DNA of 64,000 nucleotides from Cetorhinus maximus (taxonomy: Eukaryota): assembly GCF_964194155.1 (NCBI RefSeq), contig NC_135880.1:214396001-214460000 (forward strand), given 5' to 3'. This document shows positions 1-64,000 of the stretch, piece by piece. The position numbers were made by a program, and so were the translations under genes. Positions within the stretch are counted from its first letter, which is position 1; each line of letters begins with the position of its first letter. The notes under the pieces were generated by a model that was not told the DNA's origin, ran no database searches, and was given only the letters and a program-made list of their open reading frames with translations.

Positions 1-189
1 AACAAAGAAAAAGCATCATAAAATTCAGGCCAGAGAAGGTGTAGCTTTGAGTGTTGCTGAACAATAAATTGAATAGAAAGCAAAGGTGCCATTACTCCGT
101 GGTGCGTTCTCACCACAACTCGCCTCCATGGGCGGAGCTGCAAAAAAGCGCGCAAGAGTGGCTACAGCGACACTCATCCCAGACATTAA

Positions 190-785
190 TCGCCTAGCAA
201 TTGGGAATGAAGGTCTACACAGGCTGAATGCTTCAGGATTAACAGAAGCAGAGCTGAAGGATCCCAAAAAGATACGGACTACATTGGAAGACTGGTTCAG
301 AATCAGGTTAAACTTCCATATTCATTGACTAGAGCTCATGTCATTTCGAAAACAGCCTACAGAACCCATAGACCACTTTATCAGCAGATGCAGGGATAGG
401 GTACATGCAGTGATTTTTAAAATGCAGAGCTAGCAGACAGAATTGTTGAGCTGTTGGTTGTGTGCACTCCCATGGAAGTGTGGCAGAGAGACCTGCGAGA
501 CAAACCCAAAATGGCAATGATGTGCACGACGAGACAAAGAGCAGTGGACACACGTTTCACACCATCAATCTCATGGAAACCATCTCACCATCCAAAATGT
601 TCGAATTATCTGACCTAAGAAAGAAAGTTGGTAACTGTTTGTTAGTGGCCAAGGTTGGCACAGGGGCAAGTTCCAACATACTACCCCTGCGAATTCTAAA
701 AGACATGTATCCAGATATGGAAGGCCATGGCAAAACGTACTACTGTGAAACTAAGACTGAATCAGATGACACATTTCCTTTCTAG
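190..785 (+). mobile_element. Gypsy-type LTR retrotransposon relic (gag and aspartic protease fragments)
   Basis: Translates to LAIGNEGLHRLNASGLTEAELKDPKKI...LNFHIH*LELMSFRKQPTEPIDHFISRCR (gag-like), then LVAKVGTGASSNILP (degenerate DTGA protease motif). Stops and frameshifts are present. Confidence 0.7.
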
Positions 786-834
786 TGATGTCATGCTGAT
801 ATCTCTTAAAGGCATATTACAAACAGTGCACACA

Positions 835-2370
835 AATCACAGAATATTAGCATGTAGGTACAGCAAGCAACCGGAAAGCCAAATGTTTTATTAGCCTTTA
901 TTGCAATGGGGGTTGCAGCTTATGAGTAAACAAGTCATGCTGCAATTTCATAAGACTTTGTGTGGCTACAGCTACTGTGTATAATTTTGGTCTCCTTACC
1001 TAGGGAGGATAGAATTGTCTTAGAGGGGGCACAACAAAGATTGATCCCTGGGGTTATCTCATAAGGAGAAATTAGTAGAATGGCCCTAAATTCTCTGGAT
1101 TTTTGACAAGGTTTTCCCATTGAAACATAGAATTCCAGGATGGCTTGACATGGTAAATGCTGGGAGGCTGTCTCCCCTGGCTAAGATTCCAAAACTGTGA
1201 GTCATGGGTCATAGGGCTGAATAATATAGGTGGTGGAGGGAGGGGGTGGGTGCATGGGAGTGGATGACATGCCCTTCACCCAGCCTGGAAACCATGGAGA
1301 CATGGAGCTGACACGCTCCACGCTGATCTGCTCTGCAGCCATAAAGCGGGGCAGGCTGGGCGTCTGAGGGCTGAGGGGGACTTCCAGCCCTCATTAGGGC
1401 TGAAGTCTCGACCTCTGGGGCTGCAGCTCCATCAATCCCAGCAGCACCAGGAAGGCATCAGTGGCCAGGACTGCTGGAGATACAAGGACCCCGAGGCCTT
1501 GAATCCCTGGGGCAGTTAAGTCTGGGGTCTTAAGCCGGGTAGGTTATTCAGAACGAGAAAACAGTAAAAACTGGGAAATAAGAATACTGGTCCAATCTGC
1601 TTTTTTCTTTCTGGCTAGTGAGAGGGGCAGTGGTGGTGGTGATGTGGAGGGTGGTTGCAGGGTGCAGTGAATGGGTAAGGGTGTGGGTTTAAGGGAGGGA
1701 GAGGGTAGGTAGGAAGGGGGAGAATTCAAGCTAAGGTGGGGGGCACCCTACAATCGGCAAAGGGCAGCCCGCAAAGAGCAATCCCCCCACTTCTTTCCTG
1801 CTCTTTAAATACTTGAGGTAAAAAGTCAGGCTACCTGCTCCCACCCTGCTGCCCATACCAAACATTTTATGGTCAATTGAGTTGATGAGAAGCCTAATCG
1901 ACCCTTAATTGTTCATTTATGTATGGTGGGCAGGCTGCCAATTTCAGTACCTGCCCACACCCCCCCCCATATTATGAGCTGAGCTTGTGGTGGGCGGGAA
2001 GATGGTGTGATGGGAACCAATCCCTTTTATGTGTCCCCCCCCACCCCCCCCCAACCCCTCACACTCCCCACGTCCTTCAGGAAACAAACCTGCCGGGGGC
2101 ATGTAAAATTCAGCTTATATTGTCATAATACAGGGTCAGCCGTTTAGAATTGAGATGAGGAGAAATTTCTTCACACAGAGGGCTGTGGAGGCTCAGTTAT
2201 TGAGTCGGTTCAAGACTGAGATAGATTTTTGGCCACCAAGGGAATCACGGAATAAGGTGATCAGGGAGTGGAAATGGGGTTGAGGTAAAAAATCAGCCAT
2301 TATCTTATTGAATGTTGGAGCTGGCTTGAGAGGCTGTATGGGGGTACTCCGGCTCCTATTTCTTACACTA
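835..2370 (+). mobile_element. CR1 LINE 3' fragment, split by a MITE at 1214-2116
   Basis: Degenerate copy of the RT C-terminus/3' UTR seen at 27.6-28.3 kb (e.g. gagatgaggagaaatttcttcacacagagggctgtgg, aatcagccattatcttattgaatg). The sequence is continuous once the MITE is removed. Confidence 0.85.
1214..2116 (+). mobile_element. Harbinger-type MITE, family B, copy 1
   Basis: Termini GGGCTGAATAAT...AAAATTCAGCTT with 3-bp TSD ATA (1211-1213 / 2117-2119). The interior is homologous to the reverse complement of 30142-30941. Confidence 0.75.
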
Positions 2371-2374
2371 AACT

Positions 2375-2900
2375 GCAGATCAGTTGTTGCATTGAGTCAG
2401 TGTGTTCAAATCCCAAATCATGAGTTCAGCACTTAGTCCAGGGTGACCATTTACCGCAGCACTTGAAGGAGTGCTCGTTTGTTTAGGTCAGGACTTTTGG
2501 AAGACACTTGAAACCGATGCCCCATTTGCCTGCTCAAGTGGATGTAAACGATCACACGACATGGCTACCAGTGCTCCCCTTAACCCCAACACCTCCAAAA
2601 ACAAAATATCGTGGAAATCTGAAATTAAAAACAGAAATTGCTGGAAATACTCAGAAGAAGAGTCATATTTGACTCAAAATGTTAACTCTGTTTTTCTCTC
2701 TCTCCACAGATGCTGCCAGGCCTGTTGTTTTTATAGCCAAAAACAGACTAACTAATCATTTATCACATTGCTGATGTGGAATTTGCTGAGTGCAAATTGA
2801 TTATGGAGTTTGCTGATAAAACCGTGGTGATTCATTGGCTGTGAAGTGCTTTGGGACATCCTAAAGACTTGGAAGGCGTTATAAAATTGCCGGTTCTATC
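2375..2900 (+). mobile_element. Deu-core (SacSINE1/AmnSINE1-like) SINE, degraded
   Basis: B-box-like gttcaaatccc head, core gcctgctcaagtggatgtaaacgatc, tail ttcattggctgtgaagtgctttgggacatcct. Homologous to the minus-strand copy at 8.9-9.4 kb. Confidence 0.65.
2604..2736. mobile_element. Short Penelope terminal-repeat fragment with inverted head/tail arrangement, inserted in a SINE
   Basis: aaaacagaaattgctggaaatactcag followed by ...tccacagatgctgccaggcctg matches the Penelope 3' end at 19546 in both orientations. Flanked by the direct repeat CCAAAAACA (2595-2603 / 2737-2745). Confidence 0.7.
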
Positions 2901-3851
2901 TCTGTTGGTAGTTATGAGGAAAAGTGTGAGCAGTGAAAAGAAAAAAGTGTCCCAGATGCCAGCTTTAGAGGAATTACTGAATATATTTTATTTTGCTTGG
3001 CAGTGTTCTGCTGAATACCAGAGAAAAGTCAAGTTTCAACCTATCTTAGAAATAGGCAGCAGCCAAGACCTCGAGGCCGTCAAGCCTCTAACCCTGCTGC
3101 TAGAAGCAGAGCACTGAATGCTATTAGCTGTAACCATGACGGCAAACAGCCTTAAACCTTAAAGACTGATCGTGCATGATAACATCAGAACAGCCACATT
3201 TCAATCAGGGAGCAGTGGAAGCTGCAACAAGATCACGGCCAAGCGTTTAGGAGACCTGAGCAAGTTTCGCTTTGTGGAGTGCACCCAGATTCAGTATGTG
3301 TGTGGTAAAGCTATCCTGAGGCCTCTGGGAGGATGTGAAGGAAATGTGGCAAACCCTAAAATACGGTAAGAAATTTGGCACGCCCCATTCATAATAGTTG
3401 CAGAATGTCAACTCTGTACATCTGTGTGGAAGCACGACAGTGCAACCAGAGGTGGAATAACACACAAGCCAACAGGGACCCTGGCCAAATATGGTGCCAA
3501 TGGCAAAACTCACCGTAGCACAGAAAAACTGCATACAGCTTCTGATTAAAATATTCCAGGTTTTGATTCACTTTGTTGTCAATAGAGTGCGTAAATATTC
3601 TACTTCCCGCATTTGAATATTTATTTATGCTTTAATAAACAGGTTGTGGTGTACAGGAGCTCTGACTGTCCTCGATGCCCAGGTGCAACAAAAATAACTC
3701 GTAAACTAGAGTATGAGAATGTTGTCATTGCTATAACTAAGACGATAACGTGGACAGAACAAAGGCCCATGAAGTCACCAGCCCTGGGTCAACTTGTTAC
3801 AACGTACATTTACGTCTAATAGGCACAGGCTAAAACAAAAAGATCATCTCG

Positions 3852-4500
3852 AATATAAGAACATAAGAAATAGGAGCAGTAGGCCATTCAGCCCCTCCAG
3901 CCTGTCCCGCCATTCAATAAGATCATGGCTGATCTGCCCCAGGCCTCAACTCCCCTTTCGTGCCAACTCCCCATGGCCCTCAACTCCCCGATCTTTCAAA
4001 AATCTATCTACCTCCTCTTTAAATACTTTCAGCGATCTAGCCTCCACAACTCTCCGGAGCAGAGAATTCACTACCCTCTGAGAGAAGAAATTGCTTTGCA
4101 TCTCAGTTCAAATGAGTGTCCCCTTATTTTGTAACTATGTCCCCTAGTTTGATATTCCCCCACTAGTGGAAACATCTTTTCAGCATCTATCCTGTCAAGC
4201 CCCCTCAGAATCTTGTACGTTTCAATAAGATCACCCCTCATTCTTCTAAACTCTAATGAATAAAGGCCCAACCTGTTTAGCCGTTCTTGATAAGACAACC
4301 CCTTCATCCCAGGAATCAGTCTAGTGAATCTCTTTTGAACAGCCTCCAATGCCAGTATATCCTTTCTTAAACACGGGAACCAAAACTGTACACAGTACTC
4401 TAGGTGCAGCCTCACCAACATCCTGTACAGTTTTAACAAGACTGACCTAAACTCCAACACCCTAGCAATACAGGCCAAAATTCCATTTGCTTTCTTAATT
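3852..4500 (-). mobile_element. CR1 LINE, 5'-truncated (RT C-terminus and 3' UTR)
   Basis: ORF 4071-4478 LYRMLVRLHLEYCVQFWFP...LGLYSLEFRRMRGDLIETYKIL. Tandem tail (ataagaac)n at 3852. Confidence 0.92.
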
Positions 4501-6814
4501 AATCTAGGTCTGAATCCTGAAGCAAAGCCGAATGGCCTGGTAAAAAGTTGTTAAAAAGTCTGATCAAAAACTAAGTTTAAAGGTTGGCTAAATTGACTAC
4601 GATAGCTCTAGTAACCAACCCAACACCTTGGTTACTGAGCCTGGTAACTGTCAGATGAGAATCTGTTTTTGCCTGAGACATGAGAAGTGTGATAGGGAGA
4701 AGTCAATGTGCCATGTCTGTTCATGAGGGAATATGACTCGATTTGAACCATGCGAAAGGTATTCAAAATTTTGGATCCCAAAAGGGATTCTGCATTCAAT
4801 CCAAGAAACTCATTGCTTACCTCCGCTTGGCAGATTATGGTAATTATAGTTTGGATAAACATAGGACTGTAGCTTTAAGAATAATTCTGCATTGTAAGAT
4901 CACTTGATCTTTGGCAACCAATGTGTTAGCAGCATAGGGAACCTCCAGTAGAGAGTTCTTCTTTAGTTCTGGAGTTTGATGCATACGTGTAGTTGCTGCT
5001 GCTGTTTTGTAAATAAAGTTAAATGCGTCCACTAAGAAAAGTTGTCTGGAAGATCAACTCTATAACACAGATACAGAAGATTGTGTGCGTCCTTTGGTAT
5101 ATCAGTACTCTAGAAAAATGTGAGCATAGGAAGAAACCATTAATAGTGTCTAATGCAAGTCTAAAGGCTGACACATTGTGGTGTATGGTAAAAGCTCAAG
5201 AAGCTGCAGTGACTATAGGATGCTCAAAAGCCTTATGGAAAACTGTTGTGTACACAACCTACAACTCAACAGAGATAAGGATAAAATAAAACTTCGAGAA
5301 GTTCAAATTATGGAACCTATTAATCCAGGTCAAGGTTAAAAACAAGCTCAGAAAATGTCAGAGCAGATTTGAAAATCCACAAGCTCTTGAATGTCACAGA
5401 ATTTCAAGGATTTATGTCGCATCCCTCGCTCAGTTTTTTTTTTGTGGAAGCTAAATGATGTATGTGAATCACTGAAACAAAACTGACACTGAAAGATACA
5501 GAATGGTGTTAGCTGCACATTCACAGCCAAGCGATTGAACAAGTCAAACAGCTGGCAATATCTCACTAAGTATTGAAGTGTTGGAAGGCTGAACTCACCG
5601 TGCAAAAAAAATGCCCCTAACCCAAGGTCTGGAGCGGCACTGACATAGCTGGAACAGCTAGTCACACATGAAAGCATCATATCAGGATAAGGCCCGCCTA
5701 GATTGAAAAAGATATTATTTAAACCTGAGAGATTCCACTTATAAGTCCATGCCACATCAATAACTGTTTGGATCAGAGGTCGATAAAGGTTATATTGTGG
5801 AAACCACCTCATTCTACATCAAAACAGCTAGAAAGAATGTTAATTATATTCGAGATATTACCAGTACAGATAAATCATCAGCCACAAAAACAGTTGCAGC
5901 TTGATGATCTTTTTGTTAAAGTATGTTTATCATACAGTTCCAAGGATAAAGGCAAACCATAGGCGACAGAGAATAATATTGAAGACTTACCCATAGAGCC
6001 ATGACTGCAGGAGTTAAAAGCCTTCAGATTCTGTAGACGAGCACTTCACAATTTGACACTGAACAGGATGAGGTAACCAGCACCAGTTATTTCATTCTTT
6101 CTGTTTAGAAATGAACACAGTGCCCAGAATGATGATGTATTTTGAATTGAATGCGTAATAATCTTCAAATCATTGAGAAGGGAAATCATGTAATGTATCA
6201 TTTCAACCTGCATTGCACTGGAAGGTTGTTTGTGAAGAGCAAACATGTTTTTTTGAACAAAATAAATACAGTGTAGAACTGTAAGATTACATTGAGAAAT
6301 GTGGTTGCTCATCAAACAATAGAAATAGACAGCAGAAGGTGATAAAACCACATCAAGCACGTGAGCTCCTTGTTCAAAGGCTGGAAAGGATTTATTTGTT
6401 TTTGATGTTGTCTGTCAGAACATTGTTAATTATTATTACAATTACAAAGAAACATGCAACATGGAGGACATGCAAAAACCCTAACTTGAAAATTTGCAAT
6501 GTTAATTTGCAAAATGTGCAACACCACATGTCTGTTTTTCCAGATAATGGTCCATCTCAGAACAATTCATGACATTCCTAAGGAACTGGACTTTTAAGCG
6601 CAATACTTAACAGGAGTAGAAAAGTGAAATAAGAAATCCAAGCAACAAGATCTCTAATGACAGTAGTTAGCACGAGCAGATCCTTACTTAGCAATTTTGG
6701 AGTATGAGAGTGTGAGACTTGACAAGACAACCTCTTCATCCCAGGATTCGAGCAAACCCTTACTTTGGAGTCCAAAGCAGAGCCCAGTACACAGAACTAA
6801 GGACACTACAAGTA

Positions 6815-7180
6815 ATGGGGAGGTGATGATGTAGTGGCATTGTTGCTGGACTAGTAATTTAGAGATCCAGGGTAATGCTCTGTGGATGTGGGTTTGAATC
6901 CCACCACAGCAGATAGTGAAATTTGAATTTAATAAAAATCTGGAATTAAAAGTCTAATGATAACTATGGAACCATTGCTGATTGTTGTAAAAACCCATCT
7001 GGTTCACTAATGTCCTTTAGGGAAGGAAATCTGCTTTCCTTACCTGGTCTGGCCTACATGCGACTCCAGACCCACAGCAATGTAGATAACTCTTAAATGC
7101 TCTGAACTAGGGCAATTAGGGATGAGTAATAAATGCTGGCCTGGCCAGTGATGCCTACATCCCATGAATGAATTAAAAAA
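6815..7180 (+). mobile_element. tRNA-derived SINE sharing its 3' tail with the LINE at 62-63.6 kb
   Basis: Pol III A/B-box-like head (gatgtagtgg...gggtttgaatccc). The 3' end gggcaattagggatgagtaataaatgctggcc...catcccatgaatgaat matches 63507-63570. Confidence 0.8.
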
Positions 7181-7273
7181 ATAATTAAATGGGAAGTTGT
7201 TGAAAATGTGTAATGAGAGAATAAGAATATGCTCATTATTATACAAGTTTGCCAAAGAACTTTTACCTTTTGC

Positions 7274-7298
7274 GAGAGAGAGAGAGAGAGAGAGAGAG
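7274..7298. repeat. (GA)n microsatellite
   Basis: Directly visible. Confidence 0.95.
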
Positions 7299-7324
7299 GG
7301 AGATGTGGCAAGAGTGCTGACAAT

Positions 7325-8525
7325 GGGCTTGATTTTGGCTACTGAGGCAAATAGCTCGAGTCAGGAAATTTCCCAACGTGCTGGACCTGCCTCAGTCAAA
7401 ATTTCCCCGATTCACTGCTCGGGATTGGGGACAGGGGGGGAGGGATGTGGAGTGGGTATGTTTGGGATGGAATGGGGCCTTCTGACCCCAAAAGCAGAAT
7501 GTCGTTATGACTCATTATGTATGATGAGTTTGAGCCCAGACCTGTAAAAGCATTAGCTCAGCAGGGACTTCTGCTTTGACAACTGAAGTGAGTTGTTGAC
7601 TTTACTTGATTGATATCTTTAAGTGGTTAAAATAAGGTATTCTTTCTATAATCTCTTTTGCCAGTGTCTCAATGTTTATTTGGTGAAAATTAAGATGTGT
7701 GAAGTGTTTGAAGCCTCTTTAATTGTCTGTCTGATCGACTCTTTTATAGGGTTTAGGAACAGCAGTTTTTTTTCAATGGAAGATTTGTGAATGGGTGTTT
7801 TTTTTTCCCTCTCATTGCACTTGCATTGTTATTAGATAGCTCATTGGTTATGTTCATACTGGATGAATGGGCATTCAGAAGAAGCATGAGTTGGCATTAA
7901 GTTGGCATGCAGAGAATAAGGAGCTATGGGTGTGAGTGGGGGGGCATAAGTTGGCACTGAGTTGGAATGGACCGACATGGGGGCATTGAAGGGGCATGAG
8001 TAGGACCTTTTGAACTTACCTTTCAAAATGTTCCTCTAATAACTTGATGGAGCAGCAGGTTTTGTGAAGTAAACTTTATTTAGGATACATGTAGAGGTGT
8101 TTTGCATGCTAGGTGCGATCTCTCCGTTGGAAGCCCTGCCCACAGGATTACCCGCATAATACGCTTATTGGCCGAAGCCCCCAAAATTGCATCACATGAT
8201 GAGTGATTGACAAGAGGGAGGGACAATATATCTAGTTACTCCAGTTCCCGAATCCAGACTATGCTTCACATCTCACCGGAGGGGCCGTGAAATATGAATC
8301 ATAGAGAAGCTGGCCCAACTCCATGAAAATTGCGGGGATTTAGGAGGTGTCTGCCCCCACAATGGAGAAGGCCGGGTCAGGAGACTAAGGTGCAGGCTTG
8401 CTACCCATGCCCTTATCCTGCACCAGTGAAAATTAGGGGAATGGAGGCAGGAATTGCAAAATTGTGTCCCACTCACCATTTGTATATGGCTCTGCTGTCA
8501 TTCTGACTCCACAAAAATCAGGGCC
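7325..8525. mobile_element. Old TIR element (Harbinger-type MITE, family C)
   Basis: Termini GGGCTTGATTTTGG ... CAAAAATCAGGGCC. Flanks AAT / ATT are an imperfect 3-bp TSD. Confidence 0.5.
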
Positions 8526-8862
8526 ATTGTCTGACATGGATCAATGGGAGAAATGAGAGATCAAAGACCAGCAGGTTGTAGAACCTAGGAAGTTCCCAAT
8601 ATTAAGGCAGTAGGTAGATGTTGAGAAATTGCCATACGCTGACAAAGACATAAGAAAAACACATCCCTCCCTCTCTCACAGATGAAAAACTAAGAGAACA
8701 CAGGCACAGCAAGATGGTGGTGAAGAGCCATTCAAGGGAGATTAGAATAGTTGTGCTAGAGTGACAAATAACCAATTGTGACAATTGTGACAAGGCTTGA
8801 AGAATTGTAATGAAAGTAGATCATTTGAATGATTTTGTTACTTTGTTACTTAATGTTTATTA

Positions 8863-9400
8863 AAGAAAGAAAGACTTGCATTTATATTGTACCTTCCACG
8901 ACCACAGGACATCTCAAAGTGCCTCAGAGTCAATGAAATACTTTTGGAAGTTTAGTTGCTGTTAGGAAAGGCAGCAGCTTGCAAGGTCTCACAAACAACG
9001 ATGTGATAATGACCATATAATCTGTTTTATGATATCAATTGAGGGTTAAGTATTGTGTAAGTCACTGGGTTAAATCCCCTGTTCTTCATTATTCATTGAA
9101 ATAGTGCCAAGGGATCTTTTACATATCTGAGAGGGCAGGCAGGACCTCCGTTTAATATCTCATCCAAAAGACGGCACCACGAACAATGCAGCACTCCATC
9201 AGCCTAGACTGAAAACAAAACACTGCGGATGCTGGAAAAACTCAGAAGGTCTGACAGCATCTGTGGAGGGAGGAGCACAGTTAACTTATCAAGTAGACTG
9301 ATTTAACCTTGATTTTTGTGTTCAATTCCAGGAGGGAACTTGAACCCACAACCTTATGACTCACAGGCAAGAGTGCTACCAGCTAAGCCACTGCTGACAC
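8863..9400 (-). mobile_element. Deu-core (SacSINE1-like) SINE
   Basis: Tail aaagacttgcatttatat, core atagtgccaagggatcttttacat, and tRNA-like head ggaacttgaacccacaacc...gctaagccactg, all read as reverse complement. Confidence 0.75.
9213..9293 (-). mobile_element. Short Penelope 3'-end fragment inside a SINE
   Basis: ctggaaaaactcagaaggtctgacagcatctgtggag matches 19561-19598. Flanked by the direct repeat TAGACTGA (9205-9212 / 9294-9301). Confidence 0.7.
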
Positions 9401-10862
9401 CTCAATTATTAATGATATATATTAATATTAATAACGTATTCATTATAATTTGAGATAGAAGTGGTATAGGAATAGCAGGTCCTATTGTGAAAAGGGGTTA
9501 GATTTAACCAGTCTGAATTTTTGAAGGACAATGAGCAGCCTTAAAAAAAACAGAAGGTGGAGTTGGACGAATGGCTCTGCTGAAACAGTCAGCAAGGCGG
9601 TTAGATTGGTTTCCCAAAATAGCACTATCTGGTGTACAGGCTGAGTAATTACATCTTTAAGGAAACCACACCAGCTATCATGAGAGCTGGGACCTGTGCC
9701 ATACCTGACAAAGCTTTTACAAAGTAAAGTGTTTCTGTTCAGAAATACAGCTTCTGACATCTGCTTGATGATGTAAAGAACAAAGTGGGTTATACGTGCT
9801 TTTATTGTGTACATGATTTTCCCCTTGAACCTCGATGACAGAGTGTGTGCTCCCAAGGTTCTGCGAGTGTCACTGTAATGGCAACAAGCCAGCCCATACT
9901 GTGTTACCATTCAGTTTTCTGCCCCTCAGTCTGAAGCTGCGATCCTTTCCCTCCCCCCTGGTTTTGAAGTCCATGCATCATGAGGAATCCATATTGTGAT
10001 GGAAATCTTTGTGTAAATTGTCGCTCAGTGCAACACATTCATAAATAGAAGGCACCACTGGCCTATGCAATTTACATTTGATTTAAATAACTGAAAATAC
10101 AGGAAGTGATTAGCAAAATTTAGACAGCTAATATCGAAGGACATTAGAGCAAAGTACTCTTGAAGTAGCCTGTTGGCAGATCTGAAGTAGTAGTTCATCT
10201 TTACATCCCTATTCACATAATTTTCAAATTAAATTAAAATCAACCTCTAGTCATGAGTTAAAGATTAACACAAAATAGAATTTTAACAGATTAAATAATA
10301 TAAAAGAATAATACTAAATTAAAGATGTGCTAATCTAATTTCTAAGTGTCGATTAAGATTTCAAATTACATTTTAAACTTATATCCCTTTCAATTGCAGT
10401 GGCCAACAGTGAGTTTCCTGTGTAATTTGAATCATTTCGGCGTAGATAATACCGAGTAAATAGTTTTTTAACTGCTTAAGGCAAATATTAAATCTTAATT
10501 TCTTGAATCCTTTAAGGCTTGCGCATGTCTCCTTTGTTTAATAAAAGGTCAGTGAGGAACGAGTCAGTAAGATTAAATCAAATAAAAATGGGCAGCCATT
10601 TCTGTTGCATCTATCAACTGAGGATAGGCAGATTGGCTTAAGAATAGGTTACAGGCACAGCCACTAAGGGAGCATCAATTTTGGTATAGGTGTCCATTAT
10701 CTATTATTATAATCTGGTCACAGTTGCAGCTGATTTCCATTTTCTTGGTCCACTTTTCCTTCAGAATCCAAACAGCGGCTGAGTACTCGGACCCATTGAC
10801 TTGCTGAATTTGGTAATTGGTTAGCACTCCACTAACAGTAACACAGGAACAGATGTGAGCCA

Positions 10863-10963
10863 AAACAAAAACAGAATTACCTGGAAAAACTCAGCAGGTC
10901 TGGCAGCATCGGTGGAGAAGAAAAGAGTCGACGTTTCAAGTCCTCACGACCCTTCAACAGCAT
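10863..10963 (-). mobile_element. Short Penelope 3'-end insertion with hammerhead core, inside a CR1 tail fragment
   Basis: Closely similar to 19546-19641. 14-bp TSD acagatgtgagcca / acagatgtaagcca (10849-10862 / 10964-10977). Confidence 0.85.
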
Positions 10964-11772
10964 ACAGATGTAAGCCATTTCACCCCTCAAACCTATTCTT
11001 CCTTTCAATAAGATCATGCTGTCTGCAGCCTATAACCCCATCTGGTCCTCTTCCGTCATGCTTGATCCTGTAAGTTCTCAGCAAATCGCGAGGTTGTAAT
11101 TTTGAAAAATGGCTCTTTGCTTACAGAACACAGGAACAGGCCATTAAAAGTGCACTGGGGAGTATACAGGTAATTTTATGAATGACTTTCTTTGGGGATT
11201 TAGAAGTCAAGGAAAATCAGATAAATAAGTGAGCTATCCATGGTTTAACCCATACCCGTTAGTGATAACAGAATGTGGTATACAGACAGAACATTGGAAC
11301 ATTTGAGGTGGTCAAAATCCAATGCAGGATCTTGGTTCCAAGATGATAATACTTTCTAAAGGTCAATATTATTCTCAACATAAGTATATTATCCATGGCC
11401 CGATACTCTTATTTTTCACCTCTATATGCCTAGTGCTTTATATAACAGATGTACTGTTGAGAGACTAATCAGGATGACATGTTGGCAAAAAGTGAGAATT
11501 ACTTAGTGGATAATGTATTCACCTCATAAAATTTCCATTATTAATGAATGAGGGTCATTTTATATACTTCCCTCAAATGTACATTGAAGCTAAAATGAAT
11601 GTTAATGGTAACTGTTACTGAGTGTGAAAACGATCTCTCTCCACAGAACTTATTTTTAATCATTGATCTGTTGGGATATTTACATTTTGCGGTTTGTCAA
11701 AAATGCTAATATTCTAATTCTGTTCAAGGCCTAATCTATAGGCATGGGTTAAACCCACGATATTGGTCTCTC

Positions 11773-11810
11773 TATGTGTATATATTATATATGTATATAT
11801 ATATATATAT
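11773..11810. repeat. (TA)n / (TG)n microsatellite
   Basis: Directly visible. Confidence 0.9.
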
Positions 11811-12507
11811 GTCAATTTATAGGTATGGCTAAACTCAAAATTGGTTTCTTGCTGATGTGTCTAGCCAATCAACAAGTGTGGTTAGTGCTGGCTTTACACC
11901 GAAGTCATTGGAATGAGCAGGCAGCACAAGTGGCATTCTGCCTGCAGTGCAAACAATGTGTGTTAATCGCGTAACACGAGCTCTGTGTCCGCTTTCAAGA
12001 GCTCGTGATTTTAACCCCTGAAACCTTTTTCTTGTTATTTCAGCTATTTCTTAAAATAAGTGCTAATTTAATCTCTTGCTCAAAGTTTCAAGTCATTGGC
12101 ACCTAGCAGGAACTCGGTGAAAACTGAATTAAAAGGATGGCTAACGGACATTAGGGTCTGCATTAGGGTTAGGGAGCGAGTAAAATCCAGAAGGCTTCCC
12201 TTGGCTCAAGCTAACAGGGCAACCTTCCAGCGTGGGTTAGGAGAATGCATGTGTCTGAACTGAGAGCATAGCAAGCAGTCAGTGGGCTAAGCCGCCGGCA
12301 ATTGATCAGGTGGAGTGGGGCGGAGGTGGCTGTGGATTCAGGCAACCATGCAGCATACTAATCTCTGGCCATCCAAGTAGTAGTCAGCACTCTCTGGAAT
12401 ACATTAAGGGCCTTTAGACTTAACCAAGAGAGGTTTTTAGTAAACCCAAGCTAACCCACTTGTCTCTCTCTCTCTTTTTCACCCTACAAGAGGAGTACAT
12501 CAGGAGC

Positions 12508-13742
12508 ATGGAGCCTGGTGACCCAGCTGTATGCCTCATAGCTTACAGAGAGCGGAGACGAAGGAGAAGAGAGTGACAGAGACACCTGCTGGGCAGAGAG
12601 GGGAGTAGCACCCTCAGGAAGAAGGGGCAGCTGGGGCACCCACACACACCACTGAAGAGCCACAGGAAGCCGTCGCTGGTCGGCGCCCAGATAAAGCCAA
12701 GGTCGACAGATGGAGATTGCCATTCATGCAGATGACCAAGAACCAGTGTCGCCAAAGACTGTGCATGTTCAGGGAACTGGTCAGTCACATCTGCCAGGTC
12801 TGCAGGATTTGGTGCCATGGGAACATGGAGGGCATCCATTGCCAGTGGCTGTGAAAGTGACCATAGTGCTCAATTTTTACACCAGTGGCTCCTTTCAGGG
12901 CTCCACAGGTGACCTCTGTGATATATCGCAAGCCTCCGCACACAAATGCGTCCATGAGGTCACGGATGCCATCTTGGCGAAAGCACACAGCCAGGAAGCA
13001 AGAGCACCTGGATTTGGGGAGATCTGAAGTTTCCCACAAGTGCAGGGTGCCATTAATTGCACTCACATGGCACTCAGATCTCCGTGGCAACAAGCAGTCA
13101 ACAACGTCAACCGCATGGGTTTCCACTCGCTGAATGTTCAGCCAGTGTGCAACCACCACAACTGCATCCTGCAGGTCTGTGCACGGTTCCCAGGGAGTGT
13201 CCATGACTCCAACATTCTCAGTAGGTATCAGATTCTTGACATCTTCTAGAGTCCACAGAAGCTGCAGGATTGGCTCCTCAGGGACAAGGGCTACCCACAG
13301 AGAACGTGGCTGATGACAACCGTTTGGCAGCCTCAGAGTGCAGCAGAGTGCGGGTACAACAAGGCTCATGCTGCAACTCGCACCTTGGTGGAGTAAACCA
13401 TTGGAATGTTGAAAATGAGGTTCCGGTGCCTGGGCCGGTTTGGTGGAGCCCTGCAATACAGTCCACAGAGGGTGTCCTGCATCGTCATCACCTGCTGCAC
13501 TCTTTACAACCTGGCACTGCAACGGGGAGAGAAGCTGACTGAGGAGGAGATGGAGGAGCTGCCCTTCTCCTCTGGTGAGGAGGATGTCGACAGGGATGAG
13601 GGCGAGGAGGTCCTCGAAGGTGGGGATGAGGGTGAGGAGATCCTCAAAAGCGAGGATGATGGCGATGAGGCCATCGCACTGGCCATGCAGGGCTGCCCTC
13701 ATAGCTGTTAGGTTCATGGAGGATGATGATGACATGCAGTGA
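12508..13742 (+). pseudogene. Harbinger DDE transposase (HARBI1-like, DDE_Tnp_4), inactivated
   Basis: Motifs AVKVTIVLNFYTSGSFQ, GAINCTHMA, NRMGFHSLNVQ, ARFPGSVHDS, DKGYP, GMLKMRFRCL, CCTLYN and an acidic C-terminal tail. In-frame stops at 13025, 13247 and ~13393. Confidence 0.93.
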
Positions 13743-14447
13743 GGAGACACCATAGATCCTTATATTGCATCTGTAGACATTTGTGTCTCTTGTCTGGCTT
13801 ATGGCAGTGCACATACCCTCTGTGATAAGGTTCCAGTCATGGAGATACAGCAGATGCCCATAGTCCCTACATTCCAGGAGGATGATGACGACGTACAGTG
13901 GGGATACTATAGATCCTCACATAGCTTATGTGAATGTTTGCCTCCTGTCTGGCTGATGGTACCTTACTTATGCTCTCTAAACACGGTCATATCATGGAGA
14001 AACTCTAACTTCTTCTGATCCTATGGCATCCTCCGTGAGCTGAATCCTTCAGGGTCACACTGTCACCGGACACAGATGCTGATGAGATGGGGGGGCAGCT
14101 ACACCTCAAAGATGCTGAGGGCACACAGAGAGAATGACGGAACTCTGTGCCGCTGGCCCAGGACATTCTGGAGGCAGTAATAGGCCCCTGTCAAGGTGCA
14201 GGCATGACTGATGTGTCCAGTGACAGTGAAGATCCCCCACTAGTGTGCCGGGAAGGTTGCATACTGCACAGGGAAGAGACTGAGACACTGGCTTTTATCT
14301 TGTGCAGGGACCAAGGTTTCACGTCTGAGTGACACGAACACTGTTCATCAGAACAAGGAGCCATAGGTAAGGAGACATTCTTGGGAGTTTATTTACAACA
14401 GTGAACATTATGTACAAGTGATTAACACCCGTGCCCAGGCTGTGCAA

Positions 14448-16190
14448 CTATATCATCCTAACCTTCCTAACCCTGCCTCTCTGTCTTGGTTCTCCCCCGA
14501 CAGCGGATGTTGAGGCAGCCTGCTGACTGGCAACACCCTGGCCAGGACTTTGGCCCCGTCGGGGAGGCTCGGCAGGGGGGCGAGCGGGACCGGTCAGGAA
14601 GCCGACCAACACCCGCAATCAGGGCCCGACCAGTGTGAAACCCACGCTGCAGCACTCAGCACTGCCTGTGTGAGGTGGTGGGGGGAGGGAGAGCGGGAGG
14701 AGGGCGAGCGTGCAAGTTTGTGCGTGCGTGCGGGTGCTGCCTGTGGCTCAGAGCTGCCTCAGGGAGAGGAAGATTTTGAAAAATTAGAAAAAAAAGATTT
14801 TAGTAGTGCGAACAACATGTCCCCTCACGTGGCTCTGTCACATGAACAGAAATTAATTCGAAAAATTTTAATTTTTTTCATGCCGGATCGATACCTCATC
14901 CCGTCCGTGGATGATGTTTCACAAAAATCCAAAGGCCGCTTGGCCTTTTTGCCTGCCCGCCAACAGTAACGGTTGGACCAGCAGTGAAAAATGTAATTCA
15001 ATTACACTTTTAATGGCCTTATTTAGGCCTGTTAATTGTCAGCTGGAGCACTGCCAACTCCCACGTGCGCCCGCCGACCGAAATATCACGGCCGGGACCC
15101 TCACCCGATGTCATCACACATCATTTTTCGCTTGTTCGGGTCAGGCGCACGCCTGCCCAACAAGCAAATAATTCTGCCCCCTGTCTGTGATGACCTTGAT
15201 GGGCGTCCTCTGGTGGGCCAAGACCTGGAGGGCACCGGCCTGCTTTCTGGGTCCTGCTGTGTGGCAGTGGCACCCTCCTCTGCCTGTGGCTACTGGGGCC
15301 ACAGGAAGCCAGGGGTGGGGTGGGGGGTTCTGATTGGCCGGACACTCCTGGAGTCACCTGGAGTAAATGGCTCTGGGGTGTGCACCTGCTGATCCTCCTC
15401 CCTCTGGGTGCCCAGGGTCCCTGATTCACTCCTTGAGCGGAAGCGGAAGCTGGCGTGAGATCGAGTTGCCCCGCACCCTTCTCGCATTGACACTATTGGA
15501 GGCCAACTATGGCGTCATTGATGGAATTCAGCTCACGTAGCAGTGCAGGACTGGTGTCCTGGACCAAGGTCTCCATGGCAGCCACCACCCTAACAGTGTT
15601 AACCTCCGGCACTATCATTTCAGACTGAAGGTGGACAGACTCCTCCATCGTGCTTTGCAATCTGAGTCCGTGAGGACCTTGATTTCAAGCATCCCTCCAC
15701 CAGTCTTGTTGTGTGCCAGCTTATCCTGCATGAATACAGATGGAGAGAGTGTAAGCAGGATGCCTGCCAGGCCAGATGATAAGTATGCCTGGCATGTGTG
15801 GGTGATAGTCATCCCATGGACGGGATGAGGACAAAGAAGACGTGTGAGAGAGTGAATGGTGATGTCCCTTGAACTGGCAGCGAGTGAGATCCCTGTTGAT
15901 GTGTGATGGGCTTGTGTGTGTGTGTGTGTGAGTTGAGAGTGTTGAGAAGAGTGACTTACTCTGGCGGAATGGAAGAGATCACGCATCCTCTTTTCAGCAC
16001 TGGGTGGCTGCCCTTTTTCACAGGGCGTTGGCGCTGACCACCGCTGCCACCATTTCCCATGCTGAATTAGCCACTTTGCCTGCTGGCCTTCGCCCAGAGC
16101 GGTGGTAGAGGACATCGCAGCTGGCCTCCACTGCGTCAAGGGAGGTTTTGGTAAACCTGGGGCAGCATGGCTCCTCCGTTTGGCAGCCAT
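14448..16190 (-). pseudogene. Harbinger Myb/SANT-like DNA-binding protein, copy 1 (internally deleted, MITE-interrupted)
   Basis: MAAKRRSHAAP...KRMRDLFHSAR followed by donor gtaagt (~15959). Exon 2 DKLAHNK..GGGMLEIKVLT is fused by deletion to exon 3 at ~15662. Homologous to copy 3. Confidence 0.85.
14540..15179 (-). mobile_element. Harbinger-type MITE, family A, copy 1
   Basis: Termini GGCCAGGACTTT...AATAATTCTGCCC with TSD CCT (14537-14539 / 15180-15182). The empty site is seen in Harbinger copy 3 (cgtcctgtctgtga). Confidence 0.85.
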
Positions 16191-17615
16191 GACCTTACAG
16201 CAGCTTCCTATCCCTGGAAGAGTGCTGGCTCTTTGCAGGGTCAGCCTTTAGCCATGGTGCCAGGTTTGGTGAAGGCCTGATGTGACGGCAGAGCGGGCGA
16301 ATGACAGGCTGCCCCACCAGCGACCCGGAATGTTCCTCGGGATTGCATGATTAATGAGGCGGGGTTAGGACCATTGCGGCTGGCGGGTAAAATGTCCTTT
16401 TTCCCGCCCACTACCGCACTTAGTGCAAATCTGGGACTATTCCGCCCCATGTATTTACATAGAAACAAGCACTTGCAGTGTTCCCTAAAACTTGAATGCT
16501 GGTTATAATATAAAAATATATAAATAGCAACCAATATTTCTATAATTTCAGTAGGTTTGTTTTTTTTAATCTTTTTAATTTGAGGAAAATTTGGACCTGA
16601 CTTTAAAGCAACATTCCCCATTTTCTCATCACAGACATTTATTTGATACAATTAGCGACTGAAAGAAAGAGTGCCTCACAGCTTGCTGTGTCAGTATTTC
16701 TATGTTCAGCAAAAATATAGAGCGATGTGAAACTCAAGATTTTAAACCCAGTGACACTTGGTCTTATTTTACTTCTGTGTCAACTATTTTGTTAAAAATA
16801 ATGGTATTTCTGTAACATATGTCTTGTCCTGAACAGCCTTCAGCACGCAGATATACAGGAACCCAAGAGCTTCTCTTGATCGTTGTGTTTTCTGCTCAGG
16901 AAATGGCATTTCTCAGGGAAAATGATGCACTCTTCAGATGGTTGCCAGGGCGACACATTATATTGTGGAACTGGTATTTTTCACCGTCTTGTTGGCCTTG
17001 ACAATTGCACTTTTATGAAGGATGGACGCCGCATGAACAGAGTGGATCTATGTTACCCTTGAAACTTCTAATACATGCCACTGTAAGGTTTTTTGTTTTG
17101 TGGCCTTTTTTCTGAAGTTATTTCTGTGCAAAGTTTTTATTGTGCGTGTTTGCTTTTGATCTAGAATTCTATTCAGTCTTCACACTTTGTTCTCTGGAAT
17201 TCTCTCCCTAAAACCTTCCCATTTGTTCCTTCCTCCCTCTTGAAAATGCTCAATGAAGACTGTTATCTATGACTATACCACCAGTTTCACCTCTTCCCAA
17301 GTTCCAGCCTTTTTCTTGCTTGTTGTCCCCCTTTAAGCGCTCTGAGACTCTATACGGGAGAAGTGGTTTATAAATGAAAATTGTTTTTAATACAATCATT
17401 CAGAGGACTCGCGGCCCGGCAGGATAAAAGTCATTTTACCCGCTGGCCGCAGTGGTGGGTTTTCATGCTGTATCGTCCCATTCCTGGCACGTCCTGCCTC
17501 ATTAATCATGCGTTCATGGGAAACAGGCCGGGTTGCTGGCCGGACAGCCTCTGATTCGCCTACCCCACTGTCACCTCAGTCCATCAATAATTCGGGCACC
17601 GTATTTAAAGGGCAC

Positions 17616-17902
17616 TGTTGGTACTTATGAATCCCATGCTTGTTGTGGGATGGCCGAGCCAGATCGAGTTGATCGGCAGATACTTCTTAGGTGGAACACT
17701 TTCTGTTTATTTACAAGGTACTCGGCAGCTACACATGTGTGCTTGTATACCAAACCCTATCTCCATACTTCTGACTACTAGCTACTGACTACAGAGGTAG
17801 CCCATCCTCCTCTTCTATTGCTTACACAAGATCATGTGATCTTCCTTATAAACATTCTTCTTAACGGTACACTACGCATTACATAAAATCATAATTACCA
17901 CA
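17616..17902 (-). repeat. 3' LTR of Gypsy element 1
   Basis: Direct repeat of 23252-23559 with substitutions and indels. Confidence 0.93.
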
Positions 17903-19362
17903 TCCCTCCCCTTTTACTTGGAACATACATCTTACATTTACAATTTTCTCAAAATAGAACATTATTTACACAGATAAGTAATTTACAAATTCAGTCTTTC
18001 TGGGGGTTTCCTTATGCGTGTAGAACATCTCAGCTCCACAACTTGGATGCTTTGTTAGGAGCCTCATTTTCTGGGAGTTGTCTGAACATCAGGTTCTTCA
18101 GCGGGTACCTGCAAATCTGTTTCCTCAACTCTTGCAGTACATCCGACACGTGAGACACATCTGTACTGGGATGAGTTCTCTCAACAGGAAATGCTGACCC
18201 GGTCATGAACACTGGTGGAATCAGTTCTTGGTGATTTGATTCTCTGTTCCTTAGATGACCCGCATGTCTCCGAATGACTCAGCCCTCCGCCTCCACGTGG
18301 TAAGATAGAGGTCCAGTCACTGCGCTTATTTCATCCGGAAACCACTTTGGTCCTTCTCCAAAGATTTTCACATATACTGTCTCTCCCACGGTAAATTTCC
18401 TCTCATGACTATGCCAGTCGTGTTTCGTTTTCTGACTTCCCTGTCTCCTTTCCACCTTCCCCTCTAAATTCGGCATTATTAAGCTCAATCTCGTCATGAG
18501 ACGGTGTTTCATCAATAACTCCGCAGGTGTGACACCTGTTGCTGTCTGAGGGGTGGGCCCTGTAATGGAAAAGAAAGCGTGCTAGCTTGGTTGCTATGAA
18601 ATCTCCAGTCAACTTCTTCATGCCAGCTTTGAATATTTGAACCGCTCTTTCAGTCAGTCCATTTGAGGAAAGGTGGTAGTGAAGTTTTTACATGAGTGAT
18701 ACCATTGAGACTGATAAACTGTTGAAACTCAGCACTCGTAACTGCCATGCTGTTATCAGATATGACTACTTCTGGTAGTCCGTGAATGGCAAAACTTTGA
18801 CGTAGCTTCTCAATTGTAGCAGAAGACGTTGGTGACTTCACCTCATATATGTCCATCTATCTTGAGTGGGCATCAACAATAAGCAGAAACAATGTCCCCA
18901 TGAAAGGTCCCACATAGTCAATGTGTAACCGAACCCATGGTCTTCCTGGCCACTCCCAAGGGTGTAATGGAGCTGTTGAAGGTAACTTTTGCAATTGCTG
19001 CACTGCACGCAATTCTTCACTAAGTCTTCCATTTCTCCATCCATCCCAGGCCACCATAGATAGCTGCGTGCTATGGTCTTCATTCAGGATATTCCTGGGT
19101 GTGCACTGTGTAGTTCAATTAACAACGGCTTTCTTCCTTTTGGAGGTACTATCACTCGTGCTCCCCACAATAAGATCCCATCTTGGCTGGTTAGTTCATA
19201 TCTTCTGTTGAAGTACGATTGCATTTAATCTGATACAGGCTCTTGTGACCAACCATAAAGCACTTGTTCTTGTACTGGAGATAGGACTGGGTCCCAACTT
19301 GCCCAGTCTCTGATCTGTCTAGCGCATACCGGCGAGGAATCTCAGAAATTTAACAATAACAC

Positions 19363-19479
19363 GGGCAGAATTTTACAGCACCCTCGCGGCGGGGGTGGGG
19401 CTGTAAAATGCAGCGAGCTGTTCAAAAGTCCATTGACTTCAGCGGGATAATAAAATCCCATCGGCATAAAATTACACCA
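19363..19479. mobile_element. Small Harbinger-type MITE in Gypsy pol
   Basis: GGGCAGAATTTT...AAAATTACACCA with TSD CAC. Removal restores the QELVLL reading. Related to 57208-57335. Confidence 0.8.
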
Positions 19480-19604
19480 CACAAGCTCTTGTGTAATTGG
19501 GACATCATCATCACTGTCTTGTAAAGGCAAACGACTAAGTACATTACAAAAACAGAATTACCTGGAAAAACTCAGCAGGTTTGGCAGCATCGGTGGAGAA
19601 GAAA

Positions 19605-19647
19605 TCAGTTAACGTTTCGAGCCTTCACGACCCTTCGGCAGAACTGA
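19605..19647 (-). ncRNA. Minimal type I hammerhead ribozyme motif (variant core CUGCCGA)
   Basis: Minus strand reads TCAGTT-CTGCCGA-A-GGGTC-gtgaa-GGCTC-GAAA-CG-TT-AACTGA. Stems I and II pair, and stem III is the palindrome AACGTT, as in PLE-associated hammerheads. Confidence 0.7.
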
Positions 19648-20019
19648 AGCATAGTTAGGAGAAAGGAGAAATATAAGCTGGTTTAAGGTGGGGGGGGTGG
19701 GGGGGAGAGAGAAGTTGAGGGTGTGGTGATTGTGGAGATAAGCAAGCAGTGATAGGAGCAGATAATCAAAAGATGTCACAGTCAAAAGGATCAAAGAGGT
19801 GTTGAAGGTGGTGATATTTGTCTAAGAAAAGTGCTAATTAAGAATGGAAGACAGGATACTCAAGGTACAGCTCTAGTGGGGGTGGGGTGGAAAGACTAAC
19901 AAGGTTTTAGTTTTAGATTTAAAAATAATGGAAATAGGTGGGGAAAGAAGAATCTATATAAATTATTGAAATAAAAGGGGAGGGGGGAGAAACGGGGTGG
20001 GGATGGGGGGAGGGGGAGT

Positions 20020-21156
20020 TTAAGATCTAAAGTTGTTGAATTCAATATTCAGCCCGGAAGGCTGTAAAGTGCCTAGTCGGAAGATGAGGTGCTGTTCCTC
20101 CAGTTTGCGTTGGGCTTCACTGGAACAATGCAGCAAGCCAAGGACAGACATGTGGGCAAGAGAACAGGGTGGAGTGTTAAAATGGCAAGCGACAGGGAGG
20201 TTTGGGTCTTTCTTGCGGACAGACCGCAGGTGTTCTGCAAAACGGTCGCCCAGTTTGCGTTTGGTCTCTCCAATGTAGAGGAGACCGCATTGGGAGCGAC
20301 GAATGCAGTAGACTAAGTTTGGGGAAATGCAAGTGAAATGCTGCTTCACTTGAAAGGAGTGTTTGGGCCCTTGGACGGTGAGGAGAGAGGAAGTGAAGGG
20401 GCAGATGTTGCATCTTCTGCGTGGGCATGGGGAGGTGCCATAGGTGGGGGTTGAGGAGTAGGGGGTGATGGAGGAGTGGACCAGGGTGTCCCGGAGGGAA
20501 CGATCCCTACGGAATGCCGTCAGGGGGGGTGAAGGGAAGATGTGTTTGGTGGTGGCATCATGCTGGAGTTGGCGGAAATGGCGGAGGATGATCCTTTGAA
20601 TGCGGAGGCTGGTGGGGTGATAAGTGAGGACAAGGGGGACCCTATCATGTTTCTGGGAAGGAGGAGAAGGCGTGAGGGAGGATGCGCGGGATATGGGCCG
20701 GACACGGTTGAGGGCCCTGTCAACGACCGTGGATGGAAAACCTCGGTTAAGGAAGAAGGAGGACATGTCAGAGGAGCTGTTTTTGAAAGTAGCGTCATCA
20801 GAACAGATGCGACGGAGGCGAAGGAACTGAGAGAATGGGATGGAGTCTTTACAGGAAGCGGGGTGTGAGGAGCTGTAGTCGAGGTAGCTGTGGGAGTCGG
20901 TAGGCTTGTAATGGATATTGGTGGACAGTCTATCATCAGAAATTGAGACAGAGAGGTCAAGGAAGGGAAGAGAAGTGTCAGAGATGGACCATGTGAAAAT
21001 GATGGAGGGGTGGAGATTGGAAGCAAAATTAATAAATTTTTCCAGGTCCCGACGAGAGCATGAAGCAGCACCAAAGTAATCATCGATGTACCGGAGAAAG
21101 AGTTGTGGGAGGGGGCCAGAGTAGGACTGGAACAAGGAATGTTCCACATACCCCAT
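20020..21156 (-). CDS. Penelope RT (C-terminal half) plus GIY-YIG endonuclease, open but 5'-truncated
   Basis: 378-aa ORF: FLRYIDD, LPFLD, HYKPTD, Cys linker CPRRRCNIC, NLVYCI...LYIGETKRKLGDRFAEH, GLN. Confidence 0.93.
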   Translation of the reverse strand: MGYVEHSLFQSYSGPLPQLFLRYIDDYFGAASCSRRDLEKFINFASNLHPSIIFTWSISDTSLPFLDLSVSISDDRLSTNIHYKPTDSHSYLDYSSSHPASCKDSIPFSQFLRLRRICSDDATFKNSSSDMSSFFLNRGFPSTVVDRALNRVRPISRASSLTPSPPSQKHDRVPLVLTYHPTSLRIQRIILRHFRQLQHDATTKHIFPSPPLTAFRRDRSLRDTLVHSSITPYSSTPTYGTSPCPRRRCNICPFTSSLLTVQGPKHSFQVKQHFTCISPNLVYCIRRSQCGLLYIGETKRKLGDRFAEHLRSVRKKDPNLPVACHFNTPPCSLAHMSVLGLLHCSSEAQRKLEEQHLIFRLGTLQPSGLNIEFNNFRS

Positions 21157-21258
21157 AAAGAGACAGGCATAGCTAGGGCACAGCCACGACTAAGTACATT
21201 GGCGTTTGCAATTTGATTTCCAGGCCTATGTACAAAAGTGTGCTGCCAGGATCAAGGC

Positions 21259-21850
21259 TTATTTGTGTTTCTGTGTCTTCTTTCTTCTTTTTGACACTGA
21301 CTTGAATCTTGGCCTTCTTTTCGATTTACATATTGGCCAGACTCCTCTCAGGTGCAAGCTCAGCTTGAGAGAACTCAACGGTTGAGCTTCTCAGAATTTC
21401 ATCATCTGTCTGCTTCTTAGAAAATTCTGCAACTTTTGCCTCCAAAGCCTCTCTGGTTTTGTTTACCTGATTCTTCAGCTCTTCCAACTCTTTTTTTGTA
21501 TTTGTTCGCTGGCCCCTGGAAAATTGAACATTATTGTGTCTTCTCTGCCAACTCATCCTTCAGTTTATTCAGAGAAATGTTGAATTCTTTCTTTTCATAC
21601 TTTTCCAGAGGTGCAAACTTAGACCTGAGGGAATCTTGTCGTGTGTGAGAGTCTTTCAGCAGCATTTCTTTCTCCTTTTGAAGGTTGCTCACCTCATCTC
21701 GAACTTTGCTTTGAGAACGGTCTATTTGAGTTTGTTTTGCTGTCCTACTATGTTTCGGCTTAAGTCTGCCTGTGTTTCTTTAGCTTGTTGAGTCCTTACA
21801 AATTCCTTTTCCAAAACAGGAATATTTCCTGCTTCCTTTTGGAATCTCAG
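21259..21850 (-). pseudogene. UACA: Captured host coiled-coil gene fragment (UACA-like) replacing Gypsy RT/RNase H
   Basis: Manual translation EKEFVRT..LSRNIVGQQNKLK / RDEVSNLQKEKEMLLKDSHTRQDSLRSKFAPLEKYEKKEFNISLNKLKDELAEKTQ*CS / KKELEELKNQV..REALEAKVAEFSKKQTDDEIL / KEDTETQISL. These blocks are colinear with the vertebrate UACA coiled coil as I recall it. Not database-checked. Confidence 0.6.
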
Positions 21851-23033
21851 TGGCCAATCAAGGTTGATTTCCCTCAGCCAGTTTCATCCTAGGAGGTTTA
21901 GTCCTCAGCGTCTCAATACCAACGCTGGTAGTTTAACCGATTGGCTTCTGTATTTGACAGTAACTCTACTTTGACTTGGATATCTTCACCTGTGTAAGTT
22001 TTTAATTTGGCATCAGTTTCTTCCAAACTTAATTTATGTTCACCACAATTCAGATATTTGAAGATGTGTTCGCCAATCACAGTAGTGGAAGCTCCTGTGT
22101 CCACTTCCATCCTGATAGATCTGCCATTCACTTTTCACTTTCACTGTAACATAAATTGGTTCTGACTTTCCAACCTTCAAATTAAATAATGAATAAACAT
22201 CTGAATGTGTTGCTTCAGGCTCTTCTACATTGTAGATCTCATGGGGTTTTCGCTTTTGTTTGAAAGTCTGCCTGATTCTTTCCTTGCAATGTCTCATTAT
22301 ATGCCCATTTCGATGACAATAAAAACATTTGATTTTTTTAAACTGCCAATCATCATAAGACTGCTTATTTCCACCTCTGCTGCAATTATTCCTTGTTTTC
22401 GCTGTTAAGTCATTTCTTTTTATTTCTCTGCTAGCGGAGGCTATTTCCCGTTTCTCGGCAGTGTCTTGCATTTTTGCACCCTTTTTGGCTGGAGTTTCCC
22501 ACCCAACATGGAGGACGGCGCCATTTTGCACTCCCTCTATGGCTTTTGAATCCCTTACATGGCCAGTGCTATCTCTAGCACCTTCTTAAAATCCAAATTT
22601 GTTATGGGCAGTAATCTTTTCTGAATCGCGTCCTCATTCACACCGCACACTAAATGATCTCTGAGCACATCAGTTAACTCGCAATGTTCTGTTAATTGTT
22701 TCAAACTTGCCACGTAACAAGAACTGTCTCCCCCAGGGCTCTATTTCTTGAGTTATACTTGAACCATTGCATTGTTACCGAGGGCTTCAGCTGGTAATGA
22801 GCCTTCACAAGGTTCCCCAATTCATCAAGGTTTTTCAAATCTGGGGCACTGGGTGCCATCAAAATTCAAAATAAGCCGTCGGCTTTATTCCCACATGTAC
22901 TTCAGAGGATCACTCGCCTCTTCTCTTCCCCCGTAATGTCATTCACTTGGAAATAGAACGCGCGGTGTTCAATATAATGAGACCAATCACCCATGGCTGG
23001 ATGGACAGGGTCTATTCTTCCGAATTGCGGCAT
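21851..23033 (-). pseudogene. Gypsy gag plus aspartic protease
   Basis: ATG at 23033 MPQFGRIDP..DWSHYIE; CCHC knuckle CFYCHRNGHIMRHC; MEVDTGAS; LLG*NWLREINLDW. Confidence 0.92.
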
Positions 23034-23251
23034 CCTGTGAGGGGATTACTTTGACAATTCAGAAATTCTACTGATAATTGCTGTGCGAGGTACAGCCCAA
23101 TTCCGTTTCTCTCAATTTCTTCCATTAAGTGATTTTACTCTTGATGCTAGATCATTTTATCTTCCTTCTATCCTTGATTTTTGTTTGCTTTTTCCTTGCT
23201 TCATCCTCGTCGCAAGTTTGTTGAGTCATCGCTTTATCCTCGTCGCAAGTT

Positions 23252-23559
23252 TGTTGGGACTTGTGAATCCCAGTTACACGCTTGTTGTGGGATGGTCGAG
23301 TTGGGACTATAGATAGAGTTGGTCAGCAGGCACTTCTTAGGTGAGACACATTCCATTTATTTACAAGGTACTCAGCAGCTACACATATGTGCTTCTACAT
23401 CGGACCCCCTCTCCATACTTCTAACTACTAACTACAGACTACTGACTATAGACATAGCCCATGCTACTCTTCTATTGGTTACGCAAGATCATGTGATCTT
23501 CCTTCATAACATTCTTCTTAAAGGTATACTACACATTACATAAAACCATAATTACCACA
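23252..23559 (-). repeat. 5' LTR of Gypsy element 1
   Basis: Direct repeat of 17616-17902, adjacent to the PBS. Confidence 0.93.
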
Positions 23560-23603
23560 GGCGCCCCTGCACAAAGCTAGAACTCTCCAAGGGAGCGAAA
23601 GTC

Positions 23604-24960
23604 ATGGTTCCCAAAGGGAGGAAACATGCTGCCCCCAAATTTAGCACCGCTTCCCTCAGTCACTACTGGACACAGCGGAGGCCTGCCATGAAGTCCTCTA
23701 CTGCTCTCTGGGTGAAGACGAACAAGCAAGGTCACCAATCCAGCATGGGAGGCGGAGGCAGCGGTGGTCAGTGCCAATGATCTGCAAAAAAAGACAGTCA
23801 CCAAGTGCCAAAAGAGATGAACGACCTCCTCTGTTCCGCTAGGGTAAGTCACTCTTCTCATCACTCCCAACTCACACACTCAAAAAACCATCATACATCC
23901 ACGGGGATCTCACTCACTGCCAGTTCAAGGGATATTGCCTTTCACTCTCTCACATGCACCTTCATCTGCCCTGTGGATCATGTCCTCATGTCCATGGCAC
24001 AATTCATCACCCATACATGCCAGGCATCCTTCCCAAGTCTTCGACTCAAGCCCCAACGACACCTTGGAAGAAGAATTTGATGACACCCTAATTGAAGACC
24101 CGTCACAGCGCAGCCTCCACCAGCGCAGAGTCACACAGCTCAGTGGGACCTGGCTTTAGAATAGCCTTGGGTTCACAATCTGGTGAGCACATCGCTCGGT
24201 CTGATCCATAGCAGGCAGCAGCAGGGACTTCCCAGGTTTTCAGCAACATGAGGACTGCTAGAGGTTAGAAATCTGCTGAGTACGAGTCAGATGAGGGGCT
24301 GTTGCACTCGGTCATACCTCAGTAGCTGAAGCTTCAAAGGTAAGCTCGGGAAGACCAGGAAGGGATGTCGTCTGCAATCAAATTGCAAGACATAATGGTG
24401 GAGTCCGTCCGCTTTCCATCTGATGTGACAGTGCCGGCATGAAAATGCACCCAGATCAACATTGGTAGGATGGTGGCTGCCATGGAGGCCTTGGTCCAGG
24501 ACATTGGTCCTGCACTGTTGCTTGGGCTGAACTCCATCGCTGATGCCATTGGTGGCCCCCAACAGTGTCAACACAAGTGGGGTGCGGGGCAGCTCAATCT
24601 TACTCCAGCTTCCCCTTCTGCTCAAGGAGTCAGCCAAGAGTTCTCAGGCACCCATAAGGAAGAGGACCAGCAGGTGTACACCCTGGGGCCATCCACTCAG
24701 GTGGCTCCAGAAATGTTCAGCCGATCCAAATCCCCTCTTCCTGTGAACCCCGCAGCTCCAGCTCAACAGGCCAAGAAGGGTGCAGCTGGCCCACAGGAGG
24801 GTACCCAAAGCAGGCTGGTGCGCTCCAGGTCTCAGACTTCCAGGGGATGCCCACCAAGGTCATCATAACACCTTCTGTCAGCAGGCCACCTTCTCCTCTG
24901 CTGTGGATGTCTGGGGAGCACCAAGACGTAGCGACCGGGTTAGGAAGGTCAAGAAGTTGT
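23604..24960 (+). pseudogene. Harbinger Myb/SANT-like gene, copy 2 (exon 2 deleted)
   Basis: MVPKGRKHAAPKF...AWEAEAAVVSANDLQKKTVTKCQKEMNDLLCSAR followed by gtaagt. Exon 3 is homologous to copy 3 and ends RRSDRVRKVKK. Confidence 0.85.
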
Positions 24961-25519
24961 TGTTGCTCAGACTGGGCATGGATGTTAATCTCTTGTATAT
25001 AACATTCACAATTGTAAATGAACTCCCAAGAATGTCTCCTTGCCTATGGATCCTTGTTATGATGAGCAATGTTTATGTCACTCAGATGTGAAACCTTAGT
25101 TCCTGCAAAGGCAAGTGCCTCAGTCCAGGGCTTCTTCCCCATGCAATGTGTAACCTTCAGACCAAAGGGATGGTCCGGCTTCACACTCACTGGATGCATT
25201 AGTAATACCTACACCTCAGTGGTGCTTGTCATTGCTGCCAGAATGTTGTGGGCAGGCATCACCGAGTTCTCTCATTCTCTCTGTGTGCTCTCAGCACCTT
25301 TGAGGTAGGGCTGGTCCCCATCTCTTCAGCATCTGTGACCAGTGATGTTGTGCTCCTGAAGGGCTCAGGTGCTGAAGGCTGAACAAGGATCAGATGCATT
25401 TAAAGTTTCGCAGCTGCGACTCCATGATATGATCCTGATCACTGAGCACAAGTGAGCTGCCCTCAGCCAGACAGGAGTCAGACATTCACAGAGGTAATGT
25501 GAAGATCTGTGGTGTGTCC

Positions 25520-26649
25520 ACACTACATCGACATCATCATCCTCTATAAATATTACGGATATGCCGCCTGTGCACGCCTGTCCCGTCTGGCCGGTGCAAT
25601 GGTCTCATCACCAGCATCCTTGAGTTCGAGGACCTCATCACCGTCATCCTCTTCAATGTCCTCCTCATCGGAGGAGACGTGCATCTCTTCCATCTGCTCT
25701 TCAGCCAGGTCCTCCCCCTGTTGCCAGGTTGCGGAGTGTGCAACAAGCAACTATGATGCGCGACACCTTCTGGGGACTGTATTGCTGTGCTCCACCAAAC
25801 CTGTTGAGGCACCGGGCCCTCATTTTCAAAATGCCTATAATTTGCTCCACCAAAGTCCAGGTTGTGGCATGAGCCTCGTCTCTCTGCTGCAGTCTGAGGC
25901 CGCCACACAGGTGCCATTAGCCGCGTCCTCTGTGGGTAGCCCTTGTCCATGAGGAGCCAACTCTACACCCTCTCTGGACCGTGGAAGATGTCAGGGATCT
26001 GAGACTTGCTATGAATGTTGGAGTCGTGGATGCTCCGTGGGAATTGTGTGCAGATCTGTAGGATGCGTTTGTGGTGGTCACAGACCAGCTAAACATTGAG
26101 CGGGTGGAAGCCCTTGAGGTTGATGTAGTTGACTATTTGTTGCTACAGAGATCTAAGTGCCATGTGAACGCAGCCAAAGGCACCCTACACCTGTGGAAAA
26201 CCAGAGATCTGCGCAAATCCCAGCGCACTTGCTTACCGGCTTTTCTGATCCCGGGCAAAATGCCGTGGAAGGAGCCATTGGCCTAAACATTGAGTGCCAT
26301 GGTCACTTTCATGGTCACTGGCAGTGGATGTCCTCCATATCCCCATATCCCGCAGCAGCTGGCATATGTGACCGACCAGTTCTCTAGACATGCACAGTCT
26401 TCAGCGACACTGGTTCTCAGTCATCTGCAGGAATGACAGGCGCCATCTATAGACCTTGGGTCTAGCAAAGTGTCTACGAGCAATGGCTTTCTGTAGATCA
26501 GCAGCTGAGTGCACAGCAGGCCCTGCCACCCCTTCATGGTGTGGGAGGTGATCTTCCTTTTGACCAGCCAGGCACGTCCGCCACACTTTTCTTCTTCTTC
26601 TCTGCTCTCTGTAAGCCATGAGGCATATCGCTAAATCACCAGACTCCAT
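25520..26649 (-). pseudogene. Harbinger DDE transposase, copy 2
   Basis: MESGDLAICLMAYREQ start shared with copies 1 and 3; FPRSIHDS, MDKGYP and acidic tail. Frameshifts present. Confidence 0.9.
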
Positions 26650-27062
26650 GATCCTGATGTTCTCCTGCTGCAGGATCAAAGAGACAGATGCGTTATTAGC
26701 ATGTGTATCCTAAGAACCATTCTTGAATAAGTCTGAAGGCCCCTTCACTCATGCAGGAGATTGCCGGCTACCTCTTGGATGGCCAGTATGTAGTGCGCTC
26801 ATTGGCTGTCGGAAACCCCACCCACCTCCGCCCCACTCCACTTGACCGATTGGCGGTAGCTTCGCCTACTGGACTGCGTGCTGCGCTCTCAGCTCAGGTG
26901 CAGGCATTCTCCTAGCCCGCACTGCAAGGCTGTGCTGTTAACTTGAACTATCATGGATACTGGTTGAAGCCTGAATAAAGATGTTGCAAGGGTTTGTGTG
27001 TATCTCCACCAGTGACTGCACCATGGCCACCTTTTGCAAGGGGATTCTACAACTTGCCCAGC

Positions 27063-28295
27063 ATGTAACAAGCAGGATAGATAAAGGGAAACCTGTAGAC
27101 GTAATATATTTAGATTTCCAAAAGGCATGCAATAAAGCACCGCACGTAAGGCTACTTAATAAGAGCCCATGACGTTGGGTGCAGTATATTAGAATGGATA
27201 GAGGATTGACTAACTAATAGAAGACAGAGAGTTGTGATAAGGGGCGCACTTTCGGGATGGCAACCTGTAACTAGTTGAGTGCCACAAGGATCAGTGTTGG
27301 GGCCTCAATTATTTACAATATATTAATGACTTCAATGAGGGAAGGGAATGGACCATCGCCAAGTTTGCGGATGACACAAAAATAGGTGGGAAGGCAAGTG
27401 ATGAGGATGACACAAGGAGTCTACAAAGGGATGTAGACAGGTTAAGTGAGTGAGCAAAAGCTTGGGTAAACTTAATGTGGGAAAATGCACTTTGGCAGGA
27501 AGAATAAAGGAGCTGAATATTATTTAAATGGAGAAAGACTGCAGAAAGCTGCAGCACAGAGGGATTTGGGAGTCTCTATGCATGAATCCCAAAAAGCTAA
27601 CATACAAGTTCAACAGGTAATAGGGAAGGCAAGTGGAATGTTGGCCTTTATTTCAAAGGGAATGGAGTATAAAAATAGGGAAGTCTTGCTAAAACTATAC
27701 AAGGCACTAGTTAGACCACACCTAGAATACTATGAACAATTTTGGTCCCCTTATTTAAGAAAAGATGTACTGGCATTGGAGGCAGTCCAGAGAAGTTTCA
27801 CTAGGTTGATTCCAGGTATGCAGGGATTTTCTTATGAGGAGAGGTTGAGTAGGTTGGGCCTGTACTCATTGGAATTTAGAAGAATGAGAGGCAACCTTAT
27901 TGAAATATATAAGATTCTTGGGGGGCTTGACAGGGTAGATGCTGAGAGGTTGTTTCTCCTTGTGGGAGAGCCTAGGACCAGAGGGCGTAACCTCAGAGTA
28001 AGGGATCACCCATTTAAAACAGAGATGAGGAGGAATTTCTTCTCTTAGAGGGTAGTCAACCTGTGGAATTCTTTACCACACAGGGCTGTAGAGGCTGGGT
28101 TGTTAAGTATATTCAAGCCTGAGATAGACAAATTTTTAATCAGTAAGGGAATCAAGGATTATGGAGAAAAGGCAGGAAACTGGAGTTGAGGATTATCAGA
28201 TCAGCCATGATCTCATTGAATGGCGAAGCAGACTTGATGGGCTGAATGGCCTACTTCTGCCTACTTCTGCTCCTACGTCTTATGGTCTCATGGTC
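27063..28295 (+). mobile_element. CR1 LINE, 5'-truncated, inserted in Harbinger copy 2
   Basis: VDVIYLDFQKA, PQGSVLGP, KFADDTK, ORF 27485-28048; tail tcttatggtctcatggtc. Confidence 0.95.
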
Positions 28296-29534
28296 CAATT
28301 GTTCTGCTGCCCCCTCAAACACACATTACTTTGCAGTCTGCGCCCGAGGGTTGAAAAGTTCTGGGGCATTTGGTGGCACTTTCAGGCTTTTGCGTTGCTT
28401 GAGTGGGCAGAAAATCTTCAGAGGCCCGACTCCAAGCCTGTCAATGGAGCTGCAGCTGAACGCCCTCCACTATGGAAGATTGCTCACTTTGGGCCAGTTT
28501 TAACAAGTGTGTGGCTGCTTCCCTCACCCACCTTCGCCCCTCCAGCCCCCTGCCCCCACCCCACACCATCCCTCTCCCCGGCATGTGCTTGTGTACTCCC
28601 TTCAGTCTGTGCTGCCTTGCAACACCAACTCCCCCCCCGCATGCCCCACCCGCACTGGAGCCCTTGCCTTGGCACCTCACTGACAGCCAGCCAAAAAAAA
28701 AGGGACAGGCTTGTGCCCACCACCCCCCCACCCCGAACGCACAGAGCCACTTCCTTGACATCCTACGGGCGATGCTCACGAGCACTGCGCAAGGATGTGT
28801 GCACTCACCTTCGCGTTCCCTTCGAAGCACAGCTCGCCAGGCGCAGGCCTTTCAAAGGCAGTTGTGCAGCACGCCATTCTGAAGTCACGTGGTAAATTTC
28901 ATGTCTGGGAGCGATTACCGCCAACTGGGAACTGGGCTTATAATGAGGTAACTAAAATATAGAAATTATCTTCCTGATTTGCAGTGGCAGAATCGCGGGC
29001 CGCCATTGCCAGATGGAGCGGGACCATTGCAACCTGGTTTCGCGATGGCGTGAAACCAATTTTTGGCCTTCTCACCATATCGTCCACCCCCGGCCGCTAT
29101 GACACCCGAAGTCAACGGGACCAGACGATTCCACCCTAAATACGAAAGACCAGCTGCTGCTGTGACCGGGTAGTTTTGAGTTGACCGGTGGGTTATACCT
29201 CTGTGTTTCTCACGTCTTTATTTCCTGATCTTCCTTTCTGTGTTTTCTTTCCTTTTAGGTTTGCTTTTTCTCTCATTTTGATTTTATTTCCAAAATCTTT
29301 CATAACGCCCTTGATTGGGTCCTAATTTCTCCTCTTTTTAATGTGTGTAGTTCACAGTCTGACTGTGCATCTAACAGAATAATTCTGCCAGCAAACATGT
29401 CTGCTTCCATTGAGAAATAAGCCAGCATTTTGGTAAAAAATATTGGTTTCCAACAGGAAAGGACTCAAGCGCCATTAAACCCATGGGACCTTTTTGACTC
29501 CTGCTCATTCAGTTAAAAACTCTTCCGTGACATC

Positions 29535-29684
29535 GGGTGGGATTTTTTCTGTCTCATCACCGGCAACCGCTGTCGCGAGCTGATCGGGAAAATTTGGAGA
29601 GCCGTCAAAGTCCAACAGCTCTCCAAATTTTCCCACCCCGCCTGCAACGATACCCGTCAGTGCCGGGGCAGAAAGATCCCGGCT
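29535..29684. mobile_element. Palindromic Harbinger-type MITE
   Basis: Internal hairpin gggaaaatttggagagc...gctctccaaattttccc. Termini GGGTGGGATTTT / AAAGATCCCGGCT. Confidence 0.65.
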
Positions 29685-30141
29685 GTTATCTTTGAGGGGG
29701 GAAAAAAAGCATCGACCGGAAAGGGTGTGCTAAAAATATGTACAAATTCAGGAGAATAATGTCCTTCAGAGCTATCAAAATGGTGAGAACTGGTCGCTGT
29801 GCAGTACTATTTCTGGGTTAAGGCCCACATGCCCAAGGTTCCTTACTCTAAAGGTTATTTTGTCAAGCGCATGGAGACCAGCAGCAAAACATTCCATATA
29901 TACCTAAGAAACTCAAAGACCTCTGTTTAATGTCATTAACGGGTATTCTCTCTCATGCTGTGTGCAAGACCCCATAAAGAGTAGCGTAAAAGGGGTAGTG
30001 ACAACCCAGAAGCTTGGCTCTCGTATTTCAGCATTTCGACCGAAGGTTAATATTTGGTATGGCTCACATGCTGAACCCACAGTCCCTGTACTTTACGGAT
30101 GCTGAGTGTGTGAACTGCAGTCACTGAGGTTGTGAAATCAC

Positions 30142-30941
30142 AGGCTGGCATTTACCTGCCTCTGACAGACGTGTCCTCAGCAGGGGAGGGGTGGGCATAT
30201 AAAATAGGGCACTCACCCCACCACCTTCCCACCCACCTCCCCCCCTGTATTACATGCCCCCCCGCCGCCCCCCCCCCCCCCCCCCCCCCCCCTCGCTGAG
30301 GGTGGGGTGATGGTCGGGCACCGAAATCGGCAGCCCGCCTGCCATATTTAAATAGATCATCAGGGGTTGATTAGGCTTGTTACCAAGCCAACAGACCCCG
30401 ATAATACACTGCCCGCACCACAAAATGGGTGGCGTGGGCAGCCGATTTTTAAAAATAATCTCTTCAGAGGGTGGGATGGAAGGGAGTGTTTTACCTTTGG
30501 GGGATGCCCTTTGCCGATTGGACGGTGGCCACACCTAAGATAGAACCCCACCCCTTTCTTCCTACCCACCTGCAGCCTTAAACCTGCCCCACTGCCCCCC
30601 TCCCTGACCTGCCCAAATCCTCCCTGCCCAAGACTTACCCAACTTCGGGGATCCATGGGCCTTCTTCCTCCTCCTCTCTTGCAGTCCTGCACTAGCGTGC
30701 TCTTGGGACGGCTGGGACTGATGGAGCTGCCAGCCAATTGGATTGGCCTTACAGCTCCCGAGGGCGGGACTTCCTCCCCAGTGAAGGAGGGAGACGTCCC
30801 ACTGAGGCCTTGTTTAGCCCACCCGCAGCATGTTCTGGCCACGGGGCAGGCCGACATGGAGCAGGGAGGCTCGGCACTGTCTTTGCTTCGGGCAGGGGGG
30901 GAGCCATCCACCCCCAACCCCACCCCAGTAATACTCAGCCC
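30142..30941 (-). mobile_element. Harbinger-type MITE, family B, copy 2
   Basis: Reverse-complement homolog of 1214-2116. Terminus TAATACTCAGCCC. Contains a poly-C tract at ~30257-30292. Confidence 0.7.
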
Positions 30942-30998
30942 AATATTCATGATGGATAAAAAAGGTCAACAGGAATCTGTGCAAAATGTAAACATGTA

Positions 30999-31549
30999 GG
31001 GCAAAATCTTTAGCTCGGTGGGCAAGTGCTGGCATTGCCAGCGCGCCCGCCAATAATGAAAAGGTCCGTTAAGGCCATTAAATGATCAATTAAGTTGAAT
31101 TTTCCACTGCCCGTCCAACCTTATGGCTGGCAAGATTGCACATTTTTGGAAACCACATCCACGGGTGGGTGGGGGGGATGTGGTTTCCTGAAGCAAATGA
31201 AAATAAAGTAAAAATTTAAAATCTTAATTAATAACAGAGTCACATGAGCAGGGACATGTTTCATTACGTTTTTATTTTCTTCGTTAGTTTTTTTTTTAAT
31301 AACTCCTCACCTCCCTGAGGGAGCTCTCTGGGCCTCAGGGAGATTATGAAGCGGGCACTCGTGCAAATGTGTGAAGGTCACAGTCGCCCCCTGCTCGCCC
31401 TTCTCCCACTCCACCCCCACCCCCACCACACAATGGGGCCAGAATGCGATTTCACGCCTTACTTGGCCCGCCCAGCGTGAAATCGCATTCGGGCCCCAAT
31501 CGCCGGCAGCGGGTGGCTTTCTCGCCCGACATGGGTGAAATTCATGCCC
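30999..31549 (+). mobile_element. Harbinger-type MITE, family A, copy 2
   Basis: GGGCAAAATC...GAAATTCATGCCC with TSD GTA (30996-30998 / 31550-31552). Confidence 0.8.
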
Positions 31550-31921
31550 GTAATTTACATTCCCGCACAGCTGAAGAAGAAATGACACCTTTTCACGTCC
31601 CGCCTCCATCTCCCAGTTATTTTGTCACACCTTTTCGAACAGAGTGCCAAACACCTGACAGATTAAATGAGCTGTTACCATTTCAGATGGTGAACTCTGA
31701 GACTGTTTACATGGGGACGCTATTCAAAGTTGAGCTGGGCTCTGTGTGTGTTCCTAAAATAACATTGTTATGCTTTGTGAAAAAAATTGAAGCCGTGATC
31801 CAGATGACATCTTAAAGGCAGTTCAGAAATGCAACTGTAAAATGTTTAGTTGACTTTATGAATGTCACTTCATTGACTCTGGCTTGATTTGGTTTCGTGG
31901 ATTTTTCAGCATATCAGGTTC

Positions 31922-32030
31922 TTTTCATTCTTGGGATGTGGGTGTCAGTGACTAGGCCGGCATTTATTGCCCATCCCTAATTGTCCCTGAGAAGGTGGTG
32001 GCGAACTGCCTTCTTGAACCGCTGCAGTCA
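31922..32030 (-). mobile_element. LINE/SINE 3' tail fragment (family of the 62-63.6 kb LINE)
   Basis: gggatgtgggtgtc...gcatttattgcccatccctaattg...gccttcttgaaccgctgcag. Confidence 0.75.
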
Positions 32031-33231
32031 GAATATGGCAGCCCAATGCCGTTAAAAAGAGGGTGCGTGGATTGCCTTTGCCGATGTTCTCCAGGTTTCC
32101 CATGCTGACTGACTTCTGCAGGATCCTCATCGTATCCATGGCCATAAAAATCGGAGGAAGATAAATCGGTAGCTTTTTGTCTGGTTAGGGTCGGCAATAT
32201 GGATTCCGATCCTGAGTGGAAGATTTGAGCCATTGTTCCTCTCCCTTTGTCACATCGTCAGTGTTAGAGCACTTTAGCCATCTCACCCCCAAACTTTGGA
32301 CCCTTCCCTGTAAACCACGTCACTGTGTAACATTTCTCCCTACATTGAAAAGTCTCCTTAGGAACTGCATGTTCAACAGTGCCTTTGACCACCTTGCCTA
32401 AGTTCATACAGCTCCTCCTCTGATTTCACCCACAACTGTGACCCTGTGCTATATTAAATGAGGTTTATAAACGTGAGTCGTTTATACTTTTGTAATGCTT
32501 CATAAAGGAAGAGAAACCTTCCTCATCGCTCTACAAAGAGTTGCTTCCATTTTATCTCTGGTTAACACAGATTTGACGCTCACTGTCCAGCACCTGCTTG
32601 ACAGTATCTGGACGAATTAACCTCTTGGTGGATACAGAATGAGTGCAACATGCTAACAAGTTTTCATTCCAGTATATTCAAATAAAATACATTTTTCACA
32701 CAATATGACACAATATTTGCCAAGAGTTAAAAGGGCAAGGTACCTTTGCCTGACTTGAGTAGAAACATCATGAAAAAGTAGATTAATAATAACAATAAAA
32801 TGCTCCAGATGTTTGGTAAATGTTTTTCATTATTTGTTCAAAGTAAACATTAAAAAATATAACTTTCTGGTCATAGCTTCTGGGTTGAGCCATGTGGAGT
32901 TACCAGTTGGCAATTTAGTTAGTGTCCTGTGGTAATGGCTTGATAAAGCATGAAACCAGCTCCAGGTAGCTGCCTTCAGAGAAATTCAGTGCACAATGAT
33001 CTGAGAAATACCTGTTGCCTGAGTGAAAGCTCTAACTTTCTCTGGCTCCAACCTTGGCAGGGAATAGCGCAGGCCAGTTTCCTCATTCTGTTCAGTTTTG
33101 GATTTCCTAGCGCATCTCAACAGAACAAGCTGCTGCCTAGATTGCTGACTATCCCATCAATGCCTCCACTTCCCATACACCTCATACACCTTCCCATACA
33201 TCTTACATGGTACTTCCTTAAGCAGCAATGT

Positions 33232-33470
33232 GAAACATAGGAATAGGAGTAGGCCATTCAGTCCCTCAAGCCTGTTCCGAAATTCAATGAGATGACGGCT
33301 ATATCTGTATCTTAAATTCATCCACATGCCTTAGTTTCCATAACTCTTAATATACTTATCTAAAAAAAAATCTATCAATCCCAGTTTTGAAATTTTAAAT
33401 GAACTTAGCCTCAAGAGTTTGTCGGAGAAGAGGGTTCCAGATTTCCGCTACCCTTTCTGTGAAGAAGTGG
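33232..33470 (-). mobile_element. CR1 3' fragment
   Basis: acataggaataggagtaggccattcag...aatctatcaatc, homologous to 3852-4090. Confidence 0.8.
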
Positions 33471-34887
33471 AAACTGCAATGTGTGTTCTGAGAGAAATTA
33501 AACTCAAAAAACGACCCTGGGTAAAAGAGCATTTAAACACTGCCCCAACCGCATGCCAAGCAATTTACTGGAACTGCTACTCATGCAAGAGGCTCATTGT
33601 TAGGCCAGAGCAGGTAATAAAATAACCAATTTTAAACAAAAGAAACTCAAGGATCCACAGGCTCAACAAATCCGATAGCTGCACTGAACCCGGTTCAGTT
33701 TTCACATCAGAATACCCAAAGATGAAAGCCAAGCCAAAAGCAGGACACGATGGTGCTTCCCCATTCACCCAACCAGCAGAGGAAGGTTGAATTCAGAAAC
33801 AGAAGCAGTGAAGTAGCTAAGGACAATAAAACCCTCGTCAATAAGCTGATGAAGCTACAAGAACATTTGTAAAACATAACGTCTAATGTTTTGGAGAGGC
33901 ATTGGGGCTGATGGAGTCAATGCAAATAATTAGGGCAATTTAACACAATATCAGGAACATTATTGAAGAAAGTATGAGGTAGGAAGATTCGAGAAAAGAT
34001 GCATTTTAAATTCAGTAGAAATGACAGGAAAATATTCCTACGATTTCTTAGCAGACATGAAAACATGCAAGTACCACCCACCGCTAGCAACAGCTGCACA
34101 CACTGTCTGTCACCACCAAACCTCCATCCTTAGTAACATAACCTGAACTTTCTGACATATCATTTTGCTCGAAAGATACCGCTTTTGATTTCCATCCTCT
34201 GTATGTTTGGAAGACGGTATCTTATTGAATATTTTGAAGGATAATAAGGAGATAACACATTATAGTAGCATAGGCTGAGATGATAATCTTGGGAATAGCT
34301 CCGCCACCCAACTGAACTTTGAATGAAGCAGCTTTTTGATGAATGGATGTATTTTGAAATTTGCATTCTGTGGTAATAATAACTAGATGGTAAACTGAAA
34401 ACTCTCTCATGAATATTAATCTCCCAACTAATATCCAATAATTTAGTTTCTTGAAAGAAAGTTCTCAGCGAACATTTGTAATACAGGTCGGGATTTTAAG
34501 ATTGCGAGACACTGGAAGCGGGGCTGAGGGACTGAGAATGCAGAAATCGCTGCAGCCTATCTGTTGGTGACTTTTTCAATCAGCCACTGCATTATTATTT
34601 CCAGGTCTCCTGTGAAGTGCACCTGTCTGCTGACCTCCTCTCTCCTGTGGAAGCACAGGCGGTTGTTGATGCTGCTCCTGCTATGAGTGCTGCTGTTACC
34701 AGTGCTGTTGTTGGCCATCTTGGTCTACGCCTGAGCTCCAAAGTGACATACTGGACGTGGCGTGCATGCTGATCTGATCAATCAGTGCTCCAAAGGGCAT
34801 ATCAGAGCACCAAATCTCCAAAGTGTGTATAGTAACCACTCAGAAGAAGCACTGAGGACAAACTCTCTCACGCAAGCAGGTGAGGAA

Positions 34888-35370
34888 GAACATAAAAACA
34901 TGGAAAATAGGTGCAGGGTAGGTCATTCGACCCATTGAGCTTAGTTTGCCACTCAGTAAGAACTTGGCTGATCTGCTTATGGCCTTAACTCCACTTTCCT
35001 CTCCTATAACTCTTAACTCCCTCGTCAATCAAAAACCTATCTAACTCAGCCTTGAATATATTCAATGACCCAGCCTCCACTGTTTGCTGCGCAAGAGAAT
35101 TCCAAAGACTAAACGACCCTTTGTGAGAAGAAATTCCTCCTCATCTCCATTTTAAATCTTTAAACTTTGCGTCCTAGTTCTAGATTTCACTGCACACCCC
35201 CCACCCCTCCCCATCCACGACAGGAAACATCCTCCACCCTGTCAAGCCCCCTCAGGATCTTATATGTTTTAATAAGATCACCTCTCATTATGTTAAACTC
35301 CAGTTAATGTAGGCCCAACCTGCTCAACCTTGACTGATAAGACAACCCCTTCATACCAGGAATCAACCTC
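34888..35370 (-). mobile_element. CR1 3' fragment
   Basis: gaacataaaaacatggaaaatagg...aataagatcacctctcatt...gacaaccccttcataccaggaatc, homologous to 3852-4320. Confidence 0.85.
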
Positions 35371-35514
35371 AAAGAAAAGAGCAGTCCGATTAGAGTGTCT
35401 TTCACTTATAGGAAAAACCAAATTCGTATAAATATTTTTTGACAAACATGACTTTTGGTGGCAGCTCCCAGCAGCCCCTTTAATGACCACGTGTAGATCA
35501 TGTTTTCCCGAATG

Positions 35515-35659
35515 TGTCAGGCCCAGCAGAGTGTCACAGCAGCAACCGGAGCAACTAATCAAACCTGGAGTCCCACGACTGCTGACTAGAAGTCCACAGA
35601 CCTATGAGAAAAGCCTTACCTCTGCCTGAGCCCCTGAATTACATGGAGATCCTCAACCA
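35515..35659 (+). repeat. 145-bp near-identical direct duplicate of 36375-36519
   Basis: Offset of 860 bp, with only about 3-4 mismatches by eye. Confidence 0.92.
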
Positions 35660-37120
35660 GGGTAGCCCAACTTTACAAAAGGTGCCTCAAACAGGCGTTG
35701 GACACATTATTTACACAAGCAGAACACCCTGTTTCTGGCACTGATCCTGGACACCTCTTTTTCTGCTTTTTCCAATTTATCAGTTGGCACATTTCCAGTG
35801 TATGTGCGTGCTCCATCCATCATATTGAATGCATAGGTGTCTACTTTGAAACGTGGGTGTGGCATCATTGAATTTCTAGGCCGCTGTTTACTACAAGTAA
35901 AAAACTGTTAGGCTTAAATGTGTTTTTATTATTAACACACAGCAATAGATATACTAAGCCAATATATTATTAAATATAGAACCAGAAACCAAAAATTTGA
36001 AATGAGGAGGGTAGAAATTCTAGTTTGAATACTATTGGCTCAATACAATGACATTTTATTTAGTGGTATATGGTGCAATATAAAGGGATAATGGCTATTA
36101 TGCTAATGGCTAGAGTGAATCATCAGTGATGTCAGAGGATTTAAGATCACTGGAACCTGAGGGAAGAAGGTTCAATGGAGTCCTGCTAAAGTCTGTCTCT
36201 GTAAACAGTGTAACTAGCCAATAAATATTCACTAGTTTGTAAAACATGCATTTCAGATCTCTTCTATTGAAGGCACCCAGGGCCTGGTTGTGATAATAAT
36301 ACATGGTGGCAGCATTCTGTGAACCATTTACTAAGCTTCCCAGTCATCGCCAATAAATTTGGGAAGAGTGAAGGCTGTCGGCCCAGCACAGTGTCACAGC
36401 AGCAACCGGAGCAACTAATCAAACCTGGAGTCCCACGACTGCTGACTAGAAGTTCACAGACCTATGAGAAAAGCCTTACCTCTGCCTGAGCCCCTGAATT
36501 ACATGGAGATCCTCAACCAAGCTGCGCACTGGAGAACTACGAACTGGTGCCACCAATTCAGTCCACACCAGAGTGCCTCCAGACACAATCAGAAACCAGA
36601 TAACAATCAGGTCAGTATTCTCCTTTATGTAATTGCCAACTGTGCTGACAACATTTTAAGAAGACAGGGGGTTGATGAAGATATACCACTAAATATGAAG
36701 AAGTCATCAAGCTTCAATTCCTACTTTAGCCTGTGGCGCAATATCATAATAGACCAGGCAAAATGCAACCAACGCACCTGGTGAGAAGATTGATTCTTTT
36801 ATAAATGACCTGTATTGCTTAGCAGATAACTGTGAGTATGGGACATTGAGAGAGGAGCTCATCAGAGACTGAATCATGGTGGGGGTGATCGATGAAGCAT
36901 TGTCAGACTTCTTACAGTCCAGAGAAGATTTCACTTTGTCCAAAGCAATACAGTAAGCCAGGCAGGCTGAACTTTGCAAGCAAGACGGCCTATTCATCCA
37001 GGGTGGCGGGGAGCCTTCCTGGGTGCAGACCACGGACTCAGTCCAATTCATGAACCATAGGGCGATCAGCACGCCTGCCAGAAAAGGAAGCCAGTATGAA
37101 GAGGGCATGGTTGGCACCAT

Positions 37121-37685
37121 GGGCAGAACTTTTCGTCCTGCGGGTGGGCACACACCCGACACGATCAGGAGTAAAATAGTGCGCGATGACGTTGGGCGAG
37201 CATCCCGATGTCATCGCGCACTCTCATGACATTTCGGTTGGCGGGCGCATGCGAGAGTCAGCAGCCTGCCCGCCGACAAACAAGAGGCCCATTAAGGCCC
37301 TTAGGCAAGCAATTAAGTAGAGTTTTTCGCTGCCTGTCCAACCTTACAGTTGGCGGGCGGGCAAATAGGCCAGGCGGCCTTTGCAAATCCTCATCCACGA
37401 GGCTCCCAACGGTAAACAAAAAAAAATAAAGTTTTTTAAAAATCATCTTTAACATGTCCCTCTTCATGTGACTGAGTCACGTGTGGGGACATGTTCATAT
37501 TGTTTGTAGAATCTTTATTTTTAATTTTAAAAATCTTCAGCTCCCTGAGGAAGCCCTGTGTCTTCAGGGAGCTTTCACTGAGCGCACCCCCACGCCTGCG
37601 CACACTGCAGCGCTCGCACTCCTCCCACTCCTCCTACCCCGACAGCGCTGAGGCTCTCAGCGTGCGTTTCACACTGGCTGGCTAC
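37121..37685 (+). mobile_element. Harbinger-type MITE, family A, copy 3 (right end truncated)
   Basis: Start GGGCAGAACTTT; homologous to 50820-51349; internal hairpin aacatgtccc...gggacatgtt. Confidence 0.8.
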
Positions 37686-37964
37686 GCTGTGGCCCTCTGA
37701 CCAAAGGAAGACATTCTTTTCTCATCGAGGTGAGGCGAGAGGAAGCGGGAGACGGGTGCGCCAAGGATGAAGCCACAAGATGACATTCTAGACCAAAATT
37801 AGCTCTTTCGGGAAAGAGTGGAAGAGGATGATAACCAAGATACTGCTGATATCGATGATTTGTCGCAGGAGGAGATCCTGAACCTTGCTTTGCTTTTTGA
37901 AGACAACGCAGATGATGACGATGCCTGTCCAGATACCTCTAGTGAGGGGTATCAGCATGTAATT

Positions 37965-38558
37965 GGATTAGAGCTTCTGAGGAGTGGCAGTCACAGTCGG
38001 ATTGCCACTCTGCTCCTTTTCACTTACAGTAGAACACAGCTGCACATTTCTCGCCCGACTTTCCAACTCGGGCCGGGTGAGAGAAGTGCTGTGTAGCGAG
38101 TTCCCGAGGCCTTCAGACAATGCAGTAGCATCAAGGGAAAGGAAGGCATACTTCCCTTTTTACGGCACTAGCTGCTGTCAGGGGTTCGGGAGGGAAGACA
38201 GGGGCGGGTGGGAATTCATGGGGTGGAGAGGTGGGTGGGGTAGGGCAGGGTGAGGAGGTAGTTGGTGGTGTTGGGAGGGTGGGAGGTTGGTGTTGGGGGA
38301 TTGAGTGTAGTTGGGGGATCCAGTGGTTGGGGTCAGGGGGTCAATACTATGGGGAACAATTCTAATAAGACAGTTGGAACCATCCAAAGTCTCTGATTTA
38401 AATTGGAATATTTGATAGTTCCCAATGCAGGGTAATTGCCCATCAGTTCCAGGCAAGTACCATCAGCCCTTGCATGGGGACCTCCAGGGCTGCCCCAGCA
38501 CATCTTCTGGGGTACCACCTACCTACCACCCCACCCTGGAGTTTAGAAGTTATGGGCC
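37965..38558. mobile_element. Old TIR element with 3-bp TSD inside LTR element 2
   Basis: Degenerate termini GGATTAGAGCTTCT / AGAAGTTATGGGCC with TSD ATT. Removal rejoins the acidic reading frame GYQHVI|EEGDKDVK. Confidence 0.55.
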
Positions 38559-39967
38559 ATTGAAGAAGGTGATAAAGATGTCAAATCGTTTGTTCATTCT
38601 GCTGAAGACACCAATGTCATACAACAATAATCTGATGCAGCAATCTTTATGTACATTGGAGATCCAAGACGACACTCACTACTGCCACTGTAGCCATTGT
38701 AGAACAAATCCCTGCTATTGTTGAATCCGAAGTTAAATGTGGAGATCAATAAATTACAGAGGTGCTTACTACAGATCTTACTAACACCATAGGTGTACAA
38801 GAAAGTGCAATTTCTCTTCCCCTGCATGTTTCTTTCACTTTTGATGGTGGGGACAGCATACATTCCGAGGAGGTTCCAGAAATGTTCATGCCTACTGAGG
38901 AGCAAACTCACACGGAAGAGAGTGTGCAAGTTGAAACACTACCTACAGAAACAAAAATCCATACAGTACTGGCAGGACAGTCACCTTTTTTTCTTCACTA
39001 CATTCTTCGTCCTTCTCTTCATCCACCTGATTCGTTCATGGGTGAGGCATTACCTAATACTTTGTTCGTTGCAGCAGTAGAAGTTTGCGGACCCTTTACA
39101 GCTGTAATAAGTGTTCGCAGGAGCTGAATGAGCTTCATTCTTTCAAGTCAGAGCAGCCAGCACTTCAACCTTTCTCCAGACTACCAAGAAGAAGGGAAAA
39201 GAAAAAAGGGAAGACAAAGAACATCTTTGTTCATCTCCTTTATACTGTGGATCAAAAGCAGAGATTTCTGTCTGAGATTGGTGTCTTTCAAGGAGAAGAC
39301 TACGGACAGAATACGTCATACACGTCCACAAAGAAAGCCAAGAACACAGTTGAAGATTGACGCCACCGGCAGACAAAACTAGGAGGTGGGTTGCTGGGGG
39401 GCGGTTGTGGATGGAGTAGGAGTAGGTTAAATGTGTAAATAGTTAATGTTAATGAGTAGAATGAAATATTTGTGGGGAGGTGTAATATAAATGTCAATAG
39501 CTATTGTGCTAATAGCTGGAGTCAGATAATGTCAGATCACATGTAACGAACCTGAAGGAAGAAGATTCTAATGGAGTCCTGTTAAAGTCTGTCTCTGTAA
39601 ATAGTGTAAATAGTCAATAAATGTTCACTAGATTGCAACAGATTAATTTCCAGCTCTCTTCTATTGAAGGCACCCAGAGTCCAAACGTGATAATAATACA
39701 TCTGGATTTTTCCTAAAGGTATCAGGGGAGGGAATAAGGAAAATTATTACTGAGTGTGAACTAACATTCTGTGCTCAGGCAGGAACTACTTTTTGTTAGC
39801 TAATTGGGGAATTTTTTGGAATACGCAGAGCTTGCGTGAAGTTTGGATATGTGTAACTAGATTGAAGGTTTAGCAAATGACGGTGATAATTTGGTGGGGC
39901 TACATGGTTAAAGAGCTTATAACTTTGTCAGCAATAATGTTACGAAAGAGACTAAAACACTGACAAA

Positions 39968-40205
39968 AGCTTTTTCACACAGTGAGTGATTAGGATCTGG
40001 AATGCACTGCCTGACAGTGTGGTGGAGGCAGGTTCAATCGAGGCTTTTAAGAGGGAGTTGGATTAATATCTGAAAAATAACAATGTAGGAGGCTACGGGG
40101 AAGAGAAGGCGGGGTAGTGGCACCGGGTAAATTGCCTCTTCGGAGAGCCAGCATAATCACGACGGGCCGAATGGCAGCTTCCTGTGCTGTAACCATTCTG
40201 TGATT
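39968..40205 (+). mobile_element. CR1 3' end fragment
   Basis: ttttcacacagtgagtgattaggatctggaatgcactgcctg...gggccgaatggc...ccattctgtgatt. Confidence 0.8.
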
Positions 40206-40219
40206 GAAATATTTAATTA

Positions 40220-41760
40220 AGCTAAGAGCAGGATTGAAGGATAAGGTAGAATACTTATTCCGCTCAGAATAAACTATTCAGATGAGGTTCGTACACAGCA
40301 GGGAACAAAGATTTATAACTGACAGTACGAAAATGTGCTTATGACAGGTATAGCTTGCTCTGTAATGATAGACCTAATAGGCGAGGTGGGGAAGGAGCAT
40401 TACTGGTTCAGGGGAACATAACACCTATCAAAAGGATTGAAATAACAACAGGCGGTAGATGGTCCAAACAGGATGAGTTCAAATTAGTAATGATAAAAGT
40501 TGCAAGTAGTAATTGGCAATTGCTGGTGTCTGCAGGTTCAATGAAAATGATAGCTAGATAGTGAGTTGTTTAGCTAAATGAGAGAGGCAGCAGGAAATCA
40601 TGAGGGATTTCAATATCCTGGAGGTAAAGTGGACTGATCAGGAACACTCTTGACTGAAACATGAAAGCGCTAACAACTTAATAGAAGCAATAAATGGCTT
40701 TTTCTTAAAATACCATGTGCAGCAGGATACGAGGACAGATGCTGCATTGCATTTAATATTTAAAAGGCTGTCATAAATTATTGTATTCATGGAGGTGGGT
40801 GAACACTTGTATTCTCCTTTAGTAATTATTCCATTGTTAGATTTGATATCAGAATTAAAGCTAAAGCAAATTATAAGGGCTTCAGAAGGGCTAATTTTAA
40901 AGTTATAGCATACAAAGAAAACCCTATTAAAATGGCTTATCACATCCTCACGGCATTTCCAGCACTTTGTGTCCAATGAATCACTTTTCTGATATGTAAT
41001 CACTGTTATATAGGCAAATGTCACACTCAATTTGTGCACAAAAGGTCCCACAAATAGCAAATAAGATACGTGATCAGTTATAGTGGGAGGTGTGACAGGA
41101 ACACAAAACACCTGCGCTAATAAATCGAAAAATTGATTGCCGTTCTAGTAGATTTAGAGGGAGGATTTTTCCTCGGAATTAAGAAAGAATAAAAGTGACG
41201 TCTACTCACTGAATTTAGCAATCAGGAATAGTATGAAGGATGAGTATTTTTCTAATGAACACAGGGAATCAAGAGTTGAAGTTTTGGATTCATTCCAAAT
41301 CAGTTGAGGATAGCTGAAGTTAAGTTGAGTTCAAAGTAATATCAACGAATTGTAGGTAAGAGCAATGTGAAAGATCAAAGCATTTTAAACTCTGTCCATA
41401 ACAGATGGATAGCAGAGAACAAATCGCGTCATTGAAAATTTGAGCAAATGTTAAATCTTTCAGGTCAGTTTTCATGAGGAGTCAAATTTCCACATCGCGT
41501 CAAACTGGCTTCAGAGTGAATGGTAAATGTACAGGTCACTAAAACGTGCGGTCCAAAGAAACTCAAATTGATTAATACCAATGAATTACCTAGAGCTGAA
41601 TGGATGGTCCCAGAATCCTTACAAGATATGATGGAGAAAATAGTTGAGATTTTGCTTAACATCTCTGTATTCAAATTTTCTAAAGAAGGTAAAGGTATAT
41701 GCAATTTATGGCACATCAAGTTAACTAAAATTAATTTGCTGATGGAAACTAAAAGGTGAC
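40220..41760 (+). mobile_element. Highly degraded CR1 ORF2 (endonuclease region) with an inserted SINE fragment at ~40915-41085
   Basis: DRPNRRGGEGALLV and IMRDFNI..W (GGGVALL and GDFN endonuclease motifs). Confidence 0.6.
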
Positions 41761-41789
41761 CAATAAATAAGGCTCCGTTTGGTGAGCAG

Positions 41790-42100
41790 GGTTTGTTCTG
41801 GGTTGTCTTATACCCTCCTCCTTCAGGTACCATGCCCTAAGAGGGCATTGGCAACCATGGACTTCCATTGGATTGGTCCATGATTATGCTGGGCAAAGCA
41901 CTGCAGTGGTTTGCTGTTGCCTTCTGCAGTATGGCTGATCAGGAAACTCTCCTGCTCTTGCCAGATTTACAATGATTTACAAGCTGATAATTATGTTTGC
42001 CCACGGTATGAACACACCTTCCGTGGCTATCAAAGCCTGAAGTGGGACTTGAACCTAAAGCTTCTGGCCCAGAAGTAGGGACACTGCCACTGTGCCACAA
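41790..42100 (-). mobile_element. tRNA-derived SINE
   Basis: Minus-strand head TGGCACAGTGG (A box) and GGTTCAAGTCC (B box); core gcaaaccactgcagtgctttgccc. Confidence 0.65.
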
Positions 42101-42164
42101 GAGCTCCTCTGTCTTATATCACTAATATATAAACAATCAAAAATGTAACTAACATATCTTAACT

Positions 42165-44765
42165 ACCCTCTCAAATGGCCTAGCAAACAACTCTGTTGTA
42201 TCAAAACCTCTACGAAAATATCTAATAAGAATAAAACTGGACTGAGTATCTACCTAGGCACTGGATTCAGACATGACAAAGGTACATGGTGCCCAGTGGA
42301 CACAGCAAAGATCTCACCAACATCTGGGCACTGTGCCAAAGTTAGGTGTGGTGTCTCACAGACTAGTCAAATACAGGCTGACATAATCATACTCACTGAA
42401 TCATACATTACAGCCAATGACCCAGACTCCTGCATCACCTTCCATGGGTATGGCCTGTCACACTGGCAGGATGGACTCACCAAAGGTGGTGGCCCAGGGC
42501 ATATATTGGACTGCTTTCCTGTTCCATTTTCTTTTGTTACTTTGTCTTCAGTTGTAACAACTGCAGAATCAAGCCCTTGTCTTTAGTGAGCTCATGTTAC
42601 ACAATTCAACATGAGTGCCCAGTCAAATCACACAATACAATTCCATTTGATTATATTTACTCTTTATTATTGAGTTCACAATTCGCTAGAAGAGCTCAGG
42701 TACCAACCTTTACCATTCCAGCCTGACCAAACAATTTTACCAATTCCACCTTTGATCTCTACATTCTATGCATGCTAATGCTAAACTGCAATACATTAAA
42801 AGACACACAATGCGGTCTTCAGGTAACGTGGAGTCAAGAAGATACACTCATATTCATCAATCTCTCGCAATCATTCCATTGTCATGGTTACATGGTACAC
42901 CCAAGCACTTTATTCACTTTATTACTATGAACAGTGACCAAACAACATGCCCCAGACACATAAGATATGAATGAGTGACTTTCCTACTCCTTCAGTTCCT
43001 CATCCTTTACAAAGCATCCTTCTTCAGCAGAACTAAAAGCTGTTTTAACTCATAGAATGTTAAACTCACGAACAACGAGGTACATTGAAATACATGGGTA
43101 GCATGAACTCATATTTCCACAGTATACAACCTGGGAATCCTCAGCATTGACTCCAGACTCCATGAAGTCTCATGGCATCATGTCAAACATGGACAACTAC
43201 TTTCCCTCAGCTGATGAATCAGTACACCTTCCTGTTGAACGCCACTTGGAAGAAGCACTGAGGATAGGAAGGGCACAAAATGTACTCAGAATGGGGAAAT
43301 TCAATTGCTTGGTATCAGCATTACTGACCGAGTTGGCAGAATCCTAAAGCACATATCTGCCAGATTGGGCGTGTAGTTGGTGGTGAGAGAACCAACACAA
43401 GGGAAAAAGCTACTCACCCTCATCTCAACCAATTGTCCTGTCATACATACACCTACCCATGACAGTATTAATAGGGGTTATCATTGCACAGTCCTTGTGT
43501 AGACAAAGTACTGTCTACTTGAAACAACTGCCACAACTTGTTTTGCAGTTTGTATAAATTTCGAGATGAATTATGCACTTTGAATTCAGTAGTAATAAGA
43601 CCACCAAGTGTTATGGGTTTTACAAATCTAGATGAAACATTTACTAATAAGAGAAATGATTTTAGATACATACATAGATCTACAAATTACCACTATGATA
43701 ATTTCTAAATTTGCCTAATCAATCTAACTCCCAGATACACCTCCATTAAGGCAATAGTAAGACACATAGATTTTAAAAGACCCAGGCAAAGAAACATGGT
43801 ACCCTGAACAAGTCGAATTCAAAGTGAATTTTCTTAACTTTAGTCCTTTGAAAATAGCAGCTTGAAGCATCGATGCTGAAGGCTTTTCACACTTGTAAGA
43901 TCTTAAAATGCCTTCCCTTACAACCAGTCTTCTCTCCTGCTTTTGAAAACAATTAGTCTGGTTTATTTAAAAATGCAAATGTTCCCTTGTCACCTATGTT
44001 TCTAAACTTCCCCATGTTTACCTAATTAACATTTCAAACCTAACTTTTCTTCTTACATCAAAACACCCAGATTAACTGGCTCTAATTCAATTAAGTCTCA
44101 CACACATACACACACATACCCACACAGACATATATAGACACATCCCACTTTTACTCTACTTTAGAATTTTACATTAAATTCCTATAACATTATGGAAATT
44201 ATTATATCTTCCTGACAATGAGGCACCCATGGCCCTGCATATCCATCACTCTATCATTACCATCTAGCTAGGGGACCAACTCTGGTTCAATAAGAAATGT
44301 ATAAGAGCATGCCAAGAGCAACACCAGGCATGCCTAAATTTGAGGTGCCAATCATGGTGAAGCTACAACACAGGACAGAGCAAAATAATCCCACAACCAA
44401 TGGATCAGAACAAAGTTCTGTGGTCCTTTCACAATTGTGGTGCATAATTAAACAGCGAACCAGAAGAGGAGGCTCCATAAATATCCCTATCCTCAGTGAG
44501 GGAGAGCTCAGCATGTCAGTGCAAAAAACAAGGCTGAAATGTTTGCAACCATCTTCAGCCAGAAGTGGATGATCAATCTAAGCCGCCTCCTGAGATCCCG
44601 ACCATCATAGATGCCAGTCTTCAGCCAATTTGATTCACTCCATGCAATAACAAGAAACGGCTGAGTGTACTTGATGCCATAAATGCAATGGGCCCTGGCA
44701 ACATCTTGGCTGCAGTCTTGAAAACTTGTGCTCCATAACTGGCATTGCCCCTGGTCAAGTTGTTC
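42165..44765 (+). mobile_element. Degraded CR1-clade LINE (5' part/endonuclease), interrupted by two AT-rich inserts
   Basis: QADIIILTESYI..PDSCITFHGYGLSHWQDG..GGG; later IKQRTRRGGSINIPIL and aacttgtgctcc...gcccctggtcaagttgttc, which overlaps the start of the 62080 copy. Confidence 0.75.
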
Positions 44766-46563
44766 TCTGTGGGCCCATGTATGAAATAGTTTAGAAAGAA
44801 GGTCTGAATGATCTTGAGCAGAAGGAACCTCCCATCTAGTGTATAATTACCTTTAAAACATTTTGATGTATCTCAAAAGGAATTTTTATTCAGAATCTGA
44901 AAATGTGAAATGCAGTCAACCTGGATTAATTCTGTAGACTGGAAACTTTTGTGCAGTATCCCATGGGCTGTGGTCAACTCTCATTGAGAGCTCATGGAGG
45001 CAGTTCACAGATTTCTCATTCTGCAGGTTTTTATCTAATGTTATGTATCCCCCTCGAGAGATTGAATAATTTAGAGTACATGCCACCATACACTTTACAC
45101 AGGGTTAGGGCACATTCCATTGTACATTGCACAAAGCTTTTTTAATTCCATTCTTTACAACTGCCCCATACTTGCTGCCTAGTTATGAATTGCAAACACT
45201 ACCAATATCGTTACACAACCTGATTCCAATTTCTTCAGGTTGGAAATCAGACCAGAACATGTAGTAAATGTGGTGCACTAAAAACACAGGTTGATATACC
45301 ACTGTGATCTTTTGAGGTACATTTTAATAAAAAGCTACAGAGTTTGCAGAATACCCAAGTGTCAGATTCTTTATTAAAAGGCAGGATGCCATGCACACAA
45401 AAACAAATGTGTACCCACTGAGATTTCAAGAGTACCAGTCCAAGGCTACAAATACATTTGAACATCTTTAATATTTTATTGTTAATTGTTAATTTTAAAT
45501 GATAATATGAAGCTGGGACCATGTAGCTCTGCCCTAGGCTGTAATATAGATTGTCCCTTAGTGTTTTTACATTGCTTTGCCTGTTTTAGGTGAATAGTTT
45601 TATGTTTATTTGTAACATGGCTCTATTTCACACTGTCCCACAAGGCAAGAAATAAAAAACTGACCTCAAATGATTTGAAGTATTATACCAGTGCCAACTG
45701 CAGTCAGTTCAAACACTTTCTAATGATTACTTGTTTTTTTTTCTGTGGCATGTTCCATTTCTCCCTTTAATCTTTGCCATCCCAGTGTGTTCAAAAGCAT
45801 TCACTGAATATAAAGACTTAACAGTGACTATAGTCTCAGCTAAACTAGTTAAGAATGCAAAATCAATGAGAAGCGAGTTCTGTTTGTTTAAACTCTGAAT
45901 ATATATGGAATAAACCCCACAGACAGGCTTCAGGCAACAGGGGCACTGGGGGGTGGGGTCTGGGGGCCTGGGTGCCCTGCCTCGGAGGCAACTGTTTTCG
46001 GCAGGGTGGTGTCCGGGGACAACTGCCGCCCTGACATTGGATCTTGCGCACAAGCAATAGAGATGAGGGGGCAGGGTAGGCGAGGGAAGTGGCCATGCAT
46101 TAGGGACACCTCTATAAACTGTCTGCAGCTGAGACAGGCGCAGCCACAGTGATATGATTGAGGTCGGGCTCCTAGCCTGTCTGCCCAGGCAAACAATGCG
46201 GAGGCACCAATGTGCCACCGAGCCCTCCAGACCTTACCCTCCACCACCCTGGCACAGACTGCGAGTCTGCGACCACTTTACTGGGCCGCGCAGCAGTTGG
46301 ACTCCACAAGTAGTAGCAGCCGCTGCTGGAGGTGCTCACAGCCCCTTGCAATCTCAGCATCCCGGTCAGGACCTGTCTCCACCATGTCACAGGCTGACAG
46401 GGCAGCCATGCAGCGCACTCAACTGTGGCCATCTGAGGGGTGACCAGCACTCCCCGGGAAGCATTAAGGGGCAGTCACACAGGGCCAGGAAAGGTGCTAA
46501 GTACACCCACGCTAACCACACCTCTCCCTCTCTTTCATGCTGCAGGAGGACCACATCAGGAGC

Positions 46564-47787
46564 ATGGATCCTGGTGACCTAGCTGTATGCCTGATGGCCT
46601 ACAGAGACCGCAGAAGACGGAGGAGACAGTGACTGAGGCTCCTGGCCGCCCAAAGGCAGGAGCAGCAACTTCATGAAGAAGGGGCAGCAGGGGTTCCCGC
46701 ACATGCTGCCCAGGAGTGACATGGCTGGTCGGTGCCTAGTGACACCCAGGGTCTATAGACACTGCCTGCCATTCCTGCAGACGTCTGAGAACTAGAGTCA
46801 CCGATGACTGCTCATGTCTAGGGACCTGGTTGCTCACATCTACCACTTACTGCAGGACTTGGTGCCACGGGGACATGGAGAGCATCTAGTGCAGTGGCTG
46901 TGAAAGTGACTGCGGTGCTCAGTTTCTATGCCAGGGGCTTCTTTCGGGGCTCCACAGGTGACCTCTGTGGGATTTCACAATCCGCCACCCACAAATGCAT
47001 CCATGAGGTCACGGACACCATCTTCTCCGTGGCAACACAACTTTGTGCATTTCGCCCGGGACCAGGACAGCTAGGATGCAAGGGCCATTGGATTCGCCCA
47101 GATCTCGGGATTCCCACAGGTACAGGGTGCGATCAACTGCAGGCATCTGGTGCTTAGGCCTCCATTGCTGCACATGGTGGAGTACATCAGCCGCAATGGC
47201 AGCTGGTATGCAACCACCAGAAACGCATCCTGCAGGTGTGCGCACGGTTTCCAGGGAGTGTGCCCGACACCTACATCCTCAGTCGCTCGTAGATCCTTGG
47301 AGTCTCCTCGGGTCCACAGAGGCTGCAGGGTTAGCTGCTCGGGGACAAGGGCTACCCACAGAGGCCGTGGCTGATGACACCCGTGTGGAGGCCTCAGACT
47401 GCAGCAGAGCGACGGTGTAATGAGGCTCATGCTGCAACTCGCACCTTGGTGGAGCAGATCATCAGGATGCTGGAGATGAGGTTCCGGTGCCTGGACTGGT
47501 CAGGTGGAGCCCTGCAATACAGTCCACAGAGGGTGTCACGCATCATTGTCATCTACTGTGCCCTTTACAACCTGGCACTCCAACGGGGAGACGAGCTGGC
47601 TGAGGAGGAGATGGAGGAGCTGGAGGTTTCCTTGGATGAGGAGGACGGCAGCAGGAATGAGGGTGAGAGGCTCCTCGGTGGTGACGATGACAGGGATGAG
47701 GCTCTCGCACGGGCTAGATGAGGCAGGCACGCTCGGGAGGCCCTCATAGCTGCCAGATTTGTGGAGGATGATGACGACATGCAGTGA
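46564..47787 (+). pseudogene. Harbinger DDE transposase, copy 3
   Basis: MDPGDLAVCLMAYRDR; AVKVTAVLSFYARGFF; ARFPGS; LLGDKGYP; EAHAATRTLVEQIIRMLEMRFRCLD. Stops and frameshifts present. Confidence 0.93.
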
Positions 47788-48168
47788 GGAGACACCATAG
47801 ATCCTCACATCACAGTTGTGAATGTTTGACTCCAGTCTGGCTTCTGGCAGTGCCAATACCCTCTGTGAGAATGCTCCTGTCATGGAAATGCAGTGGAGGC
47901 CCTAATAGTCGTTCGATCGCATGAGGATGATGGCAACATGCAGTGAGGACACTCCATGAATCTTCACGTAGCCTCTGAGAATGTCTGACTCCTGTCTGGC
48001 CGAGGGCAGCTTGCTTGCGCTCCATTATCAGGGCCATCTCATAGAGACGCAGCCATGAAACTTTAGACGCTGTTTCCACCTTCACCACCTGAGCCCTTCA
48101 GGAGCTGGTGCACAGCATCAATGGTCACAGTATGTACAATGACCAACACCCATGCCCAGGCTGTGCAA

Positions 48169-49833
48169 CTACTTTTCCTTAACTTTCCTAACCCTGCCGC
48201 TATGTCTTGTTGCTCCCCAGACATCCACAGCTGAGGTGGAGGCAGCCTGCTGACTGCGACGTCCTGTCTGTGATGACCTTGGCAAGCGTCCTCTGGAGGG
48301 CTGAGACTTGGAGGGCACCAGCCTGCTTTTGGGATCCTGCTGTGTGGCAGTGGCACCCTCCTCGGCCTGTGGAGCTGGAGCTACGGAGGTCACAGGAAGA
48401 GGGGATTCGGAAGGGCCAGACACTACCGGAGTCACCTGGGTGGATGACCCTGGGGTGTGCATTTGCTGATCTCCCTCCCTATGGGTGCCAAAGTGCCCCT
48501 GGCTGACTCGATGAGGGAAAGGGTAGCTGGAGTGAGATCGAGCTGCCCAGCAACCCTCTCATGTATATATTGCTGGACGCCAACTATGCATCAGCGGTGG
48601 AGTTAAACTTGCGCAGCAGTGCAGGAGTGACATCCTGGACCAAGGTCTCCATGGTGGCCGCCATCCTGCCAGTGGACATGCCGGCGCTCTCACCTCAGCC
48701 TGAAGATGGTCGGACTCCTCCATCGTGCCTTGCAATCTGAGGAGTGCAGCGGACATCCCTTCCTGATGTTCCCGAGCTTGCCTTTGCAGCTCCAGCAACC
48801 GTGGCATGACCGAGTCCAGAGGCTCATCATCTGACTCAGACTCAACAGGTTCCTGGCCTAAAGCAGCCCTCCGCATGCCAGCGACCTGGGAAGTCCCTGC
48901 CTCAGCCTGCTGTGGATCAGACTGTGCACTATGATCACCAGTATGTGATCCCGTGCCTAATCTAGAGCTAGGTCCCACTGAAGTGTGTGTCTCTGCGCTG
49001 GTGGAGGGTTTGGGTGAGCGCTGTGACGCAACTTATGAAGGGGTGCATTCCGTTACCCCTTCGGATGTCCCCTCCAAACTGGCTTGCAAGCCCTGGGTCA
49101 TGGACTCCATCGGCTCTTGGAGTGATGGACCTGCAGAAGTAAGGGGAGATAATGAGTGCATGGCAGTGGCCTGTGGCAAGGAACACATTACTCACAGCAT
49201 GGTTGTCTGATGGATGTTGCACTGCTGGATCCTCACTTGATAGAGCAGCGCTGACCTCACTGTCAGCACAGGACCGGTCCCAGTCATCACGGCCAGCTGG
49301 ATGACCCTGTTCTCAAATTCCATAAGGACATGGAACTCCGGCATTCCTCCACTGGTCTGCGACCTTTCCCTCCTGTTGTGAGCCAGTTTGTCCTGCATGG
49401 ATAGAGATGGGGGGAGTGTATCAGGATGCCTGCTGAGTCAGACGATATATGTGTCTGGACTGTGTGGGTGGTGTGTGGTCCCGTGGACGGGCTGAGGACA
49501 ATGCAGGTGTGTGTGAGAGAGTGAATGGTGATGTCCCTTGAACTGGCAGTGAGTGAGGGCCCAGTGGATTTGTGAGTGCGTAGTTCGAGAGTGATGAGAA
49601 GGGTGACTTACCCTGGTGGAACAGAGGAGATCATTCATCCTCTTGCGGCACTGGGTGACTGTCCTCTTCTGAAGGGCGTTGGCGCTGACCACCGCTGCCG
49701 CCACCTCCCAGGCTGCAGCCAGAGAAGGGGTACAGGACATCCCGGCGGGCCTCCTCGGCATCCAGCAGTCACTTGAGGGACTGGTCGTTGGAGCCGGGGT
49801 GGGGGCTGAAGTCTTTTTCCCTTTGCTGGCCAT
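48169..49833 (-). pseudogene. Harbinger Myb/SANT-like gene, copy 3, three exons (49833-49612, 49392-49237, 49130-48169)
   Basis: MASKGKK..WEVAAAVVSANALQKRTVTQCRKRMNDLLCSTR^gtaagt; atgcag^DKLAHNRRERSQTSGG...^gtgagg; ctgcag^exon 3 with coiled coil LLELQRQAREHQEG, ending SGRVRKVKEK*. Confidence 0.88.
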
Positions 49834-50109
49834 GTCTCCCGGGCAGCGGTGGTGAGCTGGTAGTGATGAACGCCGTGCTGGTGGCTGCCTTTTAAACATG
49901 CCAGCCGGCGTGATGCAACAGCGGGGTGATGGCAGGAGGGTGAATGAGAGCCCGCCCGCCACGGAAACGGCGTATTTCCCGGGAATGCATAAATAATGAG
50001 GCTGACTCGGAACAATACGGCACAAAAACCCATCGTCGCTGTCGGCGGGTAGAACGCCATTTTGCCTGCCCGCTATCGCACTTAGTGCAAATATGGGAAA
50101 ATTCCACCC

Positions 50110-50188
50110 TCTGTTTCTCTCTCCGTAGACGCTGCCAGACCTGCTGAGTTTTTCCAGCAATTTTTTTTTGTTTTTATTCCTGATTTCA
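50110..50188 (+). mobile_element. Penelope 3'-end fragment abutting the Harbinger terminus
   Basis: ctctccgtagacgctgccagacctgctgagtttttccagcaatt is the reverse complement of ~19550-19600. Confidence 0.8.
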
Positions 50189-50819
50189 ACTTAAGGAGCC
50201 ATGAATTGGCAGGGGTGGTGGCAAGGGGGAGGGGTTTGGGAGTGTGGTGCAGGGTGTTAAAACAATTGCCCAAACTGAACCCTCTCCATTCCTACCAGGT
50301 GGATTAGCTTAAAATTGGGCTGACATTTTCCTTCTAATTCAACGTTCATCAGGAGGCTGAATATTTTGGCAATTTTACAAAAGACCAGTTCCGACCAGTA
50401 TACTTATTTCCCAGTTTTTACTGTGTTTTCATTCTTGGAATCATGCTGTGCATACATGTGGTGCAGAATAATGAGCGATGCCATTGACTCGTGAGCTTCA
50501 TTATCAGATAAAGTGCAATTAACTGCAGAATATGTTCCAAAGGAATCAGTAACCGGCCAAGGAAGCCCTGAAATTCAATGCACTAAAAACAGACTTTGAT
50601 TCGTTCCCTCTCCATAATCCAGAGAGCTGAAATATTGATGAGCAGGATAGCAGAATGGAACCCACGGTTCATTGGTAAAATTCCTGCCCTGCCATGCCAC
50701 CAAAAACGGGCTTGACATCTTCTGCCGTCATTAAACAATGGCCTCGGGTCATAATATTTATTGTACCATCTCAATACAAGCATCAAAAGGTTTACATTGG
50801 AAACTGTATCTTTGAGAAA

Positions 50820-51349
50820 GGGCAAAATTTTTACCTGGGCGGGCGGGCGCGTGCCCGACCTGCTGGAGCGTAAAATGACACGCGTTAACGTCGGGCGAGC
50901 GTCCCGACGTCAGTGCGCAGTCCTGCACCATTTCGGTGGGCGGGCGTGCACCGACAGTTAAAGGGCCTGTTAAGGCCACTAAAAAAGGTAATTGAACAAA
51001 ATTTCCAGCTGGCGAAAAGGCCAAGCGGCCTTTGCACTTTATAGGAAACCTCCCTCCACGGGCGGCGGGATGAGGTTTCCTAAAGCGAATAAAAGCAAAA
51101 TAAACATTTTAAAACTTAATGAACAACGTGGCAGCTCAGGGGGATCATCAAGCTTGAAGATTGCGCCCACTCCACCCGCCCTCCTCCCCCTCCCTCCACA
51201 CACAGGCAGCGCTGCTGCTCGCGTTTCTCGGTGGGCGGCCTTGATTGGTCCGCCAGCATGAAATCGCCTTCTGGCCTCGATCGCGGATGAAGCCGGCTTC
51301 CCAACCGCCCCCACTGAGCCTCCCACCCGACAAGGGCAAAATTCTGCCC
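50820..51349 (+). mobile_element. Harbinger-type MITE, family A, copy 4
   Basis: GGGCAAAATTTT...AAAATTCTGCCC; CpG-rich; homologous to 14540-15179, 30999-31549 and 37121-37685. Confidence 0.85.
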
Positions 51350-54300
51350 ATCGAGTCTGAGTGGAACTATATCACATTTTGTATTTTCTTCTTTCCTTTT
51401 TAAACAATAATTCTTACCTTCTGTCGATGTAGTTGACGCAACATTTCACACCACAAGAAACTGATGACTCACTGCAGGGACTAAAGCATTGCTAGTCCAT
51501 CTTGACCAGTAGAATTCCAAGAGAAATGGCCTAGATGTTTTGATGATTTGAGTTCTCGGTTGACCCCTGCAGAAACAGTCAAATTCCTCCTTGTACTAAG
51601 TTGCCACAGGATCTGAGCCCATGTTCTATTATTCCATTGCTAAAGGGAATTCTTGTTGGTGCCTTTTCAGTGAGCTTCATTATTGTAAGCCATCATACGA
51701 ACATACGAACAAGGAGCCAGAGTAGGTCATTCAGCCCCTCGAACCTTCCTCGCCATTTACTGAGATCATGGCTGATCTGATAGTAACCTGGGCCTGAATC
51801 TTCTGGTCGGCGTGTAATGTACAGTAAAATTTCTGCTATCTGGCTTTTTCCTGGGATGGGGGGTGCCGGTTAATCAAAAATGCCAATTAACAAGGAGTTA
51901 CGTTTACTGATGGAATGTTTGTGGCATAAATTTTCAAAGAATTGAAGTATAGTACATTAAAACATATGAAGTGTAAAGTATTATACAGGTGGTCTACAAT
52001 TAAGAAGTAAATTAGTCTTTTTCCTCTAATCCTTCTTTGGAGATTCAGGAGGTACTTGGGAACCTGCCAGTGCCTCATGTCCCTCAACATCTTTTACAAC
52101 AGTCCCTGTAGATGTAGAAGGAGTAGGAGATTGGGCCCTTGCATAAGCCCTGATGTCAGCTTGCCTATTTGCCCACCGATGTCTATTCTCTGTTATAATG
52201 TCTTCTGCGCTGCTCACCTCAGCTTTTCTCTGGTTTATTGGATGGCATAATGGCAGGGTGGGGTTTATAATTCACAATAATGCACAACGCAATACCAAAG
52301 GTACAGGTTACAGTGGTGGTTACCAACAAGAAGGGCTGCCAATGCCTCAGCCGGAAGCTTGGCTAGCCCTACTGAGGTGACCCGACAGCGCTCGGAGGTT
52401 TTGGGTTCCAGATAACTTCTGAACGGCTTCCAGTTGGTAAAGTGCCAATTTGCATTGCAGGAATAATAGGAATTCCGGTTAATAGAGCATTTCGGTCGGA
52501 ACAGCGCCAGATAACACAAAGTTTACTGTATTGGCAATGTGCATTCCACGGAGCTTTGCTTAAGCTTGCCTGTCCCTTTAAGAGCACCGTGCCTAATTAT
52601 CGTATAAGAAGCAGTAAGAGCGCACATATGTGGAAAGTAAAACTTTGCAGTGCTCAAGGAACAGCTGAATCATATGGGAAAGAAGTAGAAGTTAAGCTTG
52701 AGGCCTGTGAGACTGAGAATGATAGTTATTATACTTATCAAAAGATGGGATGGCAAGCCTTTTTTGTATTGGAAGTTGTTTCATGGCTTTTTTATGTTAT
52801 TGATTGAGTGGGTTTGAAATAATGCTTCTATCTGTTTAGATTTTTTAATAATGACTCATTAAATTATTGTGCTTTTTTTAAGTTAATGGTTAGTTAATTT
52901 GATGTTCAAATTTATCTGCATGCAACTGAATTCATCTGCATATCAAAATCTGTGGAGATTCACTATTATTGGTGTTTGTTATCTTCCACAGTCAGAACAT
53001 GCCAGTTGCAAAACTTCTGTATAAATGTTAAAAAGGAACTCTTCAATTAAAAACAATAGAAAATTGGTTATAGGGCGTAAGTGAATAGATCCAACTGACA
53101 CTACTCAAGTCAAGCCTTGAGTAGGCTGAGTAATTTTCAATAAACACTTCATGCCTATTCAAATATAATCTTTTCATACCCTTTCATGATATAGCTCACT
53201 CCTCTTAGATGTAGAACCGAAGTTGTTGGGGTTGCATGATGTTCCTACTGCACTCAGGGAAAGCCTCTGTCCAAGGCTGCTCTGGTTTTTAAGTGGAAGA
53301 TTTCATACCTGAAGCTGGATATTCATGACAAGTCCATTTTGTGTATTCATGGAGACATGTTGTCCTTGAGCACAATTCACCCAGTTTACTTGGGGAAGAT
53401 TCAAGCAGACTGGGCAATATACATAAGTAGATCTTTCTTGTAAGTAGATGGAAGATTTTCATTCTGAGGGTCGTATACAACTACTTATGTGTGGCGTTAG
53501 ACTAAGTGAAGATGATCAACTACATAGGGGAAACATATAAGAAACGTTCCTTCCAAAGGACGTTCCTTTGCTGCTTTGCATACTTTTTCTCTTTTGGCTA
53601 AGGTTTGTTTGCATTGGAGTCTTGGTCATAACCCCCATGATAAACAGAATCGTTTTTATTCATCATCGTTGCTAGTCTTTTACAGGTCTCTGTGATTCCC
53701 TGAGCACTTTGTAAACGTCACTGCTCTATCAAAAAAAATTCATACTTCAAGAAAATTGGGTTTGATAGCTTCAGTGGTGCTGCGATTTTTAAAAGTGAAA
53801 TGCAATCGAGTTAATGCAAGGTGAACGCATGAACCAACTCCCTCACTGGACTAGTTAGTTTTTACACTGACTATACACTAAGGATTAGATACTCACCAGT
53901 ATTCCATCATTTACTTTAAATTAGCAATAAAAAAGCTAAATATTCAATGCTATGTAGAGGGACAGCATTTGGCAGGATGTTAACTGATCATACACAAAGG
54001 GATCTTTGTTCCAAAACTGTATGATGAGGAGAATGTAAAAGGGATGTCTTATTGCCCTGTCAACCAATAGAATCATTTTGTTTGGGAGGATAGTTGTGAT
54101 TGATCCTTAGGTAATCCAATTTTCATGGAATCACAGCACAGAAGAAGGCCATTCAGTCTGTCTTTCAGTGCTAGCTCTCCATAGGAGCATCTTCTCTAGT
54201 TCCACTCTTCCCTCCTTCTCCCCATAGTCCTGAACATTTTTCATTTTCAGAAAATAATCCATAGTCAGCACTCCCTTCTAGTAATAATAATACATTAAAA

Positions 54301-55631
54301 CCACTTAAAAACAAATTGCCTTTTATTGTTTTATTTTCTGTCTCATGGAGGTTAGGGATGTTAGTGTATGGAAATGGAATTGGTTCTTTTTATGAGTTTT
54401 TTGAGGTATTGAAATATCACGATAAAGTTATATTACATAGTAGGTATTTAAAATATATATTGTGAGAAGCAGCAATCAGCAGTCTTCAGCCTTGCTTATC
54501 AAGTAAACACAAGTACAATTGTGAACCATTCAGCATTTGTCCTCTGGCCTCTTAGAAGCTGTGCTGCACAGAGACACCTGATGGCTCCAATGCCTTTCAC
54601 TGACAGTAAAGACCATGTTGTTCAATCATTCCACTTTGTGGCTCAGAAGTCATTTGATCTTTCTACCCTGTGAGATTAATGATAAAATATAATCCAATTA
54701 CACCCCTTGTATGAAATAATTATATTCAATAATATCATCCACGCAGGCAGAAGAAAGTATTCTAATTCTTCGACAGAATGGAAAAGATCTTGTGCAGTTT
54801 ATCTGGGTTGCAAGTATTGAATCTTTCCCCCAAACATGAATTTACTGTCACCATGTCCATATGGTGCAATGTGCGGAACATGTTAATGAGGGCTGAGGCA
54901 GTCACCGAAATCAATGTTATCATCTGCACATTAATAACTAATGGGATATTGTCCTGTCAAATTAACAATATTGCACAATGCTGTTAAAGTAAAATTTGTA
55001 CTTAATACCACCATATTCCCAAAATATTTTTTTAAAATAACATCCCTCTTCACAGGCAGGATTACCTATAGGGTACATACAAGCTAACACTGCATTATAT
55101 TGTTGCTGCTCTTAATATTGATGACCCATGCTGCATACATATCTGATGACATTTGTATTCAGACGCCAACAATGTGTGTCAAAATTTTACTAGGACCTTT
55201 CTGTAGTTGTTTGGTGAATTGATTGGTGAGTCTCGAGAAGGGAAATATATTATACATGATTGAGGGGGAGGGTTAAAGCCGAGGGGGAGGAATAAGGGGC
55301 CCAGAAACAGGAGAAGCACCGGGTACCACGATTTTTCTCCCTGGCCTGGAATGGAATATCTTCCTATTTTGGATTATGATTTTCAGCTTTGAACACTTCC
55401 AGCTTAAATACCAGTACATTGTATTTTCACAGAATAAAGACCGTATTGCCTTGCTCCAGCAATATGCCTTTTCACAACCTTGGAGTGTCCAACACTACAT
55501 TCATCTGCCTCGTTCCAATTCCTACAGCTGTCACACTGAATCCTTGTTAAATGTTAGCAAATTATGTCGCCCACTAAAACACCATAAATGCAGATTTATC
55601 TACATCAGACAAATTTTGAGAAGTATTTTTA

Positions 55632-56065
55632 TTTCATAGGATGTGGCTGTTGTTGGCTAGGCCAGTATTTCTTGTCCATCCCTAATTGCCCTTGAGAATG
55701 TGGCAGTGAGCTGCCTTCTTGAACAGCTGTGGTCCCTGTGGTGTAGGTAGACCCACAGCGCTGTCAGGAAGGTTGTTCCAGGATTTTGACCCAGCGACAG
55801 TGAAGGAAATGCAATATATTTCCAAGTCAGGATGGTGAGTGACTTGGAGGGGAATCTTCGGGTGGTGTTGTTCCCATGCACCTTGTCCTTCTAATTGGTA
55901 GTGGTTGTGGGTTTGGAAGGTTCTGTCTAAGGAGCCTTGATGTCTTCCTGCAGTGCACCTTGTAGATGGTACACACTGCTGCCACTGTGCATTAGTGGTG
56001 GAGGGAGTAAATGTTTAATGTGGTAGATGGGCTCCCAATCAAGTGGGCTGCCTTGTCCTGGAAGT
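55632..56065 (-). mobile_element. CR1-clade LINE 3' fragment (62-63.6 kb family)
   Basis: Reverse-complement homolog of 63130-63570. Confidence 0.85.
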
Positions 56066-57207
56066 TGTACGAGCTAGAGGGAGATGACCAAAAGTGTCTA
56101 CTCAATCTAACCATTTGCCGAATCACAGAAAAGGGTGAATTCTAAATTTTGAAGAGTTATTTATTGAACTGTTAATTGAAAAAAAGAAAATCCTCATAAC
56201 ATTTTGCAATAAAATGCACTTGTCTTAATGGTAGCACTGAATTTGCTTGTCACTGCATTATCTTCCTATTGCTACTTCTTGAAACAACATCTGAATATTT
56301 TGATACTCCACAGTACACAGTGTGAATTGGGACAATCTTAACTTATAAAATGTATGCAGTCACGTTGGCTTTAGGTCACCCTTATTTCAGTTGAATGCGA
56401 TCTCTGTGGGATTGTAAATGTAAATGAGGTCAGACACCAGCAATAACTGCTAATGGGTGACAAAGCAAAAAAACACGACTCAAGCAGCTACAGTACGAAG
56501 GATGAACATTTCTAAAAGGGAGAAGGCAAATTAAACTGAAGCTGATGTGTGAGATAGTAGAACTATAGGTACTTTCAAAAATGCTTTGTCTATGCAAGCC
56601 AATTGGGGTTACATTTGAACAATAGCAGCACATATAAGGTAGGTTTAAATAGGAAATTCCATTCCTAAAATTTGTAGACTGTTGCCACATAGTTTGCGCT
56701 GTAAATCCTGCTAATGTTAAATGTCAAGGTACTATCGTCTGATAACTAATCTCCCCATTTCTTGCCGATTTTTCTACTGCTGTATAAAGTTGCATAAAAT
56801 GTTAATTGAAAATGAGGTGCGCAATTTTTTATTGCAGTAACTGTTCATAATCTGATAACATTTCTGATGGTGCATACGCTATAAGACCAGAGTTGCTTAT
56901 CTGAAGACGATCTATGGGAACAGATAGATCCATTAAAAATTTCTTCAAGCAAATGATAATATTATTTATTTATTCAAGCCTTGCAATTAAACTGAGAGGA
57001 AAGGTGGAAAACTGTCTTATGCAAAGGGTCAGAGCTGAGAAAAAGACGGGCAAAACCAGCGCAGATTGAAATTAGTCTAGTCCAGCCACGTGAAACAGGC
57101 TCAGAGCGAATCAGCAGCAGGTTTTTGTTTTTGCCAGCACGCTCAACCTTTTCCACTGAAATTCTTTGAACAACGGTTCAAACTCTTTTGTGGAATCCTG
57201 TTTCTCA

Positions 57208-57335
57208 CGGCGGAATTTTATGGCCCCGTCGCAGCAGAAGCAGGGCCGCAAAATGGGACGAGCCATTCAAAACTCCATTGACTTTGTTAGGACCGGAAAA
57301 CCCCATCAGCGGGAGGGCCCGGAAAAATTCCGCCC
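57208..57335. mobile_element. Small Harbinger-type MITE
   Basis: GGCGGAATTTT...AAAATTCCGCCC; central ttcaaaactccattgactt is shared with 19363-19479. Confidence 0.75.
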
Positions 57336-58677
57336 TTCGTCTCACTGAGGCTTTTACTGCTAGGTTCGAAATTTAAAATCTTGGCAACATTTTCCAAGTC
57401 AATGGAGGTTAAAAACTGGTGCAAAAATTGGCTGCCGATTCTCCTCATGCCCGTTTTGCACCGCTGGAATAGACCAATTTTGTCTCCATAATGCCTTGCA
57501 TTTATTACAATATTTTCTATTATATTTTAGTTCCACTATTGATCATTGATCGATGTGGGAGATACCCATGATACGGCCCAGTGCCATTACTTCTGCTTTG
57601 CCTGCTCTGTCTTTCTCAAACGATATGAAGGTGAACACCAATGAATAGAACTCATCCATCCCTATACCATATCTCATTAGAGTAGCTGAGGAATGAAGGT
57701 GATGTAAAATGTGGTTTGTCAAGAAACCGTTGAAGGTTAATGCCCCACAGGTAGTTTGTCCATGTAGTTGTGGGAGGGGATAATTGTCTGTGTTCACATT
57801 TAAACGATATATTTTCCTCCTGCTAGATTTGGGAACTGGGCAAGGCTGCAACGAATGATGCCCTATTGGCAACATACCAATTCTGCAAGGATATCTAGCT
57901 TGGGGAGGTGGTCATCTTCCCCATGAGGCCCTTTGACCATGCAGTTAGCTAAGTTAATGTCTTAACAATATTCAGGCATTCCTTGCTCATGAAATATATA
58001 ATCATTAAGAACTACATGATTGATTTAGGTAATTTATTCACTAATTATTGTTATATTTCTCTGAAAGTTCAAGGGTGAAGGGTCACCTGAAATGGGAAAG
58101 CAACAGGAGCTTTAGCTTCCTCATTTCTCCGCCTTGCAGGTTTGATTTGCCTTTCTGAGAAGGACAATGGGTAAATTAAGACCTGCAAATATTTTGTGTT
58201 AACCTCTTGGAATTGTAGCATCCCGCAGCATTGACACGATGGTCACTTCAGTTATTTTTAGGGTTTATCTTGAAGATAACCGTCAAATACAACTGTGGTG
58301 TCAATGTGAGATTATACGCTGTAATATAGAAACAATAAGGTATATTAATATAATTCCTTCATGCAATTCATGCAGGAGGTGTGTAGGGGGCAAACATTAA
58401 GGGCTGGCTTTTCACAGAGTCGGGCTGACTCCAGAGGCCTTTAAAACTGGTGGGTGAAACCCGATTCCAGGATTCTCGGTGCCAACAATTTTCATCGGCG
58501 CAGGGTGAGGTTGCAGGTCATAAGCGGTACCCTGGAGACCTTTTTGTAAATGGATGGAAGATTTTTACTCTCTGAGGGAACATATAAGAAATTTTCCCTC
58601 CCAATGAATGTTCCTTTTCTGTTTTGCACACATCTTCTCTTTGAGTTAGGCTTTGTTTGCGCTGGAGTCCTTTTTTT

Positions 58678-60290
58678 TATTCATTCACAGGATGTGGGCA
58701 TCGCTGGCTGGGTCAACATTTATTGCCCATTCCTAGTTGCCCTTGAGAAGGTGGTGGTGCCTTCTTGAACTGCTGTAGTCCATGTGGTACATCCACAGTG
58801 CTGCTAAGAAGGGAGTTCCAGGATTTTGACTCAGCAACAGTGAAGGAACAGCGATATATTTCCAAGGATAGTGAGTGACTTGGAGGGGAACTTCCAGGTG
58901 GTGGTGTTCCCATCTACCTGCTGCCTTTGTCCTTCTAGAATGTTGTTGTCATGGGTTTGGAAGGTGCTGTCTAAGAAGCCTTGATAAATTTCTGCAGTGT
59001 ACCTTGTAGATGGTACACACTGCTGCTACTATGTGTCAGTAGTGGAGGGAGTGAATGTTTGTCGATGTGGTGCCAGTCAAGTAGGCTGCTTTGTCCTGAC
59101 AGTGTCAAGCTTCTTGAGTGTTGTGTGAGCTGCACTCATCCAGGTAAGTGGGGAGTGTTCCATCACACTCCTGACTTAGAACATAAGAACATAAGAAATA
59201 GGAACAGGAGTAGACCATTCGGTCCCTCGAGCCTGCTTCGCCATTCAATAAGAACATGGCTGATCTTCTTGTGTTTCGATTTCTATATTCCCATCTACCC
59301 CCAATAACCTTTGATCCCCTTGCCTAACAAGAATCTATCTACCTCTGCCTTAAAAATATTCAGTGACCCCGCCTCCACCACCTTCCGAGGCAGAGAGTTC
59401 CAAAGTCGCACAACCCTCTGAGAGAAAAAATTTCTCCTCATCTCTGTCCTAAAAAGGCAACCCCTAATTTTAAAACAGTGCCCCCTAGGTCTGGACTCAC
59501 CCAGGAGAGGAAACATCCTATTGGCTTCCACCTTGTCAAGGCCGTTCAGGATCTTGTATACATCAACTAACTCATCCCTCACTCTTCTAAACTCCAGTGA
59601 AAACAAGCCCAATCTGTCCAACCTTTCCTCATAAGACAACCCACTCATTCCTGGTATCAATTTAGTAAACCTCTTTTGAACTGCCTTCAATGTATTTACA
59701 TCCTTCCTTAAATAAGGAGATCAAAACAACACTTAGTATTCGAGGTGCGGTCTCACCAATGCCCTGTATAACTGAAGCATAACATCCTTACTTTTATGTT
59801 TAAATCTTCTCGTAACAAAAGATAACATTCCATTAGCTTTCTTAATTACTTGTGCCTTGTAGATTGTGGACAGGCTTTGGAGAGTCAGGAGGTGAGTTAC
59901 TCATCGCAGGATTCCTAGCCTCTGACCTGTTCTTGTAGCCACAGTATTTATATGGATAGTCCAGTTCAGTTTCTGGTCAATGGTAACCCCCAGGGTGTTG
60001 ATGGTGGGGGATTTAGTGATGGTAATGCCATTGAACGTCAAGGGGCGATGGTTAGATTCTCTCTTGTTGGAGATGGTCATTGCCTGGCACTTGTGTGGCG
60101 CGAATGTTACTTGCCACTTGTCAGCCCAAGCCTGGATATTATCCAGGTCTTGCTACATTTGGACATGGGCTGCTTCAGTATCTGAGGAGTTGTGAATGGC
60201 GCTGAACATTGTGCAATCATCAGCAAACATCCCCACTTCTGACTTTATGGTGGAAGGAAGGTCATTAATGAAGCAGCTGAAGATGGCCAA
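58678..60290 (-). mobile_element. CR1-clade LINE 3' part (62-63.6 kb family), interrupted by a CR1 at 59178-59847
   Basis: Reverse-complement homolog of 62610-63570; continuous across the insert (ctgactt|...|gtgccttgtag). Confidence 0.9.
59178..59847 (-). mobile_element. CR1 LINE, 5'-truncated, nested
   Basis: ORF 59295-59690 AVQKRFTKLIPG...RRNFFSQRVVRLWNSLP; tail (agaacata)n; short repeat ACTT at both junctions. Confidence 0.92.
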
Positions 60291-62079
60291 GTCCTGGTTA
60301 TAACACCCCTGAAAAACAGAATAGTTAAAATCACAATCATAATCTGAATTCAGGAACCTTTTGAAGGGTAGGTTTAAGAGCTCTTACTCCCTCATCCTCC
60401 CTCATATCTATCATGTCCCTTCCATATGCCTTCCATCTTCTCTGTGCCCACTCACTTAGTATGCACTATGTACAGGATCAATGAACCATATTATAAAATG
60501 AAAAATCTTAAAATGCGTATGCAGAAAAAAAACACCCAATCAGAAATCTGCTTTGCAAAAATGGCTGTTTTTACAACCTTATAAGAGCGTCAGTCCCATA
60601 TTGCCATTCATAGTTTCAATAATAGAAGCATTACCCCACTTCACTTCACTCCTCTTAATCTTGTCCAAATAAGCATACAGACATTAAAAAACAGATCAAG
60701 GAAAGAAGAACTTCTTCTAACCTGATAAAGACACCAATGATCAAAGCTAACACTCGACTTCAGCCTATGTAAACAGACCCTTGCTGAGCTGAATCAATTG
60801 TGAGTCTTGGAAATCAACCAACTATTCATAATGAGGTCATCTGGAGAAATAGATGTCTAGCCATCTATTTCTGTTGATTCTGTTGCCAAATGCCAGAAAT
60901 TTCCCAACTCAAACTTTCTAACTCGTGAGTGAAATTCTGGCCCTAGATGACAAATCAAATGCCCCAAAGAAAGCTGTGAGATTTGAATTGGTTGAAAATC
61001 CTACATGGCCAGGACACAGTGGGCTGAATGGCCTCTGTCTATGCTGTAAATTTCTATGATTCTATGGATGATTTACTTTTGCCATTACATAGGTATCACC
61101 AGAAAGACCTGTACAACCACTCAAGTTACCTCTATTAGTGTTCAAAGGGATCTTGCATGCTGTTTTTAAACCATTTTCCTGCTTATGAAATATAGATATA
61201 TCTGATCTAATATGATGTAATTTCTTGGAAGATTTGTTGACAAACATACATCTTTTCAATGGGAAGCTAGAAATTGAGGCAATTTCGGGCTACAAATCTG
61301 TGTATGCTATGGAATAAAATAATTCATAATATTAAAATGATATGACCCATATTGTCCTGGTCAATCGGGAAAGAATGGCACTCACCAGTCAGCACACTTG
61401 AACGGCCCAAAGACTTTTTGTGGCTTACGAACATCAACTTTCTGACATCAGATGTCTGATCCAGTGCAAAGATCTCGACAGGGGATCTGGGACCTTCATA
61501 AACAGGGCAAACAACTGTGTGATTCTTCAACCAATCAGACGGAAGAATTTTCACTGAGCCAAGCAGCATTTAAACCAAGAAGAATAAGTTGGAACATTTA
61601 ATCATTTTAAAAGCATGTACAGAAAGTGAAATAAAGAGAGGATAACAAAGATGGAATTAAGCAAGAGAGTAAAGAAACAAAAAGAAAAAGGTCACAAAAG
61701 ATTATTTTTCACATCTCCAACAATAATTAAATTCTGAAGGAATAAGACTCCACATTTATAGGTTAAATTTCAGGGCCAGAGAGTTTGGTTGACATTATCA
61801 TGCCATTAAAAAAGTTAATTGTGCCAAATGCATATAATTGGTATATTTAGCAGGTAAGGGCAGAAACTTCACACCATTGTATGGATTTTGATGAATAATC
61901 TATTGGTGAGGTACCAGTGTAGTGTAGCTCATGGAGGATCAGGCAAATCAGATAGCAACCTCTGGACTTCTGGGTTTAACTGCACATGTACATACCCTGG
62001 AAGTCACTGCCTGATTAAAATTCATAATAATGGTGAGACTGTTTAACGCTATTATAACCAGGCAGAGCTTGTGAAACAA

Positions 62080-63570
62080 CAGAACTTGCCATGCCCCTAG
62101 CCAAGCTGTTCCAGTACAGCTACAACACTGGCATCTACCTGGCTATGTGGAAAATTGCCCAGGTATATCCTGTACACAAAAAGCAGGACAAATCCAATCC
62201 AGCCAATTACCATCCCATCAGTCTATTCTCAATCATCAGTTAAAAAATGGGAGGGGTCATCAACAGTGCTATCAAGCAGCACTTGCTTAACAATAACCTG
62301 CTCACTGATGCCCAGTTTGGGTTCTGCCAGGGCCACTCAGTTACTGACCTATTTACACCCTTGGTTCAAATACGGACAAAAGAGCTGAACTACTGAGGTG
62401 AGGTGAGAGTGACTGCCCTTGACATCAAGGCAGCATTTGACCAAGGCATCAAGGAGCCCTAGCAAAACTGGATTCGATGGGAATCAGGGGGAAACTCTCC
62501 ACTGGTTGGAGTTATACCTAGCACAAAGGAAGATGGTTGTGGTTGTTGAATGTCAGTCATCTCAGCTCCAGGACATCACTGCAGGAGTTCCTCAGGGTAG
62601 TGCCCTTGGCCCAGCCATCTTCAGGTGCTTCATCAATGACTTTCCTTCCATCATAAGGTCAGAAGTGGGGATGTTCACTGATGATTGCACAATGTTCAGC
62701 ACCATTGTTGACTCCTCAGATACTGAAGCAGTCCATGTCCAAATGCAGCAAGACCTGGACAGTATCCAGGCTTGGGCTGACAAGTGGCAAGTAATATTTG
62801 TGCCACATAAGTGCCATCTCCAACAAGAGAGAATCTAACCATCACCCCTTGATGTTCAATGGCATTACCATCACTGATTCCCCCACTATCAACATCCTGG
62901 GGGTCACCAATGACCAGAAACTGAACTGGACTGGCCATATAAATACTGTGGCTACAAAAGCCAGTCAGAGGCTAGAAATCCTGCGATGAGTAATCCACCT
63001 CCTGGCTCCCCAAAGCCCGTCCACAATCTACAAGGCACAAGTCAGGTATGTGATGGAATACTCCCCACTTGCCTGAATAAGTGCAGCTCCCAAGAAGCTG
63101 GACTCTCAAGAACACTCGAGCAGCTCGACACCACCCATGACAAAGCAGCCGGCTTTTTTGGCACCCCATTCACAAACGTTCATTCCATCCACCACCGACG
63201 CACAGTGGCAGCTGTGTATACCATCTACAAGATGCACTGCAGGGTTTCACCAAGGCTCCTTCGACAGCACCTCCCAAACCCATGACCACTATCATTTAGA
63301 AGAACAAAGGCAGCAAATAGATGGGAACACCACCACCTGGAAGTGCCCCTCCAAGCCACTCACCATCCTGACTTGGAAATATATCACCGTTCCTTCACTG
63401 TCACATGGCCAAAATCCTGAAAGTCCCTCCCTAACAGCACTGTGGGTGTACCTACACCACATGAACTGCAGCGGTTCAAGAAAGCAGCTCATTACCACCT
63501 TCTCAAGGGCAACTAGGGGTGGGCAATGAATGCTGGCCAGTCAGCGAAGACCTCATCCCATGAATGAATG
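62080..63570 (+). mobile_element. CR1-clade LINE, 5'-truncated RT plus 3' tail
   Basis: ALDIKAAFD, AGVPQGSALGP, MFTDDCT; tail catcccatgaatgaatg. Frameshifted. Confidence 0.92.
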
Positions 63571-64000
63571 GGGAAAAAAACAGCTATGTGAATATTTGTT
63601 TAGCCTTCACCTGCTAACTTAAGATGAGAATTTTTTCCCCCATTTACAAATTTGCAGTGTGTTAATCTGACTTTGTCAATTTTTCTGGCCTTTTGTCAAA
63701 TACGCACATTAAAAATGATTTTTCTTGTCCACAGGTAAATTATAACATGCCCGGATTGCTGAGTGTGTGATATGCGGCCTTTTAATTTTTCAGTGATATG
63801 TCACAGGTTGAGTGGATCATTATGAACCTGTCACTGCTGGATCTCTGTATCTAAATACCACTAATCTCTCAGCAAAGTTGCACCTGAACTTTTCCAACGT
63901 AATGCACCATAAAATCCTCTGTGTCAGGTACAGAATAGAGCAAAAACTATCAACCTGACAATCACTTCAGTGTTGACACCAGTTGAAACAGTGGAAGATT

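Follow-up and report, generated by a model that had tools for sequence, protein, structure and literature searches.

What stands in the place of reverse transcriptase (RT) in a Gypsy retrotransposon of the basking shark, and by what route did it get there? The question is raised by a 64,000-nucleotide stretch of Cetorhinus maximus DNA (the window), whose minus strand carries, between two LTRs, a Gypsy element (17616-23559) with a coiled-coil sequence behind its protease. On balance, we consider it likely that the window holds a decayed copy of a Gypsy family of several hundred copies, in which a UACA coiled coil taken from another LTR family acted as an oligomerising and probably translated tail of Gag-protease in RT's place.

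The 5' LTR (23251..23559, minus strand) and the 3' LTR (17616..17902, minus strand) are direct repeats with 41 mismatches over 287 aligned sites. Both end in TG..CA and they are flanked by a 5-bp target site duplication (GGCGC at 23560..23564, partner GGCAC at 17611-17615), as in Ty3/Gypsy elements. A purine tract (~17903-17915) lies immediately upstream of the 3' LTR, and behind the 5' LTR there are two copies of a motif (23203..23249, minus) which resembles a primer-binding site; a duplicated motif of this kind was also noticed in another copy (L065). The broken gag (22223..23045, minus) was delimited by alignment to relatives and has a CCHC knuckle near 22290-22330. Pfam gave no match for this region; we assume that it is gag partly from familiar motifs, and from such gag motifs the element presumably belongs to a Mag-like Gypsy lineage. 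The aspartyl protease (21860..22134, minus), broken by frameshifts and stops, matched Pfam PF13650 (Asp_protease_2) above the cut-off (E 1.8e-5). Of the order protease-RT-RNase H-integrase seen in RT-bearing relatives, the family of the window element, here called family A, retains protease, an RNase H tail and integrase. In the window the RNase H tail (21186..21258, minus) resumes at 19481-19545 beyond a nested insertion, and the broken integrase and 3' region (18033..19362, minus) matched Integrase_H2C2 above the Pfam cut-off (E 6e-7) and rve below it (E 4e-5).

The nested insertion is a 5'-truncated Penelope-like element (19546..21185, minus) with an RT end and a GIY-YIG domain (Pfam E 0.0016, under the cut-off). 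It interrupts the RNase H tail in the window copy alone, is flanked by a 15-bp duplication (21186-21200 and 19531-19545) and keeps an open frame of 389 residues. A further 118-bp insertion in the RNase H-integrase linker (19363-19480) is missing from other copies and matches L105 and L110. The whole LTR element sits in one of two inverted Harbinger-like DNA transposon copies, about 72-80% alike (12200-16400 versus 17400-17600 plus 23600-27000), and a third copy lies at 46400-49700; Pfam DDE_Tnp_4 was found at 13028-13246 (E 6e-7).

How much of pol is missing? From the protease end to the RNase H tail no YxDD motif occurs in the three sense frames across about 600 bp, whereas about 1.3 kb separates the same landmarks in five of the six RT-bearing relatives inspected. 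Some 1.3 kb of RT/RNase H has thus been replaced by about 0.55 kb, mostly UACA, as the original prediction from this DNA had proposed. An autonomous Gypsy element was rejected on the same two grounds, and the predicted non-autonomous nature of an element lacking its own RT holds. A domesticated host gene was likewise rejected, given hundreds of dispersed decayed copies and the stops and frameshifts of the window copy.

The first insert block continues the frame of the protease end, as had been read at the outset. The edge proposed at 21850 has to be moved: the first 15 or so codons after the protease align without indels to RT-bearing relatives, and hence are a pol linker (21813..21859, minus; W-x3-FQ-x2-A-x3-P-x-L), which sets the insert start near 21812. 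UACA block 1 (21471..21812, minus) corresponds to host exon positions 4197-4548 and contains a constrained core of 70 codons; block 2 (21368..21479, minus) corresponds to 4990-~5100 (both numbered on L101 reversed). An in-frame deletion of 450 bp, at a 9-nt repeat, has brought them together. The remaining 21259..21367 (minus) is a non-UACA tail inherited from another LTR family, family B; it is a linker without a traced source and probably ends in the first few bases of family B's ninein piece.

The predicted UACA origin of the insert did not emerge from a protein search with one copy alone, which gave no match, nor from Pfam and PDB searches of the insert, which returned generic coiled-coil matches only; a profile was needed. 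Built from 15 copy fragments, it found seven matches among 8000 candidates scored. Six were UACA proteins of chondrichthyans, with E from 8e-27 to 2e-19 and an identity of 40-49%, and the seventh was a Carcharodon gene model with an A-type piece (72%); RAI14, ANKRD24 and ANKRD35 were absent from these seven. The host UACA exon, located at G000:C27, has an open frame of 911 codons and shares 94.7% identity with Carcharodon UACA. Its positions ~4197/4331-4548 are matched by all 30 A copies at 69-77% DNA identity, and 4990-5071 by 23 of the 30. Both blocks lie inside this one 2.7-kb exon and their register differs by 450 bp, the joint falling at the repeat GCTGAAGAA; the mapping was done by block-wise tests, long-gap DNA alignment being uninformative. 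Of the four colinear UACA blocks first claimed, two therefore stand (4197-4548 and 4990-~5100), followed by a non-UACA tail. The fourth, KEDTETQISL, is not UACA, since the last 110 bp of the insert matched the host exon in none of the 30 copies.

Coiled coils cross-match weakly, and with the one-copy search empty a chance likeness to UACA might be suspected, or a separate element lodged in a deleted copy. The first is countered by an E-value of 8e-27 together with DNA-level alignment to the host exon, the second by identical junctions in at least 200 places with no flanking duplication, so that we regard the probability of either as negligible.

These junctions define a multicopy gene-carrying LTR family, as was foreseen. 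When insert and flanks were searched together, 38 of the 39 other places scored covered both junctions in a single match (80-83% identity). A 31-base motif across the 3' junction was found in at least 200 genomic places with one mismatch at most, and its reversed control in none; 13 of 30 known A copies match the motif, from which some 450 copies can be extrapolated, probably a minimum. The insert is no normal part of RT-bearing members either: UACA occurs in none of 30 such relatives, 13 of which show the Y/F-x-DD motif, and in one of them (L051) protease and integrase match those of a chimeric copy at 83-84% identity. LTR divergence is 0.075-0.156 per site in 13 of 15 full-length A loci (the other two yielded no pair), which makes the family old; all copies seen are old and decayed. 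Rough LTR-pair ages only were obtained for family B, RT-bearing loci and a third family, C, as some chosen pairs are other repeats. The protease DTG is intact in 17 of 30 A copies. In 3 of 30 the proposed Gag-protease-coiled-coil frame was recovered, free of stops over the C-terminal portion of the protease and the entire insert; it terminates at the 3' junction. In an unrooted tree of the protease region 20 RT-bearing copies form one clade ending a ladder of A copies, and this topology fits repeated flank exchange with helpers.

Did family A take UACA from the host itself? A search with the UACA stretch missing from A gave 165 matches, and the 150 candidates scored comprised the host exon and many decayed copies of family B (loci L102-L120 and L153-L167, for example L119:2712-7047 and L120:2956-7314). 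A family B element holds a gag fragment followed by UACA (up to 1.35 kb, 75-88% identity), a 93-nt linker of untraced source gene, ninein and spliced TPR. Its LTRs measure 250-290 bp, the motif behind the 5' LTR differs from that of A, and neither blastn nor tblastx found similarity between the two families outside the cargo. The ninein piece was recognized by profile (E 2e-28, seven of eight matches being shark nineins), and the host ninein exon at G000:C19 is matched by all 15 family B loci compared, at 77-84%. The TPR piece matches Pfam PF25481 (up to E 1.5e-20). It joins eight host segments spanning 14 kb, with six gaps of 0.7-7.5 kb missing and GT donors at five segment ends, which argues for capture from spliced mRNA. 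The intron loss expected for the insert thus holds for the TPR piece of B, the donor; the two UACA blocks both fall within a single exon and cannot display it. One family B copy carries UACA, linker, ninein and TPR in a single frame. No protease was recognized ahead of the family B cargo, by eye or with Pfam.

Subfamilies of B are defined by deletions of 126, 147 (147-148 by ungapped blocks), 210, 282 and 450 bp and by one rearranged form. Repeats of 8-11 nt occur at four of these five deletions, and the ninein-TPR joint shows a short match. The outer junctions of A share at most a few bases, and GCCTT, which had been suggested as microhomology at the 3' junction, proved to be a sequence variant that the window copy carries on its RNase H side and that the donor does not share.

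Nine distinct B loci, among 45 examined (a few fetched twice), share the 449-450-bp UACA deletion of A. All 30 A copies are colinear with a B copy of this class over a median of 509 bp at 65%, and the alignment extends about 90 nt beyond the UACA match, into the linker. The derived residues K10, D11 and K22 occur in 29, 27 and 27 of 30 A copies and in 12, 12 and 20 of 25 B copies; the host lacks them and so, on visual inspection, do six outgroup UACAs. As B contains sequence that A lacks, the direction was from B, or a B-like ancestor, to A. The alignments indicate that A's insert was acquired second-hand in this way, and the template switch of this element straight onto a host mRNA, as first imagined, has to be given up. 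Independent capture of UACA mRNA by A is very improbable. The 210-bp core DNA tree taken alone is compatible with B forming a clade separate from A (p-AU 0.13), and the 9-nt repeat could yield the same 450-bp deletion twice; however, separate capture does not account for the non-UACA linker and the derived residues common to both families, and A is further from the host (69-77%) than B is (75-88%).

When did B take up its cargo? A protein tree (265 columns) groups 11 B copies in a clade (100/99), which branches with host plus Carcharodon and Mustelus plus Scyliorhinus, after Heterodontus. A core DNA tree without outgroups had placed the host inside B; it was discarded as a guide to direction because six outgroup proteins make B a clade. 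Of 13 sites with a derived residue common to host and Carcharodon, 11 still show the ancestral one in most B copies. Placement and ancestral residues both suggest that the capture is older than most of the branch that led to these two sharks. This might correspond to a Jurassic date.

The TPR cargo leads to a third family. PF25481 scored above the cut-off in all 150 places scored (1687 candidates). Several of the 14 non-host TPR loci fetched lack UACA and match B in the TPR part only. These are family C (L133-L142 and L148-L152, for example L134:2936-4942 and L135:4181-5965), with SCAN-type gag and a protease-like stretch, then in-frame TPR from its first exon; one copy is stop-free over 669 residues. 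B and C have common TPR residues absent from host TPR, and TPR dS is 0.39 between them versus 0.47-0.50 to the host, which together point to a single TPR capture now in both families. Downstream in family C there are more helical-looking segments without Pfam match, which may be further captured genes. For the TPR-bearing loci L138, L139 and L152, several places on contig C24 and on small contigs scored equally; they lie next to C2H2 zinc-finger arrays and probably represent segmental duplication rather than recent transposition.

Was the insert used as a protein? Its selection was estimated from pairwise distances, with the B-to-A branch obtained by subtraction at high divergence. Over 151 codons and 9 of 10 donor-subfamily loci this gave dS 0.50, dN 0.22 and a ratio of 0.44 (0.28-0.69); the donor subfamily itself has a ratio of 0.74, which leaves a modest contrast over the whole insert (P 0.022). 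The same comparison gave 0.25 (0.11-0.54) for the core and 0.67 and 0.54 for the insert flanks, where the intervals include 1. For the 70-codon core with 15 of 25 B copies (ten had breakpoints or poor alignment there), dS was 0.46 and dN 0.13, a ratio of 0.28 (0.14-0.57) against 0.89 among B; the ratio was again 0.28 with all 25 B copies and 0.14-0.15 for CpG-free codons. Constraint is clear only in this core. No codon of the insert has turned into a stop in as many as half of the copies, and in neutral simulation at 0.18-0.38 changes per site 154 codons stayed open in 4% to 0.6% of runs. From these patterns it is quite likely that the insert was translated and under purifying selection on the B-to-A branch. 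Of two other arguments for selection, the first was given little weight and the second dropped. The five deletions of B are in frame, and so are 53-80% of chance microhomologies in the UACA exon; the deletions do not preserve heptad phase, as 282 and 450 bp are not whole heptads. Among A copies dN/dS is 0.45-0.53 for protease and 0.56-0.70 for integrase. The integrase (18033-19362 in the window; A loci L063-L080) looks constrained though it lies in another frame, beyond the 3' junction at which the insert frame ends, a point against the main reading; refreshing from helpers or a frameshift might be involved.

What could such a protein do? The predicted structure of the insert consists of two long helices, with 106 residues at pLDDT 90 or above and pTM 0.32. 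UACA, ninein and TPR are all long coiled-coil proteins, and in A and C the cargo lies behind the protease and in frame. According to one HIV-1 study (PMC3291649), a heterologous dimerisation domain behind the protease raises Gag-PR multimerisation and cleavage, and the leucine zipper used in that construct lowered particle yield. Given this analogy, the cargo position in A and C and the long coiled coils of all three identified cargo genes, the tail may have held Gag-protease molecules together, or to the helper polyprotein, as RT normally helps do; we propose this tentatively. Because no protease was recognized ahead of the B cargo, a single protease-centered function cannot cover all families.

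The cargo could also be a tolerated filler, kept for RNA-level reasons such as packaging length or an open frame avoiding NMD, its soluble helix being harmless to Gag-protease. The near-neutral insert flanks, the large deletions and rearrangements that B tolerated, A-rich coiled-coil DNA rich in in-frame microhomologies and the seemingly interchangeable cargo from three unrelated genes all agree with this. Selection for an open frame alone, however, predicts dN/dS near 1 apart from stops, whereas the core shows 0.25-0.28, and a harmful tail could be avoided more simply by a stop after the protease. We therefore consider a filler unlikely, if still the most serious competitor of the oligomerising tail. 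Host mimicry, a candidate for the TPR-bearing families, is clearly less probable again. Here the helices would steer the particle to host structures, or disturb them (the nuclear basket with TPR, the centrosome with ninein), for instance for export of unspliced RNA, which TPR regulates according to PMC11289042; all three donors are indeed structural coiled-coil proteins. But A holds only a 150-codon piece of UACA, 40-49% identical to shark UACA, and has dropped ninein and TPR, and such drift from the host sequence is contrary to what mimicry predicts.

Keeping to the oligomerising tail, the following sequence of events can be proposed. Early in galeomorph or lamniform history an LTR element would have captured host mRNAs by template switching within its particle. 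Co-packaged RNAs of unrelated LTR families would then have swapped the cassette, giving rise to family A. RT-bearing relatives may have copied A in trans, its flanking genes probably being refreshed from them, while Gag-protease-coiled coil would have been translated in cis. In its widest form the proposal, plausible at this stage without being the expected outcome, is that of a module that can be transferred: coiled coils of the host genes UACA, ninein and TPR, acquired from mRNA, would have moved among three or more unrelated LTR backbones, and selection would have favoured them as an oligomerising tail replacing RT in helper-dependent elements.

Most known examples of LTR elements capturing genes in animals are young and of low copy number, and they are interpreted as sources of host retrogenes. 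Long-lived spread, crossing between families and protein constraint point to a cargo used by the element, not by the host. The three families form a natural collection in which to test the cis requirements of non-autonomous LTR elements and the part played by the domain that follows the protease. They also carry a warning for annotation, as element pieces enter shark gene models (two Carcharodon proteins) and create hundreds of false UACA, TPR and ninein matches. In one of these two models (P0010), an Ig/MHC-domain model, there are family A gag-like and coiled-coil pieces, and the other (P0018), mucin-13-like, starts with the family B linker; either exonisation or annotation error could explain them.

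How do these families compare with known systems? LTR gene capture as such is not new. What we did not find in our searches is a relay between backbones with repeated coiled-coil cargo; the literature covered showed no report of shark UACA, ninein or TPR capture or of such a relay, and lay outside Repbase, Dfam and subscription journals, where the families may be catalogued. The nearest relatives are the LTR-mediated retrocopies of Tan et al. 2016 (PMC5131818), in whose accessible text host mRNA likewise replaces part of an internal ORF while both LTRs are kept. In family A, too, part of the internal ORF is replaced by host coding sequence in sense orientation, and multi-gene chimeras and further rounds of retroposition are found in both; to the short similarities at switch points described there correspond, in the shark elements, chiefly the repeats at internal deletions and the match at the ninein-TPR joint. 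The cases described in that text are young and of low copy number, whereas here there is a family of hundreds, the cargo crossed unrelated backbones, and purifying selection probably acted on the element lineage. A further difference is that the direct parent of A's insert is LTR family B, the host mRNA standing one step back. Maize Bs1, as cited in PMC5131818 and PMC7264820, is likewise an LTR element with pieces of three unlinked host genes; it is a plant element with one backbone, in contrast to the all-coiled-coil cargo on three backbones seen here. Engineered HIV-1 Gag-PR-leucine zipper (PMC3291649) also places a heterologous coiled coil behind the protease, in RT's place. It is a laboratory construct in which premature cleavage cut particle yield, and it serves as a working model, not as a relative.

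Acutely transforming retroviruses have a defective genome, a host sequence fused to gag and dependence on a helper, all of which family A resembles. The shark elements differ from them in that no envelope or signalling domain was seen, in amplification through the germ line and in a cargo of structural helices.
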